Sequence record: SRR22947725_333
DNA: 64,000 nt
Strand: one strand, 5' to 3'
Within the stretch, counting starts at the first letter, position 1. Each line of letters begins with the position of its first letter. The notes below the pieces were generated by a model, which was not told where the DNA came from, did no database searches, and saw only the letters and a program-made list of their open reading frames with translations. Below, one piece after another: positions 1-64,000 of the stretch. Made by a program: the position numbers and the translations under genes.

Positions 1-2
1 TG

Positions 3-164
3 TTCTGGTATCCGGGTCTGTTTATCGTGATTATCGCGCTTTGCATTAACTTCATTGGGGACGGTCTGCGCGATGCGTTCGATCCACGTCAGAGAAGACT
101 GCCTAAGTCGGGTGGAGCTATCGCCGAGCTAAAGCAGCTCATTGCAAAGCGCAGGGGGAACTAA
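3..164 (+). CDS. Peptide ABC transporter permease (OppC/DppC-like), C-terminal fragment cut by window edge
   Basis: Hand translation [30 protein letters not shown]...GN* has the typical OppC/DppC C-terminal [10 protein letters not shown] motif; stop TAA at 162-164. Confidence 0.85.
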
Positions 165-166
165 TG

Positions 167-733
167 CTAGAGACTCAGCGCGGTAGCGAATACCAGAACC
201 ACTATTGCGGCAATCTTGCCGATGTTCCATTTACTCAGAACCTCACCGCTTTGATCTCTGCGCTGTTCCCAGAGGCGTCTGATATGGGCTGCAGCTGCGC
301 CGGAGTCGCTGGTGACCAGGTCGCCTGGGCGGACTGTGCCGGCGATGTAGGTGCTTTCGGGGAGGTATTGACCCTGGTCGCGGGAAGCGAAGATGCTGCT
401 GTGACGGCCGGGAGCTGGAGCTCCCCAAGCGGTTATCTTGCCACTTTCGGTGGTTATGGCAAGTGCCCAGCGAGTGTCAATGAGCTTTATGGCACCCCAG
501 CCAATCTGGTGCTCTCTCAAGACGTTTACGACCTTGACTCCGTCCTCTCCTACCTCAACCCGGGGAAACCAAAAGAGCAGCAGCGCGATAGCCACTATCA
601 GTGCAACACCGGGCAGCGAGATAAGTGCGACTGCGAGTCCCTCGCCGACAAGAATTACAACCCAGGCAAGTGTCATGATGACACTGCTTGCGAGGGCTAT
701 GGCTCTGCCGGATCTAGATCTGAATACCTGCAC
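167..733 (-). CDS. Bacterial PH-domain membrane protein
   Basis: Two N-terminal TM segments, then PRVEVGEDGVKVVNVLREHQIGWGAI (bacterial PH pattern). Start moved from 793 to GTG at 733, which lies 6 nt after a CAGACT -10-like box. Confidence 0.75.
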   Translation of the reverse strand: MQVFRSRSGRAIALASSVIMTLAWVVILVGEGLAVALISLPGVALIVAIALLLFWFPRVEVGEDGVKVVNVLREHQIGWGAIKLIDTRWALAITTESGKITAWGAPAPGRHSSIFASRDQGQYLPESTYIAGTVRPGDLVTSDSGAAAAHIRRLWEQRRDQSGEVLSKWNIGKIAAIVVLVFATALSL

Positions 734-770
734 GCCAAGAGTCTGGCATGTCTTGAGGAGGTTTTGAGCG

Positions 771-2396
771 TTGGATAACTCGAAGCCAATCATTGAAGCC
801 AGTGAGCTCTCCGTCGACTTCTGGGTCGATGGTGAGTGGGTGGTGGCCGCAAGTGGCGTGAACTTCAGCGTGAAGCCGGGAGATGTGCTTGCAATAGTGG
901 GTGAGTCTGGCTCCGGGAAGTCGACATCCGCAATGAGCCTGCTGGGGCTGTTGCCAGTGAATGGCCGTGCATCGGGTTCTGTGAAGCTTCAGGGCGAAGA
1001 GCTCATTGGCGCAGACAAGAAGCGGCTTCGTGAAATTAGGGGCAAGGAGATAGCGGTCATCTTCCAGGAGCCGATGACTGCGCTGAACCCCGTCTACACC
1101 GTTGGTTTTCAAATAGTTGAGGCCCTTCAGGTCCACTTCAAGTCAATGACCAAGGCTCAGGGCAAGGTGAGGGCCTTGGAGCTTCTGAAGATGGTGGAGC
1201 TTCCAGATCCCGAGAAGGCATTCAACTCCTATCCCCACGAGCTCTCAGGTGGTCAGCGTCAGCGTGCGATGATCGCGCAGAGCATCTCTTGTGATCCCCA
1301 GCTACTGATTGCTGATGAGCCCACCACCGCGCTCGATGTGACGGTTCAGGCGGAGATTTTGAATTTGATGCGCGATCTAAACAAGCGCCTAAACTCCGCT
1401 GTGATCCTCATTACCCACGACATGGGTGTCGTTGCTGAGCTGAGCGATTTCATGATTGTGATGAAGGACGGAGTGGTTGTCGAGACCGGCACCACCTTCG
1501 ATGTCTTCAAGACCCCTAAGCACCAATACACCAAGGACCTACTAGCCGCGGTTCCAAAGTTGGGAGCCGCCGAGACCAAGCCTGTTATTGAGCGTAAGGC
1601 GACAGAAGAACCAGTGCTTCGCATGCGGGGTCTCAACATTGAATACCCCAAGCGCGGCAAGGTTCCTGCATTTTTGGCGGTCAAGGATGCTGACCTCGAT
1701 ATCTACCCAGGTGAAGTCCTTGGTTTGGTGGGGGAGTCGGGCTCAGGTAAGACGACGATTGGCAGGGCGGTTGTTGGGCTGCTGCCAATAAAGAGCGGCG
1801 AGCTCTCGGTGGATGGTCAGGCAATGGTTGGTGTTTCTAGGCAGCAGCTGATCGACGTTCGCAGAAATATTGGAATTGTTTTTCAGGATCCAGGCAGTTC
1901 GCTGAACCCGCGGTGGCCAATCGGGCAGTCCATTGCGGAGCCACTCCTGCTTGCAGGCTGGGATTCACCTACTCGCACAAACCGTGTCAGCGAGCTTTTG
2001 GACTTGGTTGAGCTTCCGAGAAGCTATCGCAACCGCTATCCGCATGAGCTCTCGGGTGGTCAGAGGCAGCGCGTTGGCATAGCTAGAGCTCTTGCACTAA
2101 GTCCTAAGCTGCTGGTTGCTGACGAGCCAACTAGCGCCCTGGATGTCTCAGTTCAGGCAAGAGTCCTAGAGCTCTTGCAGGAGATTCAGAAGGAACAGCA
2201 GTTTGCGACGTTGTTCATTTCGCACGATCTAGCAGTAGTTGATCTGCTTAGTGACCGGATTGCGGTTATGAGGCTTGGTGAGATAGTCGAGCAAGGGCAC
2301 AAGGAGCAGATTCTGCGCAATCCTCAGGTTGACTACACCAAGAGACTTATTAGTGCTGTGCCGATTCCTGATCCAACTATGAAGCGCAATCTTTAG
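771..2396 (+). CDS. Peptide ABC transporter ATP-binding protein with two fused ATPase domains
   Basis: Two Walker A motifs (GESGSGKS/T), two LSGGQRQR signatures, two Walker B motifs; GAGGAG SD upstream of TTG. Confidence 0.95.
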   Translation: MDNSKPIIEASELSVDFWVDGEWVVAASGVNFSVKPGDVLAIVGESGSGKSTSAMSLLGLLPVNGRASGSVKLQGEELIGADKKRLREIRGKEIAVIFQEPMTALNPVYTVGFQIVEALQVHFKSMTKAQGKVRALELLKMVELPDPEKAFNSYPHELSGGQRQRAMIAQSISCDPQLLIADEPTTALDVTVQAEILNLMRDLNKRLNSAVILITHDMGVVAELSDFMIVMKDGVVVETGTTFDVFKTPKHQYTKDLLAAVPKLGAAETKPVIERKATEEPVLRMRGLNIEYPKRGKVPAFLAVKDADLDIYPGEVLGLVGESGSGKTTIGRAVVGLLPIKSGELSVDGQAMVGVSRQQLIDVRRNIGIVFQDPGSSLNPRWPIGQSIAEPLLLAGWDSPTRTNRVSELLDLVELPRSYRNRYPHELSGGQRQRVGIARALALSPKLLVADEPTSALDVSVQARVLELLQEIQKEQQFATLFISHDLAVVDLLSDRIAVMRLGEIVEQGHKEQILRNPQVDYTKRLISAVPIPDPTMKRNL

Positions 2397-2447
2397 TATC
2401 CTCTTGGGCATTGTCGACCTTTTCCACACTAAGTCTAGGAGTGCTGT

Positions 2448-3611
2448 TTGTTGAAGTTGTTTCGAGTGTCTCCAATTGAGGCAGTTGTAGCGGGGCTCCT
2501 TTTCGGGTTGTTGGTATCAACGGCCCTGCGGCCCTCCTATAAATATCTGGGTAGTATTTGGATTTGGATCGCATACGTTCTTGTAGCGCTGGGATTAATT
2601 TATGCCGTGTTGGCAGTTCCGAAATTGCGTTTGTTCCTGTTAAACAAGCCAACATTCACAATGGGAGTCGTCTCACTCTACGCTGCCCTCAATATAGTTT
2701 TTTACCCATTAGCTGATGGGCTCAAGACATTGCGACAGGGCCAGGATCAGGACGATTGCACGATTCTCGTCATTGAGCAACTGCTAGCTCTAGATTTTCC
2801 CTATGATCAGACCTCGTATTTTGGAAATCCATGTAGCCCATTGTTTGGTGCACTTATCCCGTACATTCCGTTTGTCGCAGTCGACGCATTTCTTTTAGCA
2901 AATAGCTTCATATTGGCAGTCTCGGCTTGGTTGGTATTTCGTCTTTCGGGATCAATTCCCACTGCATCACTGGCCATCCTAATTTCGTTAGGTATTCCCC
3001 AGACTCTTGAACTCCTGGTGAATGGCAGCGATTTCATCTTTATGGGCTTTGGCCTGTTGATTTGTGGTCTTCTTATGAGAAGGGCGCAGGTGGATTCTCG
3101 ATATTTACTCCCATCCTCAGTTTTAGTGGCCGTTCTAGCTAGCACACGTGTTTCAATGCCTATTCTTGGACTCGCATACGTGGTTTGGCTGTTCACAATT
3201 TTTCGACCAAGGGTCGCAGCATTACATTCGCTGGCATCGGCCGGAGTCGCTATGGTGCCGAGTGGACTTTTATTCCTGGTGAGCCCAGAAGAATTTTCTC
3301 CTCTGCATCTAGTCGCTAAGGGGCAGAGGCTTGTTCCTGGAACGTTGTACATCGTTATGATCGCGGCAACGTTGCTTGCCCTAATTGTAGGTGCATTTTT
3401 GCTCAGGAAGAAGCTCGATGCGAACTCTTACTTACTCCTAACGTTGCTCCCACACTTGGCCTTCTTAACCTACGGAGATTTGGTTTTCAACCGAAACATG
3501 GACTTTTTCTGGTGGGAGGGAGCGAGTTACTTAATGGTAATAACCCCAGCCGCTAGCTACCTAATCGCTGAGATTACTCTCAGAGCAGCTAAATCAGGCC
3601 TTCCGCAATAG
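2448..3611 (+). CDS. Multi-TM membrane protein, probable GT-C fold glycosyltransferase (GT87-like)
   Basis: About 10 hydrophobic segments; acidic first loop GQDQDD followed by LL...PY...P, typical of lipid-phosphate-sugar-dependent GT-C enzymes; glycan locus context. Confidence 0.55.
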   Translation: MLKLFRVSPIEAVVAGLLFGLLVSTALRPSYKYLGSIWIWIAYVLVALGLIYAVLAVPKLRLFLLNKPTFTMGVVSLYAALNIVFYPLADGLKTLRQGQDQDDCTILVIEQLLALDFPYDQTSYFGNPCSPLFGALIPYIPFVAVDAFLLANSFILAVSAWLVFRLSGSIPTASLAILISLGIPQTLELLVNGSDFIFMGFGLLICGLLMRRAQVDSRYLLPSSVLVAVLASTRVSMPILGLAYVVWLFTIFRPRVAALHSLASAGVAMVPSGLLFLVSPEEFSPLHLVAKGQRLVPGTLYIVMIAATLLALIVGAFLLRKKLDANSYLLLTLLPHLAFLTYGDLVFNRNMDFFWWEGASYLMVITPAASYLIAEITLRAAKSGLPQ

Positions 3612-4623
3612 CGTTTTCTATCCATGGAATCACTTCATCCAGCATGGCTGAAAGCTGTGTGTCTGCATTAAAGCCAAGAACATTCCTTGCTTTGCTAGTG
3701 TCTGGAACCCGTTTTTGCACGTCGTACGCGTATGGCGTTTCGCTTTCGACCTCGAACAATTCCAAGTTTCCGTGAATTTTGTGCCAGATTTCTTTGGCGA
3801 GATCAAGCACAGTGTGGCCTTTGTCCGTAGAAATATTAAAATCCTCGTTCAGCGCTGAGGGTGAAGTCATTGCCAACGTAATACCACGAGCTAAATCGCC
3901 GCCGTAGGTGTAATGCCTTACTTGAGTGCCGTCCCCAAGGATCCTGAGAGGGCGTTGGCCTTTTAGAATTTTTTGAGTCAAATCCGGAACTACGTGACTC
4001 ATTGCCAACTTGACGTTCCCCGAGTCAATTTCAACGTTACCCAAGGCACGTGCCTCACCTATTCCGACGCAATTGAATGGCCGAACAATTGTGAAGGGGA
4101 GTCTGTATTGATCCCAGGCCGCCCTGGCAAAGTACTCAACTGCCAGTTTTTGGAATCCGTAGCTTGATAACGGTGGAGGAATTTGGAGCTCGTCTCCTTC
4201 TTTGCTCGGCCAAGATGTCGCACTTTCAAAGACCATCGAAGAACTCAAGTAAGTCACCTTTTCGAGAGTGCCTTCCCTATGCCGCCTAATTGCAGCGTCG
4301 ATCGTGGAAGCCATAATCCTCTCGTTTGTGGCAAGGAGGTCGTAGGCGTAAGTGTGAAAGTACGTTATACCCCCAATCAGTGCCGCAGCTGCGATCAGGT
4401 GATTGCAACCCTCGAGTGCTTCATAAACCAGATCGGAGTCCCTCGCGTCACCTTCAATCAATCTAAACTTTGGGTTCTCGTCGAAACTCTTAGATACATG
4501 CCCATATTTTGAAAAGTTGTCTAAGCCGACCACCTCGTGACCCTCTGCGAGCAGCCTTTCAACCAGGTACCCTCCTATAAATCCATTGGATCCTGTTACG
4601 AGAACCCGAGATACTGGCGTCAT
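3589..4623 (-). CDS. NAD-dependent sugar epimerase/dehydratase (extended SDR), possibly UDP-uronate decarboxylase
   Basis: GSNGFIG Rossmann motif, YGFQK catalytic YxxxK, RPFNCVG. Confidence 0.85.
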   Translation of the reverse strand: MTPVSRVLVTGSNGFIGGYLVERLLAEGHEVVGLDNFSKYGHVSKSFDENPKFRLIEGDARDSDLVYEALEGCNHLIAAAALIGGITYFHTYAYDLLATNERIMASTIDAAIRRHREGTLEKVTYLSSSMVFESATSWPSKEGDELQIPPPLSSYGFQKLAVEYFARAAWDQYRLPFTIVRPFNCVGIGEARALGNVEIDSGNVKLAMSHVVPDLTQKILKGQRPLRILGDGTQVRHYTYGGDLARGITLAMTSPSALNEDFNISTDKGHTVLDLAKEIWHKIHGNLELFEVESETPYAYDVQKRVPDTSKARNVLGFNADTQLSAMLDEVIPWIENAIAEGLI

Positions 4624-5336
4624 ATTTTTCTCCTATGCAATTGGTTTGGAACTATGCCGAACACGTACCACTTCAAATACTGAGGGATCCACCTAAATAC
4701 TTTGAAATGCGAAGACCTCGAGGATTTGTCGATCCAGATAGTAGGTATTTCAGCTATTGGCAACCTCTCTTGCTTTGCCTTTGCAACCAGTTCTATACCA
4801 ACCTCGAAGCCACTTCGACTTTCGATTCCTACTCTTCGAACAAACTCGGTGTTGTAAGCCTTGAAAGAATTCGTCGCGTCGCTGGTGCCGACACCTGTCA
4901 GAAATCTAAATGACTTCCCGGCTATTTTGGAAATGAGGCCTTTCAGTCTTGGACCCCCGACCTGCTGCCCACCTGAAGCATACCTAGAAGCGCATGCCAC
5001 GTAAATGCCCCGAGACACGAGTCGGATGAGATCGTCAACTTGACGGGGGTCATCACAACCATCGGCCATGAAGACAACTACTACTGGCTCGTTCGCACTG
5101 TCTATGCCAAATCGGATTGCGTTAGCGGGTCCAGGACCATAGGAATTAACGAGTGAATTGACCCTAACTTTTTGGTCAGGAAACTTCGCCAAAGTCGAAA
5201 GCGTTAGGTCGTCTTGGTTGTCAACTACAACCAAGACCTCTGAAATTAGTTCACTCTCTTGAGTTAGTTCAAGGAGGTTGTGTATGAACCATTCCCCCTC
5301 GTTCTTTGCTGGTATCACCAGAGACCCTTTTGCCAC
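4620..5336 (-). CDS. GT2 glycosyltransferase, polyprenyl-phosphate sugar synthase (DPM1/GtrB-like)
   Basis: VIPAKNE, MADGCDDP DxD region, ASRYASGG, SDATNSFKAY. Confidence 0.85.
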   Translation of the reverse strand: MAKGSLVIPAKNEGEWFIHNLLELTQESELISEVLVVVDNQDDLTLSTLAKFPDQKVRVNSLVNSYGPGPANAIRFGIDSANEPVVVVFMADGCDDPRQVDDLIRLVSRGIYVACASRYASGGQQVGGPRLKGLISKIAGKSFRFLTGVGTSDATNSFKAYNTEFVRRVGIESRSGFEVGIELVAKAKQERLPIAEIPTIWIDKSSRSSHFKVFRWIPQYLKWYVFGIVPNQLHRRKI

Positions 5337-6532
5337 TATCGAAATACCGCCGAGTCGCTATTGACCCCCCATATGTCAAAAATCGGTTTTGAAGTTCCGA
5401 GCTCAAAGTACGCGTTATGAGGTGTGGCAATGATTAGCAAATCACTGTCGCCAACCACCTTTTCTAGAGGATAAAGCTCGGTGTCCAATACCGAAGAGAC
5501 AAAGGGATCCGTGGTCAAGACTTCCTTGGCTCGAAATTCGAGAATCTTCTTGAGTTTGTAAGACAAGGATGATCGTATGTCATCCGAATCGGCTTTGAAG
5601 GACATTCCCAACACGCCCACCTTCAGACTGCCAAGCGGAAAGTCTCTCTCTAATCGTCTGACCATGAACAGGGGTAGCCCCTCATTCACGGAGATAGCCG
5701 AACTGCCAAGTTGGAAGTTGTTGTCCGAAAAAGCAGACAGCTGCATGGTGTCTTTGAGCAGGCAAGGCCCCGCAGCCAGTCCGGCGCTAGGAAGGTCTGC
5801 CGCCCTTGGATAGTCATGTCTCACAATACGGCGAATTGATTCGAAATCTAACCCAGCAGCCGATGCCATCATGTAAAACTGATTTGCCGCTGCAAACTTT
5901 ATGTATCTCCAAGTATTCGTGAATAGCTTCGCGAGCTCTGCCTCTTCTGGAGATTCAGCAGGAATTACAGACGTCAGGGAGCTAAAAAGCTCGGTTGATC
6001 GTGAAACTGCCTCTTGAGAAACACCGGAGACTATTTGGGGAAGACTCGTCAATTCGGCCATTGCCTGATGCTCGGCAATTCTCTCGGGGCAAAACGCCAC
6101 GTCTATCTCAATCCTTGCCTCTTCAAACAAGCGTGCCACTTGTCTCGTGACACCTGGGAAAACAGTACTTCTAAGCACCAGAAGCTGTCCGTCGCGAAGG
6201 TAGGGCATGTAGTTCTTGGTGACATCCAGAAGTTCTTTCGCGTTTGGATTCATGTGACCGTCTACAGGGGTTCCGATAATCATTATCACAATCTCTGACT
6301 GGGAAATTGATCGCGGGTCTGAAGTCACACTTAGGCTTCCTTGCTTGAGAGTAGCTTGAAGCAGAGCCTCCGCACCGGGCTCCTTGAATGGCATCGTCCC
6401 ACTTCGAATTTTGCCCAAAGCTTTATCGTCAATATCAAAGACTGTGACTTGCTTCCCTTTACTCGCAAGCATGATTGAAAGGGGCAGCCCAACGTGGCCA
6501 GCTCCACCTATGACTGTAATTGTTGAATTCAT
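5336..6532 (-). CDS. UDP-glucose/GDP-mannose family nucleotide-sugar dehydrogenase
   Basis: GGAGHVGLP, LRSTVFPG, FCPER, catalytic GPCLLKD, GMSFKADSDDIRSS. Confidence 0.92.
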   Translation of the reverse strand: MNSTITVIGGAGHVGLPLSIMLASKGKQVTVFDIDDKALGKIRSGTMPFKEPGAEALLQATLKQGSLSVTSDPRSISQSEIVIMIIGTPVDGHMNPNAKELLDVTKNYMPYLRDGQLLVLRSTVFPGVTRQVARLFEEARIEIDVAFCPERIAEHQAMAELTSLPQIVSGVSQEAVSRSTELFSSLTSVIPAESPEEAELAKLFTNTWRYIKFAAANQFYMMASAAGLDFESIRRIVRHDYPRAADLPSAGLAAGPCLLKDTMQLSAFSDNNFQLGSSAISVNEGLPLFMVRRLERDFPLGSLKVGVLGMSFKADSDDIRSSLSYKLKKILEFRAKEVLTTDPFVSSVLDTELYPLEKVVGDSDLLIIATPHNAYFELGTSKPIFDIWGVNSDSAVFR

Positions 6533-6535
6533 GGG

Positions 6536-6934
6536 CTAAGCGTATACAAACTTTCTAAAGGTGAAGAATCTCAGGCCAGAAACCGTCGCTACCGCGAAAA
6601 TCTTGACCATAATGAGGTTGCTGGGATCATCTCCCACAACAAGAATACCCATAGTCGACAAAACAAGATTGAGCAAACCTAGAACAACAACCGCCCACAC
6701 ATAATTTGCGAATATTCGGACCTTCACCTTTAGATTTCGCCTTGCGAAAGTGATTCTTAGGTGGGCGAAGAAGGCGAGCACTGTTGCAATAGACGTTGAA
6801 ACTAGATTTGCAATTGAGGAATCCCAGGAGAGAACGGACAACCAGAGCAGGACTCCAAGGTCTATTCCAAAAAGCACTAGACCCACGACTGCGAACAAAA
6901 TCAATTCGTACAGGATGTGTTTATTTCGAGACAC
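6536..6934 (-). CDS. GtrA-family lipid-linked sugar flippase
   Basis: About 132 aa with 4 TM segments and C-terminal FRKFVY; start moved to GTG at 6934, 6 nt after a TATTAT -10-like box. Confidence 0.75.
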   Translation of the reverse strand: MSRNKHILYELILFAVVGLVLFGIDLGVLLWLSVLSWDSSIANLVSTSIATVLAFFAHLRITFARRNLKVKVRIFANYVWAVVVLGLLNLVLSTMGILVVGDDPSNLIMVKIFAVATVSGLRFFTFRKFVYA

Positions 6935-7059
6935 AGCCAAATAATAGTGGTCATAGCAAGTTCGGGAGAATGGCTGGACTGCAGTGGGGAAACCTATTCG
7001 GCGAGGCTTTTTGCGGTTCTTAGCGCCTGACACCTTCAGGCGCCTATACCATTTGACTT

Positions 7060-8022
7060 ATGAGTGGTAAGCCTAAAATTTTCGTAGTCATTCCCGCGTA
7101 TGGGGTTTCAAACAGTATCCTTCAGGTCATTTCCAGTATTGGCTCTGAGGTTAGCCAAATTTATGTCATAGATGACTGTTGTCCGGAAAATTCGGGGCAG
7201 ATGGTAGTTGAAACTTGTTCCGATAGTCGTGTAAGGGTCCTCTTCCACGACGAGAATCTAGGTGTCGGCGCTGCAACTATGACCGGATACTCAGAGGCTT
7301 TGGACAATGGGGCAGATGTGGTCGTAAAACTGGACGGAGACGGCCAGATGAATCCTGAGCTGATTCCCACTCTTGTCGCACCAATCTTGCGCGGAGATGC
7401 CGACTATGCAAAGGGCAACAGGTTTGATTCCCTCGAAGACTTGGAAGAGATGCCTCGTGTCAGAATTTTCGGCAACGCCGTCTTATCCCTGTGGTCTAAG
7501 TTCTCGAGCGGTTATTGGCGAGTAAACGATCCAACAAACGGCTTCACTGCGATTCACAAAATCGCACTTGCGAAGCTTCCTTTAGCCAAGCTCAGCCAGC
7601 GGTACTTCTTTGAGTCTGACATGCTGTTTAGACTCGCCGTGATTGGTGCTGTCGTTTTGGACGTTCCGATGAGGGCAATTTACGGTGATGAGATAAGTAA
7701 CCTTAAGATTAGGCGAGTCTTGTGGGAGTTTCCTTTTAGGCACAATGTAAATCTTCTAAAGCGAGTCTTCTATCGGTACTACCTAAGAGAGTGGTCGATA
7801 GCATCCTTTTACATTCCATTCAGCTTCATCCTGACAGCCTTTGGACTTGTATTCGGCTTGAGCAGCTTCGCGAGCGCCTCCTCGGCTGGGCGCGAGACTA
7901 CTGCTGGACAGGCAACCATCGCCGCTGTGGCTATCATTCTCGGTTTCCAGCTCTACTTGTCATTTCTTGCCTATGATGTTGAGGCAGAACCGCGGGTGCC
8001 ACTTCAAAGGAGACTTAAGTGA
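7060..8022 (+). CDS. GT2 glycosyltransferase with two C-terminal TM helices (polyprenyl-phosphate sugar synthase-like)
   Basis: VVIPAY, IDDCCPE, KLDGDGQMNP, KGNRF, DPTNGF; hydrophobic C-terminus. Confidence 0.9.
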   Translation: MSGKPKIFVVIPAYGVSNSILQVISSIGSEVSQIYVIDDCCPENSGQMVVETCSDSRVRVLFHDENLGVGAATMTGYSEALDNGADVVVKLDGDGQMNPELIPTLVAPILRGDADYAKGNRFDSLEDLEEMPRVRIFGNAVLSLWSKFSSGYWRVNDPTNGFTAIHKIALAKLPLAKLSQRYFFESDMLFRLAVIGAVVLDVPMRAIYGDEISNLKIRRVLWEFPFRHNVNLLKRVFYRYYLREWSIASFYIPFSFILTAFGLVFGLSSFASASSAGRETTAGQATIAAVAIILGFQLYLSFLAYDVEAEPRVPLQRRLK

Positions 8023-9764
8023 ACATAGTGCCAATGAACAAGATTCTGCCCACGTTTGTTCGCTGGAGCCGAGATTGGCGTGCCTACATGGTGCTTGCCT
8101 CCCTCCTCCTCTCCGGAACTTGGTTGTTCACTCGGATTCGAAACATTAATCCTGCAATCCTGGGAGACGAATACATATACGCGGCAAACGCTCGAAACGG
8201 GGCTTTGTGGGACCCAGCCTTGGTAGGGGACTTCTCTAACTACCTGTTCAGCGTTGTCTATAGAGTGACAGACCTTTGCGGCCCCAGCTTTTACACGTGC
8301 GCAAAAGTTCTGAATATCTTCTTCTTTCTGGGGTTTGCCTTGGTTTTGTTTTTTCTTGCGATCAGGTATGTGGGGTTCTGGCCGGCCTATGGGTTCATGG
8401 TTGCAGTATCGCTATCCCCCCTCTCTGTTTACACCTCCATGTTCCTTCCTGAATCGATGTATTTTTTCTTTATTGCGCTTGTTTTTGCTGCTGCTGTCCG
8501 TGCGGTCGATTCACTCACAATTCAAAACACAGCGTGGCTTGGCGCTCTCTTGGGAGTCACTTCGCTCGTTAAGCCTCACGCTTGGCTCTCCGCCATTCCC
8601 CTAGCGATAGTAATTGCAATAGTTGCCTTCAACCATGGCCAAAATAAAGTAAATCGGGCTTTACTCCACCTTGCAGTTCTTGGTGCTACGGCGATTGGGG
8701 CCCGACTTATTATAGGAATCGTCATTGCTGGCCCGAAGGTCCTGGACCTGTTTGGACAGTATGCGAGTGGACAGACTCTACAAGAGATTGCCGACGGTGC
8801 TCAAGGTAATGAAGTTGAAGGAACAGTCTTTTCTGGGCCCTTGCAGGGAGTTGTAGATCTTTTTGGAAGTCAACTTGGTATCCACGTTGTCGCAATTGTT
8901 GCCATTATGGGGGTATCAGTTATCGCTTTAGTGTCGAAAATCCTTCATACTTTCCGACTTAGAGCCTCAGATCCCATCGCGAACCTATCGCTACTACTGT
9001 TCATTTGGCTTGCAGCTCTTGTCGTTGAAATTGTTGCCTTCACTGGTTGGGTCACAGGCAGTGGGGATGATCACACAACACGCATATTGATTCGATACTA
9101 CGAATTCCTTTTTGCCTTTGTGCCATTGGGTGGCCTTGCCGTCTATTTGCAGAAGCAACAGAATGTTGGCTCACTTTGGATCAGGTGGCCATTGGCCATA
9201 GCCGCTTTGTCCTTGCTTTCAATCGCCTACACGGGATTTTTTGGCAATCTAACAATCCAGATAGCCGACGCACCGAGTTTGGCTGGCCTGGTTGTGAACA
9301 TGGAGATATACAACGCGGCTGCCCTTGGTGGGTTCCTAGCAATTATCGTTTACGCAACTTTCCCCAAGTTCGTGAAGTGGAGCTACTTGATTACTGTTCC
9401 CGTGCTGTTTGTAGGCGCTGGATATCAAGCAATTGGTCAATATGATCTTTTCAGAGGTGTTGAAAGCTCCGCAGACCGTGCGGGACTCTATCTGCAGCGA
9501 GAGTTCAATGATGAAGAGGTCGGAGACTTTATGGTGCTCGCCTCATCGAGATTCGATGCTACAAACATTGGATTTTGGGCCAACTCTGATAATTTACGGT
9601 ACGAGCTTTACGTTCAAGGTAGCTCAATCGGTTTAGATCAGCTTCCAAGCGATGTGCCCCTCTTTGTTGCCAACGGGGATCTGACGATTTATGGTGATGT
9701 CGTACTGGAGTACGAAGGTGACGGTTTCCGAATCTATGCAAACCCTGGAGCCACACTCAAGTGA
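8019..9764 (+). CDS. Multi-TM GT-C fold glycosyltransferase (PMT/ArnT-like)
   Basis: GDEYIY motif after first TM, later MFLPESMY, VKPH and IRYYE motifs; about 13 TM segments; GTGA overlap with upstream GT2. Confidence 0.65.
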   Translation: MNIVPMNKILPTFVRWSRDWRAYMVLASLLLSGTWLFTRIRNINPAILGDEYIYAANARNGALWDPALVGDFSNYLFSVVYRVTDLCGPSFYTCAKVLNIFFFLGFALVLFFLAIRYVGFWPAYGFMVAVSLSPLSVYTSMFLPESMYFFFIALVFAAAVRAVDSLTIQNTAWLGALLGVTSLVKPHAWLSAIPLAIVIAIVAFNHGQNKVNRALLHLAVLGATAIGARLIIGIVIAGPKVLDLFGQYASGQTLQEIADGAQGNEVEGTVFSGPLQGVVDLFGSQLGIHVVAIVAIMGVSVIALVSKILHTFRLRASDPIANLSLLLFIWLAALVVEIVAFTGWVTGSGDDHTTRILIRYYEFLFAFVPLGGLAVYLQKQQNVGSLWIRWPLAIAALSLLSIAYTGFFGNLTIQIADAPSLAGLVVNMEIYNAAALGGFLAIIVYATFPKFVKWSYLITVPVLFVGAGYQAIGQYDLFRGVESSADRAGLYLQREFNDEEVGDFMVLASSRFDATNIGFWANSDNLRYELYVQGSSIGLDQLPSDVPLFVANGDLTIYGDVVLEYEGDGFRIYANPGATLK

Positions 9765-10945
9765 GAATATTATTCGTCCACGAGGTCAACTATGAGACCA
9801 AGCCGATTTTTGAAATGCATGAATTTCCAGAGCTGCTTGCCAAGGCAGGACACACGATTGGCTTTGTGCAGTTTCCCGAAGGACGACCCAGCTCACTAGG
9901 GTCTTGGCTTTGCAAAGAAAAAGAGCTTAACGGGAGGGTAATTTCGGAGTCCGTCATAAACCTGTATACACCTGGCCATGTCTCAGGCAACTTTTTGGGA
10001 CGACTTGTTTACGCCTGCACAGTAATTTTTTCAATGGCTAAAATTTTCCGTCGATTTTGTCCTGACTTGATCGTTTGCTACTCAGTCCCCACTTCTGGAT
10101 GGCAGACGGTTGCCCTGGCAAAACGTCTGGGAATACCCGTGGTTTTTAGAGCAATCGATCACCCACGGCTCATTCGCAAAACAGCTTTTGGTTTACTGAT
10201 TTCTTTGTCGGAGCGTTACATCTACCGCAAAGTAGATTGGATTTCCGCCAATAACTCCGCCATTGCAAACTACTGCGGGAGCATGGGGGGGGATAAGGAC
10301 AGAATTTCAATAGATTTGCCCCCGCTAGACCTTGACTTTTTTGGGCAGTCAGACCCGCAAGCGGATTGCGTCTTATGGCCAAATTTGCCTCCAAAAGCGC
10401 GGGTCACGGTCTTCCTGGGAACGTTTTTTCATTTTGCAGGGGTTGAGAAACTAATCTGGAGCTTTTCCGCTCATGCCAAAGACAATGAGTATCTTGTGTT
10501 GATTGGAGATGGAATCAGCCGTGGCAGATGCCAAAGGCTCGTTGAGGAACTGGGACTAGAAAATAAGGTTTTTTTCACTGGGCTTGTCAAGTATGAGGAT
10601 TTACCTTGGATTCTTTCTCAAGCGGCGATAGCTGTGAACTCTATGGCACCGAGTGCCGCAACGCACAATGCTCTTCCAAACAAAGTTCTCCAGTATTTAG
10701 CCTCGGGCTTGCCCACAGTCTCAACAAGACTGGAAGGCTTGGCGTTGACTTTCCCGAATTCTCCTCACATTTTGTTTACCCATGAAGAGAGTGACGTCTA
10801 CTTTGAGGTACGGAAATTGCTGGACAAGAACAAATTACCCTCTCGAAAGGAAGTGCGTGATTGGGTCTCAGAGTTCTTCCCCGATGGTTACTCTGCAGCC
10901 AACTTAGAGAGCCTTTGTAATCGGGTGCTCGATAATGCGGCCTAA
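9761..10945 (+). CDS. GT4 glycosyltransferase
   Basis: MRILFV start, LIGDG, PNKVLQYLASGLPTVST (GT-B, Ex7E-equivalent region). Confidence 0.85.
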   Translation: MRILFVHEVNYETKPIFEMHEFPELLAKAGHTIGFVQFPEGRPSSLGSWLCKEKELNGRVISESVINLYTPGHVSGNFLGRLVYACTVIFSMAKIFRRFCPDLIVCYSVPTSGWQTVALAKRLGIPVVFRAIDHPRLIRKTAFGLLISLSERYIYRKVDWISANNSAIANYCGSMGGDKDRISIDLPPLDLDFFGQSDPQADCVLWPNLPPKARVTVFLGTFFHFAGVEKLIWSFSAHAKDNEYLVLIGDGISRGRCQRLVEELGLENKVFFTGLVKYEDLPWILSQAAIAVNSMAPSAATHNALPNKVLQYLASGLPTVSTRLEGLALTFPNSPHILFTHEESDVYFEVRKLLDKNKLPSRKEVRDWVSEFFPDGYSAANLESLCNRVLDNAA

Positions 10946-11834
10946 TTTAAGTCGAGTGGTGGTCCTAGGTGCTACCGGCATGCTCGGCTCAGAGGTGAGC
11001 AGAGCCTGCCTAAGCTCCGGGCTTCCGACTCTGGAAATTAGTCGAGGGTCTGGGCACATTTTCGATGCCACAGTAGACAGTTTTGCAAGTCTTGTAAAAG
11101 ACCTCGAGCTGAACGAAAGTGATTATGTAGTGAATTGTATCGGCTGGATTCCCCAGAAATCTTCAGGAGATAAGGCCGCCGATGCCCTTGCAGCGAACGC
11201 TCTAAACAACAACCTCATGCATCAGATATCTGATGCTCAAGCGAAAGCGAAATTTGCCTGGATTCAAATCGGCACTGATTGCGTATTCAGCCCGTATTCA
11301 TCGACCTGTCATGAGGGGAGCCCTAAGAATGCGCAAGATGTTTATGGAAATTCAAAGATCTTGGGAGAGAGGTATGTTTCCAATGCCATCTTTGTAAGAT
11401 GTTCAATTGTAGGGCCAGACGAGAAGTGCTCTGCCGGCCTATACTCGTGGTTCAAGCACCTGCCCCCAGGCTCGCGAGTCAAAGGCTTCGCTTCAGTTCA
11501 GTGGAACGGTGTGTCGACGACTGCATTTGCGAGACTGGTTGTTGGGTTAGTAGATTCCAACTGGAGACAGCCGATTTTTCAGCATTGGATTCCAAGAGGC
11601 TCACTATCAAAATTTGAGTTGTTGAACCTCTTCAAGTCTGGACTCGGAAGGGTTGACGTGGAGATTGAAGAGGCCAGCTTACACGTTTCAAGGCGGATTT
11701 TGGGCACTAACAATGACAGCAGAAACTCCGAACTTTGGAGGTTGGCAGGCTACCCTGATATTCCTCAAATTGAGGAGCTAATCAATGAGGTTCTCAGTGC
11801 GGATTATGAAAGGAAACAAACCCGTGGCTCTTGA
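10935..11834 (+). CDS. RmlD-like NAD(P)-dependent nucleotide-sugar 4-reductase
   Basis: LGATGMLG, VVNCIG, IGTDCVF, YGNSKILGE. Confidence 0.85.
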   Translation: MRPNLSRVVVLGATGMLGSEVSRACLSSGLPTLEISRGSGHIFDATVDSFASLVKDLELNESDYVVNCIGWIPQKSSGDKAADALAANALNNNLMHQISDAQAKAKFAWIQIGTDCVFSPYSSTCHEGSPKNAQDVYGNSKILGERYVSNAIFVRCSIVGPDEKCSAGLYSWFKHLPPGSRVKGFASVQWNGVSTTAFARLVVGLVDSNWRQPIFQHWIPRGSLSKFELLNLFKSGLGRVDVEIEEASLHVSRRILGTNNDSRNSELWRLAGYPDIPQIEELINEVLSADYERKQTRGS

Positions 11835-11921
11835 CGCATCAAGCCCTTTAGAGTTTCGGACTAATGAAACCCTAGAAGCACCACGATTAGGCATTGGCCA
11901 AGGTTAGAAAGGAAGTTTCGA

Positions 11922-12944
11922 GTGAATCGGAAAATTGAAGGCTCCATCGCGGTAATCACAGGTGGCACGGGATCCTTCGGATCCAACATGGCTCGACATT
12001 TGTTGAGTCGAGGGGTTGCGGAAGTAAGAATATTTAGTCGAGATGAGGCCAAGCAGGACAACATGCGACACGAGATTGTCGATGAGAGGATTCGATTCTT
12101 CATTGGTGATACTCGGGATGCTGATTCAGTTTCCAGAGTTGTGAGAGGGTCCAATCTGATTTTTCATGCGGCGGCCCTAAAGCAAGTTCCATCTGCCGAG
12201 TTTTTCCCTCTAGAGGCCGTGAAAACTAACATCAATGGGTCAGCTAATGTTCTCCGATCTGCGATAGATCATGATGTCCAGTCTGTCGTGTGCCTAAGCA
12301 CTGATAAAGCTGTCTATCCAATTAACGCCATGGGCATGTCAAAAGCACTTATGGAGAAAACGGCTCAAGCGTTTGCTCGTGATTACCAGGACACCAACAC
12401 TTCAATAGCCGTAACTAGGTACGGAAACGTGATTTATTCCCGTGGTTCTGTTATTCCTCTCTTCATTTCACAAATCAAGTCTGGACGACCTTTGACTGTT
12501 ACGGAATCAACAATGACGAGGTTTCTGATGTCTTTAGCCGACTCGGTTGCGCTCGTTGAGTATGCATTTCTTCATTCCCAGACCGGTGATCTTTTCGTCA
12601 GGAAATCCCCAGCTGCAACCATTGAAACTCTTGCCTCAGCTCTTATCGAATTGTTTGGCGGAAGTGAAGAGCAGATTCAAACAATCGGCGTTCGGCACGG
12701 TGAAAAGCTCTACGAGTCATTACTCAGTTCAGAGGAACGCACGAAGGCATCGGATTTAGGCGATTACTTTCGTGTTCCGCTGGATGCTCGAGATTTGAAC
12801 TACTCACTATATTTTGAAAAAGGCCAACCGCGCCTAGATCTTGTTGAATCTTATACTTCTCACAGTGCGGACCGACTGAGTATTGAAGGCGTCAAGGAGC
12901 TTTTGCTGACTATCCCAGAAGTCGTTCAGGAGCTAGACGGGTGA
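11922..12944 (+). CDS. fnlA: UDP-GlcNAc 4,6-dehydratase/5-epimerase (FnlA/WbjB/CapE family)
   Basis: TGGTGSFG, FSRDEAKQ, HAAALKQVP, STDKAVYPINAMGMSK, RYGNVIYSRGSVIP, RHGEKLYE. Confidence 0.88.
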   Translation: MNRKIEGSIAVITGGTGSFGSNMARHLLSRGVAEVRIFSRDEAKQDNMRHEIVDERIRFFIGDTRDADSVSRVVRGSNLIFHAAALKQVPSAEFFPLEAVKTNINGSANVLRSAIDHDVQSVVCLSTDKAVYPINAMGMSKALMEKTAQAFARDYQDTNTSIAVTRYGNVIYSRGSVIPLFISQIKSGRPLTVTESTMTRFLMSLADSVALVEYAFLHSQTGDLFVRKSPAATIETLASALIELFGGSEEQIQTIGVRHGEKLYESLLSSEERTKASDLGDYFRVPLDARDLNYSLYFEKGQPRLDLVESYTSHSADRLSIEGVKELLLTIPEVVQELDG

Positions 12945-14071
12945 GCAAACTGAAGGTAGTTACGTTCGTCGGAACAAGGCCTGAGATAATTAGGCTTTCG
13001 GCCTTGCTTCCCAAGCTTGACATTCACACCTCTCACACCTTCGTTCATACCGGACAAAACAGTGCCCCAATGCTCAATGATGTCTTTTTTCGAGACTTGG
13101 ATCTGAGAGAGCCAGATCGTCACCTAAATGTGGATGTTACTTCCCTAGGGACTGCATTGGGAGAGACTCTAAGCAGGGCGGAGCAGGTTCTCATTGATGT
13201 GCAACCAGATGCTGTGGTGGTTTTAGGAGACACGAACTCCTCTATTGCATCGATAGTTGCGGAGAGAATGCACATACCCGTCTATCACTTGGAAGCTGGC
13301 AACAGATCGTTTGACAGTAATGTTCCAGAGGAATTGAACCGCAAGCTCGTGGACCATATTGCAAGTTTTAACCTTCCATACACTGAGCGTGCAAGACAAA
13401 ATTTACTGAGCGAAGGGCTTCATCCGCGACGCATTCAGAAGACTGGATCACCCATTCCAGAGATTTATAAAAAGTTTGCAGACAAAATAAAGTCTTCGAA
13501 AATTCTTGAAGAATTAGAGCTACAGAGCGATTCCTACATACTGGTGAGTGTCCATCGGCAGGAAAATGTGGACTCACCTGAACGACTTTCAGCTGTGTTA
13601 GCTTGTCTCCGAGCTGTTGCTGATCACTGGTCCCTACCTATCCTAGTTTCCACTCACCCTCGAACCAAAAGTCGGCTTGCCAAGCTATTAGATGCCGACT
13701 TGAGGGGTATCAACTTCCACGAACCATTTGGTTATCTTGATTACAACAAGCTTCAGATGGAATCATTTTGCACCATCTCGGACTCAGGAACCATTAGTGA
13801 GGAGGCATCAGTAATGGGATTTCTCGCTGTGAGTTTGAGAGATTCGATTGAGAGACCTGAATCTCTGGAAACGGGCTCCGTTCTTCTAACGGGATTGGAC
13901 CCCGCAAACCTAATTGAATCCATAAGTTTGCTTCGCTCTAATGGTCTTGTAGATTCCTTGCCTGAAGGATACGAAGTCACTGATTTTTCTGAACGAGTAC
14001 TAAGGTTCATATTTTCGACAGCGAGGCTGCATCGAAAGTGGGATAACTTGCACGGAAAGACGCTGATTTAA
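12941..14071 (+). CDS. fnlC: Non-hydrolysing UDP-HexNAc 2-epimerase (FnlC/WbjD/CapG family)
   Basis: VGTRPEIIRLS, HTGQN, GDTNS, HLEAGNRSFD..VPEELNRK, SDSGTISEE; GTGA-coupled to fnlA. Confidence 0.85.
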   Translation: MSKLKVVTFVGTRPEIIRLSALLPKLDIHTSHTFVHTGQNSAPMLNDVFFRDLDLREPDRHLNVDVTSLGTALGETLSRAEQVLIDVQPDAVVVLGDTNSSIASIVAERMHIPVYHLEAGNRSFDSNVPEELNRKLVDHIASFNLPYTERARQNLLSEGLHPRRIQKTGSPIPEIYKKFADKIKSSKILEELELQSDSYILVSVHRQENVDSPERLSAVLACLRAVADHWSLPILVSTHPRTKSRLAKLLDADLRGINFHEPFGYLDYNKLQMESFCTISDSGTISEEASVMGFLAVSLRDSIERPESLETGSVLLTGLDPANLIESISLLRSNGLVDSLPEGYEVTDFSERVLRFIFSTARLHRKWDNLHGKTLI

Positions 14072-14375
14072 GCACCGTTCACAGGAAAAGGTCTTCGGCC
14101 ATTCATCAATAATTTGGCTCGGTTATGACGCCTAACCCTATAGAATCCATCTTTGATGACGTTTTAAGCCCCTTCGTACGGCAACTCATGCGACACCTTT
14201 AATGAGGCGAAATCATCGGGCAAAGCGCGCCTCCGACCTGGTCAAGCCACGGGGCCTGACCATCTCGCACCTCAGAGAAGGTCAGCAACCAATTGAGAGT
14301 TGCTTCAATCGGCGGGCAATGAATTATCCCGTGATGGTCCCCTAGCACAGGCTACGATGCCAATCTCAATCCGGC

Positions 14376-15179
14376 CTATTGGTTGACAGCCCTACCCTTA
14401 CTTGGCACTGGTTCCCTGAGGGGATCGAGAGAGTATACAAACCTAACCAGCATCAGATAGAGGGACGCTATAGCATTCTCAAAAAGATTCCCAAAGGCTA
14501 TTCGTAGGTTGTGGGACTCCCTCAAAGCCGACAAACGGCCCGTTGAGGATAGGGAGGATGAATGCCACCTCCAGGCACTGACTGGTTCTTTGAATATTCC
14601 AATTTTTCCAAGTTGCCGTACTTTGTGAAAAAGGTCTTGGTCGAAAGAGTAGACGAGAGACTCGTCAAGGAACCCTATTCGCTCCAAAACTTGTGAACGA
14701 AGAATTGATCCTGGCTGAGGCAACTTGCTACCTTTGCAGTTCAGTAACGCCACATCCAAGTGTCTCGGCTTCATTTGTAGGAGTAAATTCCCGTCCCCAT
14801 CAACATAATCACAGAAACCCACTACAGCCAAGAGCTCATCATTCTGGTCCAGGAAGTCAAGAGCTCGCTTGAATCCGCTTGAAAACAAAATGTCATCGTC
14901 CCCAATCCAGCTCACGTATTTACAATTCTGCTCGCGAACCAGGCTTTTAAGACCTGCGTTGATGGCTCTTGCAGCACCACCCTCACCTTCATCAGGGAGA
15001 ACAAAATAGTTCAGGGCTTGGCAACTGATTGGGGGAATCCAGTTTTTTGGCGCCACAAAGCAAACTAAAGCTTCGACCTCGCGCAGGCTTTCTACGCAAA
15101 TCTCAAGATAGTCGGGGCGGAGCCCCAAGGTTGGAACGACAATGCCTAAACCCTCGTGCAAACTGCTAGTCTTCTCCAA
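14376..15179 (-). CDS. GT2 glycosyltransferase
   Basis: IVVPTLG, AINAG, WIGDDD, QPGSILR, GFLDESL..SFDQD. Confidence 0.8.
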   Translation of the reverse strand: MEKTSSLHEGLGIVVPTLGLRPDYLEICVESLREVEALVCFVAPKNWIPPISCQALNYFVLPDEGEGGAARAINAGLKSLVREQNCKYVSWIGDDDILFSSGFKRALDFLDQNDELLAVVGFCDYVDGDGNLLLQMKPRHLDVALLNCKGSKLPQPGSILRSQVLERIGFLDESLVYSFDQDLFHKVRQLGKIGIFKEPVSAWRWHSSSLSSTGRLSALRESHNLRIAFGNLFENAIASLYLMLVRFVYSLDPLREPVPSKGRAVNQ

Positions 15180-15234
15180 GAATTCCTCGTTCGTTAGGCT
15201 GGCCTTGACTTATATTATCCCTGAGAGCCGCAAA

Positions 15235-16518
15235 TTGAACCACCGAAAATACCGCGTAGTTGTCCTGGGTATGGGGTACGTCGGCCTTCCATTAGCAATG
15301 GAGTTTGCCAAAGTTAGGCCAACAATTGGTTTTGACATCGACGCTGCAAGGATAGATCAACTCCTCGCCGGATTCGACAAGACTGGAGGGTTTACTAAAG
15401 CCGAATTGATTAATAAGCGCGGATTACTTTTGACCTCAAAATTGGAAGATTTACTCGTAGGCGAACCCACTATTTATGTAGTCACTGTCCCAACACCTAT
15501 AGACAGTAATTTGCGTCCCGACCTTTCAAATCTAATTAGCGCGTGTCGAATTGTTGGCCAACGTCTAAAGGTGGGGGACATCGTTGTATTTGAGTCGACC
15601 GTCTATCCAGGCTGCACGGAAGAGGACTGTGTTCCCATCCTGCAGAAGGAGTCCGGACTCAGGTTCAATGAGGATTTTTATTGCGGCTACTCTCCGGAAA
15701 GGCTGAATCCAGGAGACCGTAGCCGGAGTGTGTCCACAATTACTAAGGTTGTGGCTGGTTCGACCCCGGAGGTGTTGGAATGCTTATCGAAACTCTACGG
15801 TGAGATTGTCAGTGCTGGGATACATGAAGCAGAGAACATAAGGATTGCAGAGGCTGCGAAAGTTATTGAGAACACACAACGAGACCTTAATGTGGCGCTG
15901 GTCAACGAATTGAGTTTAATTTTCGAGAAACTTGGCATTGACACAGAGAAGGTTTTGCAGGCTGCAGAAACGAAGTGGAATTTCATGTCCTTCCGCCCTG
16001 GACTAGTTGGTGGACATTGCATTGGTGTGGACCCGTACTACCTTACCCACAAGGCCCAAATGGTCGGTCACGTACCGCAAGTTATACTCGCAGGCCGCCG
16101 GGTGAACGACTCAATGCCTAAGGAAATTGCCCGGAGATTTGGTGATTCAATAAGCGAAAGAGGCACTAAGAACCAGCGGCCTCAGGTTTTAGTGCTCGGG
16201 ATCACCTTCAAAGAAAATGTTCCAGACCTGCGAAACTCGAAGGCAGCCGAGCTTGTCTCGGAGCTGGCACTCTTAGGCATGGACGTGACAGTTTGGGATC
16301 CTGTCGCACTCCCCAACGAAGCTTCCAAGCTCATTGGCTTTGAAATACATTCGTCTTTGCCAGGCGGAAAGTATGATGGGGTAATTGTGGCAGTCGGTCA
16401 CAACGAGTTCGTCGATATGGGGCATGAAATGGACTTCAGGAGTCTCCTCACGACTCGAGGGATCATCTTTGATTTGAAGTACATACTTGATGCAAAGGAT
16501 GTTGACCTTCGGCTGTGA
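15235..16518 (+). CDS. UDP-HexNAc 6-dehydrogenase (TviB/WbpO-like)
   Basis: GMGYVGLPLA, ESTVYPG, YSPERLNPG, AKVIENTQRDLN, GGHCIGVDPYY, GITFKENVPDLRNS; start moved to in-frame TTG at 15235 to avoid overlap with the divergent GT2. Confidence 0.9.
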   Translation: MNHRKYRVVVLGMGYVGLPLAMEFAKVRPTIGFDIDAARIDQLLAGFDKTGGFTKAELINKRGLLLTSKLEDLLVGEPTIYVVTVPTPIDSNLRPDLSNLISACRIVGQRLKVGDIVVFESTVYPGCTEEDCVPILQKESGLRFNEDFYCGYSPERLNPGDRSRSVSTITKVVAGSTPEVLECLSKLYGEIVSAGIHEAENIRIAEAAKVIENTQRDLNVALVNELSLIFEKLGIDTEKVLQAAETKWNFMSFRPGLVGGHCIGVDPYYLTHKAQMVGHVPQVILAGRRVNDSMPKEIARRFGDSISERGTKNQRPQVLVLGITFKENVPDLRNSKAAELVSELALLGMDVTVWDPVALPNEASKLIGFEIHSSLPGGKYDGVIVAVGHNEFVDMGHEMDFRSLLTTRGIIFDLKYILDAKDVDLRL

Positions 16519-16546
16519 TTTTCTGCTGCTGCATGCTTCTAGCCGC

Positions 16547-16575
16547 ATTGAATAGCACCACCACAACTATTCAAT
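16547..16575. repeat. Perfect 9-bp inverted repeat ATTGAATAG-N11-CTATTCAAT
   Basis: Read directly in the intergenic region between the dehydrogenase and the next GT4. Confidence 0.85.
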
Positions 16576-16615
16576 AAGACCGCTGCTAAACAAACTAACT
16601 CGCGAGGAAACCGGA

Positions 16616-17893
16616 ATGAAGATATTAGTTCCCACATCAATCCTTCCTAATAAAGGTTTGACAGTGAACGCGGCCCCAATTGTCTTGCGTGAATTAGTTC
16701 GGGAGATATCATCCCTTGGCCACAGTGTGACCGTCTTACCTGTTTTTTTTCATGGAGACTCAATAGATTTCTCTGAGGGAATGAACCAAGCGATGGATGA
16801 ACTCAAAATCGACGGGGTGATCTTCCTTTCGCCCTTAGTCTTGCCCCACCCTCCCTTCACAGGAGGCAGATACAGCAGGAACACTTCCGCAGCTCTGGTC
16901 AAAGAGCTGTTCTTGAGACCAGAATTCTTTCTGTACCCAGTCCTTCGAAATTGTGAGCAAATGCACTCGTATCTCGACCAACAAGATTTTGATGTTCTGT
17001 TGTCGCTTTGGAGCGAGCCCCTAGCTATGTTGTTAGCAAGATACCCCGCCCCGAAAATTGCATACTATGGCAATCCCGACCCTAAGAGTTTCCGAGCAAA
17101 TCTAAATTTTCTGCGTCGACAAGGTGGAAAGTTGTCCAGATTCTTAGTTGGGAAAGTTGTGCTTGCGAAGCTAGAAAAGAAGCACCTTAGCCTCATGCGT
17201 CGATGGGATGTGGTCGCAAATGTCGCCGCTAATGACGCCTCTTATTATTCCTCAGCCGGTCATCCGAGGAGCGTGTACGTGCCTAACACATGGGTGATGC
17301 CGAAATCCGAAGCGGGCTCCACTCTCCAAAGAAAACTCGAATCAACACCCGCGAAAATTATCGTAAGCGTGGGGAAACAGCATGGAACGGCAAACTCATT
17401 GGGCTTTGAGTATCTCATGAAGGTTTTACTGCCCGAGCTAAGACTTGTTTTCAATGACCTTAGATTTGAATTGCATGTCTTTGGAAGCGGCGAACCTCAT
17501 TCCGCCTTGGGGTCATTATGGAGTGAGCCGGAGGTTCTGCGACGGGGGTTTGTGGAAGATTTAGATTCGGAAATCGCGGGGGCGCATGCTTTCCTAATTT
17601 TGAACAATGCAACGGAATTCAATGTTTGCCATACCAGGTATGTTCATGCTTGGTCAGTCGGATCTTGTTTGGTAGGTCACACCAACGTTTCTAAGGCGAT
17701 GCCAGAGTTCCGACATGGTGAAAACTCGCTTCTAGGCGGTAATGCGAGAGAAATTGCTGAAATGTTGCGCCTTGCTTGTTTGGATCAGGACCTAGCGACT
17801 AGGGTTGCCAGGGGGGGGCGGCGGACATACGAGGATTTCTTCACTCCTCGGGTGGTTGCCGCTCAGCTGGACATGCTAATCAGAGAGATTTGA
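16616..17893 (+). CDS. GT4-like glycosyltransferase
   Basis: MKILV start, LHVFGSG, RGFVEDL, HGENSLLG, C-terminal GRRTYEDFFT; GAGGA SD. Confidence 0.7.
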   Translation: MKILVPTSILPNKGLTVNAAPIVLRELVREISSLGHSVTVLPVFFHGDSIDFSEGMNQAMDELKIDGVIFLSPLVLPHPPFTGGRYSRNTSAALVKELFLRPEFFLYPVLRNCEQMHSYLDQQDFDVLLSLWSEPLAMLLARYPAPKIAYYGNPDPKSFRANLNFLRRQGGKLSRFLVGKVVLAKLEKKHLSLMRRWDVVANVAANDASYYSSAGHPRSVYVPNTWVMPKSEAGSTLQRKLESTPAKIIVSVGKQHGTANSLGFEYLMKVLLPELRLVFNDLRFELHVFGSGEPHSALGSLWSEPEVLRRGFVEDLDSEIAGAHAFLILNNATEFNVCHTRYVHAWSVGSCLVGHTNVSKAMPEFRHGENSLLGGNAREIAEMLRLACLDQDLATRVARGGRRTYEDFFTPRVVAAQLDMLIREI

Positions 17894-17971
17894 TGGTTGG
17901 CATCTATTCTTGAGAGCCATCCACGCATTACCGCGCCTATGGATTTAAGGGAAGGATTGGAGGACAATCGG

Positions 17972-18973
17972 ATGACTGAAGTCGCGACTAAAATCATCGC
18001 AGAAATTGGATCTGTGCACGACGGGTCCTTCGGTAATGCGATAAAGGCTATCGAGCTTGCGGCCGAGGTTGGCGCTGACACCGTAAAATTCCAGACACAT
18101 TTGGCGAGTTTTGAAAGTACAGAGTCGGCTCCCTCGCCCAGGCATTTTGACGAGGAGCCGCGCTATGAATACTTTGAGAGGACAGGGTTTTCCGAGACTC
18201 AATGGAGAACGCTAAGGGAGGTAGCGGAAGAGAACCAAGTCGAGTTCATGTCCTCACCCTTTAGCACACAGGCCGTTGACCTTCTTGAAGGTATAGGTGC
18301 AAAGATTTATAAAGTCGCGTCAGGAGAAGTAACGAATATCCCTCTTCTTGAGCGTTTGGCCGCCACGGGGAAACCGATTCTACTTTCCACAGGTATGAGC
18401 ACGTGGGCTGAAATTGATGCTGCCGTAGAGATTCTGAACGGGGGACAACTTGTACTTATGCAATGCTCTTCGTTGTACCCTTGCGAACCGACAAATGTTG
18501 GCCTCAACGTTCTGGCGGAAATGCGTCATAGGTATGGCTCGAGTTTGACACTTGGGTTATCTGATCACACATCTGGCATGGCTGCAGCTGCAGCTGCAGC
18601 TGCTGTTGGAGCAACAGTGATTGAGAAGCATCTGACGTTCTCCAAGCGAATGTATGGAAGCGATGCGAGGTTCGCTTTAGAACCCGATCAATTCAATCTC
18701 TTTGTGAATACAGTTAGAGAAGTTTGGGAGATTATGGAACATCCAGTCGTCAAGGACGACGTGACGTTATATGCCGAAGCGAGGCAGGTTTTTCAGAAAA
18801 GTATCGTCGCGGCCAGAGATTTGGAAGCGGGTCAGCCCTTGACACTCCACGACATGGCTTTCAAGAAGCCAGGTGACGGAGTCTCACCGGGGAATTACCG
18901 GGAGTTCTTAGGCAGGCAGTTGTTGCGATCTAAAACTAAAGATGCCCCACTGACGTATGAGGACTTCCGATGA
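17972..18973 (+). CDS. neuB: N-acetylneuraminate/nonulosonate synthase (NeuB family) with C-terminal SAF domain
   Basis: IIAEIG, VKFQT, KVASGE, LSTGMS, GLSDHT, IEKHLT, FKKPGDGVSP; start moved to ATG 17972 after GGAGG. Confidence 0.9.
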   Translation: MTEVATKIIAEIGSVHDGSFGNAIKAIELAAEVGADTVKFQTHLASFESTESAPSPRHFDEEPRYEYFERTGFSETQWRTLREVAEENQVEFMSSPFSTQAVDLLEGIGAKIYKVASGEVTNIPLLERLAATGKPILLSTGMSTWAEIDAAVEILNGGQLVLMQCSSLYPCEPTNVGLNVLAEMRHRYGSSLTLGLSDHTSGMAAAAAAAAVGATVIEKHLTFSKRMYGSDARFALEPDQFNLFVNTVREVWEIMEHPVVKDDVTLYAEARQVFQKSIVAARDLEAGQPLTLHDMAFKKPGDGVSPGNYREFLGRQLLRSKTKDAPLTYEDFR

Positions 18974-20124
18974 GAAAAGTGACTGTTGTCGTAGGTTCAC
19001 GAGCCAACTATGCCTCAATAAAGTCTGCCCTTGTTGCGATGCAGCAGTCTAACGAAATCGATCTTTCAATTGTTGTTATGGCGTCAGCCGTACTCGAGAG
19101 GTACGGGAATGTCGCGAGTATCATCGAGCGCGATGGCTTGGCAATAGCCGAGTCGATTAGCAGCATGGTAGAAGGAGAGACTCCACTCAGTATGGCGAAA
19201 TCTGCAGGTCTTGGTCTGATCGAGCTGACAACAGCATTCGATCGGCTTCAGCCTGAAATCGTATTCACAATTGGGGATCGCTACGAGACTATCTCTACAG
19301 CCGTGGCCGCAGCGTATATGAACATTCCTTTAGCTCACACTATGGGCGGTGAAGTCACTGGGACGATAGATGAGAGCATCAGGCACGCAGTCACTAAGTT
19401 TGCACATGTCCATTTTCCGGCAAGTAAAGAAGCCGCTGAAAGGATATTGAAACTCGGAGAGCATCCCGAATCAATATTCTTAGTTGGTTGCCCCCGCATA
19501 GATCTTGTGAGGGAGCTGCTCGAGGTTCCAACAGAAAATGATTTCCAGGAACTTATGTCTACGGGCGTCGGAGCGGATCTGGATTTTTCCCAACCATTCA
19601 TTTTGGTAAGCCAACACCCCGTCACAACTGAGTTTGGAAATTCCCAAAGGGACATTGTTGAAACATTGAACGCGGTTAAGAAAACTGGTTTGCAAGCCCT
19701 GGTCTTATGGCCGAATTCCGACGCAGGGTCAGACGAAATTTCCAAGGGGATAAGAAGGTGGCGAGAGACAGAACATGGTCTGAGGATGCGTTTTTACAAG
19801 AATTTGCCGGCAGAGACCTACCTTCGGCTCATGGATAAAGCGGCTTGCTTAGTGGGAAATTCTTCGAGCGGGATTAGGGAGGGAGCCTACATTGGCACTC
19901 CAGTCGTCAATATTGGGTCGCGTCAGCAGGGTAGAGAGAGAGGACTAAATGTAGTAGACGCAAGTCCAAATAGGAGCAGCATCGTTGAGGCGTTATCAGT
20001 GCAGCTTGACCATGGTAAGTATGATCGCAATGGTGTGTATGGGGACGGGCAGGCTGGGAAAAGAATTGCACAGGTTGTAGCGGGACTAGACAATGTCAAA
20101 ATTCAGAAACGTATTACATACTAG
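18970..20124 (+). CDS. neuC: Hydrolysing UDP-GlcNAc 2-epimerase (NeuC family)
   Basis: GSRANY, GDRYE, HTMGGE.TGTIDESIRHAVTK, QHPVT, WPNSDAG, GNSSSGIRE, NIGSRQQGRE. Confidence 0.9.
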   Translation: MRKVTVVVGSRANYASIKSALVAMQQSNEIDLSIVVMASAVLERYGNVASIIERDGLAIAESISSMVEGETPLSMAKSAGLGLIELTTAFDRLQPEIVFTIGDRYETISTAVAAAYMNIPLAHTMGGEVTGTIDESIRHAVTKFAHVHFPASKEAAERILKLGEHPESIFLVGCPRIDLVRELLEVPTENDFQELMSTGVGADLDFSQPFILVSQHPVTTEFGNSQRDIVETLNAVKKTGLQALVLWPNSDAGSDEISKGIRRWRETEHGLRMRFYKNLPAETYLRLMDKAACLVGNSSSGIREGAYIGTPVVNIGSRQQGRERGLNVVDASPNRSSIVEALSVQLDHGKYDRNGVYGDGQAGKRIAQVVAGLDNVKIQKRITY

Positions 20125-20125
20125 C

Positions 20126-20842
20126 GTGGCACCCAACACTTTCTTAGCAATCATTCCGGCCCGGAGAGGGTCAAAAGGCATCCCGAGGAAAAACATGCAA
20201 ATGCTCCATGGGAGGCCCCTCATCCAATACACCTTGGAGGCTGCCTTGAGGTCAAAATCCTTGGATAAGGTAGTTGTTTCAACAGATGATGCCCAAATTA
20301 TCAAGCTCGCGAGCGAATTTGGAGTTGAGTCAATTGTGCGACCCCCGGAACTTGCCAACGACGAAGCAACTACCCATTCGGCCCTAGTTCACGCTCTCAC
20401 TAAGTTTGAGACCGACGGGTACTACCCTGACGCGGTAGTCACCCTGCAGGCAACCTCTCCATTCAGAAGCCATTCCCACATCGACGAGGCCGTCGAGAAG
20501 TTTATCCGTGACCCAGGAGCTGATAGTCTGGTGAGCTGCGTCTCGGTGCCACACGTTTATCACCCTGATTCTGTAATGAAAATAAGCCCCACAGGTTACT
20601 TAGTTCCTGATAGTTCTCAGCAACAACCAACTCGCAGGCAAGATAAGAGGCCTGTTTTCGCGCGAAATGGTGCCGCCATCTATATCACCCGTGCTAGTCG
20701 CCTAACATCCTATGTTTTCGGGGGAAACATACTTCCCTTTGAAATGTCCCAAGAAGTCTCCTTGGACATTGACACCCCTTATGACTTAGAACAGGCAAGG
20801 ATGCTCATGGCGGCAAAAGAGGAATCGAGCTTGAGTGGCTAG
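20126..20842 (+). CDS. neuA: Acylneuraminate cytidylyltransferase (CMP-nonulosonate synthetase)
   Basis: IIPARRGSKGIPRKN, VSTDD, LQATSPFR, RRQD, NGAIY-like RNGAAIY, LDIDTPYD; start placed at in-frame GTG just after neuC stop. Confidence 0.9.
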   Translation: MAPNTFLAIIPARRGSKGIPRKNMQMLHGRPLIQYTLEAALRSKSLDKVVVSTDDAQIIKLASEFGVESIVRPPELANDEATTHSALVHALTKFETDGYYPDAVVTLQATSPFRSHSHIDEAVEKFIRDPGADSLVSCVSVPHVYHPDSVMKISPTGYLVPDSSQQQPTRRQDKRPVFARNGAAIYITRASRLTSYVFGGNILPFEMSQEVSLDIDTPYDLEQARMLMAAKEESSLSG

Positions 20843-22373
20843 TGAGAACCTCAGCTTTTTTCGCCGACAAAAACTAAATCGAAAAAGACCTGTCATTTTT
20901 GTTGGGGGTGATTTTGAAGAAAGTCAGTTTCTGTATTTGTTGCCATTCATTCAAGGCTACGCTAACGATCAAGGCGTAACTAATCTCGTGTTCGAACACG
21001 AGCCTGGCAGCAGAGTTAGAGACAAAAAGGTACTTTCGCAAATGCTAGAGTCTTTTGAGATTGAGTTCCTGATACCACAGGATTGCCGCAAGGTTGCCAC
21101 TCTGCGGCATCTTTTCCTGAAAGGTTTCTCCTTCCAGTCTTTGATGCTCGCCTTCCAGTCCTACCGCAAAGATTTGCTGACTGAAACCAATTGGAAGCGC
21201 TACCAGCTAATTCATTCTGTATTAGACCAATCGCGCATTTTTTCTAAAGACGGTGAGCTTAGCCCAAAGTTTCGTTCGAGATTGAGAGGTGCTCTCGTGG
21301 CTGTAGCTGGTCAGCGAACAATCAGAACGTTGAAGCGTCGATTTTTTCTGCACACTGTAATGCTGGGCCACACTGTGTACAGGAGCAGAGCAATTCTGGC
21401 GGAGGCGAGGGAATGTGAAGGAACTCGCGTAATTGCGCAATCTGCAAATGTGTTATTTTCAATTGGGCGTGACTCTGATCGTGGGTGGTCCATTTTAGAC
21501 CAACGGGAATTTTCAGCATTGTCACGGTTAGTTACCCCGGTTGAAGTCAGTGACTACTGGGCTCGCCGACTCCGGGGTGAGACTAGCTACTTCGACGCCG
21601 CTAATGCTTTTAGCCGTAGTTCTAGCGCACCGGCTAACCTTCCAAGAAATGTAATTTTTCTGCACGTTTTTAGAGATTCGTCGTTTAACCATTTGGACCG
21701 GCAACGAATCTTCATTGACTATGTGGATTGGATTATCGAAACCTTCAAAATAATTGAGAGGAGCAACGAAGAGTGGCTAATTCGACCGCATCCTAGCTCT
21801 GTCCGTTGGGGAGAAAATCAATTTGTTTGGTTGGAGAGTATTGGCAAGGCTATAAGGGGCGGGAGACTGCCAAACAATCTGGTAATCGAACGAAGTCGTA
21901 ATTCTAATTTTGACGTGTTGGCGAAGGCTGAGAGAGTAGTGACCTACCATGGCACAGTGCATTTAGAGGCTGGTAGCCACGGGATTAAGCCTATTGTAGT
22001 GGGAGATACAATGATGAGCTCACTAATGCCGGAACTTATTCACAAGCCCTCAAATTTGGATGAATACGCCTCACTTTTATTGACGGAGTCAAGCTCGAGT
22101 CAATTTCGACTTGGTGAATCTGGGGTCGATGCCTATCGGAGGCTCCTCTTTATTAGAGAGACAATGTTAGATTTTGGTTCGAACGTGGGGGCACTTCCCG
22201 TTTACAGGGGGGACAAAAAGGAAAAAGCTGATAGAAATTTCGAAGCGATGAGTGGGAAACTCAGCTCTTCAATAGTGGAATTTGAGCGCCTAGGCTATCT
22301 GTTCTCCAAGGGCCTAAGTCGTTCAGTCAATTTTGCGGTGTTGGATAAATTCCTAAAGTCTTTGAATGGGTAG
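20835..22373 (+). CDS. Hypothetical soluble protein, candidate CMP-nonulosonate glycosyltransferase (KpsS/Capsule_synth-like C-terminus)
   Basis: Overlaps the end of neuA; C-terminal half has FLHVFRD, IRPHP and TYHGTVHLEAG..GIKPIV motifs. Confidence 0.5.
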   Translation: MASENLSFFRRQKLNRKRPVIFVGGDFEESQFLYLLPFIQGYANDQGVTNLVFEHEPGSRVRDKKVLSQMLESFEIEFLIPQDCRKVATLRHLFLKGFSFQSLMLAFQSYRKDLLTETNWKRYQLIHSVLDQSRIFSKDGELSPKFRSRLRGALVAVAGQRTIRTLKRRFFLHTVMLGHTVYRSRAILAEARECEGTRVIAQSANVLFSIGRDSDRGWSILDQREFSALSRLVTPVEVSDYWARRLRGETSYFDAANAFSRSSSAPANLPRNVIFLHVFRDSSFNHLDRQRIFIDYVDWIIETFKIIERSNEEWLIRPHPSSVRWGENQFVWLESIGKAIRGGRLPNNLVIERSRNSNFDVLAKAERVVTYHGTVHLEAGSHGIKPIVVGDTMMSSLMPELIHKPSNLDEYASLLLTESSSSQFRLGESGVDAYRRLLFIRETMLDFGSNVGALPVYRGDKKEKADRNFEAMSGKLSSSIVEFERLGYLFSKGLSRSVNFAVLDKFLKSLNG

Positions 22374-22438
22374 TCGTTGAATTACTAACGTTTTCTTCAG
22401 GCAGCGGCTAGAACGAACTACACGGAGCGAGGAATGAT

Positions 22439-24286
22439 TTGTGCGGCATAGCGGGCGTTCAAGGCCCCAATAGCAGGCATCTTGTCCAGTCCATGGGCGA
22501 TGCCTTAGACCATCGTGGCCCTGATGGAGGCGGTACCTTCTTCGATCAAGAGAGCTCAGTTGCTCTCACCATGCGCCGACTTGCAATTCTAGATATTCCA
22601 GGGGGCAGGCAACCAATGGAGTCACAAGACGGGCGCTATGCCCTAGTTTTTAATGGAGAAATTTTCAATGCGCAGGAACTGCGCTTGGAGATGCAAAATC
22701 GTGGAATTAAATTCCAGTCCAGCCACTCCGATACTGAAGTTCTCTTGAACTTGCTTATTCATGAAGGAGTGTCGAGCCTCAACAAGCTGAATGGAATGTT
22801 TGTTTTTTGTCTTTATGACCGAGCTAAAGGAACTATCACCTGTGCCCGGGATCGCACTGGAATAAAACCTCTCTACTTTTACATAGACAGAGATTTTTTT
22901 GGCTTTAGCTCTGAACTAAAGTCCCTAGTTGAGCTCCCATTCGTTCCCAGAACTATTAATCCTCAAAGCCTATTGCATTACGCAAGCCTTATGTTTGTTC
23001 CCGGCGAAGACTCAATCTTAGAAAACGTAAAGAGGTTACTTCCGGCTCACTACCTAGTTTTTCAGGTTGAGTCTAGGAGACTTACAATCGAGCGTTGGTG
23101 GAGATTCGAGTTCAACCCTGATTATTCAATGACGCTAGATGATTGGAGTGCCAAAGTTCGGGAGACCCTAAAGTCATCCGTACAGAGGTGGGCGATTTCT
23201 GACGTTCCAATTGGTGCCTCGCTGTCGGGTGGGCTCGATTCTTCCGCCATAGTTACTTTTGCTGTTCAATCCGGCATAGAACTCAAGACTTTCTCTCTAG
23301 GCTACGATGCCCCGAATCACCCAAACTCTCTTGAAATGAAGGTAGCAAGGCAGCTGTCAAGTGAATTGGGAACAGACCATCAAGAACTAGTCTTCGACCC
23401 TATGGGGTTGGTGGACAACATAGAGCAAATTGTTCGATCCTTGGATGAACCCTACGGTGGAGGATTACCTAGTTGGATCGTATTCCAGGCTATGCAGGGG
23501 AAAGTCAAAGTTGCGCTAACCGGAGTTGGGGGCGATGAACTTTTTGGGAACTACGGCAAATGGATATCATCAGAGGCGAGATTTGGGATGATTGGCAGAA
23601 TGCCAAGGGTAAGCAGAATGCTGGTTGGACTCACCCCACTATTCCAAGCCCCCGAGAGTAGCCGCGTGTCAGTTAGGGACTTCACTCAAAGATTCTTCAA
23701 CGAGAATTACTATCTCAGTGAAAACGCAGTGGGTAAGGTTCTCTCTTTGCCAAGATCTAGCCTCAAGTCTACGCCGAACTACCTGTTTGACTCACTGAGA
23801 AATCCAGGAAGCATCCCCTCTAGAGATGTCCTTGCGATTCTCGACTTTGAGACTCAGCTGCCGGATGAGTTCTTATTGATGACTGATAGATTTTCGATGC
23901 ACCATTCAATCGAAGCCAGAACGCCATTCTTGGACAATGAAATGATACGCATTACATCGCAAATACCTGCCAGAGTAAGGACGAATTTGGCGGATCCCAA
24001 ATACCTTCTTCGCCAGGCCCTTAGAGGGACGTTGCCGCAATCGGTTATCACGAGTCCAAAGCGAGGCTTCACTGCGCCAATTGCTTCTTGGCTTCGCGGC
24101 CCACTGCGCGCTCTGACATTAGATGTCTTGAGTCCTTCGAACCTGGTTAAGGGGCAAATATTCAATCCCGCATTCCACTCCATGTACGTCCTGCCCCACA
24201 TGAGGGGGACTCACGACCATAGTCACCAGATTTGGTCACTCCTTATGTTCGAACTTTGGCGTCAAGAGTTTCGAGCCGAGCTATAA
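22439..24286 (+). CDS. Asparagine-synthase-like glutamine amidotransferase (AsnB/WbpS-like, glycan-modifying)
   Basis: MCGIAG N-terminal nucleophile, HRGPD, RRLAILD, FNGEIFN, SLSGGLDSS, GVGGDELF, DRFSM..SIEARTPFLD. Confidence 0.92.
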   Translation: MCGIAGVQGPNSRHLVQSMGDALDHRGPDGGGTFFDQESSVALTMRRLAILDIPGGRQPMESQDGRYALVFNGEIFNAQELRLEMQNRGIKFQSSHSDTEVLLNLLIHEGVSSLNKLNGMFVFCLYDRAKGTITCARDRTGIKPLYFYIDRDFFGFSSELKSLVELPFVPRTINPQSLLHYASLMFVPGEDSILENVKRLLPAHYLVFQVESRRLTIERWWRFEFNPDYSMTLDDWSAKVRETLKSSVQRWAISDVPIGASLSGGLDSSAIVTFAVQSGIELKTFSLGYDAPNHPNSLEMKVARQLSSELGTDHQELVFDPMGLVDNIEQIVRSLDEPYGGGLPSWIVFQAMQGKVKVALTGVGGDELFGNYGKWISSEARFGMIGRMPRVSRMLVGLTPLFQAPESSRVSVRDFTQRFFNENYYLSENAVGKVLSLPRSSLKSTPNYLFDSLRNPGSIPSRDVLAILDFETQLPDEFLLMTDRFSMHHSIEARTPFLDNEMIRITSQIPARVRTNLADPKYLLRQALRGTLPQSVITSPKRGFTAPIASWLRGPLRALTLDVLSPSNLVKGQIFNPAFHSMYVLPHMRGTHDHSHQIWSLLMFELWRQEFRAEL

Positions 24287-25591
24287 ATGCGAGCTGACAA
24301 GGGAGGCCTCGCGGTAGCTCGAAAGAAGCTTGACAATGCCCAGGTGATAAAGGTTGTCCACATGATAGCTGGACCTATTTCGGGCGGGGCCGCCAGAGGT
24401 GCAATCTCACTTCACCATGCACTTAGAGAGAACGGGGTTGACTCCACAGTAATAAACAACTCAAGTGGGCATGATGGCAATCAGGGCATAGTCCGCGTGT
24501 CAACAAATGGATATGATGCAGTCAAAAGGAGCTTCCTATGGCTAGCTGCCAGGCTTCCTATGATCTTCTACCCAAAACGAAAGAAGGTAATTTTTAACCT
24601 GGGCATTGATGGTGTCGCGTTCGAAAAAATGGATGCCTTCAAGCGCGCTGACATCATCCATTATCATTGGATAAATTCATTGGCTTCTATCAGTCAAGTT
24701 TCACATGTAAATAAGCCAGCAGTATGGACCCTTCGAGACATGTGGCCCTTGACAGGTGGCTGCCACTATGCGATGGACTGTCGAAAGTATGAATCGAGTT
24801 GCGGTGCTTGCCCTGTTTTAGGAAGTAAACGAAAAGTTGACATTACGACTAAAGTGTTGGAGGCCAAAAGGAAGAGAATTCCAAAGCACATCAAGATTGT
24901 GGGTGTTAGTTCATGGTTGAGTGATGCAGCCCGAAAGTCGAAGGTGTTCGAGGGGTTCGATGTTCGCACCATCCATAACGCAATTGACACTGTCAAATTC
25001 GCCCCGCTAGACAGAGTGATTGCAAAAGATCGACTAGGAATACCAAGTGACAAAATCCTCATTTTATCAGGCGCCTCAAATCTAAATGAGTTTTACAAGG
25101 GTCTGGAAATTTATCTAAAGGCGATTCCAAGAGTTGTATCGCAAAACGTGCTGTTTGGTTTTTTTGGCAAAATAGATAAGGCCTCTCTTGCGGGACTTTC
25201 ATCGGAATGGATCGATTTTGGCTTCATTTCTGACAACGAGAAATTAGCGCAACTCTACAGTGCAGCTGACGCGGTTGTCGTGCCTTCGAGGATGGACGCT
25301 TTTCCAAAGACAATCATTGAGGCAATGGCTTGCGGGACGCCTGTCATCTGCTTTAACACTTCGAGCTTTTCTGAGATTGTGAAACATCTCGAGACAGGCT
25401 ACGTCGCAAAGGCATTTGACTTCTTAGATTTGAGGGATGGAATCGACTGGGTTTGCCGCCTATCTCAAAAAGATTTGGACAGAGTCTCTTCCAAAGCTAG
25501 GCAAATAGCTGTGAAGAACTTTGACGTTAGTGTGGCAGCCCAGAATTACATAAGTCTCTACCAGGAGCTACTAGACTTAAGCGAGCAATAG
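24287..25591 (+). CDS. GT4 glycosyltransferase (WcaC-like)
   Basis: GGAARGA, DIIHYHW, WTLRDMWPLTGGCHY...CGACPVL, EAMACGTPV; true start may be GTG near 24344. Confidence 0.88.
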   Translation: MRADKGGLAVARKKLDNAQVIKVVHMIAGPISGGAARGAISLHHALRENGVDSTVINNSSGHDGNQGIVRVSTNGYDAVKRSFLWLAARLPMIFYPKRKKVIFNLGIDGVAFEKMDAFKRADIIHYHWINSLASISQVSHVNKPAVWTLRDMWPLTGGCHYAMDCRKYESSCGACPVLGSKRKVDITTKVLEAKRKRIPKHIKIVGVSSWLSDAARKSKVFEGFDVRTIHNAIDTVKFAPLDRVIAKDRLGIPSDKILILSGASNLNEFYKGLEIYLKAIPRVVSQNVLFGFFGKIDKASLAGLSSEWIDFGFISDNEKLAQLYSAADAVVVPSRMDAFPKTIIEAMACGTPVICFNTSSFSEIVKHLETGYVAKAFDFLDLRDGIDWVCRLSQKDLDRVSSKARQIAVKNFDVSVAAQNYISLYQELLDLSEQ

Positions 25592-25646
25592 CGAAATCTT
25601 CTTCGCAGACTTCCGTCTTCATCGGAGCAGTAAATTTGGGAGAGCT

Positions 25647-26651
25647 TTGACATATCTGGTAACTGGTTCCGCTGGCTTCATCGGATTTAGTGTCGCCCGG
25701 GCACTGCTTCAGAAGGGTGAAAGGGTGATTGGCGTTGACAATCACAACGATTACTACGACCAATCTCTAAAGCGGTCAAGGGTCGCGGTGCTTGAGAACT
25801 TTGAAGGCTACCACCACAACATTGTCGACATAACTGACTCCCGGGCAATGGGTAGTCTTTTTTCAACTTGGGATGTAGGTACGGTCGTTCATCTGGCAGC
25901 TCAGGCCGGGGTAAGGTACTCGATTGAGAACCCGACCGCATACGTCGAAAGCAATCTTGTGGGCTTTAATAATGTAATAGATTTAGCACGTAGTCACTCT
26001 GTATCGCATTTTGTGTATGCCAGCAGTTCGAGTGTGTATGGTTCAAATAATACGACTCCGTTCTCAGAATCCGATGCCACGGATCACCCTCTTTCACTTT
26101 ACGCCGCAACAAAGAAGTCAAATGAGCTTGTAGCCCACAGCTACGGCAGTCTTTTTCGATTACCCACGACCGGTCTAAGATTTTTTACAGTCTATGGGCC
26201 CTGGGGACGGCCTGACATGGCCCTGTTTAGATTCACTGAAAGCATAATCAGAGGTGAACCCATCACTCTTTACAACAACGGGGAACACAAGCGCGACTTT
26301 ACCTTCATTGGTGATGTGGTGCGCGCAATCATGATGATTGTTGAAAGGCCACCTGAACTTGAATCCTGTGAAGAATCAATCGCTGGCGCAAATCGATCCA
26401 AGCCTTCGCCTAGTCGAATTTACAATATCGGTAACAGTCAGCCTGTTGAGCTTTCGCACTATGTTAGGTCCCTTGAGAAGGCGTTGGGCTTGAAAGCTAA
26501 GGTCGCTCTGGCTCCTCTTCAACCTGGGGACGTCAGGGAAACTCATGCTGATATGAAGAGAATGCAAGAGGATTTCAATTTTGCCACGGAAGTCTCGGTC
26601 GAGGAAGGTGTTCAACTTTTTGTTGATTGGTATCGCGGATACTACAAGTGA
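25647..26651 (+). CDS. UDP-uronate 4-epimerase (CapI/Uge-like SDR)
   Basis: TGSAGFIG, HLAAQAGVRYS, ASSSSVYG, YAATKKSNE, RFFTVYGPWGRPDMA. Confidence 0.9.
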   Translation: MTYLVTGSAGFIGFSVARALLQKGERVIGVDNHNDYYDQSLKRSRVAVLENFEGYHHNIVDITDSRAMGSLFSTWDVGTVVHLAAQAGVRYSIENPTAYVESNLVGFNNVIDLARSHSVSHFVYASSSSVYGSNNTTPFSESDATDHPLSLYAATKKSNELVAHSYGSLFRLPTTGLRFFTVYGPWGRPDMALFRFTESIIRGEPITLYNNGEHKRDFTFIGDVVRAIMMIVERPPELESCEESIAGANRSKPSPSRIYNIGNSQPVELSHYVRSLEKALGLKAKVALAPLQPGDVRETHADMKRMQEDFNFATEVSVEEGVQLFVDWYRGYYK

Positions 26652-26739
26652 TTTTGGCGAACTTATCCGTAAATAATTGGACACACAACCTGTATGGCAA
26701 GTCTTGCAGTGCCTAGCTTCAGTCATTAGGTTGCCAGAG

Positions 26740-27198
26740 TCAAATAAGGCCAGCATCAACTCTCAGGCCTGACTCATTTTCGAGGATTGGAGTAAATCGA
26801 GTTCTTGTAGTTCCAATAGGCAGAGTGGTCTCGAATACCACAGTTGTGCCTTCCTGGATATTCCGCCCGATCTCTGCCGTCACTTCATCTATGGTTGAGT
26901 AATCGGGTTCGTTATCTGAGTTGACATAAAGCGGAACAGCCACGACTACAAAGTTGCATTTCAAGAGTGCTAATTTCAAGTCAATCGTCGCCGAGAATGA
27001 ATCCGACTTGAGTCCAATCGTCAACTTTTCAACGATCCCAGGTTCATCCACGTGGGGGATGCCTGAATTCAATCCATCAACCACATCGCTAGAGATGTCA
27101 ACCCCGTAGACTTTGCAGCCGTTTTCTGAGAGCGTTAGGGCTAGGGGAAGGCCGATCTTGCCAAGGCCGATAACGGCTACTCTTACGTCTTCCCTCAT
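26740..27198 (-). pseudogene. 3'-truncated nucleotide-sugar dehydrogenase (NAD-binding domain only)
   Basis: Good SD (GAAGGAG) and ATG, GLGKIGLPLA ... FETTLPIGTT, but it stops after 152 aa before the SPER motif; no continuation seen in other frames. Confidence 0.85.
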
Positions 27199-27322
27199 GG
27201 GCTCCTTCTCGTGTCGTGAGGAATCGATTCAAACCGAATCATGCGATTTGATAGGTCAGTTTGTTCACTTCGCAAGCTGACAGAATAAGGTTTTAAGATG
27301 CCTTTGTGATTGGAGTATCCAC

Positions 27323-28534
27323 TTGTCCACTTTCCAGGAAACAGGACGACCCAAAGTTGTGCTGGTAGGGATGCTTGACAGCATTCACTTTGCTCGGTGG
27401 ATCGCTCAGCTCGACAACCTCGGCATGGACTTTGTAATCACGGGAACCTCGCCATACAGAAGAATTCGACCGGAGCTAGTTGCTTTTGTTGAGGGGCATT
27501 CAAATGATTTTGTAATCAAGGAAATATTCTCAACTTTTAGCATATTTGGAAGGCGAGTCCTACCTGCAGTCTCATTCTTAGTGGATCGACTAATCCGCGA
27601 CAAACTCAGGGGGAGGTTGCTTTCCAGGCTTTTGAATCATGAGCAGCCTGACCTCGTGCACATAAACGAATTGATTGTCGCCGGATTTCCCTTTGAGGCA
27701 GCCACTAAGAATCTGCGCGTCTACCCCAAGCGTGTATGGCTCACGAATTATGGAAGTGAGCTTGTTTGGCGCATGCGGGGCAGGAATGCGCAACAAAGGG
27801 CCCGCATTCTTTTGGCGAAGGCAACGCATTTCTCGGCAGAATGCAAGAGGGACGCAAATCTGGCAAAAAGTTTGGGCTTTCAAGGGGAGATACTTCCACT
27901 TGTCCCCGTGTCAGGCGGGCTTGCGCTATCGAAGATGGAAGAAAGTGAATCCAGGCAGGTGATCGCATTGAAGGGATATCAGAATTCGATTGGGCTGGGC
28001 GCTGAAGCCCTCAAGATAGTAGGCGAATTCTGCCGTCAGCACCCTTCGCTAAATTTGCGCATAGTGGCATTCGCATCCAACCTCAAGACTCGACTCGTGG
28101 CAGCAAGGTTGAGATCGAAAGGGGTCAGTGTTGTGGCAATTCCAAAGGGTAAACTCTCGCACGCAGACATGATGAATTTGCTTCAGGCTTCTGCAGTTTA
28201 CGTTGGTGCCTCAAGGTCAGACGGGATATCCACATCAGCAATTGAGGCCATGGCCAATGGTGCCATTCCCATACAAACAAGTTCATCCTGTGCATCTGAG
28301 TGGTTTGTCGACCGGCAGACAGGCTTTTCAGTGAATCCCGACAATCTCGACGAGATCACCAGATCATTAGAACATATTTATTCCCCGGCATTTGACTCAT
28401 TTGAGGCTAGATTGATGAACCAAGATGTCATAAGGCAGAAGGCCAGCCTGGCTTATGTGAAAGATGCAGCTCGCGCGTCATACAGGAAGGTAATCTTTGG
28501 GGATGACAGAAACAGCCAACCCGCAACTGATTAG
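27323..28534 (+). CDS. GT4-like glycosyltransferase
   Basis: DSIHFARW, PDLVH, SRSDGISTSAIEAMANGAIPIQ. Confidence 0.75.
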   Translation: MSTFQETGRPKVVLVGMLDSIHFARWIAQLDNLGMDFVITGTSPYRRIRPELVAFVEGHSNDFVIKEIFSTFSIFGRRVLPAVSFLVDRLIRDKLRGRLLSRLLNHEQPDLVHINELIVAGFPFEAATKNLRVYPKRVWLTNYGSELVWRMRGRNAQQRARILLAKATHFSAECKRDANLAKSLGFQGEILPLVPVSGGLALSKMEESESRQVIALKGYQNSIGLGAEALKIVGEFCRQHPSLNLRIVAFASNLKTRLVAARLRSKGVSVVAIPKGKLSHADMMNLLQASAVYVGASRSDGISTSAIEAMANGAIPIQTSSSCASEWFVDRQTGFSVNPDNLDEITRSLEHIYSPAFDSFEARLMNQDVIRQKASLAYVKDAARASYRKVIFGDDRNSQPATD

Positions 28535-28934
28535 TCTGCAAACCTTCAATGATCAAAGGGGGGTGGTAGAGCACTATTCCTCGAACGAGCTCCCACTCAT
28601 TAGGCGTGTTTACTTTGTTTCACCCTCCACAGTGGGAGAGTTTCGTGGCTGGCATGGGCATAAGCGAGAGGCAAAAGTTTTCCGCTGTCTTGAGGGCGAA
28701 TTTGAGGTGTTTTTGGCTCAGGTTGAAGACTGGATGACCCCTCTAGCTGTCAGGACACTGAGATACCGATTGTCCGCAGCGGATGGGGAAATGTTGCTGG
28801 TACCAGGAGGCTACGCCAACGCAATTGTAAGCTTGGCTAAAGGTTCAAGAATGATGGTGATGTCGGACAAGACCCTGTCCCAGAGTCAAAGTGACGATTA
28901 CCGATACGACAGAGAATGTTTTCCTCTAGGTTAG
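28503..28934 (+). CDS. Cupin-fold sugar epimerase (RmlC/WxcM-like)
   Basis: FNDQRG, IRRVYFV, RGWHGHKRE, LLVPGGYAN, DDYRYD. Confidence 0.8.
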   Translation: MTETANPQLISLQTFNDQRGVVEHYSSNELPLIRRVYFVSPSTVGEFRGWHGHKREAKVFRCLEGEFEVFLAQVEDWMTPLAVRTLRYRLSAADGEMLLVPGGYANAIVSLAKGSRMMVMSDKTLSQSQSDDYRYDRECFPLG

Positions 28935-29072
28935 GCGGCATACAACTCTGGTTAGGGTCTCCAGTCAGTTGCACGATTACTTGCCAGCGACAGGGTCAAG
29001 AGGAATGGTGACGGGAAGCACGAATTCTGATAGAACCCCTGCGACAGCAACTGAGCTTCAAGGTGTTGAAAT

Positions 29073-32000
29073 TTGAGAATTCTCAACGTCAAGTTGCGCG
29101 GGTTTAAATCATTCGCGAGTGTCACAGAAATCCAAATCGATGCTGGAATTACTGGTGTCGTAGGCCCTAATGGATCCGGGAAGTCCAACGTAGTCGACGC
29201 TCTGGCCTGGGTAATGGGTGAGCAGGGGCCTTCAAGCCTCCGTGGCTCGAAGATGGAAGACGTAATTTTTGCCGGAACTGCTTCTGCCCCTCCGCTCGGC
29301 CGAGCCGAGGTAACCGTCACCCTCGATAACTCATCCGGAGAACTTTCGAGCCAATACTCCGAAATCTCGCTTTCGAGAGTCCTCTATCGCAACGGAGTGA
29401 GCGAATACTCAATAAATGGCGAAAAGTGTCGACTGCTTGATGTGCAGGAGCTCCTGAGCGATGCAGGTCTTGGTCGCGAGATGCACTCAATCGTTGGGCA
29501 GGGCCAACTAGATAGCGTCCTGAAGGCAACCCCGCTTGATCGCAGAGCCTTTATCGAAGAGGCCGCAGGAGTACTCAAATACCGCAGAAGGCGCGAAAAG
29601 ACTGAGCGAAAGCTTGAGGCAATGCAGGCCAACCTCATCAGGCTCCAGGATCTAATTGCAGAGGTAAAGCGGAATCTCAGGCCTCTCGGTAGGCAAGCAG
29701 AGACGGCCCAGCAGGCTAAGGAGATTGCAGCAGGCATTCGTGAGGCTAAAACACAACTACTGTCCCTCCAGTTAACCGCGCTCAGAGAGAAGCTAGAGCT
29801 AGCTTCAGAAGAAGAATCACGGCGTAAGTCGGAAGCCTCCATGACTCAAAGTCAACTCGACACTTCCAGACAGGCCGCTGCTTCAGTTGAGGCAGAACTA
29901 AATCAAGCGCTACCAGATGCTGCTAGATCAAGACTTTTCACCCTCGAGTCTTTAGAAACCTCTATCAGGAGCTCAAGGAATGTTGCGACTCAGAAGATCA
30001 ACTTGGCGATGGACAGCTCGGGGAACTTCCAGATGGAGCAGCTAGATTCCCTACAGCGTGGCTTGAAAGAAATCCAAGACGGCAAAGAAAAGCTCGTGAG
30101 TCTTCTTCAGGCAGCGACCGAGTCGCTGGCTGAAGCTTCAAAAAGCAAATCCGCAGCGATTGCCGAACTCGACGAATTTGACTCCGAGATTGAATCTCTT
30201 CGCTTGCAAGCTGAAGCTCACAAATCAGTCATGGCAAAAAGAGAAAATTATCAGAAGGCGCTTGAGCAAGCCATAAACCTCGCCACAGACAATCTTTCAT
30301 TGCAAAAGGGCCAACTGGAGAGCATCTCAATCGAACTCGAACAACTTCAGGCTATGCGGCAGGAGAGCGATGCCACTTCCTCGATTGCTAACTCTGATCT
30401 AAGAGCAAGGTATGAAGACTCTCGCAAAAAGGAGATTGAGTCCAGAGCATCAATTGACAAAGCTCGCGAGGAGCTTCACGAGCTAGAAAAGAAGCGCGAC
30501 TACTTGGCAGCCAGGCATGCGGCTCTGGGGCAGGTGCTGGAGAATCCAGATGGATCTGGAAACTTGCTCCGAGCAAAACTGCCTGGAATTGACAGACTGC
30601 TTGCTGATGCGATCAGGGTCAAACCCGGTTACGAAAAAGCCGTCGCGGCTGCCTTAGGTTCCCTTGCAAACTCTGTACTTGTTACCAACCAAGAGGCCGC
30701 CATCGCCGCACTAAATCACCTAAGGCAAAACGATTTAGGTCGAGCGGAGTTTATTGTTTCGGGGACGTCTTCGAAGGCCGCACTAAACAAGTTCGAAGCG
30801 ACGGCCTTGCTGTCAGTGGTTGAGGTCCCAGGGGAGCTTCAGGGGCTGCTTGAGAGCTTTGTGGTCGCCAAAGACCTATCTGAAGCAGAACAACTCCTCA
30901 AAAAAGACAAAACGGCCACAGTTGTGACCATGGATGGCGACTACCTCTCTACAAATCTCGTCAAAGGTGGGGGAGTATCAGAGCCTTCAAAGGTTGAGCT
31001 GATCTCAGAGAGAGCACGGATCTCCGAGGAGCTAGTAACAATTGGGAAGCAAATTGAGAAAGCCAGCGCCTCTTTGGATTCTCTTAAGAATGCTCAACAT
31101 GCTCTCAGCGAAGAAGTGGTTTCAAACCTAAATGAACTTCAAAGGCAGGATGCCGAATCGGCTACCAAGGCAGAGGCTTACGGAAGGCTCATCGCTCAAA
31201 TAGAGAGTGCTCAAGCTGAAAAGTCCCGACTGGAAGCATCGATTTCTCAGCTCAACGAGAAGATAAGAATTGATGGCGAGGAGCTTTCCGCTCTCGCTAA
31301 TGAACTCGAGGACAAAGAAGAGCCGGCTCTTCCGATAGACCCAAGACCAAGAGCCGAACTAGCCGAAAAAGTAGAGGCCTCTAGAGCGTCAGAGACGCAT
31401 GCGCAGATCGAACTGGGAGCAATGCGTGAGCGCCTTGCAGCCGCAGATCGTGAAGCGGCTGCTCTTGAGGAAAGGCTTCAACTGGCCGAGCGGGAAAAGG
31501 CCGAATGGGAGAAAAAACAACAGCAGCAGGGTGCTGAGACTGAAAAAGCTAGAAAAGTATTGGCAACCTGCGAGCTACTTATGCCGGTCATGGAAAGGCT
31601 CATCTCGGCAGCCAGGAGCGAGCTTAGGGAGCTTGAGGCATCGCGCCAGCAGAAGGCAACGCGGGTTACCGAACTCAGGGCTCAAATTACTGCCATGGAG
31701 TCTCGGTCACTAGAGCTGAGTCGAAGTGTCCAAGAGGCTGAGATGAAGACCTATGAGCTAAAGCTCCAACAGCAGAGCATCAACGAAAAGATTTTTGACG
31801 AGCTTTCATTGACCCCCGAGGAACTGCTCGATGACGCAAAAGATGCCGGTGACAGCGACGGCAGGTCTGAAGAGGAGCTGAGAAAAGCCATTAGGACCGC
31901 TGAGTCAAGACTTTCACAATTGGGTGCGTTCAACCCACTCGCCCTTGAGGAATTTTCCGCGCTAGAGGAGCGACACAAGTACCTCACAGAGCAGCTAGCT

Positions 32001-32522
32001 GACCTCAACAGTGCAAGAGCCGATCTCAAGGGCATCATCAAAGACCTTGACGAGAAAATGAACACCACTTTCCTTGCAGCCTTTGAGGACACCAAAAAGG
32101 CTTTTGAGGAGATCTTCCCTGTTTTGTTTCCTGGTGGTACGGGCTCGATCTCCCTCACCGAACCCGAAGAGGGTCAAGAGGCAGGAGTTGAAGTTTCCGT
32201 CAGGCCTGCTGGCAAGCGCATAGAGCGCATGAGCCTGCTGTCCGGTGGCGAAAGGTCACTGGCAGCCATTGCCCTGCTAATTGCCATTTTCAAGGCCAGG
32301 CCAAGCCCCTTCTATGTTCTGGACGAGGTTGAGGCCGCTCTGGATGATGCGAACTTGGGAAGACTCTTAGAGGTCCTTGAGACCCTTAGGGAAACCTCTC
32401 AGCTGATTATCGTGACCCACCAAAAGCGCACGATGGAAATCGCCGATGCTCTCTATGGTGTGAGTATGGGTAAAGACGGGATCACGAGGGTGGTCGGACA
32501 AAAACTCGACAAGGCCAGCTAA
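29073..32522 (+). CDS. smc: Chromosome segregation protein SMC
   Basis: GFKSF, GPNGSGKSN, long coiled coils with hinge, LSGGE, LDEVEAALD. Confidence 0.97.
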   Translation: MRILNVKLRGFKSFASVTEIQIDAGITGVVGPNGSGKSNVVDALAWVMGEQGPSSLRGSKMEDVIFAGTASAPPLGRAEVTVTLDNSSGELSSQYSEISLSRVLYRNGVSEYSINGEKCRLLDVQELLSDAGLGREMHSIVGQGQLDSVLKATPLDRRAFIEEAAGVLKYRRRREKTERKLEAMQANLIRLQDLIAEVKRNLRPLGRQAETAQQAKEIAAGIREAKTQLLSLQLTALREKLELASEEESRRKSEASMTQSQLDTSRQAAASVEAELNQALPDAARSRLFTLESLETSIRSSRNVATQKINLAMDSSGNFQMEQLDSLQRGLKEIQDGKEKLVSLLQAATESLAEASKSKSAAIAELDEFDSEIESLRLQAEAHKSVMAKRENYQKALEQAINLATDNLSLQKGQLESISIELEQLQAMRQESDATSSIANSDLRARYEDSRKKEIESRASIDKAREELHELEKKRDYLAARHAALGQVLENPDGSGNLLRAKLPGIDRLLADAIRVKPGYEKAVAAALGSLANSVLVTNQEAAIAALNHLRQNDLGRAEFIVSGTSSKAALNKFEATALLSVVEVPGELQGLLESFVVAKDLSEAEQLLKKDKTATVVTMDGDYLSTNLVKGGGVSEPSKVELISERARISEELVTIGKQIEKASASLDSLKNAQHALSEEVVSNLNELQRQDAESATKAEAYGRLIAQIESAQAEKSRLEASISQLNEKIRIDGEELSALANELEDKEEPALPIDPRPRAELAEKVEASRASETHAQIELGAMRERLAAADREAAALEERLQLAEREKAEWEKKQQQQGAETEKARKVLATCELLMPVMERLISAARSELRELEASRQQKATRVTELRAQITAMESRSLELSRSVQEAEMKTYELKLQQQSINEKIFDELSLTPEELLDDAKDAGDSDGRSEEELRKAIRTAESRLSQLGAFNPLALEEFSALEERHKYLTEQLADLNSARADLKGIIKDLDEKMNTTFLAAFEDTKKAFEEIFPVLFPGGTGSISLTEPEEGQEAGVEVSVRPAGKRIERMSLLSGGERSLAAIALLIAIFKARPSPFYVLDEVEAALDDANLGRLLEVLETLRETSQLIIVTHQKRTMEIADALYGVSMGKDGITRVVGQKLDKAS

Positions 32523-33686
32523 GTGTTTAAGTTCCTAAAGCGCCTAAGGGCTAAAAAAGAAGAACCCCAGCTGCAGCCAGAGGCAGTAGCGGCGGATGTA
32601 GTGCCCGAGCCCGAAGTGGAGGCGCCGGTTGCGCCTCCAGAGCCTGCCGCCGAGGTTCCGGCCAGCGTCACGAGCAAAGCCCCAGAGCCAGAAAAAGATA
32701 TCGAGCCAGAGCCGGTGCTCGAAACTCCAATCGACTCTGTTGTAGAGCTCGCCGAGGTGCCTGAGCAGATAACAGAGCCAAAACCGACGCCAGCGGTTGT
32801 AGAGGTAGAGCTTCCAAAGAGGTCACTCAGTGATGGAATTAGGTCGCTCTTTTCTTCAAATGTCGACATCGAAGATCTCGAAGACATCCTGCTGCTTGCA
32901 GACTTTGGAGTTGAGGCATCGGTCGAGATAACTGAGAGCCTTCGCAAGGCGGCGAGTAAGGCTGGTGTCACCTCCGATGCCGAACTCAGACTGCTCCTAA
33001 AAGAGCTGTTAGTTGAAAAGCTTCATCGAGATGATCTCCAACTCAACCTCTCGGATGGAAAGCTGCCCTATGTCTTCTTGGTGGTTGGAGTCAATGGCGC
33101 TGGGAAGACAACAACAATAGGAAAGCTCGCTAAATGGCTAAGGGATGGTGAGTGGGAGGTAGTTCTTGGAGCTGCTGACACTTTTAGGGCCGCAGCTGTC
33201 GATCAGTTGGCAACCTGGGCAGAGCGCTCAGGGGCTGGAATTGTCAGACCGGAGCGCGATGGGCAGGACCCGGCATCTGTTGCCTACCAAACCGTTGAGC
33301 TTGCGATAAAAAACGACGCTGACATTGCCATTGTCGACACCGCCGGCAGGCTTCAGAACAAGAAGGACCTGATGGACGAGCTGGGCAAGATTCGCAGAGC
33401 AGTCGAAAAGCAGGCGCAAATCAATGAAGTCCTATTGGTGATTGATGCCACCACAGGGCAGAACGCCATAAATCAGGCAAAAGCCTTCACCGAGGTTGCG
33501 GAAGTGACAGGAATCGTCATGACAAAGCTCGATGGCACCGCCAAAGGCGGCATTGTTTACACAATCCAGCAGCAGCTGAACTTGCCGGTGAAGCTGGTTG
33601 GAGTTGGCGAAGGGGTAAACGACTTTGCATTTTTCTCCGCCGAGGAGTTCGCAAACGGCCTCGTGGCAAGAAAAGCGGGAAACTAG
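32523..33686 (+). CDS. ftsY: SRP receptor FtsY with Glu/Pro-rich N-terminal region
   Basis: GVNGAGKTTTIGK, DTFRAAA, DTAGRLQ, TKLDGTAKGG. Confidence 0.97.
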   Translation: MFKFLKRLRAKKEEPQLQPEAVAADVVPEPEVEAPVAPPEPAAEVPASVTSKAPEPEKDIEPEPVLETPIDSVVELAEVPEQITEPKPTPAVVEVELPKRSLSDGIRSLFSSNVDIEDLEDILLLADFGVEASVEITESLRKAASKAGVTSDAELRLLLKELLVEKLHRDDLQLNLSDGKLPYVFLVVGVNGAGKTTTIGKLAKWLRDGEWEVVLGAADTFRAAAVDQLATWAERSGAGIVRPERDGQDPASVAYQTVELAIKNDADIAIVDTAGRLQNKKDLMDELGKIRRAVEKQAQINEVLLVIDATTGQNAINQAKAFTEVAEVTGIVMTKLDGTAKGGIVYTIQQQLNLPVKLVGVGEGVNDFAFFSAEEFANGLVARKAGN

Positions 33687-33751
33687 CCGGCTTTGGAAGT
33701 AATTCGAGTTTGTGCTGATTTAGACTTACAGAGTTTTCAAGGAGTAAATAG

Positions 33752-34078
33752 TTGACCTACGTAATCGCACTACCGTGTGTGGACCTCAAGGACAAAGCCT
33801 GCATTGACGAATGTCCCGTGGACTGCATCTACGAGGGCGATCGCATGCTCTACATCCACCCAGATGAGTGCGTTGACTGCGGTGCCTGCGAGCCGGTTTG
33901 CCCTGTAGAGGCCATCTATTACGAGGACGACCTACCCGGTGAGTGGAGCGACTACTACTCGGTAAACGTCGATTTCTTCAACGAGATCGGCTCTCCGGGA
34001 GGTGCTGCCAAGACAGGCCCAATTCCAGGTGACCACCCTCTTGTGGCAGAACTACCCCCAAACCAGCAAGACCAGTAA
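33752..34078 (+). CDS. fdxA: 7Fe-type ferredoxin
   Basis: CVDLKDKACIDECPVDC and CVDCGACEPVCP motifs; AAGGAG SD. Confidence 0.93.
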   Translation: MTYVIALPCVDLKDKACIDECPVDCIYEGDRMLYIHPDECVDCGACEPVCPVEAIYYEDDLPGEWSDYYSVNVDFFNEIGSPGGAAKTGPIPGDHPLVAELPPNQQDQ

Positions 34079-34092
34079 ACCTAAGGTTTTTC

Positions 34093-34121
34093 TTGGAAAG
34101 CAGAGACTTTTCAAGTAAGCT
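34093..34121 (+). promoter_or_regulatory. Putative housekeeping promoter for rpmF
   Basis: TTGGAA (34093-34098), 17-nt spacer, TAAGCT (34116-34121). Confidence 0.55.
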
Positions 34122-34210
34122 TTCGTGGGTTTGGAAGAAGGTTTAGCACCTTCAAACCACAAAGACTTTTCTCGCTTTCCACATAGAGCGGGCCAATTGA
34201 GGAGCTACAG

Positions 34211-34414
34211 ATGCCAGTACCAAAGAGGCGCAAGTCACGTGCTAACACTCACGCACGCCGTTCACAGTGGAAGGCAGAGCCAGTAACCCTGGTCAAGACC
34301 GTTGAGAATGGACAGACCGTCTACAGCCTTCCTCACAGGGCCAAGGTAGTTACCGACTCAGTCGGCACCGAGCTCTACATGGAATACAAGGGTCGCAAAG
34401 TAGCCGACAGCTAA
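34211..34414 (+). CDS. rpmF: 50S ribosomal protein L32 (cysteine-free type)
   Basis: [30 protein letters not shown]. Confidence 0.95.
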
Positions 34415-34417
34415 CAA

Positions 34418-35089
34418 ATGTCTGACGAGCTGCTGGGGCGGCTCGGGGCTGAGATTTCACCCGAGCTTCTCAAGCTCGCCCTCACACACTCTTCTTTCGC
34501 CTACGAAAACGGCGGCTCTGACAACGAGCGCCTAGAGTTCCTTGGCGACTCAGTGCTCGGTTATCTGGTCGCCTCCCACATCTTCACCGCTCACCAAGAG
34601 CTCTCGGAGGGTGAACTAACAAAGCTAAAAAACGGCGTCGTCTCCGCCCAGGCTCTTGCAGTCGCCGCAAACCGCATTGATCTTGGCAAGTACCTATTTC
34701 TAGGTAAAGGTGAGGAGCAAACAGAGGGAAGGCGCAAAGAAAACATTCTCGCCGATGCGTTTGAGGCCCTAATTGGCGCTGCCTACATCCACTCAGGACT
34801 TGAAAACGCAGGCAAAATAATTAGCGCCCACATCCTCCCGCTACTTGACGACTCCGATGCCCTTAGAGAGTTTGCTGACCCAAAGACATCACTGGCTGTA
34901 AAGCTCAAGAAGCTAAATCGCGAAGCGCCCACCTACGAAATGTCCGAATCTGGACCGGAGCACGAGCGCGTCTATTTCGCGACCTGTTTTTCGGGCAAGG
35001 TGAGTCTGGGGTCTGGCTCTGGACGCACCAAGCGCAAAGCTGAGACCGATGCAGCACTTAGTGCACTGCGAACCCTCTCGGAGCTCTAG
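34418..35089 (+). CDS. rnc: Ribonuclease III
   Basis: ALTHSS, NERLEFLGDSVL, ADAFEALIGA, C-terminal dsRBD. Confidence 0.96.
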   Translation: MSDELLGRLGAEISPELLKLALTHSSFAYENGGSDNERLEFLGDSVLGYLVASHIFTAHQELSEGELTKLKNGVVSAQALAVAANRIDLGKYLFLGKGEEQTEGRRKENILADAFEALIGAAYIHSGLENAGKIISAHILPLLDDSDALREFADPKTSLAVKLKKLNREAPTYEMSESGPEHERVYFATCFSGKVSLGSGSGRTKRKAETDAALSALRTLSEL

Positions 35090-35985
35090 TGCCGGAACTA
35101 CCCGAAGTCGAGACAGTTCGTGCCGGTCTCGCAAGTCACGTAATCGGCGCTCTGGTAAAAGAAATCAAGGTCCATGACAGTCGCAGCCTAAAGCGCAACT
35201 TCTCTGGCCCTGATGGCTTCGTCAGCGAGCTAACAGGCGAGCACCTCCAAGGAGTGATAAGGCGCGGCAAGTTTCTTTGGTTGCCGCTAACTGCAACCCG
35301 CGCAGTTGTTTGCCACCTCGGAATGAGCGGACAGGTCTTGGTTAGGTCCAAGGACTTTGGTGAGGACAAGCTCACGAGAATCACCCTGCGGTTAGAGAAA
35401 CCAACCGGTGAAGAAATAGAGATGCGCTTTGTAGACCAAAGGCTGTTTGGCGGCATGCAAATTGATGATCTCGTAGAAACCGGTGGTAACTCTCCCGCAG
35501 GCTACTTTCCCGAGGGAGAGGGAAGCTCGTTGATACCTACCTCCGTCTCTCATATCGCAAGAGACCTATTGGACCCAAACTTTGATGCCGGGTTAGTGGT
35601 TTCTAAAATGCGCAAGCGAAACTCTGGGATCAAGAGGGTGCTGCTCGACCAGAACCTTCTTAGCGGCATAGGAAACATCTACGCTGACGAGAGCCTTTGG
35701 CGATCCAGGCTTCACTATGACAGGCCCGCCAGCGCAATCTCGGCCCGAAAGCTCAATGAGCTCATTGACGTCTCTCAAGAAGTCCTTCGCGAGGCGGTTG
35801 AGCGAGGCGGAACAAGCTTCGACGAGCAGTACAAGAACGTAAATGGTGAATCTGGCTACTTTTCCCAAGACCTCAATGCCTACAGCCGTGCAGGGCTGCC
35901 TTGTCAGAGGTGTGGCAGCTCAATCAAACGAGAGGCCTGGGCAAACAGGTCATCGTATTTTTGCCCCAAGTGCCAGAGGCGCTAA
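35089..35985 (+). CDS. mutM: Formamidopyrimidine-DNA glycosylase
   Basis: MPELPEVE, RRGKFL, HLGMSG, GIGNIYADE, C-terminal CQRC...CPKCQ zinc finger. Confidence 0.97.
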   Translation: MPELPEVETVRAGLASHVIGALVKEIKVHDSRSLKRNFSGPDGFVSELTGEHLQGVIRRGKFLWLPLTATRAVVCHLGMSGQVLVRSKDFGEDKLTRITLRLEKPTGEEIEMRFVDQRLFGGMQIDDLVETGGNSPAGYFPEGEGSSLIPTSVSHIARDLLDPNFDAGLVVSKMRKRNSGIKRVLLDQNLLSGIGNIYADESLWRSRLHYDRPASAISARKLNELIDVSQEVLREAVERGGTSFDEQYKNVNGESGYFSQDLNAYSRAGLPCQRCGSSIKREAWANRSSYFCPKCQRR

Positions 35986-35988
35986 AAC

Positions 35989-36327
35989 CTAAGAACGCAA
36001 CCTTGGAAACATAGCCACGAGTAAAACAATTGCTATCGACCCGTAAGACCACACATAGCCAATCGTTGTAGCTGGAATGAGCTTGTCTTGACCAAAGTCT
36101 TGGGCAAAGAAAAAGACCAGGGCTGTAACGGAGATGGCAAAAGCCCAAGACTCTGATTTCTGAGCCCTGAGAGAAACCGCATAGACAAGCAGCGAAAACA
36201 GCGCCATCCCCAGACCAAATGGCAGGCCGGAGAGGATGCTCTGGTGAAAGATGGTGCCGAGAACTGCAAACACGGCCCCTGCAAAAATACCTCTAAGAAC
36301 CAGCCCCAGTCTGCCCACTTTGCTCAC
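35989..36327 (-). CDS. Small membrane protein (resembles DUF6113-type actinobacterial proteins)
   Basis: Four hydrophobic segments; GTG start 6 nt after TAGTCT. Confidence 0.65.
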   Translation of the reverse strand: MSKVGRLGLVLRGIFAGAVFAVLGTIFHQSILSGLPFGLGMALFSLLVYAVSLRAQKSESWAFAISVTALVFFFAQDFGQDKLIPATTIGYVWSYGSIAIVLLVAMFPRLRS

Positions 36328-36389
36328 CAGTCAAGACTATTGGTAAGCCCCTAGATTAGGCTTTTGGCGGTAAGCGAAGGAGAAATGGA

Positions 36390-37880
36390 TTGTTCGACAA
36401 TCTTTCGGATCGCCTAAGCGGGACGTTCAAGAGCCTAAAGGGCAAGGGCAAGCTCTCCGCTGCCGATATCGACGAGACCCTCAGGGACATCCGACGTGCC
36501 CTGTTGGAGGCCGATGTCGCCCTCGAGGTGGTCAAGGACTTCATCGCAAGGATTCGCCAGCGCGCAATGGGGGACGAGGTCTCTAAGGCACTAAACCCCT
36601 CCCAGCAGGTAGTTCAGATTGTTCAAGACGAACTAATTGGCATTCTCGGGGGAGAAGCGAGGGAGCTCACATTCTCCAAGAACCCACCGACGGTTTTGAT
36701 GCTCGCAGGTCTTCAGGGTTCGGGTAAGACAACCCTTGCTGGGAAGCTCGCTAGGTGGCTAAAAGAGCAAAACCAGACGCCGTTGTTGGTCGCATGCGAC
36801 CTTCAACGACCAAATGCCGTGAATCAGCTTCAGGTGCTAGGTGAGAAGGTCGGGGTTCCGGTATTTGCTCCCGAGGCAGGTAACGGCTCAGGTGACCCCG
36901 TGGCGGTAGCCAAAAAAGGTGTCGAAAAGGCTAAAAAAGAGCAGCACTCTGTGGTGATCATCGACACTGCCGGTCGGACTGGTATCGACGAGGAGATGAT
37001 GAAGCAGGCGAGAGATATTCGCGATGCCACCTCTCCAGATGAAATGCTCTTTGTGATCGATTCAATGCTCGGTCAGGATGCGGTCAACGTTGCAAACGCC
37101 TTCAAGGATGGCGTTGGGGTAACAGGAGTGGTTCTGACCAAGCTCGATGGTGATGCGCGCGGTGGTGCGGCACTATCGGTTGCGACCATCACCGGGGCAC
37201 CAATTCTCTTTAGCTCAACAGGTGAGGGGCTAGAGGCCTTCGAGCCCTTCTACCCAGACCGCATGGCTAGCCGCATTTTGGACATGGGAGACATTCTCAC
37301 TCTTATCGAGCAGGCTCAGCGTGCCTTTGATGAAGAGGAGAGCGAGAAGCTCGCTCAAAAGATTGCCCAGGATCAGTTCACGCTGCAGGACTTTTTGGAC
37401 CAGATGCAGCAGCTGAAAAAGCTCGGCAGCATGAAGGGCATCATGGCCATGCTCCCGGGAGCCGGCCAGATGAAACAAAATCTTGAGGACTTCGACGAGA
37501 AGATGATTGACCGCACCGAAGCAATCATTCGGTCGATGACTCCGAAGGAACGCGAGCAACCCAAACTTCTCAACGGCTCTCGACGCATGAGGATTGCAAA
37601 GGGATCGGGAACAACGGTTACGGATGTGAATCAGCTAATGCAGCGCTTTGAGCAGGCCGCAAAGATGATGAAGACCATGGCTAAGGGTGGAGCGCCCACT
37701 CTTCCCGGCACTAACCCAGTGATGATGGGTGGCGCAAAGGGCGGCGGCTACATCGGCGGCAAGAAGAAGGACAAGAAGAAAAAGGGCTCCAAGAGCGGCA
37801 ACCCAGCCAAGCGTGCCGCCGAGAATGCCGGCCTCACCTTTGGCACTGACAACTCAAAAGGCAGTTCTTTCGGGCTTTGA
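36390..37880 (+). CDS. ffh: Signal recognition particle protein Ffh
   Basis: GLQGSGKTT, DLQRPNA, DTAGR, TKLDGDARGG, Met-rich M domain. Confidence 0.98.
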   Translation: MFDNLSDRLSGTFKSLKGKGKLSAADIDETLRDIRRALLEADVALEVVKDFIARIRQRAMGDEVSKALNPSQQVVQIVQDELIGILGGEARELTFSKNPPTVLMLAGLQGSGKTTLAGKLARWLKEQNQTPLLVACDLQRPNAVNQLQVLGEKVGVPVFAPEAGNGSGDPVAVAKKGVEKAKKEQHSVVIIDTAGRTGIDEEMMKQARDIRDATSPDEMLFVIDSMLGQDAVNVANAFKDGVGVTGVVLTKLDGDARGGAALSVATITGAPILFSSTGEGLEAFEPFYPDRMASRILDMGDILTLIEQAQRAFDEEESEKLAQKIAQDQFTLQDFLDQMQQLKKLGSMKGIMAMLPGAGQMKQNLEDFDEKMIDRTEAIIRSMTPKEREQPKLLNGSRRMRIAKGSGTTVTDVNQLMQRFEQAAKMMKTMAKGGAPTLPGTNPVMMGGAKGGGYIGGKKKDKKKKGSKSGNPAKRAAENAGLTFGTDNSKGSSFGL

Positions 37881-37903
37881 AACTAGCCAAATGGCGAATT
37901 TTC

Positions 37904-38028
37904 TGGCAGACTCTTCCCTTGTTCGAGCGTCTCGACCCTCTATCAAGACGTACGAGAAACCCTGAGAAGCCTCCGAGTGTGCCCCCACGCTCACGGTGGA
38001 GCCTCGCCCCTAAACTCACAGGAGAATT
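37904..38028 (+). promoter_or_regulatory. rpsP promoter (extended -10 TGGCAGACT) and structured 5' leader
   Basis: TG-N-CAGACT at 37904-37912; two stem-loops with C-rich loops (37923-37955, 37971-38001); AGGAG SD. Confidence 0.55.
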
Positions 38029-38703
38029 GTGGCTGTAAAGATCCGCCTAAAGCGCATTGGTAAGAAGCGCAACCCCCACTACCGCATCGTGGTAGCAGAT
38101 TCAAAAACACACCGTGACGGAAGAGTCATCGAGGAGATTGGTCGCTACGTACCAACCACCGACCCTTCAATCATTGAGGTCAACTCTGAGCGCGCTCAGT
38201 ACTGGCTATCCGTTGGCGCTCAGCCAACCGAGCCAGCTGCAGTAATTCTCAAGCTGACCGGTGATGTTGCCAACGAAAAGGGTGAGAAGAAGAACACCGT
38301 CAAGCCCCAGGCTACAAAAGAGACTTTCGCAGCGGACAGCAAGAAGAAGTCCGTAATCCTTCCAAAGGAAGAGAAGAAGTCAGAGCCTGTAAAGGAAGAG
38401 ACTCCAGTCGCAGAAGCTCCAGCCGAAGCTCCAGTGGCCGAAGAGGCTGCGGTAGCTGAGGAAACTTCAGCGGAGGCCCCAGCAGGGCCAGCAGCCGAGG
38501 CCACCGAGGCTCCTGCCGCAGAGGCAACTGCAGAGGCGCCTGTGGAAGAGACTCCAGCAGAGCCAGTAGCAGAAGCGCCAGCAGAAGAGGCCCCTGCGGC
38601 TGAGGTTGCAGAGGAAGCTCCTGCCGAGGCACCTGCAAGTGAGGAAGCTCCAGCTGAAGAGGCACCTGCCGCAGAGGCAGCTGAAGAGCCAAAGAGCGAG
38701 TAA
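38029..38703 (+). CDS. rpsP: 30S ribosomal protein S16 with long acidic Ala/Glu/Pro tail
   Basis: [25 protein letters not shown]...[10 protein letters not shown]. Confidence 0.97.
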
Positions 38704-38705
38704 TT

Positions 38706-38942
38706 ATGTTGCAGGCGACCCTCCAGCACCTTGTGCGAGCAATTGTCGACAATCCTGAGGATGCGACCGTTGAGCTTCGCACTATCGCGAAAAGCGAGTT
38801 GCTGGAGGTTCGTGTGCACCCAGATGACCTCGGTAGGGTCATCGGCAAAGGTGGCAGAACTGCCACCGCGCTAAGGACGATCATCAACGCCCTTGCCGGC
38901 GGCAAGCGCATTCGTGTAGACGTGGTGGATACCGATTACTAG
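38706..38942 (+). CDS. khpA: KH-domain RNA-binding protein
   Basis: VHPDDLGRVIGKGGRTATALR; usual position between rpsP and rimM. Confidence 0.92.
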   Translation: MLQATLQHLVRAIVDNPEDATVELRTIAKSELLEVRVHPDDLGRVIGKGGRTATALRTIINALAGGKRIRVDVVDTDY

Positions 38943-39486
38943 CACCACCAAGCTTCGGGTAGGCCGCCTGCTCAAAGCGCACGGCCTCAAGGGCGCAATC
39001 AAGCTGGAGCTTTACACCGACTCCCCAAACGAACGCTTCACCCCAGGAACAGTTCTAGAGCTGCAGGTTCCTGAGGACTCGCCCTGGCATGGGAAAACAG
39101 TCAAGGTAACCGAACTTCGTTGGTATAACACCATGCCTGTGCTGTTCTTGGATGGCATCAACGACCGCAACCAGGCCGAGAGTCTTATCCGTGCAATTCT
39201 GCTTGTTGAGGCAGATCTTGATGCCAGCCCACCTGAGCCTGAGGCCTGGTATGACCACCAGCTGGTTGGCCTAAAGGTTCACAGAGACGATGCAGAAATT
39301 GGCGAAATCGTGCGAGTTGACCACCTTCCAGCCCAGGATCTCCTTGCCATCAAGACGGAGTCTGGCGAGGTGCTGCTGCCATTTGTGAAGGCTTTTGTGC
39401 CAGAGGTTGATGTCCAAGCAGGCAAGGTAACCATTACTCCTCCTGGAGGCCTTTTTGAAGAGTTAGCTGAGCCAAATGAAGATTGA
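38935..39486 (+). CDS. rimM: Ribosome maturation factor RimM (non-canonical start, probably ATT at 38935)
   Basis: Frame open from 38920 encodes [24 protein letters not shown] (RimM N-terminus) upstream of the track ORF 39133-39486, which has the PRC-barrel part WYDHQLVGL...LLPFV...PPGGL. Confidence 0.9.
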
Positions 39487-40159
39487 CGCAATCAGCATTT
39501 TCCCCGAGTTCTTTGATGTTTTGGAGATCTCGCTTTTGGGCAAGGCCCAGGAAGCTGGGCTGATCTCGTTTGAGGCTCACAACCTGAGAGACTTCACTCA
39601 CGATAGGCACAAGACCGTGGACGACACCCCCTATGGCGGGGGAGCGGGCATGCTCATGAAGCCAGAGCCCTGGGGAGAGGCTTTTGACCAAATAATTGGC
39701 CAAGACCGTCCAGTTGTCATCTTCACCTCTCCTGCTGGAAAACCCTTCAATCAGGAGCTAGCCGGCGAGCTCTCCCAAAGAGAGCACCTGGTTTTTGCTT
39801 GCGGCAGATACGAGGGCATCGACCAGCGAGTGGTTGACTACGCGGGCACCATTGCACAAGTTCATGAGATTTCTATTGGCGACTATGTGCTAAACGGCGG
39901 CGAGGTTGCCGCTGTTGCCATGATCGAGGCCATTGCCAGACTGATTCCAGGGGTGATTGGAAACAACGAGTCGCTCGCCGAAGAATCCCACAACGAGGGT
40001 CTTTTGGAGGCCCCCAGCTACACCAAGCCACAAAGTTGGCGTGGCCTGGAGGTTCCGGAGATGCTGCTTTCCGGACACCATGCGGAAATCGAGAAATGGC
40101 GTAAGGCTCAGTCGCTTGAGCGCACCAAACAGAACCGGCCAGATTTACTCGATAAGTAG
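39476..40159 (+). CDS. trmD: tRNA (guanine-N1)-methyltransferase
   Basis: [33 protein letters not shown]. Confidence 0.98.
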
Positions 40160-40288
40160 TTGCTGTTAGGCCTTTACTGTGGCAGAATTTGACGCTGTGC
40201 CCAGAGGCTCTGCCGCAGGGGAGCAAAGAGCACAAAATTAGAAACTATTTAGCCATTTAGACCTGCGCGCTAAAGGAAAGAGCAGAAA
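40160..40288 (+). promoter_or_regulatory. rplS promoter and structured leader with complementary loops
   Basis: TTGCTG-17 nt-CAGAAT with extended TG; hairpins at 40196-40234 and 40256-40274 whose loops carry CGCAGG and CCTGCG. Confidence 0.65.
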
Positions 40289-40639
40289 ATGCACATTCTC
40301 GACTCAGTTGATGCCAAGAGCCTCAGGAGCGACATCCCAGACTTCCGTGCCGGAGATAACGTCAAGGTTCACGTAAACATCGTTGAGGGTAACCGCAGCC
40401 GTGTCCAGGTCTTCCAGGGAGTCGTAATCTCCCGCAGCGGCCACGGAGTTCGCGAGACTTTCACCGTTCGCAAGGTCTCTTTCCAGGTCGGCGTTGAGCG
40501 TACCTTCCCAGTACACAGCCCAGTTCTCGAGAAGATCGAACTGGTTTCCAAGGGAGACGTTCGCAGGGCAAAGCTCTACTACCTTCGCAACCTTCGCGGC
40601 AAGGCTGCCAAGATTCGCGAGAAGCGAGAGAACGCCTAA
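40289..40639 (+). CDS. rplS: 50S ribosomal protein L19
   Basis: [38 protein letters not shown]. Confidence 0.98.
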
Positions 40640-40653
40640 CTAAACTAGGCGTT

Positions 40654-41403
40654 ATGTCGTTTTCCGGGAGTCGCAGACCCCGCAGTAATTCCCTTTCAGC
40701 CCGTTGGCGCAGGTCATTTAGGCGCGCCCGGAAAAACGCCTTTCTCAGCTTCCTGATTGACTTCACTGTCATTGTGGGAACTGCGCTTGTGCTCTCGGTT
40801 GTCATCAAAGCTTTTCTCATTCGCAGCTTTTTCATCCCATCAGGTTCGATGCTCGACACCCTCGAGATCAACGACCGAATCATTGTCAATGTCCTAGCCC
40901 CAGAGGTAATGCCACTAGAGCGCGGGGACGTTGCGGTGTTCAGAGACCCAGGTGGTTGGCTGGGCGCTATCCCGACCCAAGAAAAGGACACCCTGACTGA
41001 GATCACGGACTTTGTTCTTGGCACCTTTGGAATAACAGCCCCCGACTCCGCCGAGCACCTTGTGAAGCGAGTAATCGGGCTGCCCGGTGACAGGGTGGTC
41101 TGCTGTGATGCGGATGGAAGGCTGACCATCAATGGTGTTGCAATCGATGAGCCCTACGTCCGCGGAGACGCCGCTCCCTCAGAAGTCGAATTTGATGTCA
41201 CGGTTCCTGAGGATCACTACTGGGTGATGGGAGATAATCGTCCAAACTCCACAGACTCTAGGTATCACCAAGATCTCCCCACAAAAGGCTTCGTACCAGT
41301 CGAGGTAGTGGTTGGCAGGGCGTTTGTGGTGAGCTGGCCAGTAGAGAACTGGGAGTTTTTGACCAACTATCCAGAGACCTTCGGTGACGTTCCCAAGCCT
41401 TGA
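40654..41403 (+). CDS. lepB: Signal peptidase I
   Basis: TM then IPSGSM (catalytic Ser), LVKRVIGLPGD, MGDNRPNSTDSR. Confidence 0.95.
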   Translation: MSFSGSRRPRSNSLSARWRRSFRRARKNAFLSFLIDFTVIVGTALVLSVVIKAFLIRSFFIPSGSMLDTLEINDRIIVNVLAPEVMPLERGDVAVFRDPGGWLGAIPTQEKDTLTEITDFVLGTFGITAPDSAEHLVKRVIGLPGDRVVCCDADGRLTINGVAIDEPYVRGDAAPSEVEFDVTVPEDHYWVMGDNRPNSTDSRYHQDLPTKGFVPVEVVVGRAFVVSWPVENWEFLTNYPETFGDVPKP

Positions 41404-42016
41404 CCTCGAGAAAGAGCTGCTAGAAAGCTTTGATGCTGTTATTGGCATAGACGAGGTTGGTCGCGGAGCACTTGCAGGACCGGTTGGGGTGGGGGCCTTC
41501 TTACTTACCCGAGAAATGCTCGAGTCGTTGCCGGCATCAATCCGCGACTCCAAATTGATTGCGGAGAAAAAGCGCGCAGAGGTTGCCGAAGCGGTTATGG
41601 CTTGGGGCGAATCCTGCGTTGGGCTCTGTCCCGTCAGCACAATTGAAGAAAAGGGCATCTCCTTCGCGCTCAAGATGGCCGCCCTCGAAGCCATCGAGAA
41701 CCTAAGCCCCCAAAACGTCGTGGTCTTGCTTGATGGCTCTCACAACTGGCTGGGGGAGATTGGCGTAAAAGTTGTTGTCCAGACCAAGGCCGACAGGGAC
41801 TGCGGAAGCGTTGCGGCAGCATCTGTCGTGGCAAAGGTGAAGCGTGATTCCCTAATGGCGGAGCTCTCTAAGGACTTTCCAGATTATGGCTGGGACTCCA
41901 ATAAGGGCTATAGCTCCAATTCACACATCGAGGCCATCCAGCGGCTTGGCCCAACAAAGCATCACCGAACCAGTTGGCTAGAAAAAATCCTCACTAAGGA
42001 CCTAGGCCTATTTTAG
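41384..42016 (+). CDS. rnhB: Ribonuclease HII
   Basis: GIDEVGRGALAGP, RDSK, LLDG, AAASVVAKV.RD, NKGY, HRTSW. Confidence 0.96.
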   Translation: MTFPSLDLEKELLESFDAVIGIDEVGRGALAGPVGVGAFLLTREMLESLPASIRDSKLIAEKKRAEVAEAVMAWGESCVGLCPVSTIEEKGISFALKMAALEAIENLSPQNVVVLLDGSHNWLGEIGVKVVVQTKADRDCGSVAAASVVAKVKRDSLMAELSKDFPDYGWDSNKGYSSNSHIEAIQRLGPTKHHRTSWLEKILTKDLGLF

Positions 42017-44109
42017 CTGCGCTCGAGCGCCTCGGCCTGTAGCTGAGCAAGCTTGGCAACAAGGCGCTCCTCAAGACCTTTTGAGATTAGCGACTGAGCA
42101 ATATCTCGAGCCCGTTTGATGAGCTCTGCGTCCTTGGTCACTTTTAGGAGCTTCAGCTGGCTTCTGCGACCTGACTGGTTATCGCCTAGGACATCTCCCT
42201 CACCTCGGAGCTCTAGGTCTAGCTCGCTTAGCTTGAAGCCATCCAGTGTCCCAGCCAGGGCCTCGAGCCGCTGGCTTGCAAGGGTCCCAGCCTCGGTGGA
42301 GGAAACCAGCAGGCAGATGCCTTTGTGTGAGCCTCGGCCGACCCTGCCCCTAAGTTGGTGCAGCTGCGAAATTCCGAACCGATCGGCATCAAGGATCACC
42401 ATTGCGGTGGCATTTGGAACGTTTACGCCAACCTCAATGACGGTTGTCGAGACCAAAACATCTAGCTCACCCGCGGAGAACGCCTCCATGACTGAGGACT
42501 TTTCCTCGCTCGGCAGCTGCCCATGCAGCAGCCCGATGCTTCGACCTGCCAGGCTCGGGTTTCTCTTCAAGCTCTCAAAGACCTCTTCGGCCGCAGCCGG
42601 TGGGGTCTCGGATTCTCCCTCGATGCTGCCGTCATACTCGCTCCCGACAATTCGAGGACAGACGACAAATGCCTGCCTGCCCGCTGCAAGTTCCTCGGAG
42701 ACTCTCGCCCAAACCCTCGATACAAGTGCTGGCTGGCCGACGGGAACCACAAACGTCTCTATCTCCTGCCTACCTGCAGGCAGCTCAGTGAGGGTTGAGA
42801 TGTCTAGATCTCCAAATGTGGTGATGGCCACGGTCCTGGGGATTGGGGTTGCGGTCATTGTCAAGACGTGTGGTGGCTGCTTCGCCTTTGCCCTAAGTAG
42901 TTCTCTTTGGCCAACCCCAAACCTGTGCTGCTCGTCGATGATGACAAGGCCAAGGTCAGCAAAACTAACTTTCTCGGCAATCAGAGCATGCGTCCCGATG
43001 GCCAAAAGGCACTTTCCACTTGCAATATCTAGCATCGCGCGCTTGCGCTCTGGAGCTGCGAGCGAGCCCTTTAGTAGCCTTACTCCCAGTTGCCTGGTGA
43101 GATCTGGGCCTAGGGTCTTGATGGTGGAGTTGAAGTGCTGCTCGGCAAGAACCTCTGTAGGGGCTAAAAGCGCGGACTGGTGACCCTCTGAGGCCGCATG
43201 TAGCACCGTCCTGAGAGCCACGACCGTCTTTCCTGATCCGACCTCGCCCTGTAGGAGCCTGTGCATGGGGTGACCGGCTGATAAATCGCCTGCAATTTCA
43301 GAAATTACCTGCTGCTGACCCTCGGTGTAGTCAAAGTCGAGTTGCTTGTCAAACTGCAGCGCAAGCTGTGATTCACCAAGGACCAAGGCGGCATCTGTCT
43401 CTTTTGCGGCCCTGGATTGCAAGAGAGCCAACTGCAGCAAGAGCGCCTCGTGATATTTCAGGCTCTTTCTTGCTGCGAGAAAATCGCTATCGCGCTGAGG
43501 TAGGTGAATCTTGGTTATTGCTTCAGTGAGCGAGATTAGTTTGTCCTTGGCAAGAAGAGCCGGGTCCAATAGCTCCTCGACGGTGGAAGATTCCAGAGTC
43601 AGTGCCACCGCCTTTTGAATCTTCCAGCTCGGTATAGTTCCGCTCGCCGGGTAGATCGGGATCGGCAGCTCGGCCCATGCCTTTGCCTGCTCCTCATCGG
43701 TCTCTTCAAAAAGTTCGTAATCGGGGTGCGTGAGCTGCAGCTTCCCTGAGAACATCCCCACTTTGCCCGAGAAAAAGCCCCTCATGCCCTCCTTGAGCTG
43801 GTCCTTGCGCCAGGCCTGATTGAAAAAGGCCAGGGTCATCAGCGAGCTCCCGTCAGTAATCACGACCTCGAGAATGCTGCCGGCTCGTCCCTTCGTGAAT
43901 CGGGAGGAGACTTTAACCACCTCACCTACGACTGTGGCAACCTCGCCAACCGGAAGGGCGGAGATGTCGGTTAGCTGACCACGCTTTGCATAGCGTCTGG
44001 GGTAGTGCTCCAGGAGCTCGCCTTCGAAGTTCAAACCCAGGTGACGCGCAAACGACTTTGCGGTGCGATCTCCAAGGAGCTCACTGAGTTTTCTTCCCTT
44101 ATCCAGCAC
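42013..44109 (-). CDS. recG: ATP-dependent DNA helicase RecG
   Basis: LQGEVGSGKT, DEQHRFG, MTATPIPRT, QLHQLRGRVGRG; start moved from 44154 to in-frame GTG 44109, 6 nt after CAAGAT. Confidence 0.95.
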   Translation of the reverse strand: MLDKGRKLSELLGDRTAKSFARHLGLNFEGELLEHYPRRYAKRGQLTDISALPVGEVATVVGEVVKVSSRFTKGRAGSILEVVITDGSSLMTLAFFNQAWRKDQLKEGMRGFFSGKVGMFSGKLQLTHPDYELFEETDEEQAKAWAELPIPIYPASGTIPSWKIQKAVALTLESSTVEELLDPALLAKDKLISLTEAITKIHLPQRDSDFLAARKSLKYHEALLLQLALLQSRAAKETDAALVLGESQLALQFDKQLDFDYTEGQQQVISEIAGDLSAGHPMHRLLQGEVGSGKTVVALRTVLHAASEGHQSALLAPTEVLAEQHFNSTIKTLGPDLTRQLGVRLLKGSLAAPERKRAMLDIASGKCLLAIGTHALIAEKVSFADLGLVIIDEQHRFGVGQRELLRAKAKQPPHVLTMTATPIPRTVAITTFGDLDISTLTELPAGRQEIETFVVPVGQPALVSRVWARVSEELAAGRQAFVVCPRIVGSEYDGSIEGESETPPAAAEEVFESLKRNPSLAGRSIGLLHGQLPSEEKSSVMEAFSAGELDVLVSTTVIEVGVNVPNATAMVILDADRFGISQLHQLRGRVGRGSHKGICLLVSSTEAGTLASQRLEALAGTLDGFKLSELDLELRGEGDVLGDNQSGRRSQLKLLKVTKDAELIKRARDIAQSLISKGLEERLVAKLAQLQAEALERS

Positions 44110-44157
44110 AACACCATCTTGGAGCCTTGGCCCTAAGTATTTGGCTAGGCTCACCTT

Positions 44158-44727
44158 GTGAGCAGGATTATCAGCGGTTTAGCGGGCTCAATCAGGCTTG
44201 CGTCGGCTCCTGCCGGCACCAGACCTACCTCTGATCGAGTCAAGGAAAGCGTCTTTGCGTCTTTGGAGGCTGCCGGAGCAATTGAAAATGCTGACGTGCT
44301 GGATTTGTTTGCGGGGACCGGAGCACTGGGTCTTGAGGCGCTATCTCGGGGAGCAAAGAGCCTTGTTGCGATTGAGTCAGCCAGAGCTGCGCTCAATGTC
44401 TGCCTAAAAAACTCGGCAAGCGTTGGAACAGCACTCTCGGCCGCCGGAGCAAGACCTCCCATGGAGATAAAGCTCTCGGACGCAGTTTCCTATCTAGCTT
44501 CAACCATCAAAGAATTTGACCTGGTTTTCGCAGACCCTCCCTATGACCTCGATGTGGCGGGGAAGCTTTTGGAGCGAGTTGGTGCCGTCTTGCGACCAAA
44601 TGGGCTATTCGTGTTGGAACTTTCGAGCAAGACAGAGAACCCAGCACTAGTTGAGGGAATTGAGCTTTCGAGCGAGAAGGCCTATGGCGATACCAAGGTC
44701 TTGATTTTTAGACTGACCGCTCAGTAG
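44158..44727 (+). CDS. rsmD: 16S rRNA m2G966 methyltransferase
   Basis: TRPTSDRVKES, LDLFAGTGALGLEALSRGA, DPPY, YGDT. Confidence 0.95.
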   Translation: MSRIISGLAGSIRLASAPAGTRPTSDRVKESVFASLEAAGAIENADVLDLFAGTGALGLEALSRGAKSLVAIESARAALNVCLKNSASVGTALSAAGARPPMEIKLSDAVSYLASTIKEFDLVFADPPYDLDVAGKLLERVGAVLRPNGLFVLELSSKTENPALVEGIELSSEKAYGDTKVLIFRLTAQ

Positions 44728-45988
44728 CTCCAATGTAAACCTGCTGGGGGCGACCGATTCTGGTGCTGTCATCGGCCATCATTTCCCGCCAGTGAGCAAT
44801 CCATCCCGGGAGTCTTCCGATTGCAAACATCGGGGTGAACATCTTTGGTGTGAAGCCCATGGCTTTGTAGATGACGCCGGTGTAGAAATCTACGTTCGGG
44901 TAGAGCTTGCGCTCTGCGAAGTAGTCATCCTTGAGAGCTGCTGCCTCAAGCTGCTTTGCGATATCTAGCAGTGGATCGTCAATTCCCAGCTCATCGAGAA
45001 CCTGGTCGGCTGTTGCCTTGACAATCTTGGCCCTGGGGTCAAATGACTTGTAGACGCGGTGTCCAAAGCCCATGAGCCTGATGCCGTCCTCTTTGTTCTT
45101 AACCCGCTCGACGTACTTTTCTACCGATTCGCCTGAGTCTTGAATGAACTCGAGCATCTCCAGAACTGCCTCGTTTGCGCCTCCGTGCAGTGGGCCAAAG
45201 AGGGCGTTTACTCCGGCGGATACCGATGCGAAAAGGTTTGCGTTTGAAGAGCCAACCAGCCTCACGGTCGAGGTGCTGCAGTTCTGCTCGTGGTCTGCGT
45301 GCAGAAGCAAGAGTGTGTCGAGCGCCTTTGTGACAATCGGGTTCTGGGTGTACTGCTCCGCCCTTGTTCCAAAGGTCATCATGAGGAAGTTTTCAACCAT
45401 CGACAGGGAGTTGTCCGGATACATCAGCGCCTGACCAACTGAGGTTTTGTGAGCGTAGGCGGCAATTACCGGCATCTTGGCAAGCAACCGGATGGTTGAG
45501 ATTTCTACCTGCTCGGGGTCCTTTGGGTCTAGCGAGTCGGGGTAGAAGGTACTAAGTGCCGAAACGGCTGCGGAGATAATCGCCATAGGGTGAGCGCTCG
45601 GTGGAAACGCCCGGAAAAAGTCCTTGAGGTTCTCGTGAAGCAGGGTGTGCATGCGAATTGTGTCATCGAACTTCGCAAGCTCCTTCTGGTTTGGTAGCTC
45701 TCCGTAGACAAGTAGGTGAGAAACATCGAGAAACGTCTTCTTCTCAGCTAGCTGCTCAATCGGATAGCCGCGGTAGCGCAGAATGCCTGCCTCGCCGTCG
45801 ATGTAGGTGATTGCGGAGGTGGTTGAGGAGGTGTTCACAAAGCCCTGGTCGTAGGTGCTCATGCCGGTCGTGGCCATTAGGCCCTTGATATCAATACCGC
45901 TGGCACCATCAGTTGCTTTTACAACTGGAAGCTCTGCTTCCTTTTCGCCAACTCTGATTACTACCTTTTGGGTTTCAGCAGAAGTCAA
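44708..45988 (-). CDS. gltA: Citrate synthase
   Basis: YIDGEAGILRYRGY, HADHEQNCST, GPLHGGANE, MGFGHRVYK, PNVDFY. Confidence 0.98.
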   Translation of the reverse strand: MTSAETQKVVIRVGEKEAELPVVKATDGASGIDIKGLMATTGMSTYDQGFVNTSSTTSAITYIDGEAGILRYRGYPIEQLAEKKTFLDVSHLLVYGELPNQKELAKFDDTIRMHTLLHENLKDFFRAFPPSAHPMAIISAAVSALSTFYPDSLDPKDPEQVEISTIRLLAKMPVIAAYAHKTSVGQALMYPDNSLSMVENFLMMTFGTRAEQYTQNPIVTKALDTLLLLHADHEQNCSTSTVRLVGSSNANLFASVSAGVNALFGPLHGGANEAVLEMLEFIQDSGESVEKYVERVKNKEDGIRLMGFGHRVYKSFDPRAKIVKATADQVLDELGIDDPLLDIAKQLEAAALKDDYFAERKLYPNVDFYTGVIYKAMGFTPKMFTPMFAIGRLPGWIAHWREMMADDSTRIGRPQQVYIGATERSV

Positions 45989-46113
45989 AACGCAATCCCT
46001 CTCTTTGTTTTCAATAGCCTAAAGCACCATTGGCCCCTGCAAAAACCCAAGTATTTCACTTGTGAGTAGAGAAGAATTTTCTTGCGAGGAACTGGGCTTA
46101 GACTGAAAGAGAA

Positions 46114-46443
46114 ATGGACGAGAACGACTTCGAAGATTACGACCGCGATGCAGAGCTAAGCCTCTATCGCGAGTATCGCGATGTAGTCAAAATGTTTCGC
46201 TACGTGGTTGAGACAGAGCGCCGCTTCTATCTGTGCAACGATGTCGAACTCAAGCGCATTGACACCGCCACCGACTTTTACTTCGAACTCAACATGCAGG
46301 ACGTATGGGTCTGGGATATCTACCGCACAGACCGCTTCGTAAAGCAGGTCAAGGTTATGACGTTCAAGGACGTCAACGTCGAGGAGATCGGAAGCCAGGA
46401 GCTCGAGATACCGGAAGAATTAGCAGTCGGCGATCAGCCCTAG
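46114..46443 (+). CDS. DUF2469-family protein
   Basis: ELSLYREYRDVV..F.YVVETERRFYL...DVWVWDIYR, conserved actinobacterial protein. Confidence 0.88.
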   Translation: MDENDFEDYDRDAELSLYREYRDVVKMFRYVVETERRFYLCNDVELKRIDTATDFYFELNMQDVWVWDIYRTDRFVKQVKVMTFKDVNVEEIGSQELEIPEELAVGDQP

Positions 46444-46515
46444 TTCTCCACAGCCTCGGCTAACACCTCCCTATAGCTCTCAAAACTGCTGCACCATGCC
46501 TCCCAGGAGGAACTC

Positions 46516-47529
46516 ATGCAGCTCACGAAAGACCAAGAACTCACAGTCCTGTGGTCCATGCTCCACGAACCAGGCGATGGACTTGCAAGAGAGATATTCG
46601 ATAGCCGCGGTCCGAAGGCCATTGAGGACTTTAGAACCCAAAGGGCCAGCAGGCTCTGGCCAGAGTGTGTGGGTGAGGAGTACCGAGCCCATATCCCAGA
46701 GCTGCTAGAGCGAATCGAGCTGCGGCTTTCGAAAATCAACCTCATTGAGCGCATCGAGCGTGGCATCCGCTGGAACGCAAGGATTTACTTCGAAGATTCC
46801 GATTCCGAGCTATTTGAAAAACTTCGTGATCTTGGCCCCCACAGGCCCTATCTGCTTTGGATCGCAGGCGATGCCGGCATCCTGGCCAAGGAAACTGTTT
46901 CGATTGTTGGAACGAGAAACCCGTCAGCCACCGGACTCGCAAATGCCAAAAGACTCTTAGCTGAGCTGGCGAGCCCGGTGATCTCAGGAGGGGCTGTTGG
47001 CATAGACGCCCAAGTTCACAAATCTGCCATCGACAGAGGTCTTAAGACCGCAGCCTTCATGGCAGGTGGTGTCGACAAGGCCTACCCCCAGGCGAACTGG
47101 GAGCTCTTTCACGAATTGGTTCAGCGAGGAGGGGCACTAATCAGCGAAGCCTCTCCGGGGACAACCCCTTCGCGTTTTCGCTTTCTGCAGCGCAATCGGC
47201 TTATTGCAGCTGCCAGTAGCGCTACCTACATTGTTGAGGCCGGCTATCGCTCCGGAACCCGAAATACCGCTAATCATGCAAGGGTCATCGGCAGGGAAGT
47301 CTTGGCTGTGCCTGGTCCTTGGGCCTTTGCACCTGCCAGGGGAGCAAACGCCATGATTGCTGAAGGTCTCGCTCGCCCCTATCCACTTACCAACTTTCCC
47401 GTCGAGCTGAGCATGAACCAAAAGCGGATTCAGGACGCGATGCGAGCGGGAGCAAGATTTCCAGATGAGATTGCGGCGGAATCTGGGCTTAGCCTGGCAA
47501 GCGTTCTAGAGGAACTAAAGCCCGCCTAG
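46516..47529 (+). CDS. dprA: DNA-processing protein DprA
   Basis: SIVGTR, ISGGAVGID, RFLQRNRLIAA, VEAGYRSGT, AVPG. Confidence 0.93.
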   Translation: MQLTKDQELTVLWSMLHEPGDGLAREIFDSRGPKAIEDFRTQRASRLWPECVGEEYRAHIPELLERIELRLSKINLIERIERGIRWNARIYFEDSDSELFEKLRDLGPHRPYLLWIAGDAGILAKETVSIVGTRNPSATGLANAKRLLAELASPVISGGAVGIDAQVHKSAIDRGLKTAAFMAGGVDKAYPQANWELFHELVQRGGALISEASPGTTPSRFRFLQRNRLIAAASSATYIVEAGYRSGTRNTANHARVIGREVLAVPGPWAFAPARGANAMIAEGLARPYPLTNFPVELSMNQKRIQDAMRAGARFPDEIAAESGLSLASVLEELKPA

Positions 47530-47577
47530 TGCCTTTCTAATGGCCGAAGAGTAAGAACTCTCACATAGTCTTGAATC

Positions 47578-48465
47578 ATGGACCTAGACGGCGAACTGAC
47601 TGGCTTTGCAGGCCATCTAGCGTCCCGTGGAACTAGCAGTAACACTCAAAAGGCTTACCTCTCGGACCTGCGAGACCTACTGGGCTTCCTTCACGATAAA
47701 AAGCGCGATCTCGACCTTGACGCACTTCGCGATTGGATGTGGCAAATGAGCGAAGCCGGTGCCACAAAAACCACGCTCGCCAGAAAGACCTCGACCGCAA
47801 AAGCCTTCACGCAGTACCTCTTTGAAAGAGGGAAGCTCGAATCCGATCCTGGCCTGAGGCTCAGGGCGCCAAAGCTCGATAGGGGACTTCCAAAGGTTGC
47901 AACTGAGAAGAGCCTGGATGAGGTTTTTAGTCGGCTCCAGTTCTTGGCCACTGACGACAACCCCTCGGGAATTAGAGACCTGTGTGCATTTGAACTTCTC
48001 TATGCCACCGGAATGAGAGTTAGCGAGCTTGCAGGTGTAGACCTTGAAGACATCGACTACTCGAGGTCGCTGGTTCGGGTCACCGGAAAAGGAAATAAGC
48101 AGCGAATGCTGCCTTTTGGTAGCTCTGCGGCTCGGGCCATAACTTCCTGGGTCAAGACCGGCAGAGATCAGTACCGCACTGATTCTTCACCGCAGGCACT
48201 GCTGTTGACCTCTAGGGGCAAGAGGGTGGGAGTTAGGCAGCTTTACTCACTTGTCGCGGAGCAGCTAGCTGGCACTGCCACCGGAAAAGCCGGCCCCCAC
48301 ACCCTGAGACACTCTGCAGCTACTCATCTCCTGGACCATGGTGCCGACCTGAGGGCAGTCCAAGAGATTCTTGGTCACGCTTCCCTGGCCACCACCCAGA
48401 TTTATACGCACGTCTCGGTTGACAGGCTGAGAAAGTCATTTGAGCAGGCACACCCAAGGGCCTAA
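47578..48465 (+). CDS. xerC: Tyrosine recombinase XerC
   Basis: LYATGMRVSEL, GKGNKQR, HTLRHSAATHLL, LGHASLATTQIYTH; core position after dprA. Confidence 0.9.
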   Translation: MDLDGELTGFAGHLASRGTSSNTQKAYLSDLRDLLGFLHDKKRDLDLDALRDWMWQMSEAGATKTTLARKTSTAKAFTQYLFERGKLESDPGLRLRAPKLDRGLPKVATEKSLDEVFSRLQFLATDDNPSGIRDLCAFELLYATGMRVSELAGVDLEDIDYSRSLVRVTGKGNKQRMLPFGSSAARAITSWVKTGRDQYRTDSSPQALLLTSRGKRVGVRQLYSLVAEQLAGTATGKAGPHTLRHSAATHLLDHGADLRAVQEILGHASLATTQIYTHVSVDRLRKSFEQAHPRA

Positions 48466-48938
48466 CTGACTATTTTGCTCGGCATCAGCTGCCCAAAGAA
48501 CAGCAAGGGATTCAGGTAGCCCCTTTGAACCCGAACAGACAGGTGCATGCACCCTTCGCAATGCTCTTTATAGCCAGCCTCACCCTCGCATAAGTAGCCC
48601 ACTAGCTCTCCCTGCTCAATCGGCTGCCCAGTAACGAGATCGCTGCAGACGGGCTCAAAGCTGATGCGATAGTCACCAGAACGAATTGTTGCTACCCGCC
48701 TGTCGACGACTAGGTCATTGAAGCGCACGAACCCGACTTGCGGAGCCCGAATACCCTCGTCTCCCACGAGCACATCAAGACCCCTGTGACCAGGACCCCT
48801 CTCGGAGTGAGGAGCGATGTAGTTGCCCATTTGTTTGTCCAGAAAGTAGGGGATGGGCTCGGCCCAGATTTCAGGGGCCGGCAGTGAGGAGGTGAAAAGG
48901 CCAAAGATGACCTTGATTGCAAGAGCGAATTTGAACAT
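48462..48938 (-). CDS. Secreted M23-peptidase-like protein
   Basis: N-terminal signal-like segment, GHRGLD, CMHLSVR...YLNPL; usual position between xerC and rpsB. Confidence 0.7.
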   Translation of the reverse strand: MFKFALAIKVIFGLFTSSLPAPEIWAEPIPYFLDKQMGNYIAPHSERGPGHRGLDVLVGDEGIRAPQVGFVRFNDLVVDRRVATIRSGDYRISFEPVCSDLVTGQPIEQGELVGYLCEGEAGYKEHCEGCMHLSVRVQRGYLNPLLFFGQLMPSKIVS

Positions 48939-48990
48939 CTGTCAATGCAATCCAAATGCTCTAAAGAGCGCTTGAGCAGATAGAAATAAG

Positions 48991-49174
48991 TGGAAAAGCC
49001 CCTAAATCGCGGGTATGCTTACTCCTACACATCGATTCGGTGTGAATTCGCGTGTTCCAACAAAATTCGCTAGCTCGGTCCCTTCGGGGTTCTAGGGAAT
49101 TGGAATGCCAGGGAGATGGGCAACCGCTCATTTCAAGAAACTGAGGGGCGCATTTGCGTCCAAAGGAGTGCCTT
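48991..49174 (+). promoter_or_regulatory. rpsB promoter and structured leader (t44/S2-leader-like)
   Basis: GTGGAA-17 nt-TATGCT (49014-49019); about 150-nt leader with hairpins CACATCG-ATT-CGGTGTG, CCC-TTCG-GGG inside TTCCAA/TTGGAA, and GGGCGCA-TT-TGCGTCC just before the AAGGAG SD. Confidence 0.65.
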
Positions 49175-50209
49175 ATGGCAAGCGTAACAATGCGCCAGCT
49201 ACTTGATGCTGGCGTCCACTTCGGTCACCAGACCCGCAGGTGGAACCCGAAGATGAAGCGTCACATTCTGACCGATCGTTCGGGCATCTACATCATCGAT
49301 CTACAGCAGTCAGTCGACTACATCGACCAGGCCTATAACTTCGTTCGCGACCTTGTCGCGAACGGTGGCTCAATCATGTTCGTCGGAACCAAGAAGCAGG
49401 CCCAGGAGGCCATTGCCACTGAGGCACTGCGCGTGGGCCAGCCCTACATCAACCAGCGCTGGTTGGGTGGACTGCTAACTAACTTTTCAACCGTCGCCAA
49501 GCGAATTTCTCGCATGAAGGAGCTCGAGGCACTTGACTTCGAGGATCCAGCCAAGTCGGGCCTCACCAAGAAGGAACTGCTCATGCTCAAGCGTGAGAAG
49601 GACAAGCTTGAGAAGTCCCTGGGCGGTATTCGCAACGTCACCAAGACTCCAAGTGCGCTCTGGATTGTTGACACCAACAAGGAGCACCTTGCAGTCACCG
49701 AGGCCAAGAAGCTGGGCATCCCAGTAATCGCCATCCTCGACACCAACTGTGACCCGGACGACGTTGAGATCGGCATCCCCGGTAACGACGACGCAATCCG
49801 CTCCATCGAGCTTTTGACCAAGGTAATTGCCGACGCGGCAGCCGATGGCATGATTGCCCGCCACACCAAGACCGATGCTGAGGCAGAGCCACTAGCCGAG
49901 TGGGAGCGCGAGCTTCTAGAAGGCCAGAAGGAAGAGCCAAAGGCAGACGCTCCAGCAGCTGAGAAGGCAGCCGAGAAGGCTCCTGCCAAGGCAGCTGCAA
50001 AGCCTGCCGCAGAGAAGAAGGCTCCTGCAAAAAAGGCCCCAGCCAAGGCTCCTGCTAAGCCGGCAGCCGAGAAGGCTCCTGCCACAGCAGCTGCAAAGCC
50101 TACCGAGAAGGCACCGGCTAAGAAGCCAGCGGCAAAGCCTGCCGCAGAGAAGAAGGCCCCTGCAAAGAAGGCCCCAGCAAAGACTGCAGAGAAGAAGGAC
50201 GAGAAGTAA
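49175..50209 (+). CDS. rpsB: 30S ribosomal protein S2 with Lys/Ala/Pro-rich tail
   Basis: [51 protein letters not shown]; start ATG 49175 after AAGGAG. Confidence 0.98.
49967..50182 (+). repeat. Imperfect direct repeats encoding the [13 protein letters not shown] tail of S2
   Basis: GCAAAGCCTGCCGCAGAGAAGAAGGC at 49997-50022 and 50132-50157; GCAGCCGAGAAGGCTCCTGCCA at 49967-49988 and 50063-50084. Confidence 0.85.
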
Positions 50210-51037
50210 ATGGCTAACTACACCGCAGCAGACGTAAAGGCGCTTCGCGACAAGTCCGGCGCCGGAATGATGGACTGCAAGGGAGCTCTTGACGAGGCAG
50301 ATGGCGACATCGAAAAGGCCTTTGAGGTCCTTCGCCTAAAGGGACTCAAGGGAGTATCCAAGCGCGAGGGCCGCACCACTACCAATGGCCTTGTTGTAGC
50401 CAGGGTCGCAGGTGGCAAGGGAACTCTTATTGAGCTTGCTTGCGAAACTGACTTCGTTGCAAAGGCCGAGAACTTCGTTGCCCTAGCCGAAGAGGTAGCG
50501 GATGCTGTTGTGGCATCTGGTGCTTCGGATGTTGAGTCTGCGCTTGCAGCTTCTCACGGCGGCGGAACCGTTGCAGATGCCATTACCGACAAGGCCGCGA
50601 TCATGGGCGAGAAGGTTGAGCTGCGCAGGGTTGCAGTAGTTGAGGCCAGTGGCGTTGACGCATACCTGCACCGCACCAGCCGCGACCTACCACCCCAGGT
50701 TGGCGTCTTGCTAGGTTACGAGGGCTCGGACAGCGACACCGCACACGACATCGCCGTGCACATCGCTGCGTTTAGCCCCCAGTACCTAACCCGTGACGAT
50801 GTTCCAGCCGAAGTTGTTGCCAAGGAGCGCGAAATCGCCGAGGCAACCGCTCGCGATGAGGGCAAGCCAGAGGCTGCCCTGCCAAAGATCGTCGAGGGAA
50901 GAGTCAACGGCTTCTTCAAGGAGACCTGCCTCTTCGATCAGGACTTCGCAAAGGACAACAAGCAGAGTGTAGGAAAGGTTGCTGAGGCAGCAGGCCTTAA
51001 GCTGACCGGCTTCGTGCGCTTCCGCGTTGGCGTCTAA
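50210..51037 (+). CDS. tsf: Elongation factor Ts
   Basis: VKALRDKSGAGMMDCK, ELACETDFVA, KIVEGR. Confidence 0.98.
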   Translation: MANYTAADVKALRDKSGAGMMDCKGALDEADGDIEKAFEVLRLKGLKGVSKREGRTTTNGLVVARVAGGKGTLIELACETDFVAKAENFVALAEEVADAVVASGASDVESALAASHGGGTVADAITDKAAIMGEKVELRRVAVVEASGVDAYLHRTSRDLPPQVGVLLGYEGSDSDTAHDIAVHIAAFSPQYLTRDDVPAEVVAKEREIAEATARDEGKPEAALPKIVEGRVNGFFKETCLFDQDFAKDNKQSVGKVAEAAGLKLTGFVRFRVGV

Positions 51038-51054
51038 ATAAAGCAATTTAGGTT

Positions 51055-51090
51055 GTGGGCTCGGTGAATGCCGGGCCCACTTCGCTTTTT
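51055..51090 (+). terminator. Intrinsic terminator after tsf
   Basis: Stem GTGGGCTCGG / CCGGGCCCAC with 6-nt loop, followed by TTCGCTTTTT. Confidence 0.8.
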
Positions 51091-51128
51091 CCGCTCTAGT
51101 ATTGTCTTTGGCTAAATCTGGAGGTGCC

Positions 51129-51830
51129 ATGGCTAATAAAAAGCGCAGAGTACTGCTCAAAATCTCCGGAGAGGCTTTTGGTGGAGGGTCCCTGGGGGTA
51201 AACCCAGATGTGGTCTCCGAGATTGCCAAAGAGATTGCTAAGGCCTCCAAAGAGGTAGAGATCGCAATTGTCGTCGGCGGTGGCAACTTCTTTAGGGGAG
51301 CGGAGCTATCAAACCGAGGCATGGACCGCGGCAGGGCCGACTACATGGGCATGCTGGGCACAGTTATGAATGCCCTCGCCCTGCAAGACTTTATTGAGCA
51401 GGCCGGCGCTGACGTAAGAGTTCAAACGGCCATCTCAATGGCCCAGGTCGCGGAGCCCTACCTACCCTTGAGAGCCATCAGGCACCTCGAAAAGGGCAGA
51501 ATCGTAATCTTCGGAGCCGGAGCCGGGCTCCCTTACTTCTCCACCGACACCGTTGCCGCTCAGCGGGCGCTCGAGATTCACGCGGATGAGGTGCTTGTTG
51601 CCAAGAATGGTGTGGACGGTGTCTATTCGGCAGACCCCAAGAAGGACCCCGCAGCCAAGAAGCTCGGTGAGATCAGCTACCAGGAGGCGTTGGTCCAGGG
51701 CCTAAAGGTCGTCGATGCAACGGCGTTCTCTTTGTGCATGGACAACAAGATGCCGATGCGAGTTTTTGGAATGGCCGACATCACCAAGGCCCTGCTTGGC
51801 AAGGCAATTGGCACCAAGGTTCGGGCATAG
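51129..51830 (+). CDS. pyrH: UMP kinase
   Basis: [33 protein letters not shown]; start ATG 51129 after GGAGG. Confidence 0.97.
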
Positions 51831-51845
51831 AAGGAGCAGAGCTAA

Positions 51846-52406
51846 ATGATTCAAGACGTGATGGCCGAGGCCAAGGACAAGATGGACAAGGCACTCGAAG
51901 CCACAAAAGAAGACTTTGCCTCAGTACGAACTGGCAGGGCCAACCCCGCGATGTTCCAAAAGATCATGATTGAGTACTACGGCACACCAACTCCGCTTTC
52001 GCAGCTTGCGGGCATTCAAAACCCAGAAGCCCGATCTATCCTCATTACTCCTTACGACAAGGCAGCCCTCTCGGACATCGAGAAGGCCCTGCTAGCCATG
52101 CCAAACCTCGGTGCTCAACCAAACTCGGACGGTAACGTGATCCGCGTGAATCTTCCTGAGCTCACCGAGGACAGGCGCAAAGAATACGTCAAGCTAACCC
52201 GTGACAAGGCCGAGCAGGGCAGAGTCTCGGTTAGGAACATCAGGCGCAAAGCCAAGGAAGACCTTGAGGCCCTAAAGAAAGACGGAGCTGTAGGGGAGGA
52301 CGAGGTCGAAAGAGCCGAAAAAGAGCTCGAGGCCGTCACCAAGGCTCATGTCGACAAGATTGACGAGGCCCTGAAGAACAAGGAAGCGGAGCTCCTAGAG
52401 GTCTAG
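51846..52406 (+). CDS. frr: Ribosome recycling factor
   Basis: [32 protein letters not shown]. Confidence 0.98.
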
Positions 52407-53228
52407 TTGGATAGCTCTAAAACCAGAACTTTAGGACCTAGGTTCGCCGTTGGCTTGAGCCTCGGCGGGGTATTTCTACTCTCTTTGCTGCATCCATTCG
52501 CATTCACCTCTTTCGCAGCCATTTCAACGGCAATTGCGACCTTCGAGCTCGCGAGAGTACTGCGCCTGGCGGGTTGGCATGTTCCAGCTGGAGCTGCACT
52601 GGCAGCTCCGACGATCGTTTACGCAACCTATTTCTATGGAACCCTCGGGCAGTGGTTTTCGCTGCTGGGCTCGCTTGGGCTTTTGGTCATCTGGAGACTT
52701 GTTTCGCTTTTGATTGTTGGTAAGCAGCAGAGTCCGAAACAGACACTGCGAGACTTCGGGGCAACCGGCTTCTCGCTTGTTTATGTGCCACTGCTTCTTA
52801 GCTATGCGGCTCTACTTATAAATCAGGACGATGGCACGGCATGGGTTCTCGGGATAGTAATCACGGTTGCGATGATAGACAGCTTTGGCTATCTCGTCGG
52901 AAGATTTTTTGGCAAGACCAAGCTCATCCCCAGTATTAGCCCGAAGAAGACCTGGGAGGGTTTCCTGGCATCCGCACTCGGTGCGCTGCTCGGCGGGGTA
53001 ATTCTCGGGCAGTTAACAGAAACGTCACTTGGCTTTGCTTTACTGTTTGGCATAAGCATTCTGGTGAGTTCGGTTCTCGGGGATCTTTCGGAGTCACTCA
53101 TCAAGAGAGATTTGAATGTGAAGGACATGGGGGACGTTCTTCCGGGACACGGAGGGTTTATGGATCGCATCGACTCTCTCCTGCCCTCGGTCTTTGTCGC
53201 ATACCTCCTAGCCCAAGTAGCCTTCTAA
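52407..53228 (+). CDS. cdsA: Phosphatidate cytidylyltransferase
   Basis: ISPKKTWEG, GDLSESLIKR..NVKD.G.VLPGHGGFMDRIDS. Confidence 0.95.
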   Translation: MDSSKTRTLGPRFAVGLSLGGVFLLSLLHPFAFTSFAAISTAIATFELARVLRLAGWHVPAGAALAAPTIVYATYFYGTLGQWFSLLGSLGLLVIWRLVSLLIVGKQQSPKQTLRDFGATGFSLVYVPLLLSYAALLINQDDGTAWVLGIVITVAMIDSFGYLVGRFFGKTKLIPSISPKKTWEGFLASALGALLGGVILGQLTETSLGFALLFGISILVSSVLGDLSESLIKRDLNVKDMGDVLPGHGGFMDRIDSLLPSVFVAYLLAQVAF

Positions 53229-53767
53229 TGGCTTTAGAGCGGGTTTCCAACACGGTTCTGGGCTATGACTCGGAGCAGGTTGATGCCCTTCTTGACAGAG
53301 TTCGCAGGCAATACGAGAAACCAAAGAGCAGGTTCATCACCCCGGCGATGCTGGCCTCGGTGGAGTTCGACCTTGCGCCGGGTGGCTATCGCATCGACCA
53401 GACCGATGCTGCCCTGGCAGAGGTCGCGATTGAATTTGAACACCGCGAGCTCAAAGCCCGACTGGAACGGATTGGAACCAAGCGTTTTGGAGCCGAGACA
53501 AGAAGCCTCATCGGCACGATCGTCAAGGTTTTGAGCCAAGACGAGAAAAAGCAGTTCAGCCCGGCCAGAAACGGTTACCACCCAAAACGAGTGCGCGAAA
53601 TTCTAAGGAAGCTAGTTGTGCAGGAGGGTCTCCTGAGTGCCCCAAGCCCCAGTGAACTCAAGACCGCACCGCTTGGAAGAAAGAACGGCGGGCCGGCCAG
53701 GTTTGAGGTAAACGAGTTTTTGGGCATTGTTGTTAGTGTCATCCAGCGCCAGGAGCTAGTGCGGTAA
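53228..53767 (+). CDS. DivIVA-domain repeat protein
   Basis: Repeated GY...QVDALL / GYRIDQTDAAL motifs. Confidence 0.75.
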   Translation: MALERVSNTVLGYDSEQVDALLDRVRRQYEKPKSRFITPAMLASVEFDLAPGGYRIDQTDAALAEVAIEFEHRELKARLERIGTKRFGAETRSLIGTIVKVLSQDEKKQFSPARNGYHPKRVREILRKLVVQEGLLSAPSPSELKTAPLGRKNGGPARFEVNEFLGIVVSVIQRQELVR

Positions 53768-53805
53768 AGACCGTAAGCGAATAGGCTTAAGTCTCTTGGA
53801 GGCAA

Positions 53806-54387
53806 ATGGCTAAGCACGCGAAGGTATCTAAAGGCCGAGGACGAGGTTTATTTGTCCTTGGCTACTTTTTCGTAGCCTCCCTGGTGATGGTCTCAGCCGT
53901 CGATCCCTACTCCGGAACCATAGCTTCTGCGAACTCGGTTGACACCTACGACCAGCCACTCGTCACCTACCAGTCCCTCCAGTTAGTCCCGTTGAGCGCG
54001 GTTGATTATGGACGCGGCAGCTTTGAGGTACTCACTGGTGAACAGGCGCGTCCGATCACCGTCAAGCGCGCGCCAACTCCAGAGACCGGGAGCGTCAAGG
54101 CATTTGCTTTGAGTCAGGTCGAATCAAAGGGCTGGGATTATGACCAGTTCTCCTGCCTTGTAAAGCTGTGGGAGCGCGAGAGCAACTGGCGCTGGAATGC
54201 CACAAATAAGTCCTCCGGTGCCTACGGCATCCCGCAGTCGCTTCCGGCGACCAAGATGGCAAAGGCGGGAGCTGACTGGAGAACAAATCCCGAGACCCAG
54301 GTTCGCTGGGGCATTGGCTATATCGACGGCAGGTATGGATCGCCTTGTGCAGCCTTGGTGCACTCTGACGAGCACAACTGGTACTAA
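53806..54387 (+). CDS. Secreted lytic transglycosylase-domain protein
   Basis: CLVKLWERESNW...SSGAYGIPQSLP...TNPETQVRWG..YI.GRYGSPC...WY. Confidence 0.85.
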   Translation: MAKHAKVSKGRGRGLFVLGYFFVASLVMVSAVDPYSGTIASANSVDTYDQPLVTYQSLQLVPLSAVDYGRGSFEVLTGEQARPITVKRAPTPETGSVKAFALSQVESKGWDYDQFSCLVKLWERESNWRWNATNKSSGAYGIPQSLPATKMAKAGADWRTNPETQVRWGIGYIDGRYGSPCAALVHSDEHNWY

Positions 54388-54683
54388 TGGCTAGGGGCAA
54401 AAAACGTCGCGGAGCTCCAAAGCGCGAGTACGAAGAGCTTGATGTCACGAGATTGAGAATGTCCATCCCTCACACCGAGCAAAAGCGTGGGGGAGAGTTT
54501 CAAGTCCAGCAGACCATGGGCTCTAACGCCGAAGAGGGAAAGACCTGGATCTGTCCAGTTTGTGTGGTTCTCATAGAGCCAGGGGTGGTTCACACCGTGG
54601 CCTGGGATATCCACCGCGGGGTTCAATCCAGGCGCCACTTCCATAACCACTGCTGGAAGCTCTTTGATGGGATTCTTCCCTGA
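54387..54683 (+). CDS. Conserved actinobacterial small protein, putative Zn-binding
   Basis: WICPVC...HTVAW...RRHFHNHCW; coupled to both neighbours by 1-nt overlaps. Confidence 0.75.
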   Translation: MARGKKRRGAPKREYEELDVTRLRMSIPHTEQKRGGEFQVQQTMGSNAEEGKTWICPVCVVLIEPGVVHTVAWDIHRGVQSRRHFHNHCWKLFDGILP

Positions 54684-55387
54684 TGGAGATCACCTCAAAC
54701 ACTGTCCTTCCGGCAACGCGAGAAGACATCGAACTTCACACCGCAGATGGCCAGGTCCTGGTTGGCGAGCTGGCTCTTCCCGAGTCTGGAACCCCCACGG
54801 CAACGCTCATTACATTGCATCCGCTTCCGACCCACGGCGGGTTTATGGACTCTCACGTCCTCCGCAAAGCCGCTAATCGCCTTCCTAAGCTTGCAAACCT
54901 TGCAGTTATTCGGTTCAACACCCGCGGCACATCATCGCCCCGAGGAGCCTCAACCGGCAGTTTCGACGGCGGTGTCCTAGAGCAGCACGATGTGGCGGCC
55001 GCAGTTGAATTTGCCAAGAGTCGAGGGCTGACGAACCTATGGCTCGTTGGTTGGTCCTTTGGCACTGAGCTTGCGATCAAGTACGGACCAGACCACGAAA
55101 TCTCGGGCGCAATTTTGCTCTCACCACCACTTCACAGAGCAAGCGAAGCCGATCTATTGCGCTGGAATGAGTTTGCTAGACCACTAATTGCCTTTGTGCC
55201 GGAGCTGGATGAGTTCCTGAAGCCAAAGGAGGCGGCCGAGCGATTCGCTCTAGTCCCGCATGCCAAGGTGCTGGCATTCGACGGAGAAAAACATCTTTGG
55301 GTGGGGGAAAGTGCGACCAGAAGGGTGCTCAACCAGATTGTTCAAGAGGTAAACCCCTCGGTTGGAACTCTCCCTACAAGCCTTTAG
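54683..55387 (+). CDS. Alpha/beta hydrolase
   Basis: HPLPTHGGFMDS, RFNTRG, GWSFG nucleophile elbow, KHLW. Confidence 0.88.
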   Translation: MEITSNTVLPATREDIELHTADGQVLVGELALPESGTPTATLITLHPLPTHGGFMDSHVLRKAANRLPKLANLAVIRFNTRGTSSPRGASTGSFDGGVLEQHDVAAAVEFAKSRGLTNLWLVGWSFGTELAIKYGPDHEISGAILLSPPLHRASEADLLRWNEFARPLIAFVPELDEFLKPKEAAERFALVPHAKVLAFDGEKHLWVGESATRRVLNQIVQEVNPSVGTLPTSL

Positions 55388-56436
55388 CGCAGCTGCTGGG
55401 TTGGCATCCAAACCTCGCGGATAATCAGCAAGATTGATGCCGCGACTGGAATAGCAATTAGCGCCCCGAGGATTCCCATCAGCGTGCCACCCATCAGGGC
55501 AGCAATCACAACTATGGAAGCTGGTACTGAAACAGCACGCTTCATGACCCTTGGGCTAATTAGGTAGGCCTCGACCTGGAGGTAAACCAGGTAGTAGATA
55601 ACTGCCCAGAGGGCATAGCTCGAGCCTGAGAGGTAACTCACACCAACAACCAGCAAGCCTGCCGATGCGGGACCAACCAGCGGAATAAGGGCCAGCAAGA
55701 AGGCGGCAAGGCTCAGAAGAAGTGAGTACTGAGAGCCAACAATTGTCAAAAAGATAAACAGAACGGTGGCGTGAAGGAGTGCCACTGAGGTTTGTCCCAT
55801 AACCCAACGACCCACCGAGAGTGCGACCTGGTCAGTAAGTTTCTTAAACCGCTCACGCTTCGAGGCCGCGGTAAGTCTGGAGAGGTACTCCTTCATGGGC
55901 TCTAGCGACGCCATGAAGTAGATGCTCAGAATGACGACGATGATGAACCCGACCACACCACTTAGTACCCCAAAGCCAACCTGCAAGACTCCACCCAAAA
56001 GCGTCGGCCAGTTCGTTGTGTCAGTCAGGAATTCAAGTGCACCGTCAGCGACTGCCGTGATGTTTCCACCAAGCTGAGCATCCCAAGAGGAGATTAGGTC
56101 GTTGGAAACCACGTTTGTCACGATGGTTGGTATCCGATTAATAAGCTTTCCTGCTTCGGTCACAGCTGTCGGGATAATCGCCCAGAGCAAGAGAGCCACC
56201 GCGCCCAAGAAGCCCGCGATAACGATAATGACGGCAAGTGGCCTGGGAAGCTTCCACTTGGTCAGGGCCCGAACTATCGGATCCATGCCAAGTGCAATGA
56301 AGAGGGCTATTCCGATGTAGGTGAGGATGGTTGCGGTTTGGGTAACCGCAGCACCGATAAGGATTGCCGTGAGCACGCCGAGTCCACCAACCAGGCCAAC
56401 CTGGAAGGCATTTGTGACTCTCGCCCGCTGCTCCAT
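55384..56436 (-). CDS. AI-2E family transporter
   Basis: Multi-TM; LIPLVGP, QVEAYLISPRVM, GILGALIAIP. Confidence 0.9.
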   Translation of the reverse strand: MEQRARVTNAFQVGLVGGLGVLTAILIGAAVTQTATILTYIGIALFIALGMDPIVRALTKWKLPRPLAVIIVIAGFLGAVALLLWAIIPTAVTEAGKLINRIPTIVTNVVSNDLISSWDAQLGGNITAVADGALEFLTDTTNWPTLLGGVLQVGFGVLSGVVGFIIVVILSIYFMASLEPMKEYLSRLTAASKRERFKKLTDQVALSVGRWVMGQTSVALLHATVLFIFLTIVGSQYSLLLSLAAFLLALIPLVGPASAGLLVVGVSYLSGSSYALWAVIYYLVYLQVEAYLISPRVMKRAVSVPASIVVIAALMGGTLMGILGALIAIPVAASILLIIREVWMPTQQLR

Positions 56437-56440
56437 CGCG

Positions 56441-57499
56441 CTATTCCTTTTCTAGGTCTGCAACCACGCTACGCAGGTTTTCCAGATAAGTCTTGCTTGA
56501 CAGCACCTTGTTCTCAAGCTCGGCAAGCTCTGCCTTGGCATTTCTCACGAGTTCTGCCGCCTCAGCCTGGGCACTAGAGCCTGTTGCAACCGCTTCAAGC
56601 TCGGCGGACCTGACCAGCGCTTCGGCCTTCTCTCTGGCCTCTGTAAGCATGCGCGACTGTGTCTTGGAGGTCTCAAGTTCGAGCGTTTCGACCTCGAGCC
56701 TGAGGGTCTTGGCAGCCTGCTTCAGGTCAGTAATGTCCTTTTGGGCCGACTCGAGATACTGCTGAGTCTGCAGCACGGCCTCGTTGTGCTTTGCAAGGTA
56801 TTCGGCCTCTGCCTCTTTCCTGCGCTGAGCAATCTGGGCCTCAAGTTCGGCCACCAACTTCTCCCGGACCTTGTCCTCTACTGAAATATCTGAGCTAAGG
56901 AGGTACTCCTTGGAGGCAAACCTTGCCTCTAGCTCCTGCTGCCTTGCTTCGAGTTCTCGTTTCGCGGTGGTGCGCATAGCCGCAATCTCCGTGGCGACCT
57001 GACCCCTTAGTCTGCCTGCCTCTACTTCAGCCGCACTCACTAGGGCAGTAGCACTGCGTTCTGCCTTTGCGATGAGCTGATCGGCCTCAATGCTGGCCTC
57101 TGAGATGCGCCTAGCTGAGCGGCGCTCTGCCGCATCTAGCTGTTCCTGATAGCGCCTCTCGACCTCTTCGGTCTTTGTAAGCAACTCAGCCTCGACGCTC
57201 TCGACGAGCTCCTGGGCCTCTTGTCGGGCCTTCTCACCGAGTTCAAGCGCAACCTGCTCGGCTGTGGAAAGAAGAGCGGATGCCTTTGTACCAAGGGCTG
57301 AGTAGCTGGGCTGAGTCCTTAGGCCAAGTTCCTGTTCGGTCTCCTGCAAACGCTGATTGAGCCTGAGAGTCTCGGCTTGAAGTTCGGCGTTTTGCTCCTT
57401 GAGCCTCACCAGCTCTGCGCTGAGGGCCTTGAGCTCTCGTTCGACAGGCTGAGGGTCATAGCCGCGACGGACAATCTCGAAGCGAGAATCTGCTGCCAA
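56441..57499 (-). CDS. Coiled-coil protein with DivIVA-like N-terminus (FilP-like)
   Basis: FEIVRRGYDP..VE, then long Ala/Glu/Arg heptad region with SYSALG break. Confidence 0.7.
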   Translation of the reverse strand: MAADSRFEIVRRGYDPQPVERELKALSAELVRLKEQNAELQAETLRLNQRLQETEQELGLRTQPSYSALGTKASALLSTAEQVALELGEKARQEAQELVESVEAELLTKTEEVERRYQEQLDAAERRSARRISEASIEADQLIAKAERSATALVSAAEVEAGRLRGQVATEIAAMRTTAKRELEARQQELEARFASKEYLLSSDISVEDKVREKLVAELEAQIAQRRKEAEAEYLAKHNEAVLQTQQYLESAQKDITDLKQAAKTLRLEVETLELETSKTQSRMLTEAREKAEALVRSAELEAVATGSSAQAEAAELVRNAKAELAELENKVLSSKTYLENLRSVVADLEKE

Positions 57500-57563
57500 G
57501 AGATAACCCCCGATGTGCGACTAAACTTTTGCGAGCTAGCAAAGTCTACTCGGAGCTAATCAC

Positions 57564-59267
57564 ATGCGCTTTTGGCTTGCCCTTGTCCTATTCGTAGGCG
57601 GATTGGCAGCGGGCAGTGTCGGGGTGGTAAACCAGGTTGAAAACACCCCAATAGACACCATCATCGCTTCCCAGGAGCTTGACCAGCCCACCACCTATGT
57701 GATGATCCCAAACAAGCTTCTCACCGCCTACAGCGCTAGCCCAAAGATCACCGTTAGAGGCGGAGAGATATTTGTGGCGACTGGTCGCCAGAGCGATATC
57801 GAGGCCTGGCTTGAGGGAAGCCCATACGTTGAGCTAAGGCTAAGTATCGACGTTGCGCGGGAGACTGCGGAGCTTGCAGAGGTCTTGGTGGCAGGCAGTG
57901 GGAACCTCGCGGACCCCAATGGCTCAGACATTTGGAAGCAAGAAATCAACGGTCGCTCACAGGTCACGCTCAATTTAGAGCAGGACAACCAGACCGCAAT
58001 CCTGGTGGCCTCAAACGGGCTGGAACTCGCCCCCAGAAGCATCGCGATTGAATGGGATATTGCAGACGAAGAGGTCGAAATACCACCAATTACCTATGTT
58101 GGCGTTGGGCTGATGGCACTCGGATCAATCGCTGGGCTCTGGGCTGCTATTGGCTTTGCAAACAAGTACCGCTCATCTAGACGTCGAGGCCCAAAGCCTC
58201 CGAGGCGAAAGAGTCCGAGGAGGGCCGTATCCCAGGCTGGAGCCGGCCCAAGGCGCGGCAGAAGAGCCATGCGGCCAAATGCCTTTATCGCAATTGGCCT
58301 TAGCACTGCGCTGCTTAGTGGCTGCGTGGCGGAGTATGAGAACCCAGTTCTTTCTCCCAGCCCACTTTCGAGTCCAGAAATTCTCACCCCAGCACTGACC
58401 CGGGACCAGGTGAGCGAGATACTCTTCGAAATCGCTGAGGTAGTTAGGGTTGCGGACGAAAACAACGATCGCGAGTCCTTGGAGACCAGGGTCACCGGCC
58501 CAGCACTTGAGATGAGGCGCTTTGCCTACAACCTAATCTCTCGACTTGACCAGGAGGAGAGCACTCTGGAGCCCCTGCTGGCTGGCCCCATTCAACTCTT
58601 CCTACCTCCCGCCACGGACAGCTGGCCTCGCAACGTGATGGTGGTAACCGGCGAAGAGCAGCTTCAGATGCTGGTGCTCAGACAAGAAACCGTTAGAGAC
58701 CAATACAAGCTCTTTCAATACATGTCGCTTTTGCCGGGAGCTGACTTCCCGGATGTGGCGTCAGAGCTCACGGGCGCGAGCTCGTTAAACCCGGACAACA
58801 AGTTCTTACTCGTTTCGCCTCGGCTGCTCGGGGAGGCGGTCGGTGATCTACTCAACAACGGTGCGGATTCTTTGTGGGTAGACATCGTTGATCCAAACAA
58901 TGACTACATCAAGGACGTGGCATCTGTTCAGCGCGGTCTGGCCGAGACTCTCAGCAACGCAAACCTGGACTTCCAGCATGAGCAGACAGAAGACCCGATG
59001 GTCTTGCTTTCATCCCTTGATGGCGGAGCTCTTGTTGGTATCTACATGATTGACACCTACACAATCATCCCGAAGGAGCCCGGCGATGCAGTAGCCATAG
59101 CTGGTGACGAGGCCGTGCTGCTTGGAACCAGCGGTTCTGCAACTGGCATAGAAACTCGCTACGGCGCGATGCTGCTGTTCCACATCCCAGTCACAGGTGG
59201 CGATGCTCAGGTGAGATTGCTTGGGGCAACGCAGCAGCTTCTGACCGCGGTAGCCTTGGGGTCGTAA
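57564..59267 (+). CDS. Hypothetical membrane protein with an internal lipoprotein-like signal
   Basis: N-terminal TM, extracellular-looking domain, TM, Arg-rich linker, then LLSGC lipobox-like motif. Confidence 0.75.
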   Translation: MRFWLALVLFVGGLAAGSVGVVNQVENTPIDTIIASQELDQPTTYVMIPNKLLTAYSASPKITVRGGEIFVATGRQSDIEAWLEGSPYVELRLSIDVARETAELAEVLVAGSGNLADPNGSDIWKQEINGRSQVTLNLEQDNQTAILVASNGLELAPRSIAIEWDIADEEVEIPPITYVGVGLMALGSIAGLWAAIGFANKYRSSRRRGPKPPRRKSPRRAVSQAGAGPRRGRRAMRPNAFIAIGLSTALLSGCVAEYENPVLSPSPLSSPEILTPALTRDQVSEILFEIAEVVRVADENNDRESLETRVTGPALEMRRFAYNLISRLDQEESTLEPLLAGPIQLFLPPATDSWPRNVMVVTGEEQLQMLVLRQETVRDQYKLFQYMSLLPGADFPDVASELTGASSLNPDNKFLLVSPRLLGEAVGDLLNNGADSLWVDIVDPNNDYIKDVASVQRGLAETLSNANLDFQHEQTEDPMVLLSSLDGGALVGIYMIDTYTIIPKEPGDAVAIAGDEAVLLGTSGSATGIETRYGAMLLFHIPVTGGDAQVRLLGATQQLLTAVALGS

Positions 59268-60115
59268 TGACTGAATTTGGTAACGCTTTTGACCTCTCCA
59301 AGCTCTCTGGGGAGGAGGGTGGAAACACCGTCAGCGCCTGGCTTGTAAGCGGCGACGAGCAAACTCTTCGCAGCTACCTAAAGCTCAGCGAACAGGTTCC
59401 CGTGCTGATGCTAATCAGTGATGACAGCGCAGACTCTGCTGCGGTGAAGACGCTGCTGACTAAAACCCTGGAGGCGAGCGAGGGCCGCTTCGCGGGTATC
59501 GAGATCAGCATGACCGCAGCACCCCAACTCGCTCAGGCAGTAGGCGTTTCCATGGCACCTGCGATGTTGGCAATACTCTCCGGACAACCCGCACCACTCT
59601 TCCAGGGCAACATCGCCCAGGAGCAGTTTCTTCAGGTGCTCTCTCAGGTGCTGCAGCTTGCCAAGCAAAACAACATCACCGGCACAGTAAAGCTGGGAGC
59701 AGAACCCGAAAAGGAATCCGAGCCCCAGAAACCGCTCAGTCCCGAACACCAAGAGGCCTTTGCCGCAATTGAGCGAGGAGACTTTGCGGGAGCGAAGTCC
59801 AGCTACGAAAAGATTCTTGTTGAATACCCAAATGACCAAGAAGCCCATGCGGGACTTGCGCAGGTAGAGCTCATGATTCGGCTGCAGGGCCGAGAGCAAA
59901 CTTCTGAGCTTGAGGCCGCGATGCTTGGTGCGGATCAGCTAATTGCCTCTAATAACGCAGAAGGCGCCTTCGAGCATCTTCTTGGCCTATTTGCAGAGCG
60001 AATCGATGATCGAGAAGCAATCAAGGAGAGACTGCTAAAGCTGTTTCTGATTCTCGGTAACGATCACCCTGCGGTGCTTCAAGCCCGCAGGCGCCTAGCC
60101 TCGTTGATGTTCTAG
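59267..60115 (+). CDS. Thioredoxin-like/TPR chaperedoxin (YbbN/CnoX-like, no CxxC)
   Basis: PQLAQA.GV...P...GQP.PLFQG, TPR region, C-terminal ARRRLASLMF. Confidence 0.75.
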   Translation: MTEFGNAFDLSKLSGEEGGNTVSAWLVSGDEQTLRSYLKLSEQVPVLMLISDDSADSAAVKTLLTKTLEASEGRFAGIEISMTAAPQLAQAVGVSMAPAMLAILSGQPAPLFQGNIAQEQFLQVLSQVLQLAKQNNITGTVKLGAEPEKESEPQKPLSPEHQEAFAAIERGDFAGAKSSYEKILVEYPNDQEAHAGLAQVELMIRLQGREQTSELEAAMLGADQLIASNNAEGAFEHLLGLFAERIDDREAIKERLLKLFLILGNDHPAVLQARRRLASLMF

Positions 60116-62265
60116 ATCTTCTGAAGCACCAGAGCGCCAAGAGGCGGAACATTCAGCACCAAAGACTGCGCGCTGCCGTGAGACTGGATGTCGCTGGTAG
60201 AAATCTTCCCAAGGTTTCCCTGTCCGGAGCCCCCATAGACCTCGGCATCGGTGTTTAGTAGTTCTCGATACTCTCCTGGCTGGTCAACACCCAGCACAAC
60301 ATCGTGATGTGGGTTACCGGCAAAGTTCACCACGACCACGAGCTGCTTTCCGGCGGAGTCCTCGCGAATAAAGCTCAGCAGATTTCTATTGGCATCGCCG
60401 CCATCAATCCAGCGGAAGCCGGATGGTTCATGGTCTAGCTCCCAGAGGGCGCTGTGGGCTTGGTAAAGGGCATTGAGGTCTGCAACGAGCTGCTGAATGC
60501 CGCGGTGAGGGGCATGGTCTGTGAGCCACCAGTCAAGCTCTCTTGATTCGCTCCACTCGGAGGGCTGAGCGAATTCCTGACCCATAAACAAAAGCTTCTT
60601 ACCGGGGTGGGTCCACATAAACGCCAGATACGCCCTCATGTTCGCAAGCTTCTGCCAGTGATCACCTGGCATCTTTGCCAGAAGCGAACCCTTGCCGTGA
60701 ACCACCTCGTCGTGGCTAATTGGCAGCACAAATTTCTCGTCGTAGGCATAGAGCATGGAGAAGGTAATCTCGCCATGGTGGTGAGAGCGATACATCGGGT
60801 CGCGCTCAATGAACTGCAGCGAATCGTGCATCCAACCCATGTTCCACTTAAATCCAAAACCTAGGCCGCCGGTGTCGGTGGGGGAGCTGACCCCTGCAAA
60901 TGCGGTGGATTCCTCGGCAATCATCATGATTCCGGGGTTTCTGCGGTAAGCGGTTGCGTTTGTCTCCTGGAGGAACTGAATCGCGTCGAGGTTCTCTCTG
61001 CCGCCATAAACATTAGGTAGCCACTGACCATCCTCGCGGGAGTAGTCCAGATAGAGCATCGACGCCACTGCATCGACTCGGAGGCCATCGATGTGGAACT
61101 CCTCAAGCCAGTAAAGCGCGTTTGCAACCAGGAAGTTCTTGACCTCGGTGCGACCAAAGTTGAATACGTGAGTGCCCCAATCAGGGTGGTCACCCCTCCT
61201 CGGGTCAGCATCCTCATAGAGCGGTTCGCCATCAAACCTGGCCAGTGCCCAGTCGTCCTTGGGGAAGTGAGCTGGTACCCAGTCCATAATCACGCCAATT
61301 CCAGCCTGGTGTAGCTGATCAACTAGATACCTGAAGTCGTCTGGGGAGCCGTAGCGAGAAGTTGGCGCAAAGTATCCGGTCACCTGGTAGCCCCAGCTTC
61401 CCCCAAAGGGGTGTTCAGCAAGCGGCATGAACTCAACGTGTGTAAAACCTAGGTACTTCACGTGACCAATTAGCTCAGGAGCTAGGTCGCGATAGTTCTT
61501 AGCTCCTCTCCAGGAGCCGAGGTGAAGCTCATAGGTGGACATCGGTGAGCGCAGCGCATCGCGCTTCTCCCTGGCGCTGAGCCACTTTGAATCCCCCCAG
61601 GTGTAACTCGAAGTCTCGACAATCGAGGATGTGGCAGGCGGAATCTCAAAGCTGCGGGCCATCGGGTCGATCTTGGTAATCCAGTTGCCGTGGCGAGTTC
61701 TGATTTGATACTTGTAGAGCGTTCCTGGACCAAGCTCCGGAACGAATAGTTCCCAGATACCACTTGATCCGAGCGAGCGCATGGCATGCGCCGTTCCGTC
61801 CCAGGAGTTGAAGTCGCCCACCACCCTCACTGCGGAGGCGTTCGGTGCCCAGACCTTGAAGCTAACTCCACTGATCTTTCCCAGGGAGTCCTTGGTTTCG
61901 AGGACGTGAGACCCCAGTACCTTCCACAGCTCTTCGTGACGCCCCTCTGCGATGAGGTGCAGATCTAGCTCGCCAATCATTGGCAGGAAGCTGTAGGAGT
62001 CGGCGGTGTCCCAGGTTGCCTCCTCATACTCCGTGATTAGCCGATAGTCGAAGGTCTTTGTCTTTCCCCTTGCCTCCCAGACACCGGCGTGAACATGCTC
62101 GAGGGGGATTTTCTTGGTTTTGGTCTTTGCCACCACGGAGGTGGCAAGTGGTCGAAGCGCCCTTAGCACCCAACCCTTACCCTCAGGATGCAGTCCTAGA
62201 TAGTCATGCGGCGAGTGGTGAGAACCGTGGGCAAGCTGCTCGTAGGTTGCCTCATCCAACCTCAT
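60112..62265 (-). CDS. glgB: 1,4-alpha-glucan branching enzyme
   Basis: VWAPNA, YELHLGSW, SWGYQV, DWVPAHFP, GLRVDAVASM, AEEST, SHDEVVHGK; ATG 62265 overlaps glgE stop (ATGA). Confidence 0.97.
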   Translation of the reverse strand: MRLDEATYEQLAHGSHHSPHDYLGLHPEGKGWVLRALRPLATSVVAKTKTKKIPLEHVHAGVWEARGKTKTFDYRLITEYEEATWDTADSYSFLPMIGELDLHLIAEGRHEELWKVLGSHVLETKDSLGKISGVSFKVWAPNASAVRVVGDFNSWDGTAHAMRSLGSSGIWELFVPELGPGTLYKYQIRTRHGNWITKIDPMARSFEIPPATSSIVETSSYTWGDSKWLSAREKRDALRSPMSTYELHLGSWRGAKNYRDLAPELIGHVKYLGFTHVEFMPLAEHPFGGSWGYQVTGYFAPTSRYGSPDDFRYLVDQLHQAGIGVIMDWVPAHFPKDDWALARFDGEPLYEDADPRRGDHPDWGTHVFNFGRTEVKNFLVANALYWLEEFHIDGLRVDAVASMLYLDYSREDGQWLPNVYGGRENLDAIQFLQETNATAYRRNPGIMMIAEESTAFAGVSSPTDTGGLGFGFKWNMGWMHDSLQFIERDPMYRSHHHGEITFSMLYAYDEKFVLPISHDEVVHGKGSLLAKMPGDHWQKLANMRAYLAFMWTHPGKKLLFMGQEFAQPSEWSESRELDWWLTDHAPHRGIQQLVADLNALYQAHSALWELDHEPSGFRWIDGGDANRNLLSFIREDSAGKQLVVVVNFAGNPHHDVVLGVDQPGEYRELLNTDAEVYGGSGQGNLGKISTSDIQSHGSAQSLVLNVPPLGALVLQKI

Positions 62266-63998
62266 CGAATGACCCTGAGGATGTGTGCCGGTTCGCTGAA
62301 TGCATCCAGGCGAACGAAGTTGTGCTCGCCCCATGTGAACTTCTTGCCGGTGATTAGGTCCACGACCTCAAAGCTGTGGGGAAGCTCTAAGGCCTGCATG
62401 TCAAGATGCACCATGGTCTCCCTAACGGAGTGCGGATCGTTGTTCACCACCACAATCACCGTGTTGTCCTTGCCCCCGTTGAACTCAGGCGCAAGTCGCT
62501 TGGCATAGACCAGAATCTGCTCATCATCGCTGTAGTGGTTGGTGATATTGCGCAGTTGACCAAGAGCCGGGTTTTCCCTGCGGAGCTTATTGAGCAGCCT
62601 GATTCTTGGGGCCAGGCTAACGCCTCTGTCCTCGCTACCTACAAAGTCCCTGGCCTTGTATTCATACTTCTCGTTATCAATGTTCTCTTCACTACCGGCA
62701 CGAGCTACGGCCTCATAGAGCTCAAATCCTGCATACATTCCCCAGCTCGGTCCCGCGGTAGCGGCTATTGTCGCTCTGATCTTGAAGGCCGGACGTCCAC
62801 CAAACTGCAGGTATTCGGTGAGGATGTCTGGGGTATTGACCCAGAAACTGGGTCTAAAGAAGTCGGCCGATTCCTTTGCAAGCTCGTTTAGGTAGGTGGT
62901 GAGTTCTGACTTGGTGTTTCTCCAGGAGAAGTAGCAGTAGGACTGCTGGAAACCGATTTTCCCGAGAGTGTGCATCATGGCTGGTCGCGTGAAGGCCTCG
63001 GCTAGGAAGATGACCTCGGGATGTTTCTGATTCACCTCAGCAATCAGCTGCTGCCAAAACTCCACGGTTTTGGTGTGGGGATTATCGACTCTAAAGATCT
63101 TCACTCCCAGCGAGATCCACTTTTCTAGGACTCTGAGCACCTCGGCGTGAATACCGACGGGGTCGTTATCAAAGTTGACGGGGTAGATGTCTTGATACTT
63201 CTTTGGAGGGTTTTCCGCATAGGCGATGGTGCCATCGGCCCTGGTGGTGAACCACTGCGGGTTTGATTTCACCCAGGGGTGATCGGGCGAGGCCTGCAGA
63301 GCCAGGTCCATGGCAATCTCAATACCTAGCTTGTTTGCCGCTTTAACGAAGGCCGCAAAGTCCTTCTCGGTTCCCAGGTCAGGGTGGATGGCGTCATGGC
63401 CACCCTCTTTGCCTCCAATAGCCCAGGGAGACCCGGGGTCGCCCTTTTTGGCAACGAGAGTGTTGTTCTTACCCTTGCGGTGAGAGGTGCCAATCGGGTG
63501 AATCGGTGGCAAATAGAGAACGTCAAAGCCCATGTCGCTGACCCGCTGCAGGCTCTTGGTTGCGCTCTTAAGAGTCCCGGACACCCAGCTGCCATCGCGG
63601 TTTTGCTTGGCGCCCTCTGATCGTGGGAAGAACTCATACCAGCTGCCGCTTCCGGCAAGCTTGCGCTCGCAATTGATGCTCACGGCGTCCGAGAGGGTCT
63701 CTCGCTCCCTGAGTGGGTGCTTTTCAGCCAACTCGCTCACTCCGCTGGCAATGACCTTTTCAAACTTCTCAGCGGGGGAGAGCTTTTTGTCATCAAGAAT
63801 CTTTAGAGACGCCTCGAACTTTGCAGCTATCGTCTTGGCCTTGCCGCTAGACATCTTCTCGAGAAGCTTCTTGCCTTCAAGGATCATCAGCTCCTGGTCG
63901 ACCTGGGCAGCCAGCTTGACTGCGGTGGCATGGACCCAAGAGCCATACTCGTCGTCCCAGGCTGAGACTTGGTAGCTGTAGCTGCCAACCTCAGTTAG
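62262..63998 (-). CDS. glgE: Alpha-1,4-glucan:maltose-1-phosphate maltosyltransferase, 5' end outside window
   Basis: SWYEFFPRSEG, YLPPIHPIG, YAENPPKKYQDIYP, FRVDNPHTK, AEAFTRP, NTPDIL; frame open to window edge. Confidence 0.96.
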   Translation of the reverse strand, partial: LTEVGSYSYQVSAWDDEYGSWVHATAVKLAAQVDQELMILEGKKLLEKMSSGKAKTIAAKFEASLKILDDKKLSPAEKFEKVIASGVSELAEKHPLRERETLSDAVSINCERKLAGSGSWYEFFPRSEGAKQNRDGSWVSGTLKSATKSLQRVSDMGFDVLYLPPIHPIGTSHRKGKNNTLVAKKGDPGSPWAIGGKEGGHDAIHPDLGTEKDFAAFVKAANKLGIEIAMDLALQASPDHPWVKSNPQWFTTRADGTIAYAENPPKKYQDIYPVNFDNDPVGIHAEVLRVLEKWISLGVKIFRVDNPHTKTVEFWQQLIAEVNQKHPEVIFLAEAFTRPAMMHTLGKIGFQQSYCYFSWRNTKSELTTYLNELAKESADFFRPSFWVNTPDILTEYLQFGGRPAFKIRATIAATAGPSWGMYAGFELYEAVARAGSEENIDNEKYEYKARDFVGSEDRGVSLAPRIRLLNKLRRENPALGQLRNITNHYSDDEQILVYAKRLAPEFNGGKDNTVIVVVNNDPHSVRETMVHLDMQALELPHSFEVVDLITGKKFTWGEHNFVRLDAFSEPAHILRVIR

Positions 63999-64000
63999 CT

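Follow-up and report, generated by a model that had tools for sequence, protein, structure and literature searches.

Introduction

Few bacterial genes are known, to our knowledge, to begin at a conserved non-canonical start codon. Initiation factor IF3 lowers the use of AUU starts. In addition, where the stop of one gene overlaps the start of the next, as in ATGA, termination followed by re-initiation couples the translation of the two genes. In E. coli, the gene for the ribosome-assembly factor RimM has a canonical start, its low output being ascribed to folding of the mRNA, and Wikstrom and Bjork are said to have described non-coordinate translation in the E. coli trmD operon.

The closest described systems are infC and sigR. 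The infC gene starts with ATT in E. coli and with ATC in Streptomyces, and IF3 regulates its own synthesis (PMC5472188). The same paper describes Streptomyces sigR, whose conserved GTC start was shown by experiment to be repressed by IF3; this start determines the stoichiometry between sigR and a partner on the same transcript, and annotations routinely place it at a canonical codon nearby (PMC5472188). As for the rpsP-trmD operon, a 2024 review says that information on how it is regulated does not exist (PMC10931766).

Here we analyze a stretch of DNA of 64,000 nucleotides (record SRR22947725_333, hereafter the window) in which rimM has no ATG, GTG or TTG where its protein should begin. An initial annotation made from the letters alone had proposed AUU initiation at position 38935 as its main reading, and this proposal finds strong support in the comparison of related genomes: the ATT at 38935 is very probably the rimM start codon. 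As with infC, this would be a gene of the translation apparatus for which a conserved AUU-type codon is the only possible start.

Results

The rpsP-khpA-rimM-trmD-rplS cluster

The genes considered here form a same-strand cluster on the plus strand of the window, flanked upstream by ffh (36390-37880) and downstream by a signal peptidase gene (40654-41403), both identified by their Pfam matches. The first gene of the cluster, rpsP (38029..38703), is an ORF for ribosomal protein S16 (bS16/uS16; PF00886 over residues 9-67 of 224, E 1.2e-24). Two nucleotides separate its stop from the ATG of khpA (38706..38942), an ORF for a KH-domain RNA-binding protein (PF13083 KH_KhpA-B, E 1.1e-19) whose 3′ end reads GAT TAC TAG, the stop occupying 38940-42. 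The rimM coding sequence as proposed here extends over 38935..39486 (183 codons plus TGA) and carries PF01782 and PF24986. The ATG of the trmD ORF (39476..40159; tRNA m1G methyltransferase; PF01746, E 2.1e-69) lies inside the 3′ end of rimM, which results in an 11-nt overlap, and rplS (40289..40639; ribosomal protein L19; PF01245, E 2.8e-49) is the last gene of the cluster. With S16, KhpA, TrmD and L19 flanking it on the same strand, the placement of rimM is typical for RimM. In a scan of one genome per species, the named locus nearest to the window belongs to an Aquiluna sp. (98% identity), which bears out the earlier assignment of this DNA to Aquiluna/Rhodoluna. A separate observation concerns the S16 protein: of its 224 residues, the ~150 that remain beyond the domain form a low-complexity C-terminal tail rich in Ala, Glu and Pro.

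Candidate start codons of rimM

Upstream, the rimM frame is closed by a TAG (38917..38919, plus strand) that overlaps the third base of a Val codon of khpA; from 38920 the frame is open down to the TGA at 39484-86. The codons that follow the TAG are ACG TGG TGG ATA CCG ATT, which lead through ACT AGC ACC ACC AAG into CTT CGG GTA GGC. When ATG, GTG and TTG are admitted as starts, the sole ORF listed in this frame is 39133..39486 (117 aa), and its ATG (39133..39135), the first canonical in-frame start, is internal to RimM. Indeed, when the frame is read from 38920, the RimM N-terminal domain PF01782 covers residues 13-99, i.e., from 38956 onwards (E 1.4e-18), in a match that is nearly end to end (profile positions 1-83 of 84), while the second domain is the PRC-barrel PF24986 (E 1.8e-21). 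A product made from ATG 39133 would retain the PRC-barrel domain only, the N-terminal domain being absent.

Since the TAG closes the frame and the N-terminal domain begins at 38956, rimM must start within 38920-38955. This interval contains two near-cognate codons, ATA at 38929 and ATT at 38935, and no others. The ATT (38935..38937, plus strand) overlaps the last two khpA codons, and from ATT to TAG the two genes share 8 nt (ATTACTAG); a rimM start within a few nucleotides of the khpA stop is the geometry of a translationally coupled overlapping pair. On recheck, all positions given in the initial annotation for the TAG, the first in-frame ATG/GTG/TTG (39133), the GGTGGA element and the ATT, as well as the count of 183 codons, were correct, and its assertion that the RimM N-terminal domain lies upstream of ATG 39133 agrees with the PF01782 match. 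Our main reading, to which we give a probability of roughly 0.85 on comparative grounds, is that rimM is a normal, intact gene whose translation would begin at the AUU at 38935-37, read as fMet, 5 nt before the khpA stop.

Integrity of the khpA-rimM junction

A gene without a visible start may be a damaged gene or a damaged assembly. In the first case, only the C-terminal 117 aa would be made from ATG 39133, which is after all the first canonical start, and the N-terminal domain would be a decaying remnant; in the second, the start would have been lost through an assembly error. Against decay stands, besides the end-to-end match of the N-terminal domain to its profile, the identity of 97-98% that RimM shows with the nearest genomes, three sister genomes in which the khpA-rimM junction is the same letter for letter. 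The same junction is present in ~100 independent assemblies, which speaks against an assembly error. We also checked the junction on the Logan contigs (not the raw reads) of four public runs from four studies, two of DNA and two of metatranscriptomes, over positions 38600-39300. In all four runs contigs bridge 38901-39005 or further, and those of the metatranscriptomes demonstrate that the junction is present in RNA libraries. Among the variants listed for these contigs, which are all but four of the variant places, none falls within 38901-38990, and no indel is found at the khpA-rimM junction. Thus, the assembly error at 38937 that the initial annotation wished to see checked is not supported, position 38937 having neither a listed variant nor an indel in the contigs.

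The listed variants also bear on the N-terminal domain. In the part that is khpA only, eight of the nine variant places are third codon positions of khpA; from the khpA stop to ATG 39133, third positions of rimM codons account for 16 of 20. Given this concentration on third positions, the stretch of rimM that precedes the first ATG is under purifying selection as protein. We therefore regard both a truncated RimM and an assembly error as extremely improbable. It may be added, as an observation in itself, that the 90-nt stretch 38901-38990 is free of listed polymorphism and that both its flanks are rich in third-position variants.

The junction in Aquiluna, Rhodoluna and close relatives

The genus-level set consisted of 80 loci from Aquiluna, Rhodoluna and close relatives; as one of them (L099) begins inside rimM, 79 junctions were readable. 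An in-frame ATT over the end of khpA occurs in 77 of these 79 junctions (74 scored by script and 3 by eye), although this raw count overstates independence because the genomes compared are related. In 72 of the 74 script-scored ATT loci the ATT stands 5 nt before the khpA stop (GATT[TA]CTA[AG]), and in the other two (L078 and L079) it stands 2 nt before it (GATTAG). The two loci that have no ATT (L097 and L100) read GAC at the site, or ACT in the rimM frame, and carry an in-frame GTG in the codon directly upstream of the lost ATT (GGTGACTTC). Together with the 23 family loci described below that have ATT only, these data show that the ATT, whose conservation the initial annotation had proposed to examine, is kept in Aquiluna/Rhodoluna and in part of the Microbacteriaceae.

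In six loci (L053, L064, L078, L079, L087, and L108) a TGA or TAG occurs in the rimM frame two codons before the ATT, so that just AGA-CCG-ATT is open ahead of the conserved sequence. More generally, the open rimM frame lacks a canonical start altogether in 35 of the 76 loci scored by script. The remaining 41, i.e., 39 ATT loci plus L097 and L100 (GTG at -8), have a canonical codon whose place varies, from 8 to 41 nt ahead of the khpA stop. The 39 ATT loci with such a codon could use another start. We rejected the upstream canonical codons (ATG at -41, GTG at -26, TTG at -23, and others) as a conserved start, since their place changes from one genome to the next and a stop cuts them off from the domain in the window and in many relatives. 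One locus of the same genus (L016, from genome G019, which is 84% complete) has a single in-frame TAG in its rimM match, for which either an error of sequencing or a disrupted gene may account.

The junction across the Microbacteriaceae

RimM is encoded in 200 of the 201 Microbacteriaceae genomes surveyed. The family junction set comprised 80 genomes of 74 genera (of 95 sampled), taken from the 150 listed of 200 matches, with one or a few loci per genus chosen in order of similarity to the query. In 23 of the 80 loci, belonging to 19 genera, the in-frame ATT is present and the interval from the khpA stop to the domain is devoid of canonical starts; the resulting share of ~26% of genera is rough, given the way in which the loci were selected and the coverage of 74 out of 95 genera. 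In these ATT-only loci the ATT lies 5 nt before the khpA stop, except in L117, where the distance is 8 nt. One locus (L158) carries an ATG at exactly the ATT position (GATGCC). Counting L097 and L100 as well, three relatives thus have a canonical codon, ATG or GTG, in place of the ATT or next to it.

Six further loci of the family (L122, L123, L136, L143, L146, and L150) have both the ATT and a GTG 4-7 nt after the khpA stop, and read GTC GTC or GTC ATC upstream in place of GTG GTG; these may be intermediates between the two start types. In the remaining 50 loci a canonical start lies at or after the khpA stop, and in six of these khpA and rimM share the same frame with a stop between them. 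Several family loci also possess a canonical codon further upstream in the open frame and could likewise begin elsewhere than at the ATT. The linker from the ATT to the conserved LRVGR motif measures 6 to 20 codons and is always open and in frame. The Leu codon of LRVGR was considered as a start and rejected: some loci of the family have TTG there, whereas Aquiluna has CTT or CTC. Outside the family, a locus from another family of the order (L030, genome G035) has a rimM with no canonical start nearby; its sole candidate in the open frame upstream of LVVGR is a CTG, 19 codons before the Gly.

The distribution of the start types was placed on a quick maximum-likelihood tree of KhpA, RimM and TrmD from which the junction columns were omitted; this tree is unrooted and does not give the direction of change. 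The ATT-only state is scattered over it, with 8 changes, at least 4 of which are forced by branches with SH-aLRT >=95. This scatter suggests that the ATT-only state and a canonical start have been swapped for one another several times.

The data of the two sets bear directly on an alternative put forward in the initial annotation, according to which a programmed shift of the reading frame by +1, shortly before khpA ends, would yield a KhpA-RimM fusion of ~29 kDa, with rimM having no start of its own. The frameshift of prfB, with which such an event may be compared, relies on a conserved slippery P-site codon before the stop and on an SD-like element about 3 nt upstream. Here, rimM does lie in the +1 frame relative to khpA, the two frames overlap, and a G-rich element is found upstream. 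However, there is no conserved slippery site: the last khpA codon is TTC, TAC or TCC, and there is none in L078 and L079, where the stop comes directly after GAT. Counted from the A of the fixed ATT, the khpA stop follows at 2, 5 or 8 nt; GGTGG is 9 nt from the last sense codon instead of the ~3 nt of prfB. Furthermore, the ATG of L158 and the GTG of L097 and L100, at or beside the ATT position, point to initiation, and in 50 family loci out of 80 rimM has a canonical start of its own, including the six that share the frame of khpA across a stop. Finally, no KH domain was found in the best 120 RimM relatives of near length (156 to 214 aa). Four longer forms were found between 322 and 2000 aa, none with a KH domain, but this second search says little about a fusion, since at ~260 aa the latter would fall outside the range. 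With the stop moving around a fixed ATT and no slippery codon conserved, we see hardly any chance of a frameshift of this kind.

Constraint on the letters ATT

The middle T of the ATT is also the third position of a khpA Asp codon (codon -2), where GAC would serve the protein equally. As a synonymous-site control, we compared khpA codons in the 72 Aquiluna/Rhodoluna loci having the ATT in the -5 register and in 22 ATT-only family loci. Codon -2 is GAT in all 72 of the former and in all 22 of the latter. On the other hand, the Asp codon two positions upstream (codon -4) reads GAT in 37 Aquiluna/Rhodoluna loci, GAC in 29 and another codon in 6, and in the family GAC prevails over GAT (14 against 8). 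At the Val codon -8, whose third base gives the TAG of the window, this position varies freely in Aquiluna/Rhodoluna, as indicated by the counts of A (31), T (21), C (16) and G (4). In the seven genes of the window itself, 40 of 97 Asp codons are GAT. The last KhpA residue varies (Phe, Tyr or Ser), and its codon always begins with T, the third letter of the ATT. The Asp-codon control thus indicates that the constraint acts on the letters ATT and not on the KhpA protein. At the level of such comparisons, a strong selective constraint on exactly ATT is shown for Aquiluna and Rhodoluna and for roughly one in four of the Microbacteriaceae genera sampled.

The same loci allow ATT to be weighed against ATA (38929..38931, plus strand), two codons upstream, as the place where translation starts. 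ATA is in frame and is a permitted start in table 11, and NCBI proteins P0002 and P0033 begin there (MPITSTTK..., 185 aa in the record of a near-identical Aquiluna RimM). Yet it is present in just 37 of the 72 Aquiluna/Rhodoluna loci in the -5 register and in 8 of the 22 ATT-only family loci; in relatives it often reads ACA, because the khpA codon that overlaps it is the variable codon -4. In the six loci with a stop two codons before the ATT, the site is AGA and follows that stop directly. In the window, moreover, ATA abuts GGTGG with no spacer in between. We judge that ATA is not the conserved start and that initiation there is very unlikely. AUU initiation at 38935 stays our preferred reading, and the frameshift fusion, the ATA start and the assembly error are all poorly supported.

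The SD-like element and a predicted hairpin

An SD-like GGTGG (38924..38928, plus strand) lies 6 nt before the ATT, inside the Val-Val-Asp codons of khpA; if counted as GGTGGA (38924-29), its spacing to the ATT at 38935-37 is 5 nt. A shorter motif, matching in 3 of 4 genomes (a first pattern matched in 0 of 4), confirmed the 3′ tail of the 16S rRNA in this genus. The duplex of GGTGG with this tail has an energy of -6.3 kcal/mol, as against -4.0 kcal/mol for the GTC GTC form and -7.9 kcal/mol for the infC SD. As this energy is matched by 26% of random 21-mers drawn from the window, we rejected GGTGG as a clear Shine-Dalgarno sequence. GGTGG is present in 21 of the 23 ATT-only family loci vs 1 of the 57 others; on the tree, this association amounts to four independent contrasts on supported branches and is not significant (sign test, p 0.125). 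In addition, some Rhodoluna loci read GTA GTA at this site yet keep the ATT. The SD-like element reported in the initial annotation is therefore real as a motif but not as a strong signal, its energy being not unusual, and GGTGG may be at most a weak helper.

The letters around the ATT can also be drawn as a hairpin (38922..38948, plus strand) in which GUGGUG (38922-27) would pair with CACCAC (38943-48), leaving the AUU and the khpA UAG in a loop of 15 nt. The arms are a perfect 6-bp inverted repeat (GTGGTG/CACCAC) around the ATT and the khpA TAG. Nevertheless, the predicted fold of 91 nt around the AUU is no better than that of shuffled sequences (z -0.51). Aquiluna loci keep the repeat where ACC ACC follows the stop, Rhodoluna loci do not keep it, and the 3′ arm is absent from many relatives. 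Overall, the case for a hairpin around the AUU is weak.

RimM starts in database records

The NCBI RimM of several Herbiconiux species begins MTE[NQ][NK]KTQLRVGR, which corresponds to the ATT position, and so does one NCBI RimM from a metagenome-assembled genome (MAG), which begins MSSSTKLRV. On the other hand, the start is placed at an ATG within khpA in the record of Cnuibacter (100% identical to L277) and in one of Salinibacterium. Databases thus already begin some RimM proteins at the ATT, ahead of the literature, and the annotation is inconsistent. A search of full-text literature, most subscription journals lying outside its coverage, found no description of a non-canonical rimM start.

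Some further observations on these records may be reported. The orthologous RimM records start at five places, namely the ATT, the ATA, an upstream ATG in khpA, an upstream TTG or GTG, and the Leu codon of LRVGR; records with varying starts are P0002, P0026, P0126, P0129, P0140, and P0153. Two RimM records named for one species differ in length (196 aa vs 188 aa). An NCBI MAG RimM of 156 aa (P0033) is near-identical to the protein of the window and is without ~29 residues of the N-terminal domain (...ERFAPGTV / LFLDGI...).

Discussion

On the preferred reading, AUU initiation at 38935, ribosomes would reach the rimM AUU mainly through the translation of khpA. Two routes can be envisaged: (i) ribosomes terminating at khpA would re-initiate nearby at the AUU, or (ii) the translation of khpA would open the mRNA, so that 30S subunits could bind the weak GGUGG. 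In either case the AUU would be decoded by initiator tRNA, and the overlap with the khpA stop would couple the translation of rimM to that of khpA. Because IF3 discriminates against AUU, RimM would be made at a small fraction of the output of S16 and KhpA. The AUU start and the overlap could together set a low ratio of RimM to KhpA and S16 from a single mRNA.

By analogy with infC and sigR, we infer that IF3 may damp the synthesis of RimM and tie it to the quality of the 30S subunits. According to one study, immature 30S subunits in E. coli rbfA and ksgA deletion strains evade the start-codon proofreading of IF3 and use non-canonical codons more (PMC6868393). By extension of the infC analogy, the rimM AUU might act as a sensor of 30S quality within a homeostatic loop: a shortage of RimM would cause immature 30S subunits to accumulate, these would initiate more often at the rimM AUU, and RimM would be restored. 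Such a loop would have been kept across the Microbacteriaceae, with a plain GTG start taking its place on several occasions. We offer this last proposal as a tentative one and consider it rather unlikely.

The infC genes of relatives show the classic arrangement for autoregulation by IF3, so that these bacteria possess the means both to read AUU starts and to restrain them. In the closest relative (L193), infC has just 13 open codons before the IF3 N-terminal domain and no canonical start among them; the sequence reads AGGAG, a spacing of 5 nt and ATT, the only possible start. In a congener (L191) the corresponding codon is ATC. The SD ahead of infC in these two genomes is AGGAG or GAGGAG.

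RimM is a ribosome-assembly factor, the proposed start codon of its gene is under visible selection across a family, and the relatives in which GTG or ATG replaces the ATT are natural controls. The rimM AUU also offers a testable case for the low output of the non-ribosomal genes in the rpsP-trmD cluster. As for annotation, the discordant starts of RimM records would be brought into line by one rule, namely to take the ATT that overlaps the khpA stop.

How does rimM compare with the known systems? It shares with genes of the infC and pcnB kind that no other start is available, that the codon is conserved beyond the needs of the overlap, and that relatives carry canonical replacements. On this comparative evidence, rimM is well supported as one of the few genes that keep an AUU start, and the kind of mechanism is not new. 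In these bacteria, infC has a strong AGGAG or GAGGAG SD and stands apart from the preceding ORF, whereas the ATT of rimM overlaps the khpA stop and has a weak SD-like element. Like sigR, rimM is an actinobacterial gene with a conserved non-canonical start, and its starts in databases are likewise inconsistent; the two differ in the codon (GTC vs ATT), in the pathway and in the kind of evidence, the sigR start being known by experiment and that of rimM by comparison of sequences. With coupled overlapping genes it has in common an 8-nt overlap within a tight run of genes (a 2-nt gap between rpsP and khpA, an 11-nt overlap between rimM and trmD), but the restart codon would be AUU, not AUG or GUG, and coupling is deduced from this geometry. 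Finally, the E. coli trmD operon (rpsP-rimM-trmD-rplS) is the same cluster, with the same need for much less RimM and TrmD than S16 and L19, and differs in that no khpA lies between rpsP and rimM.
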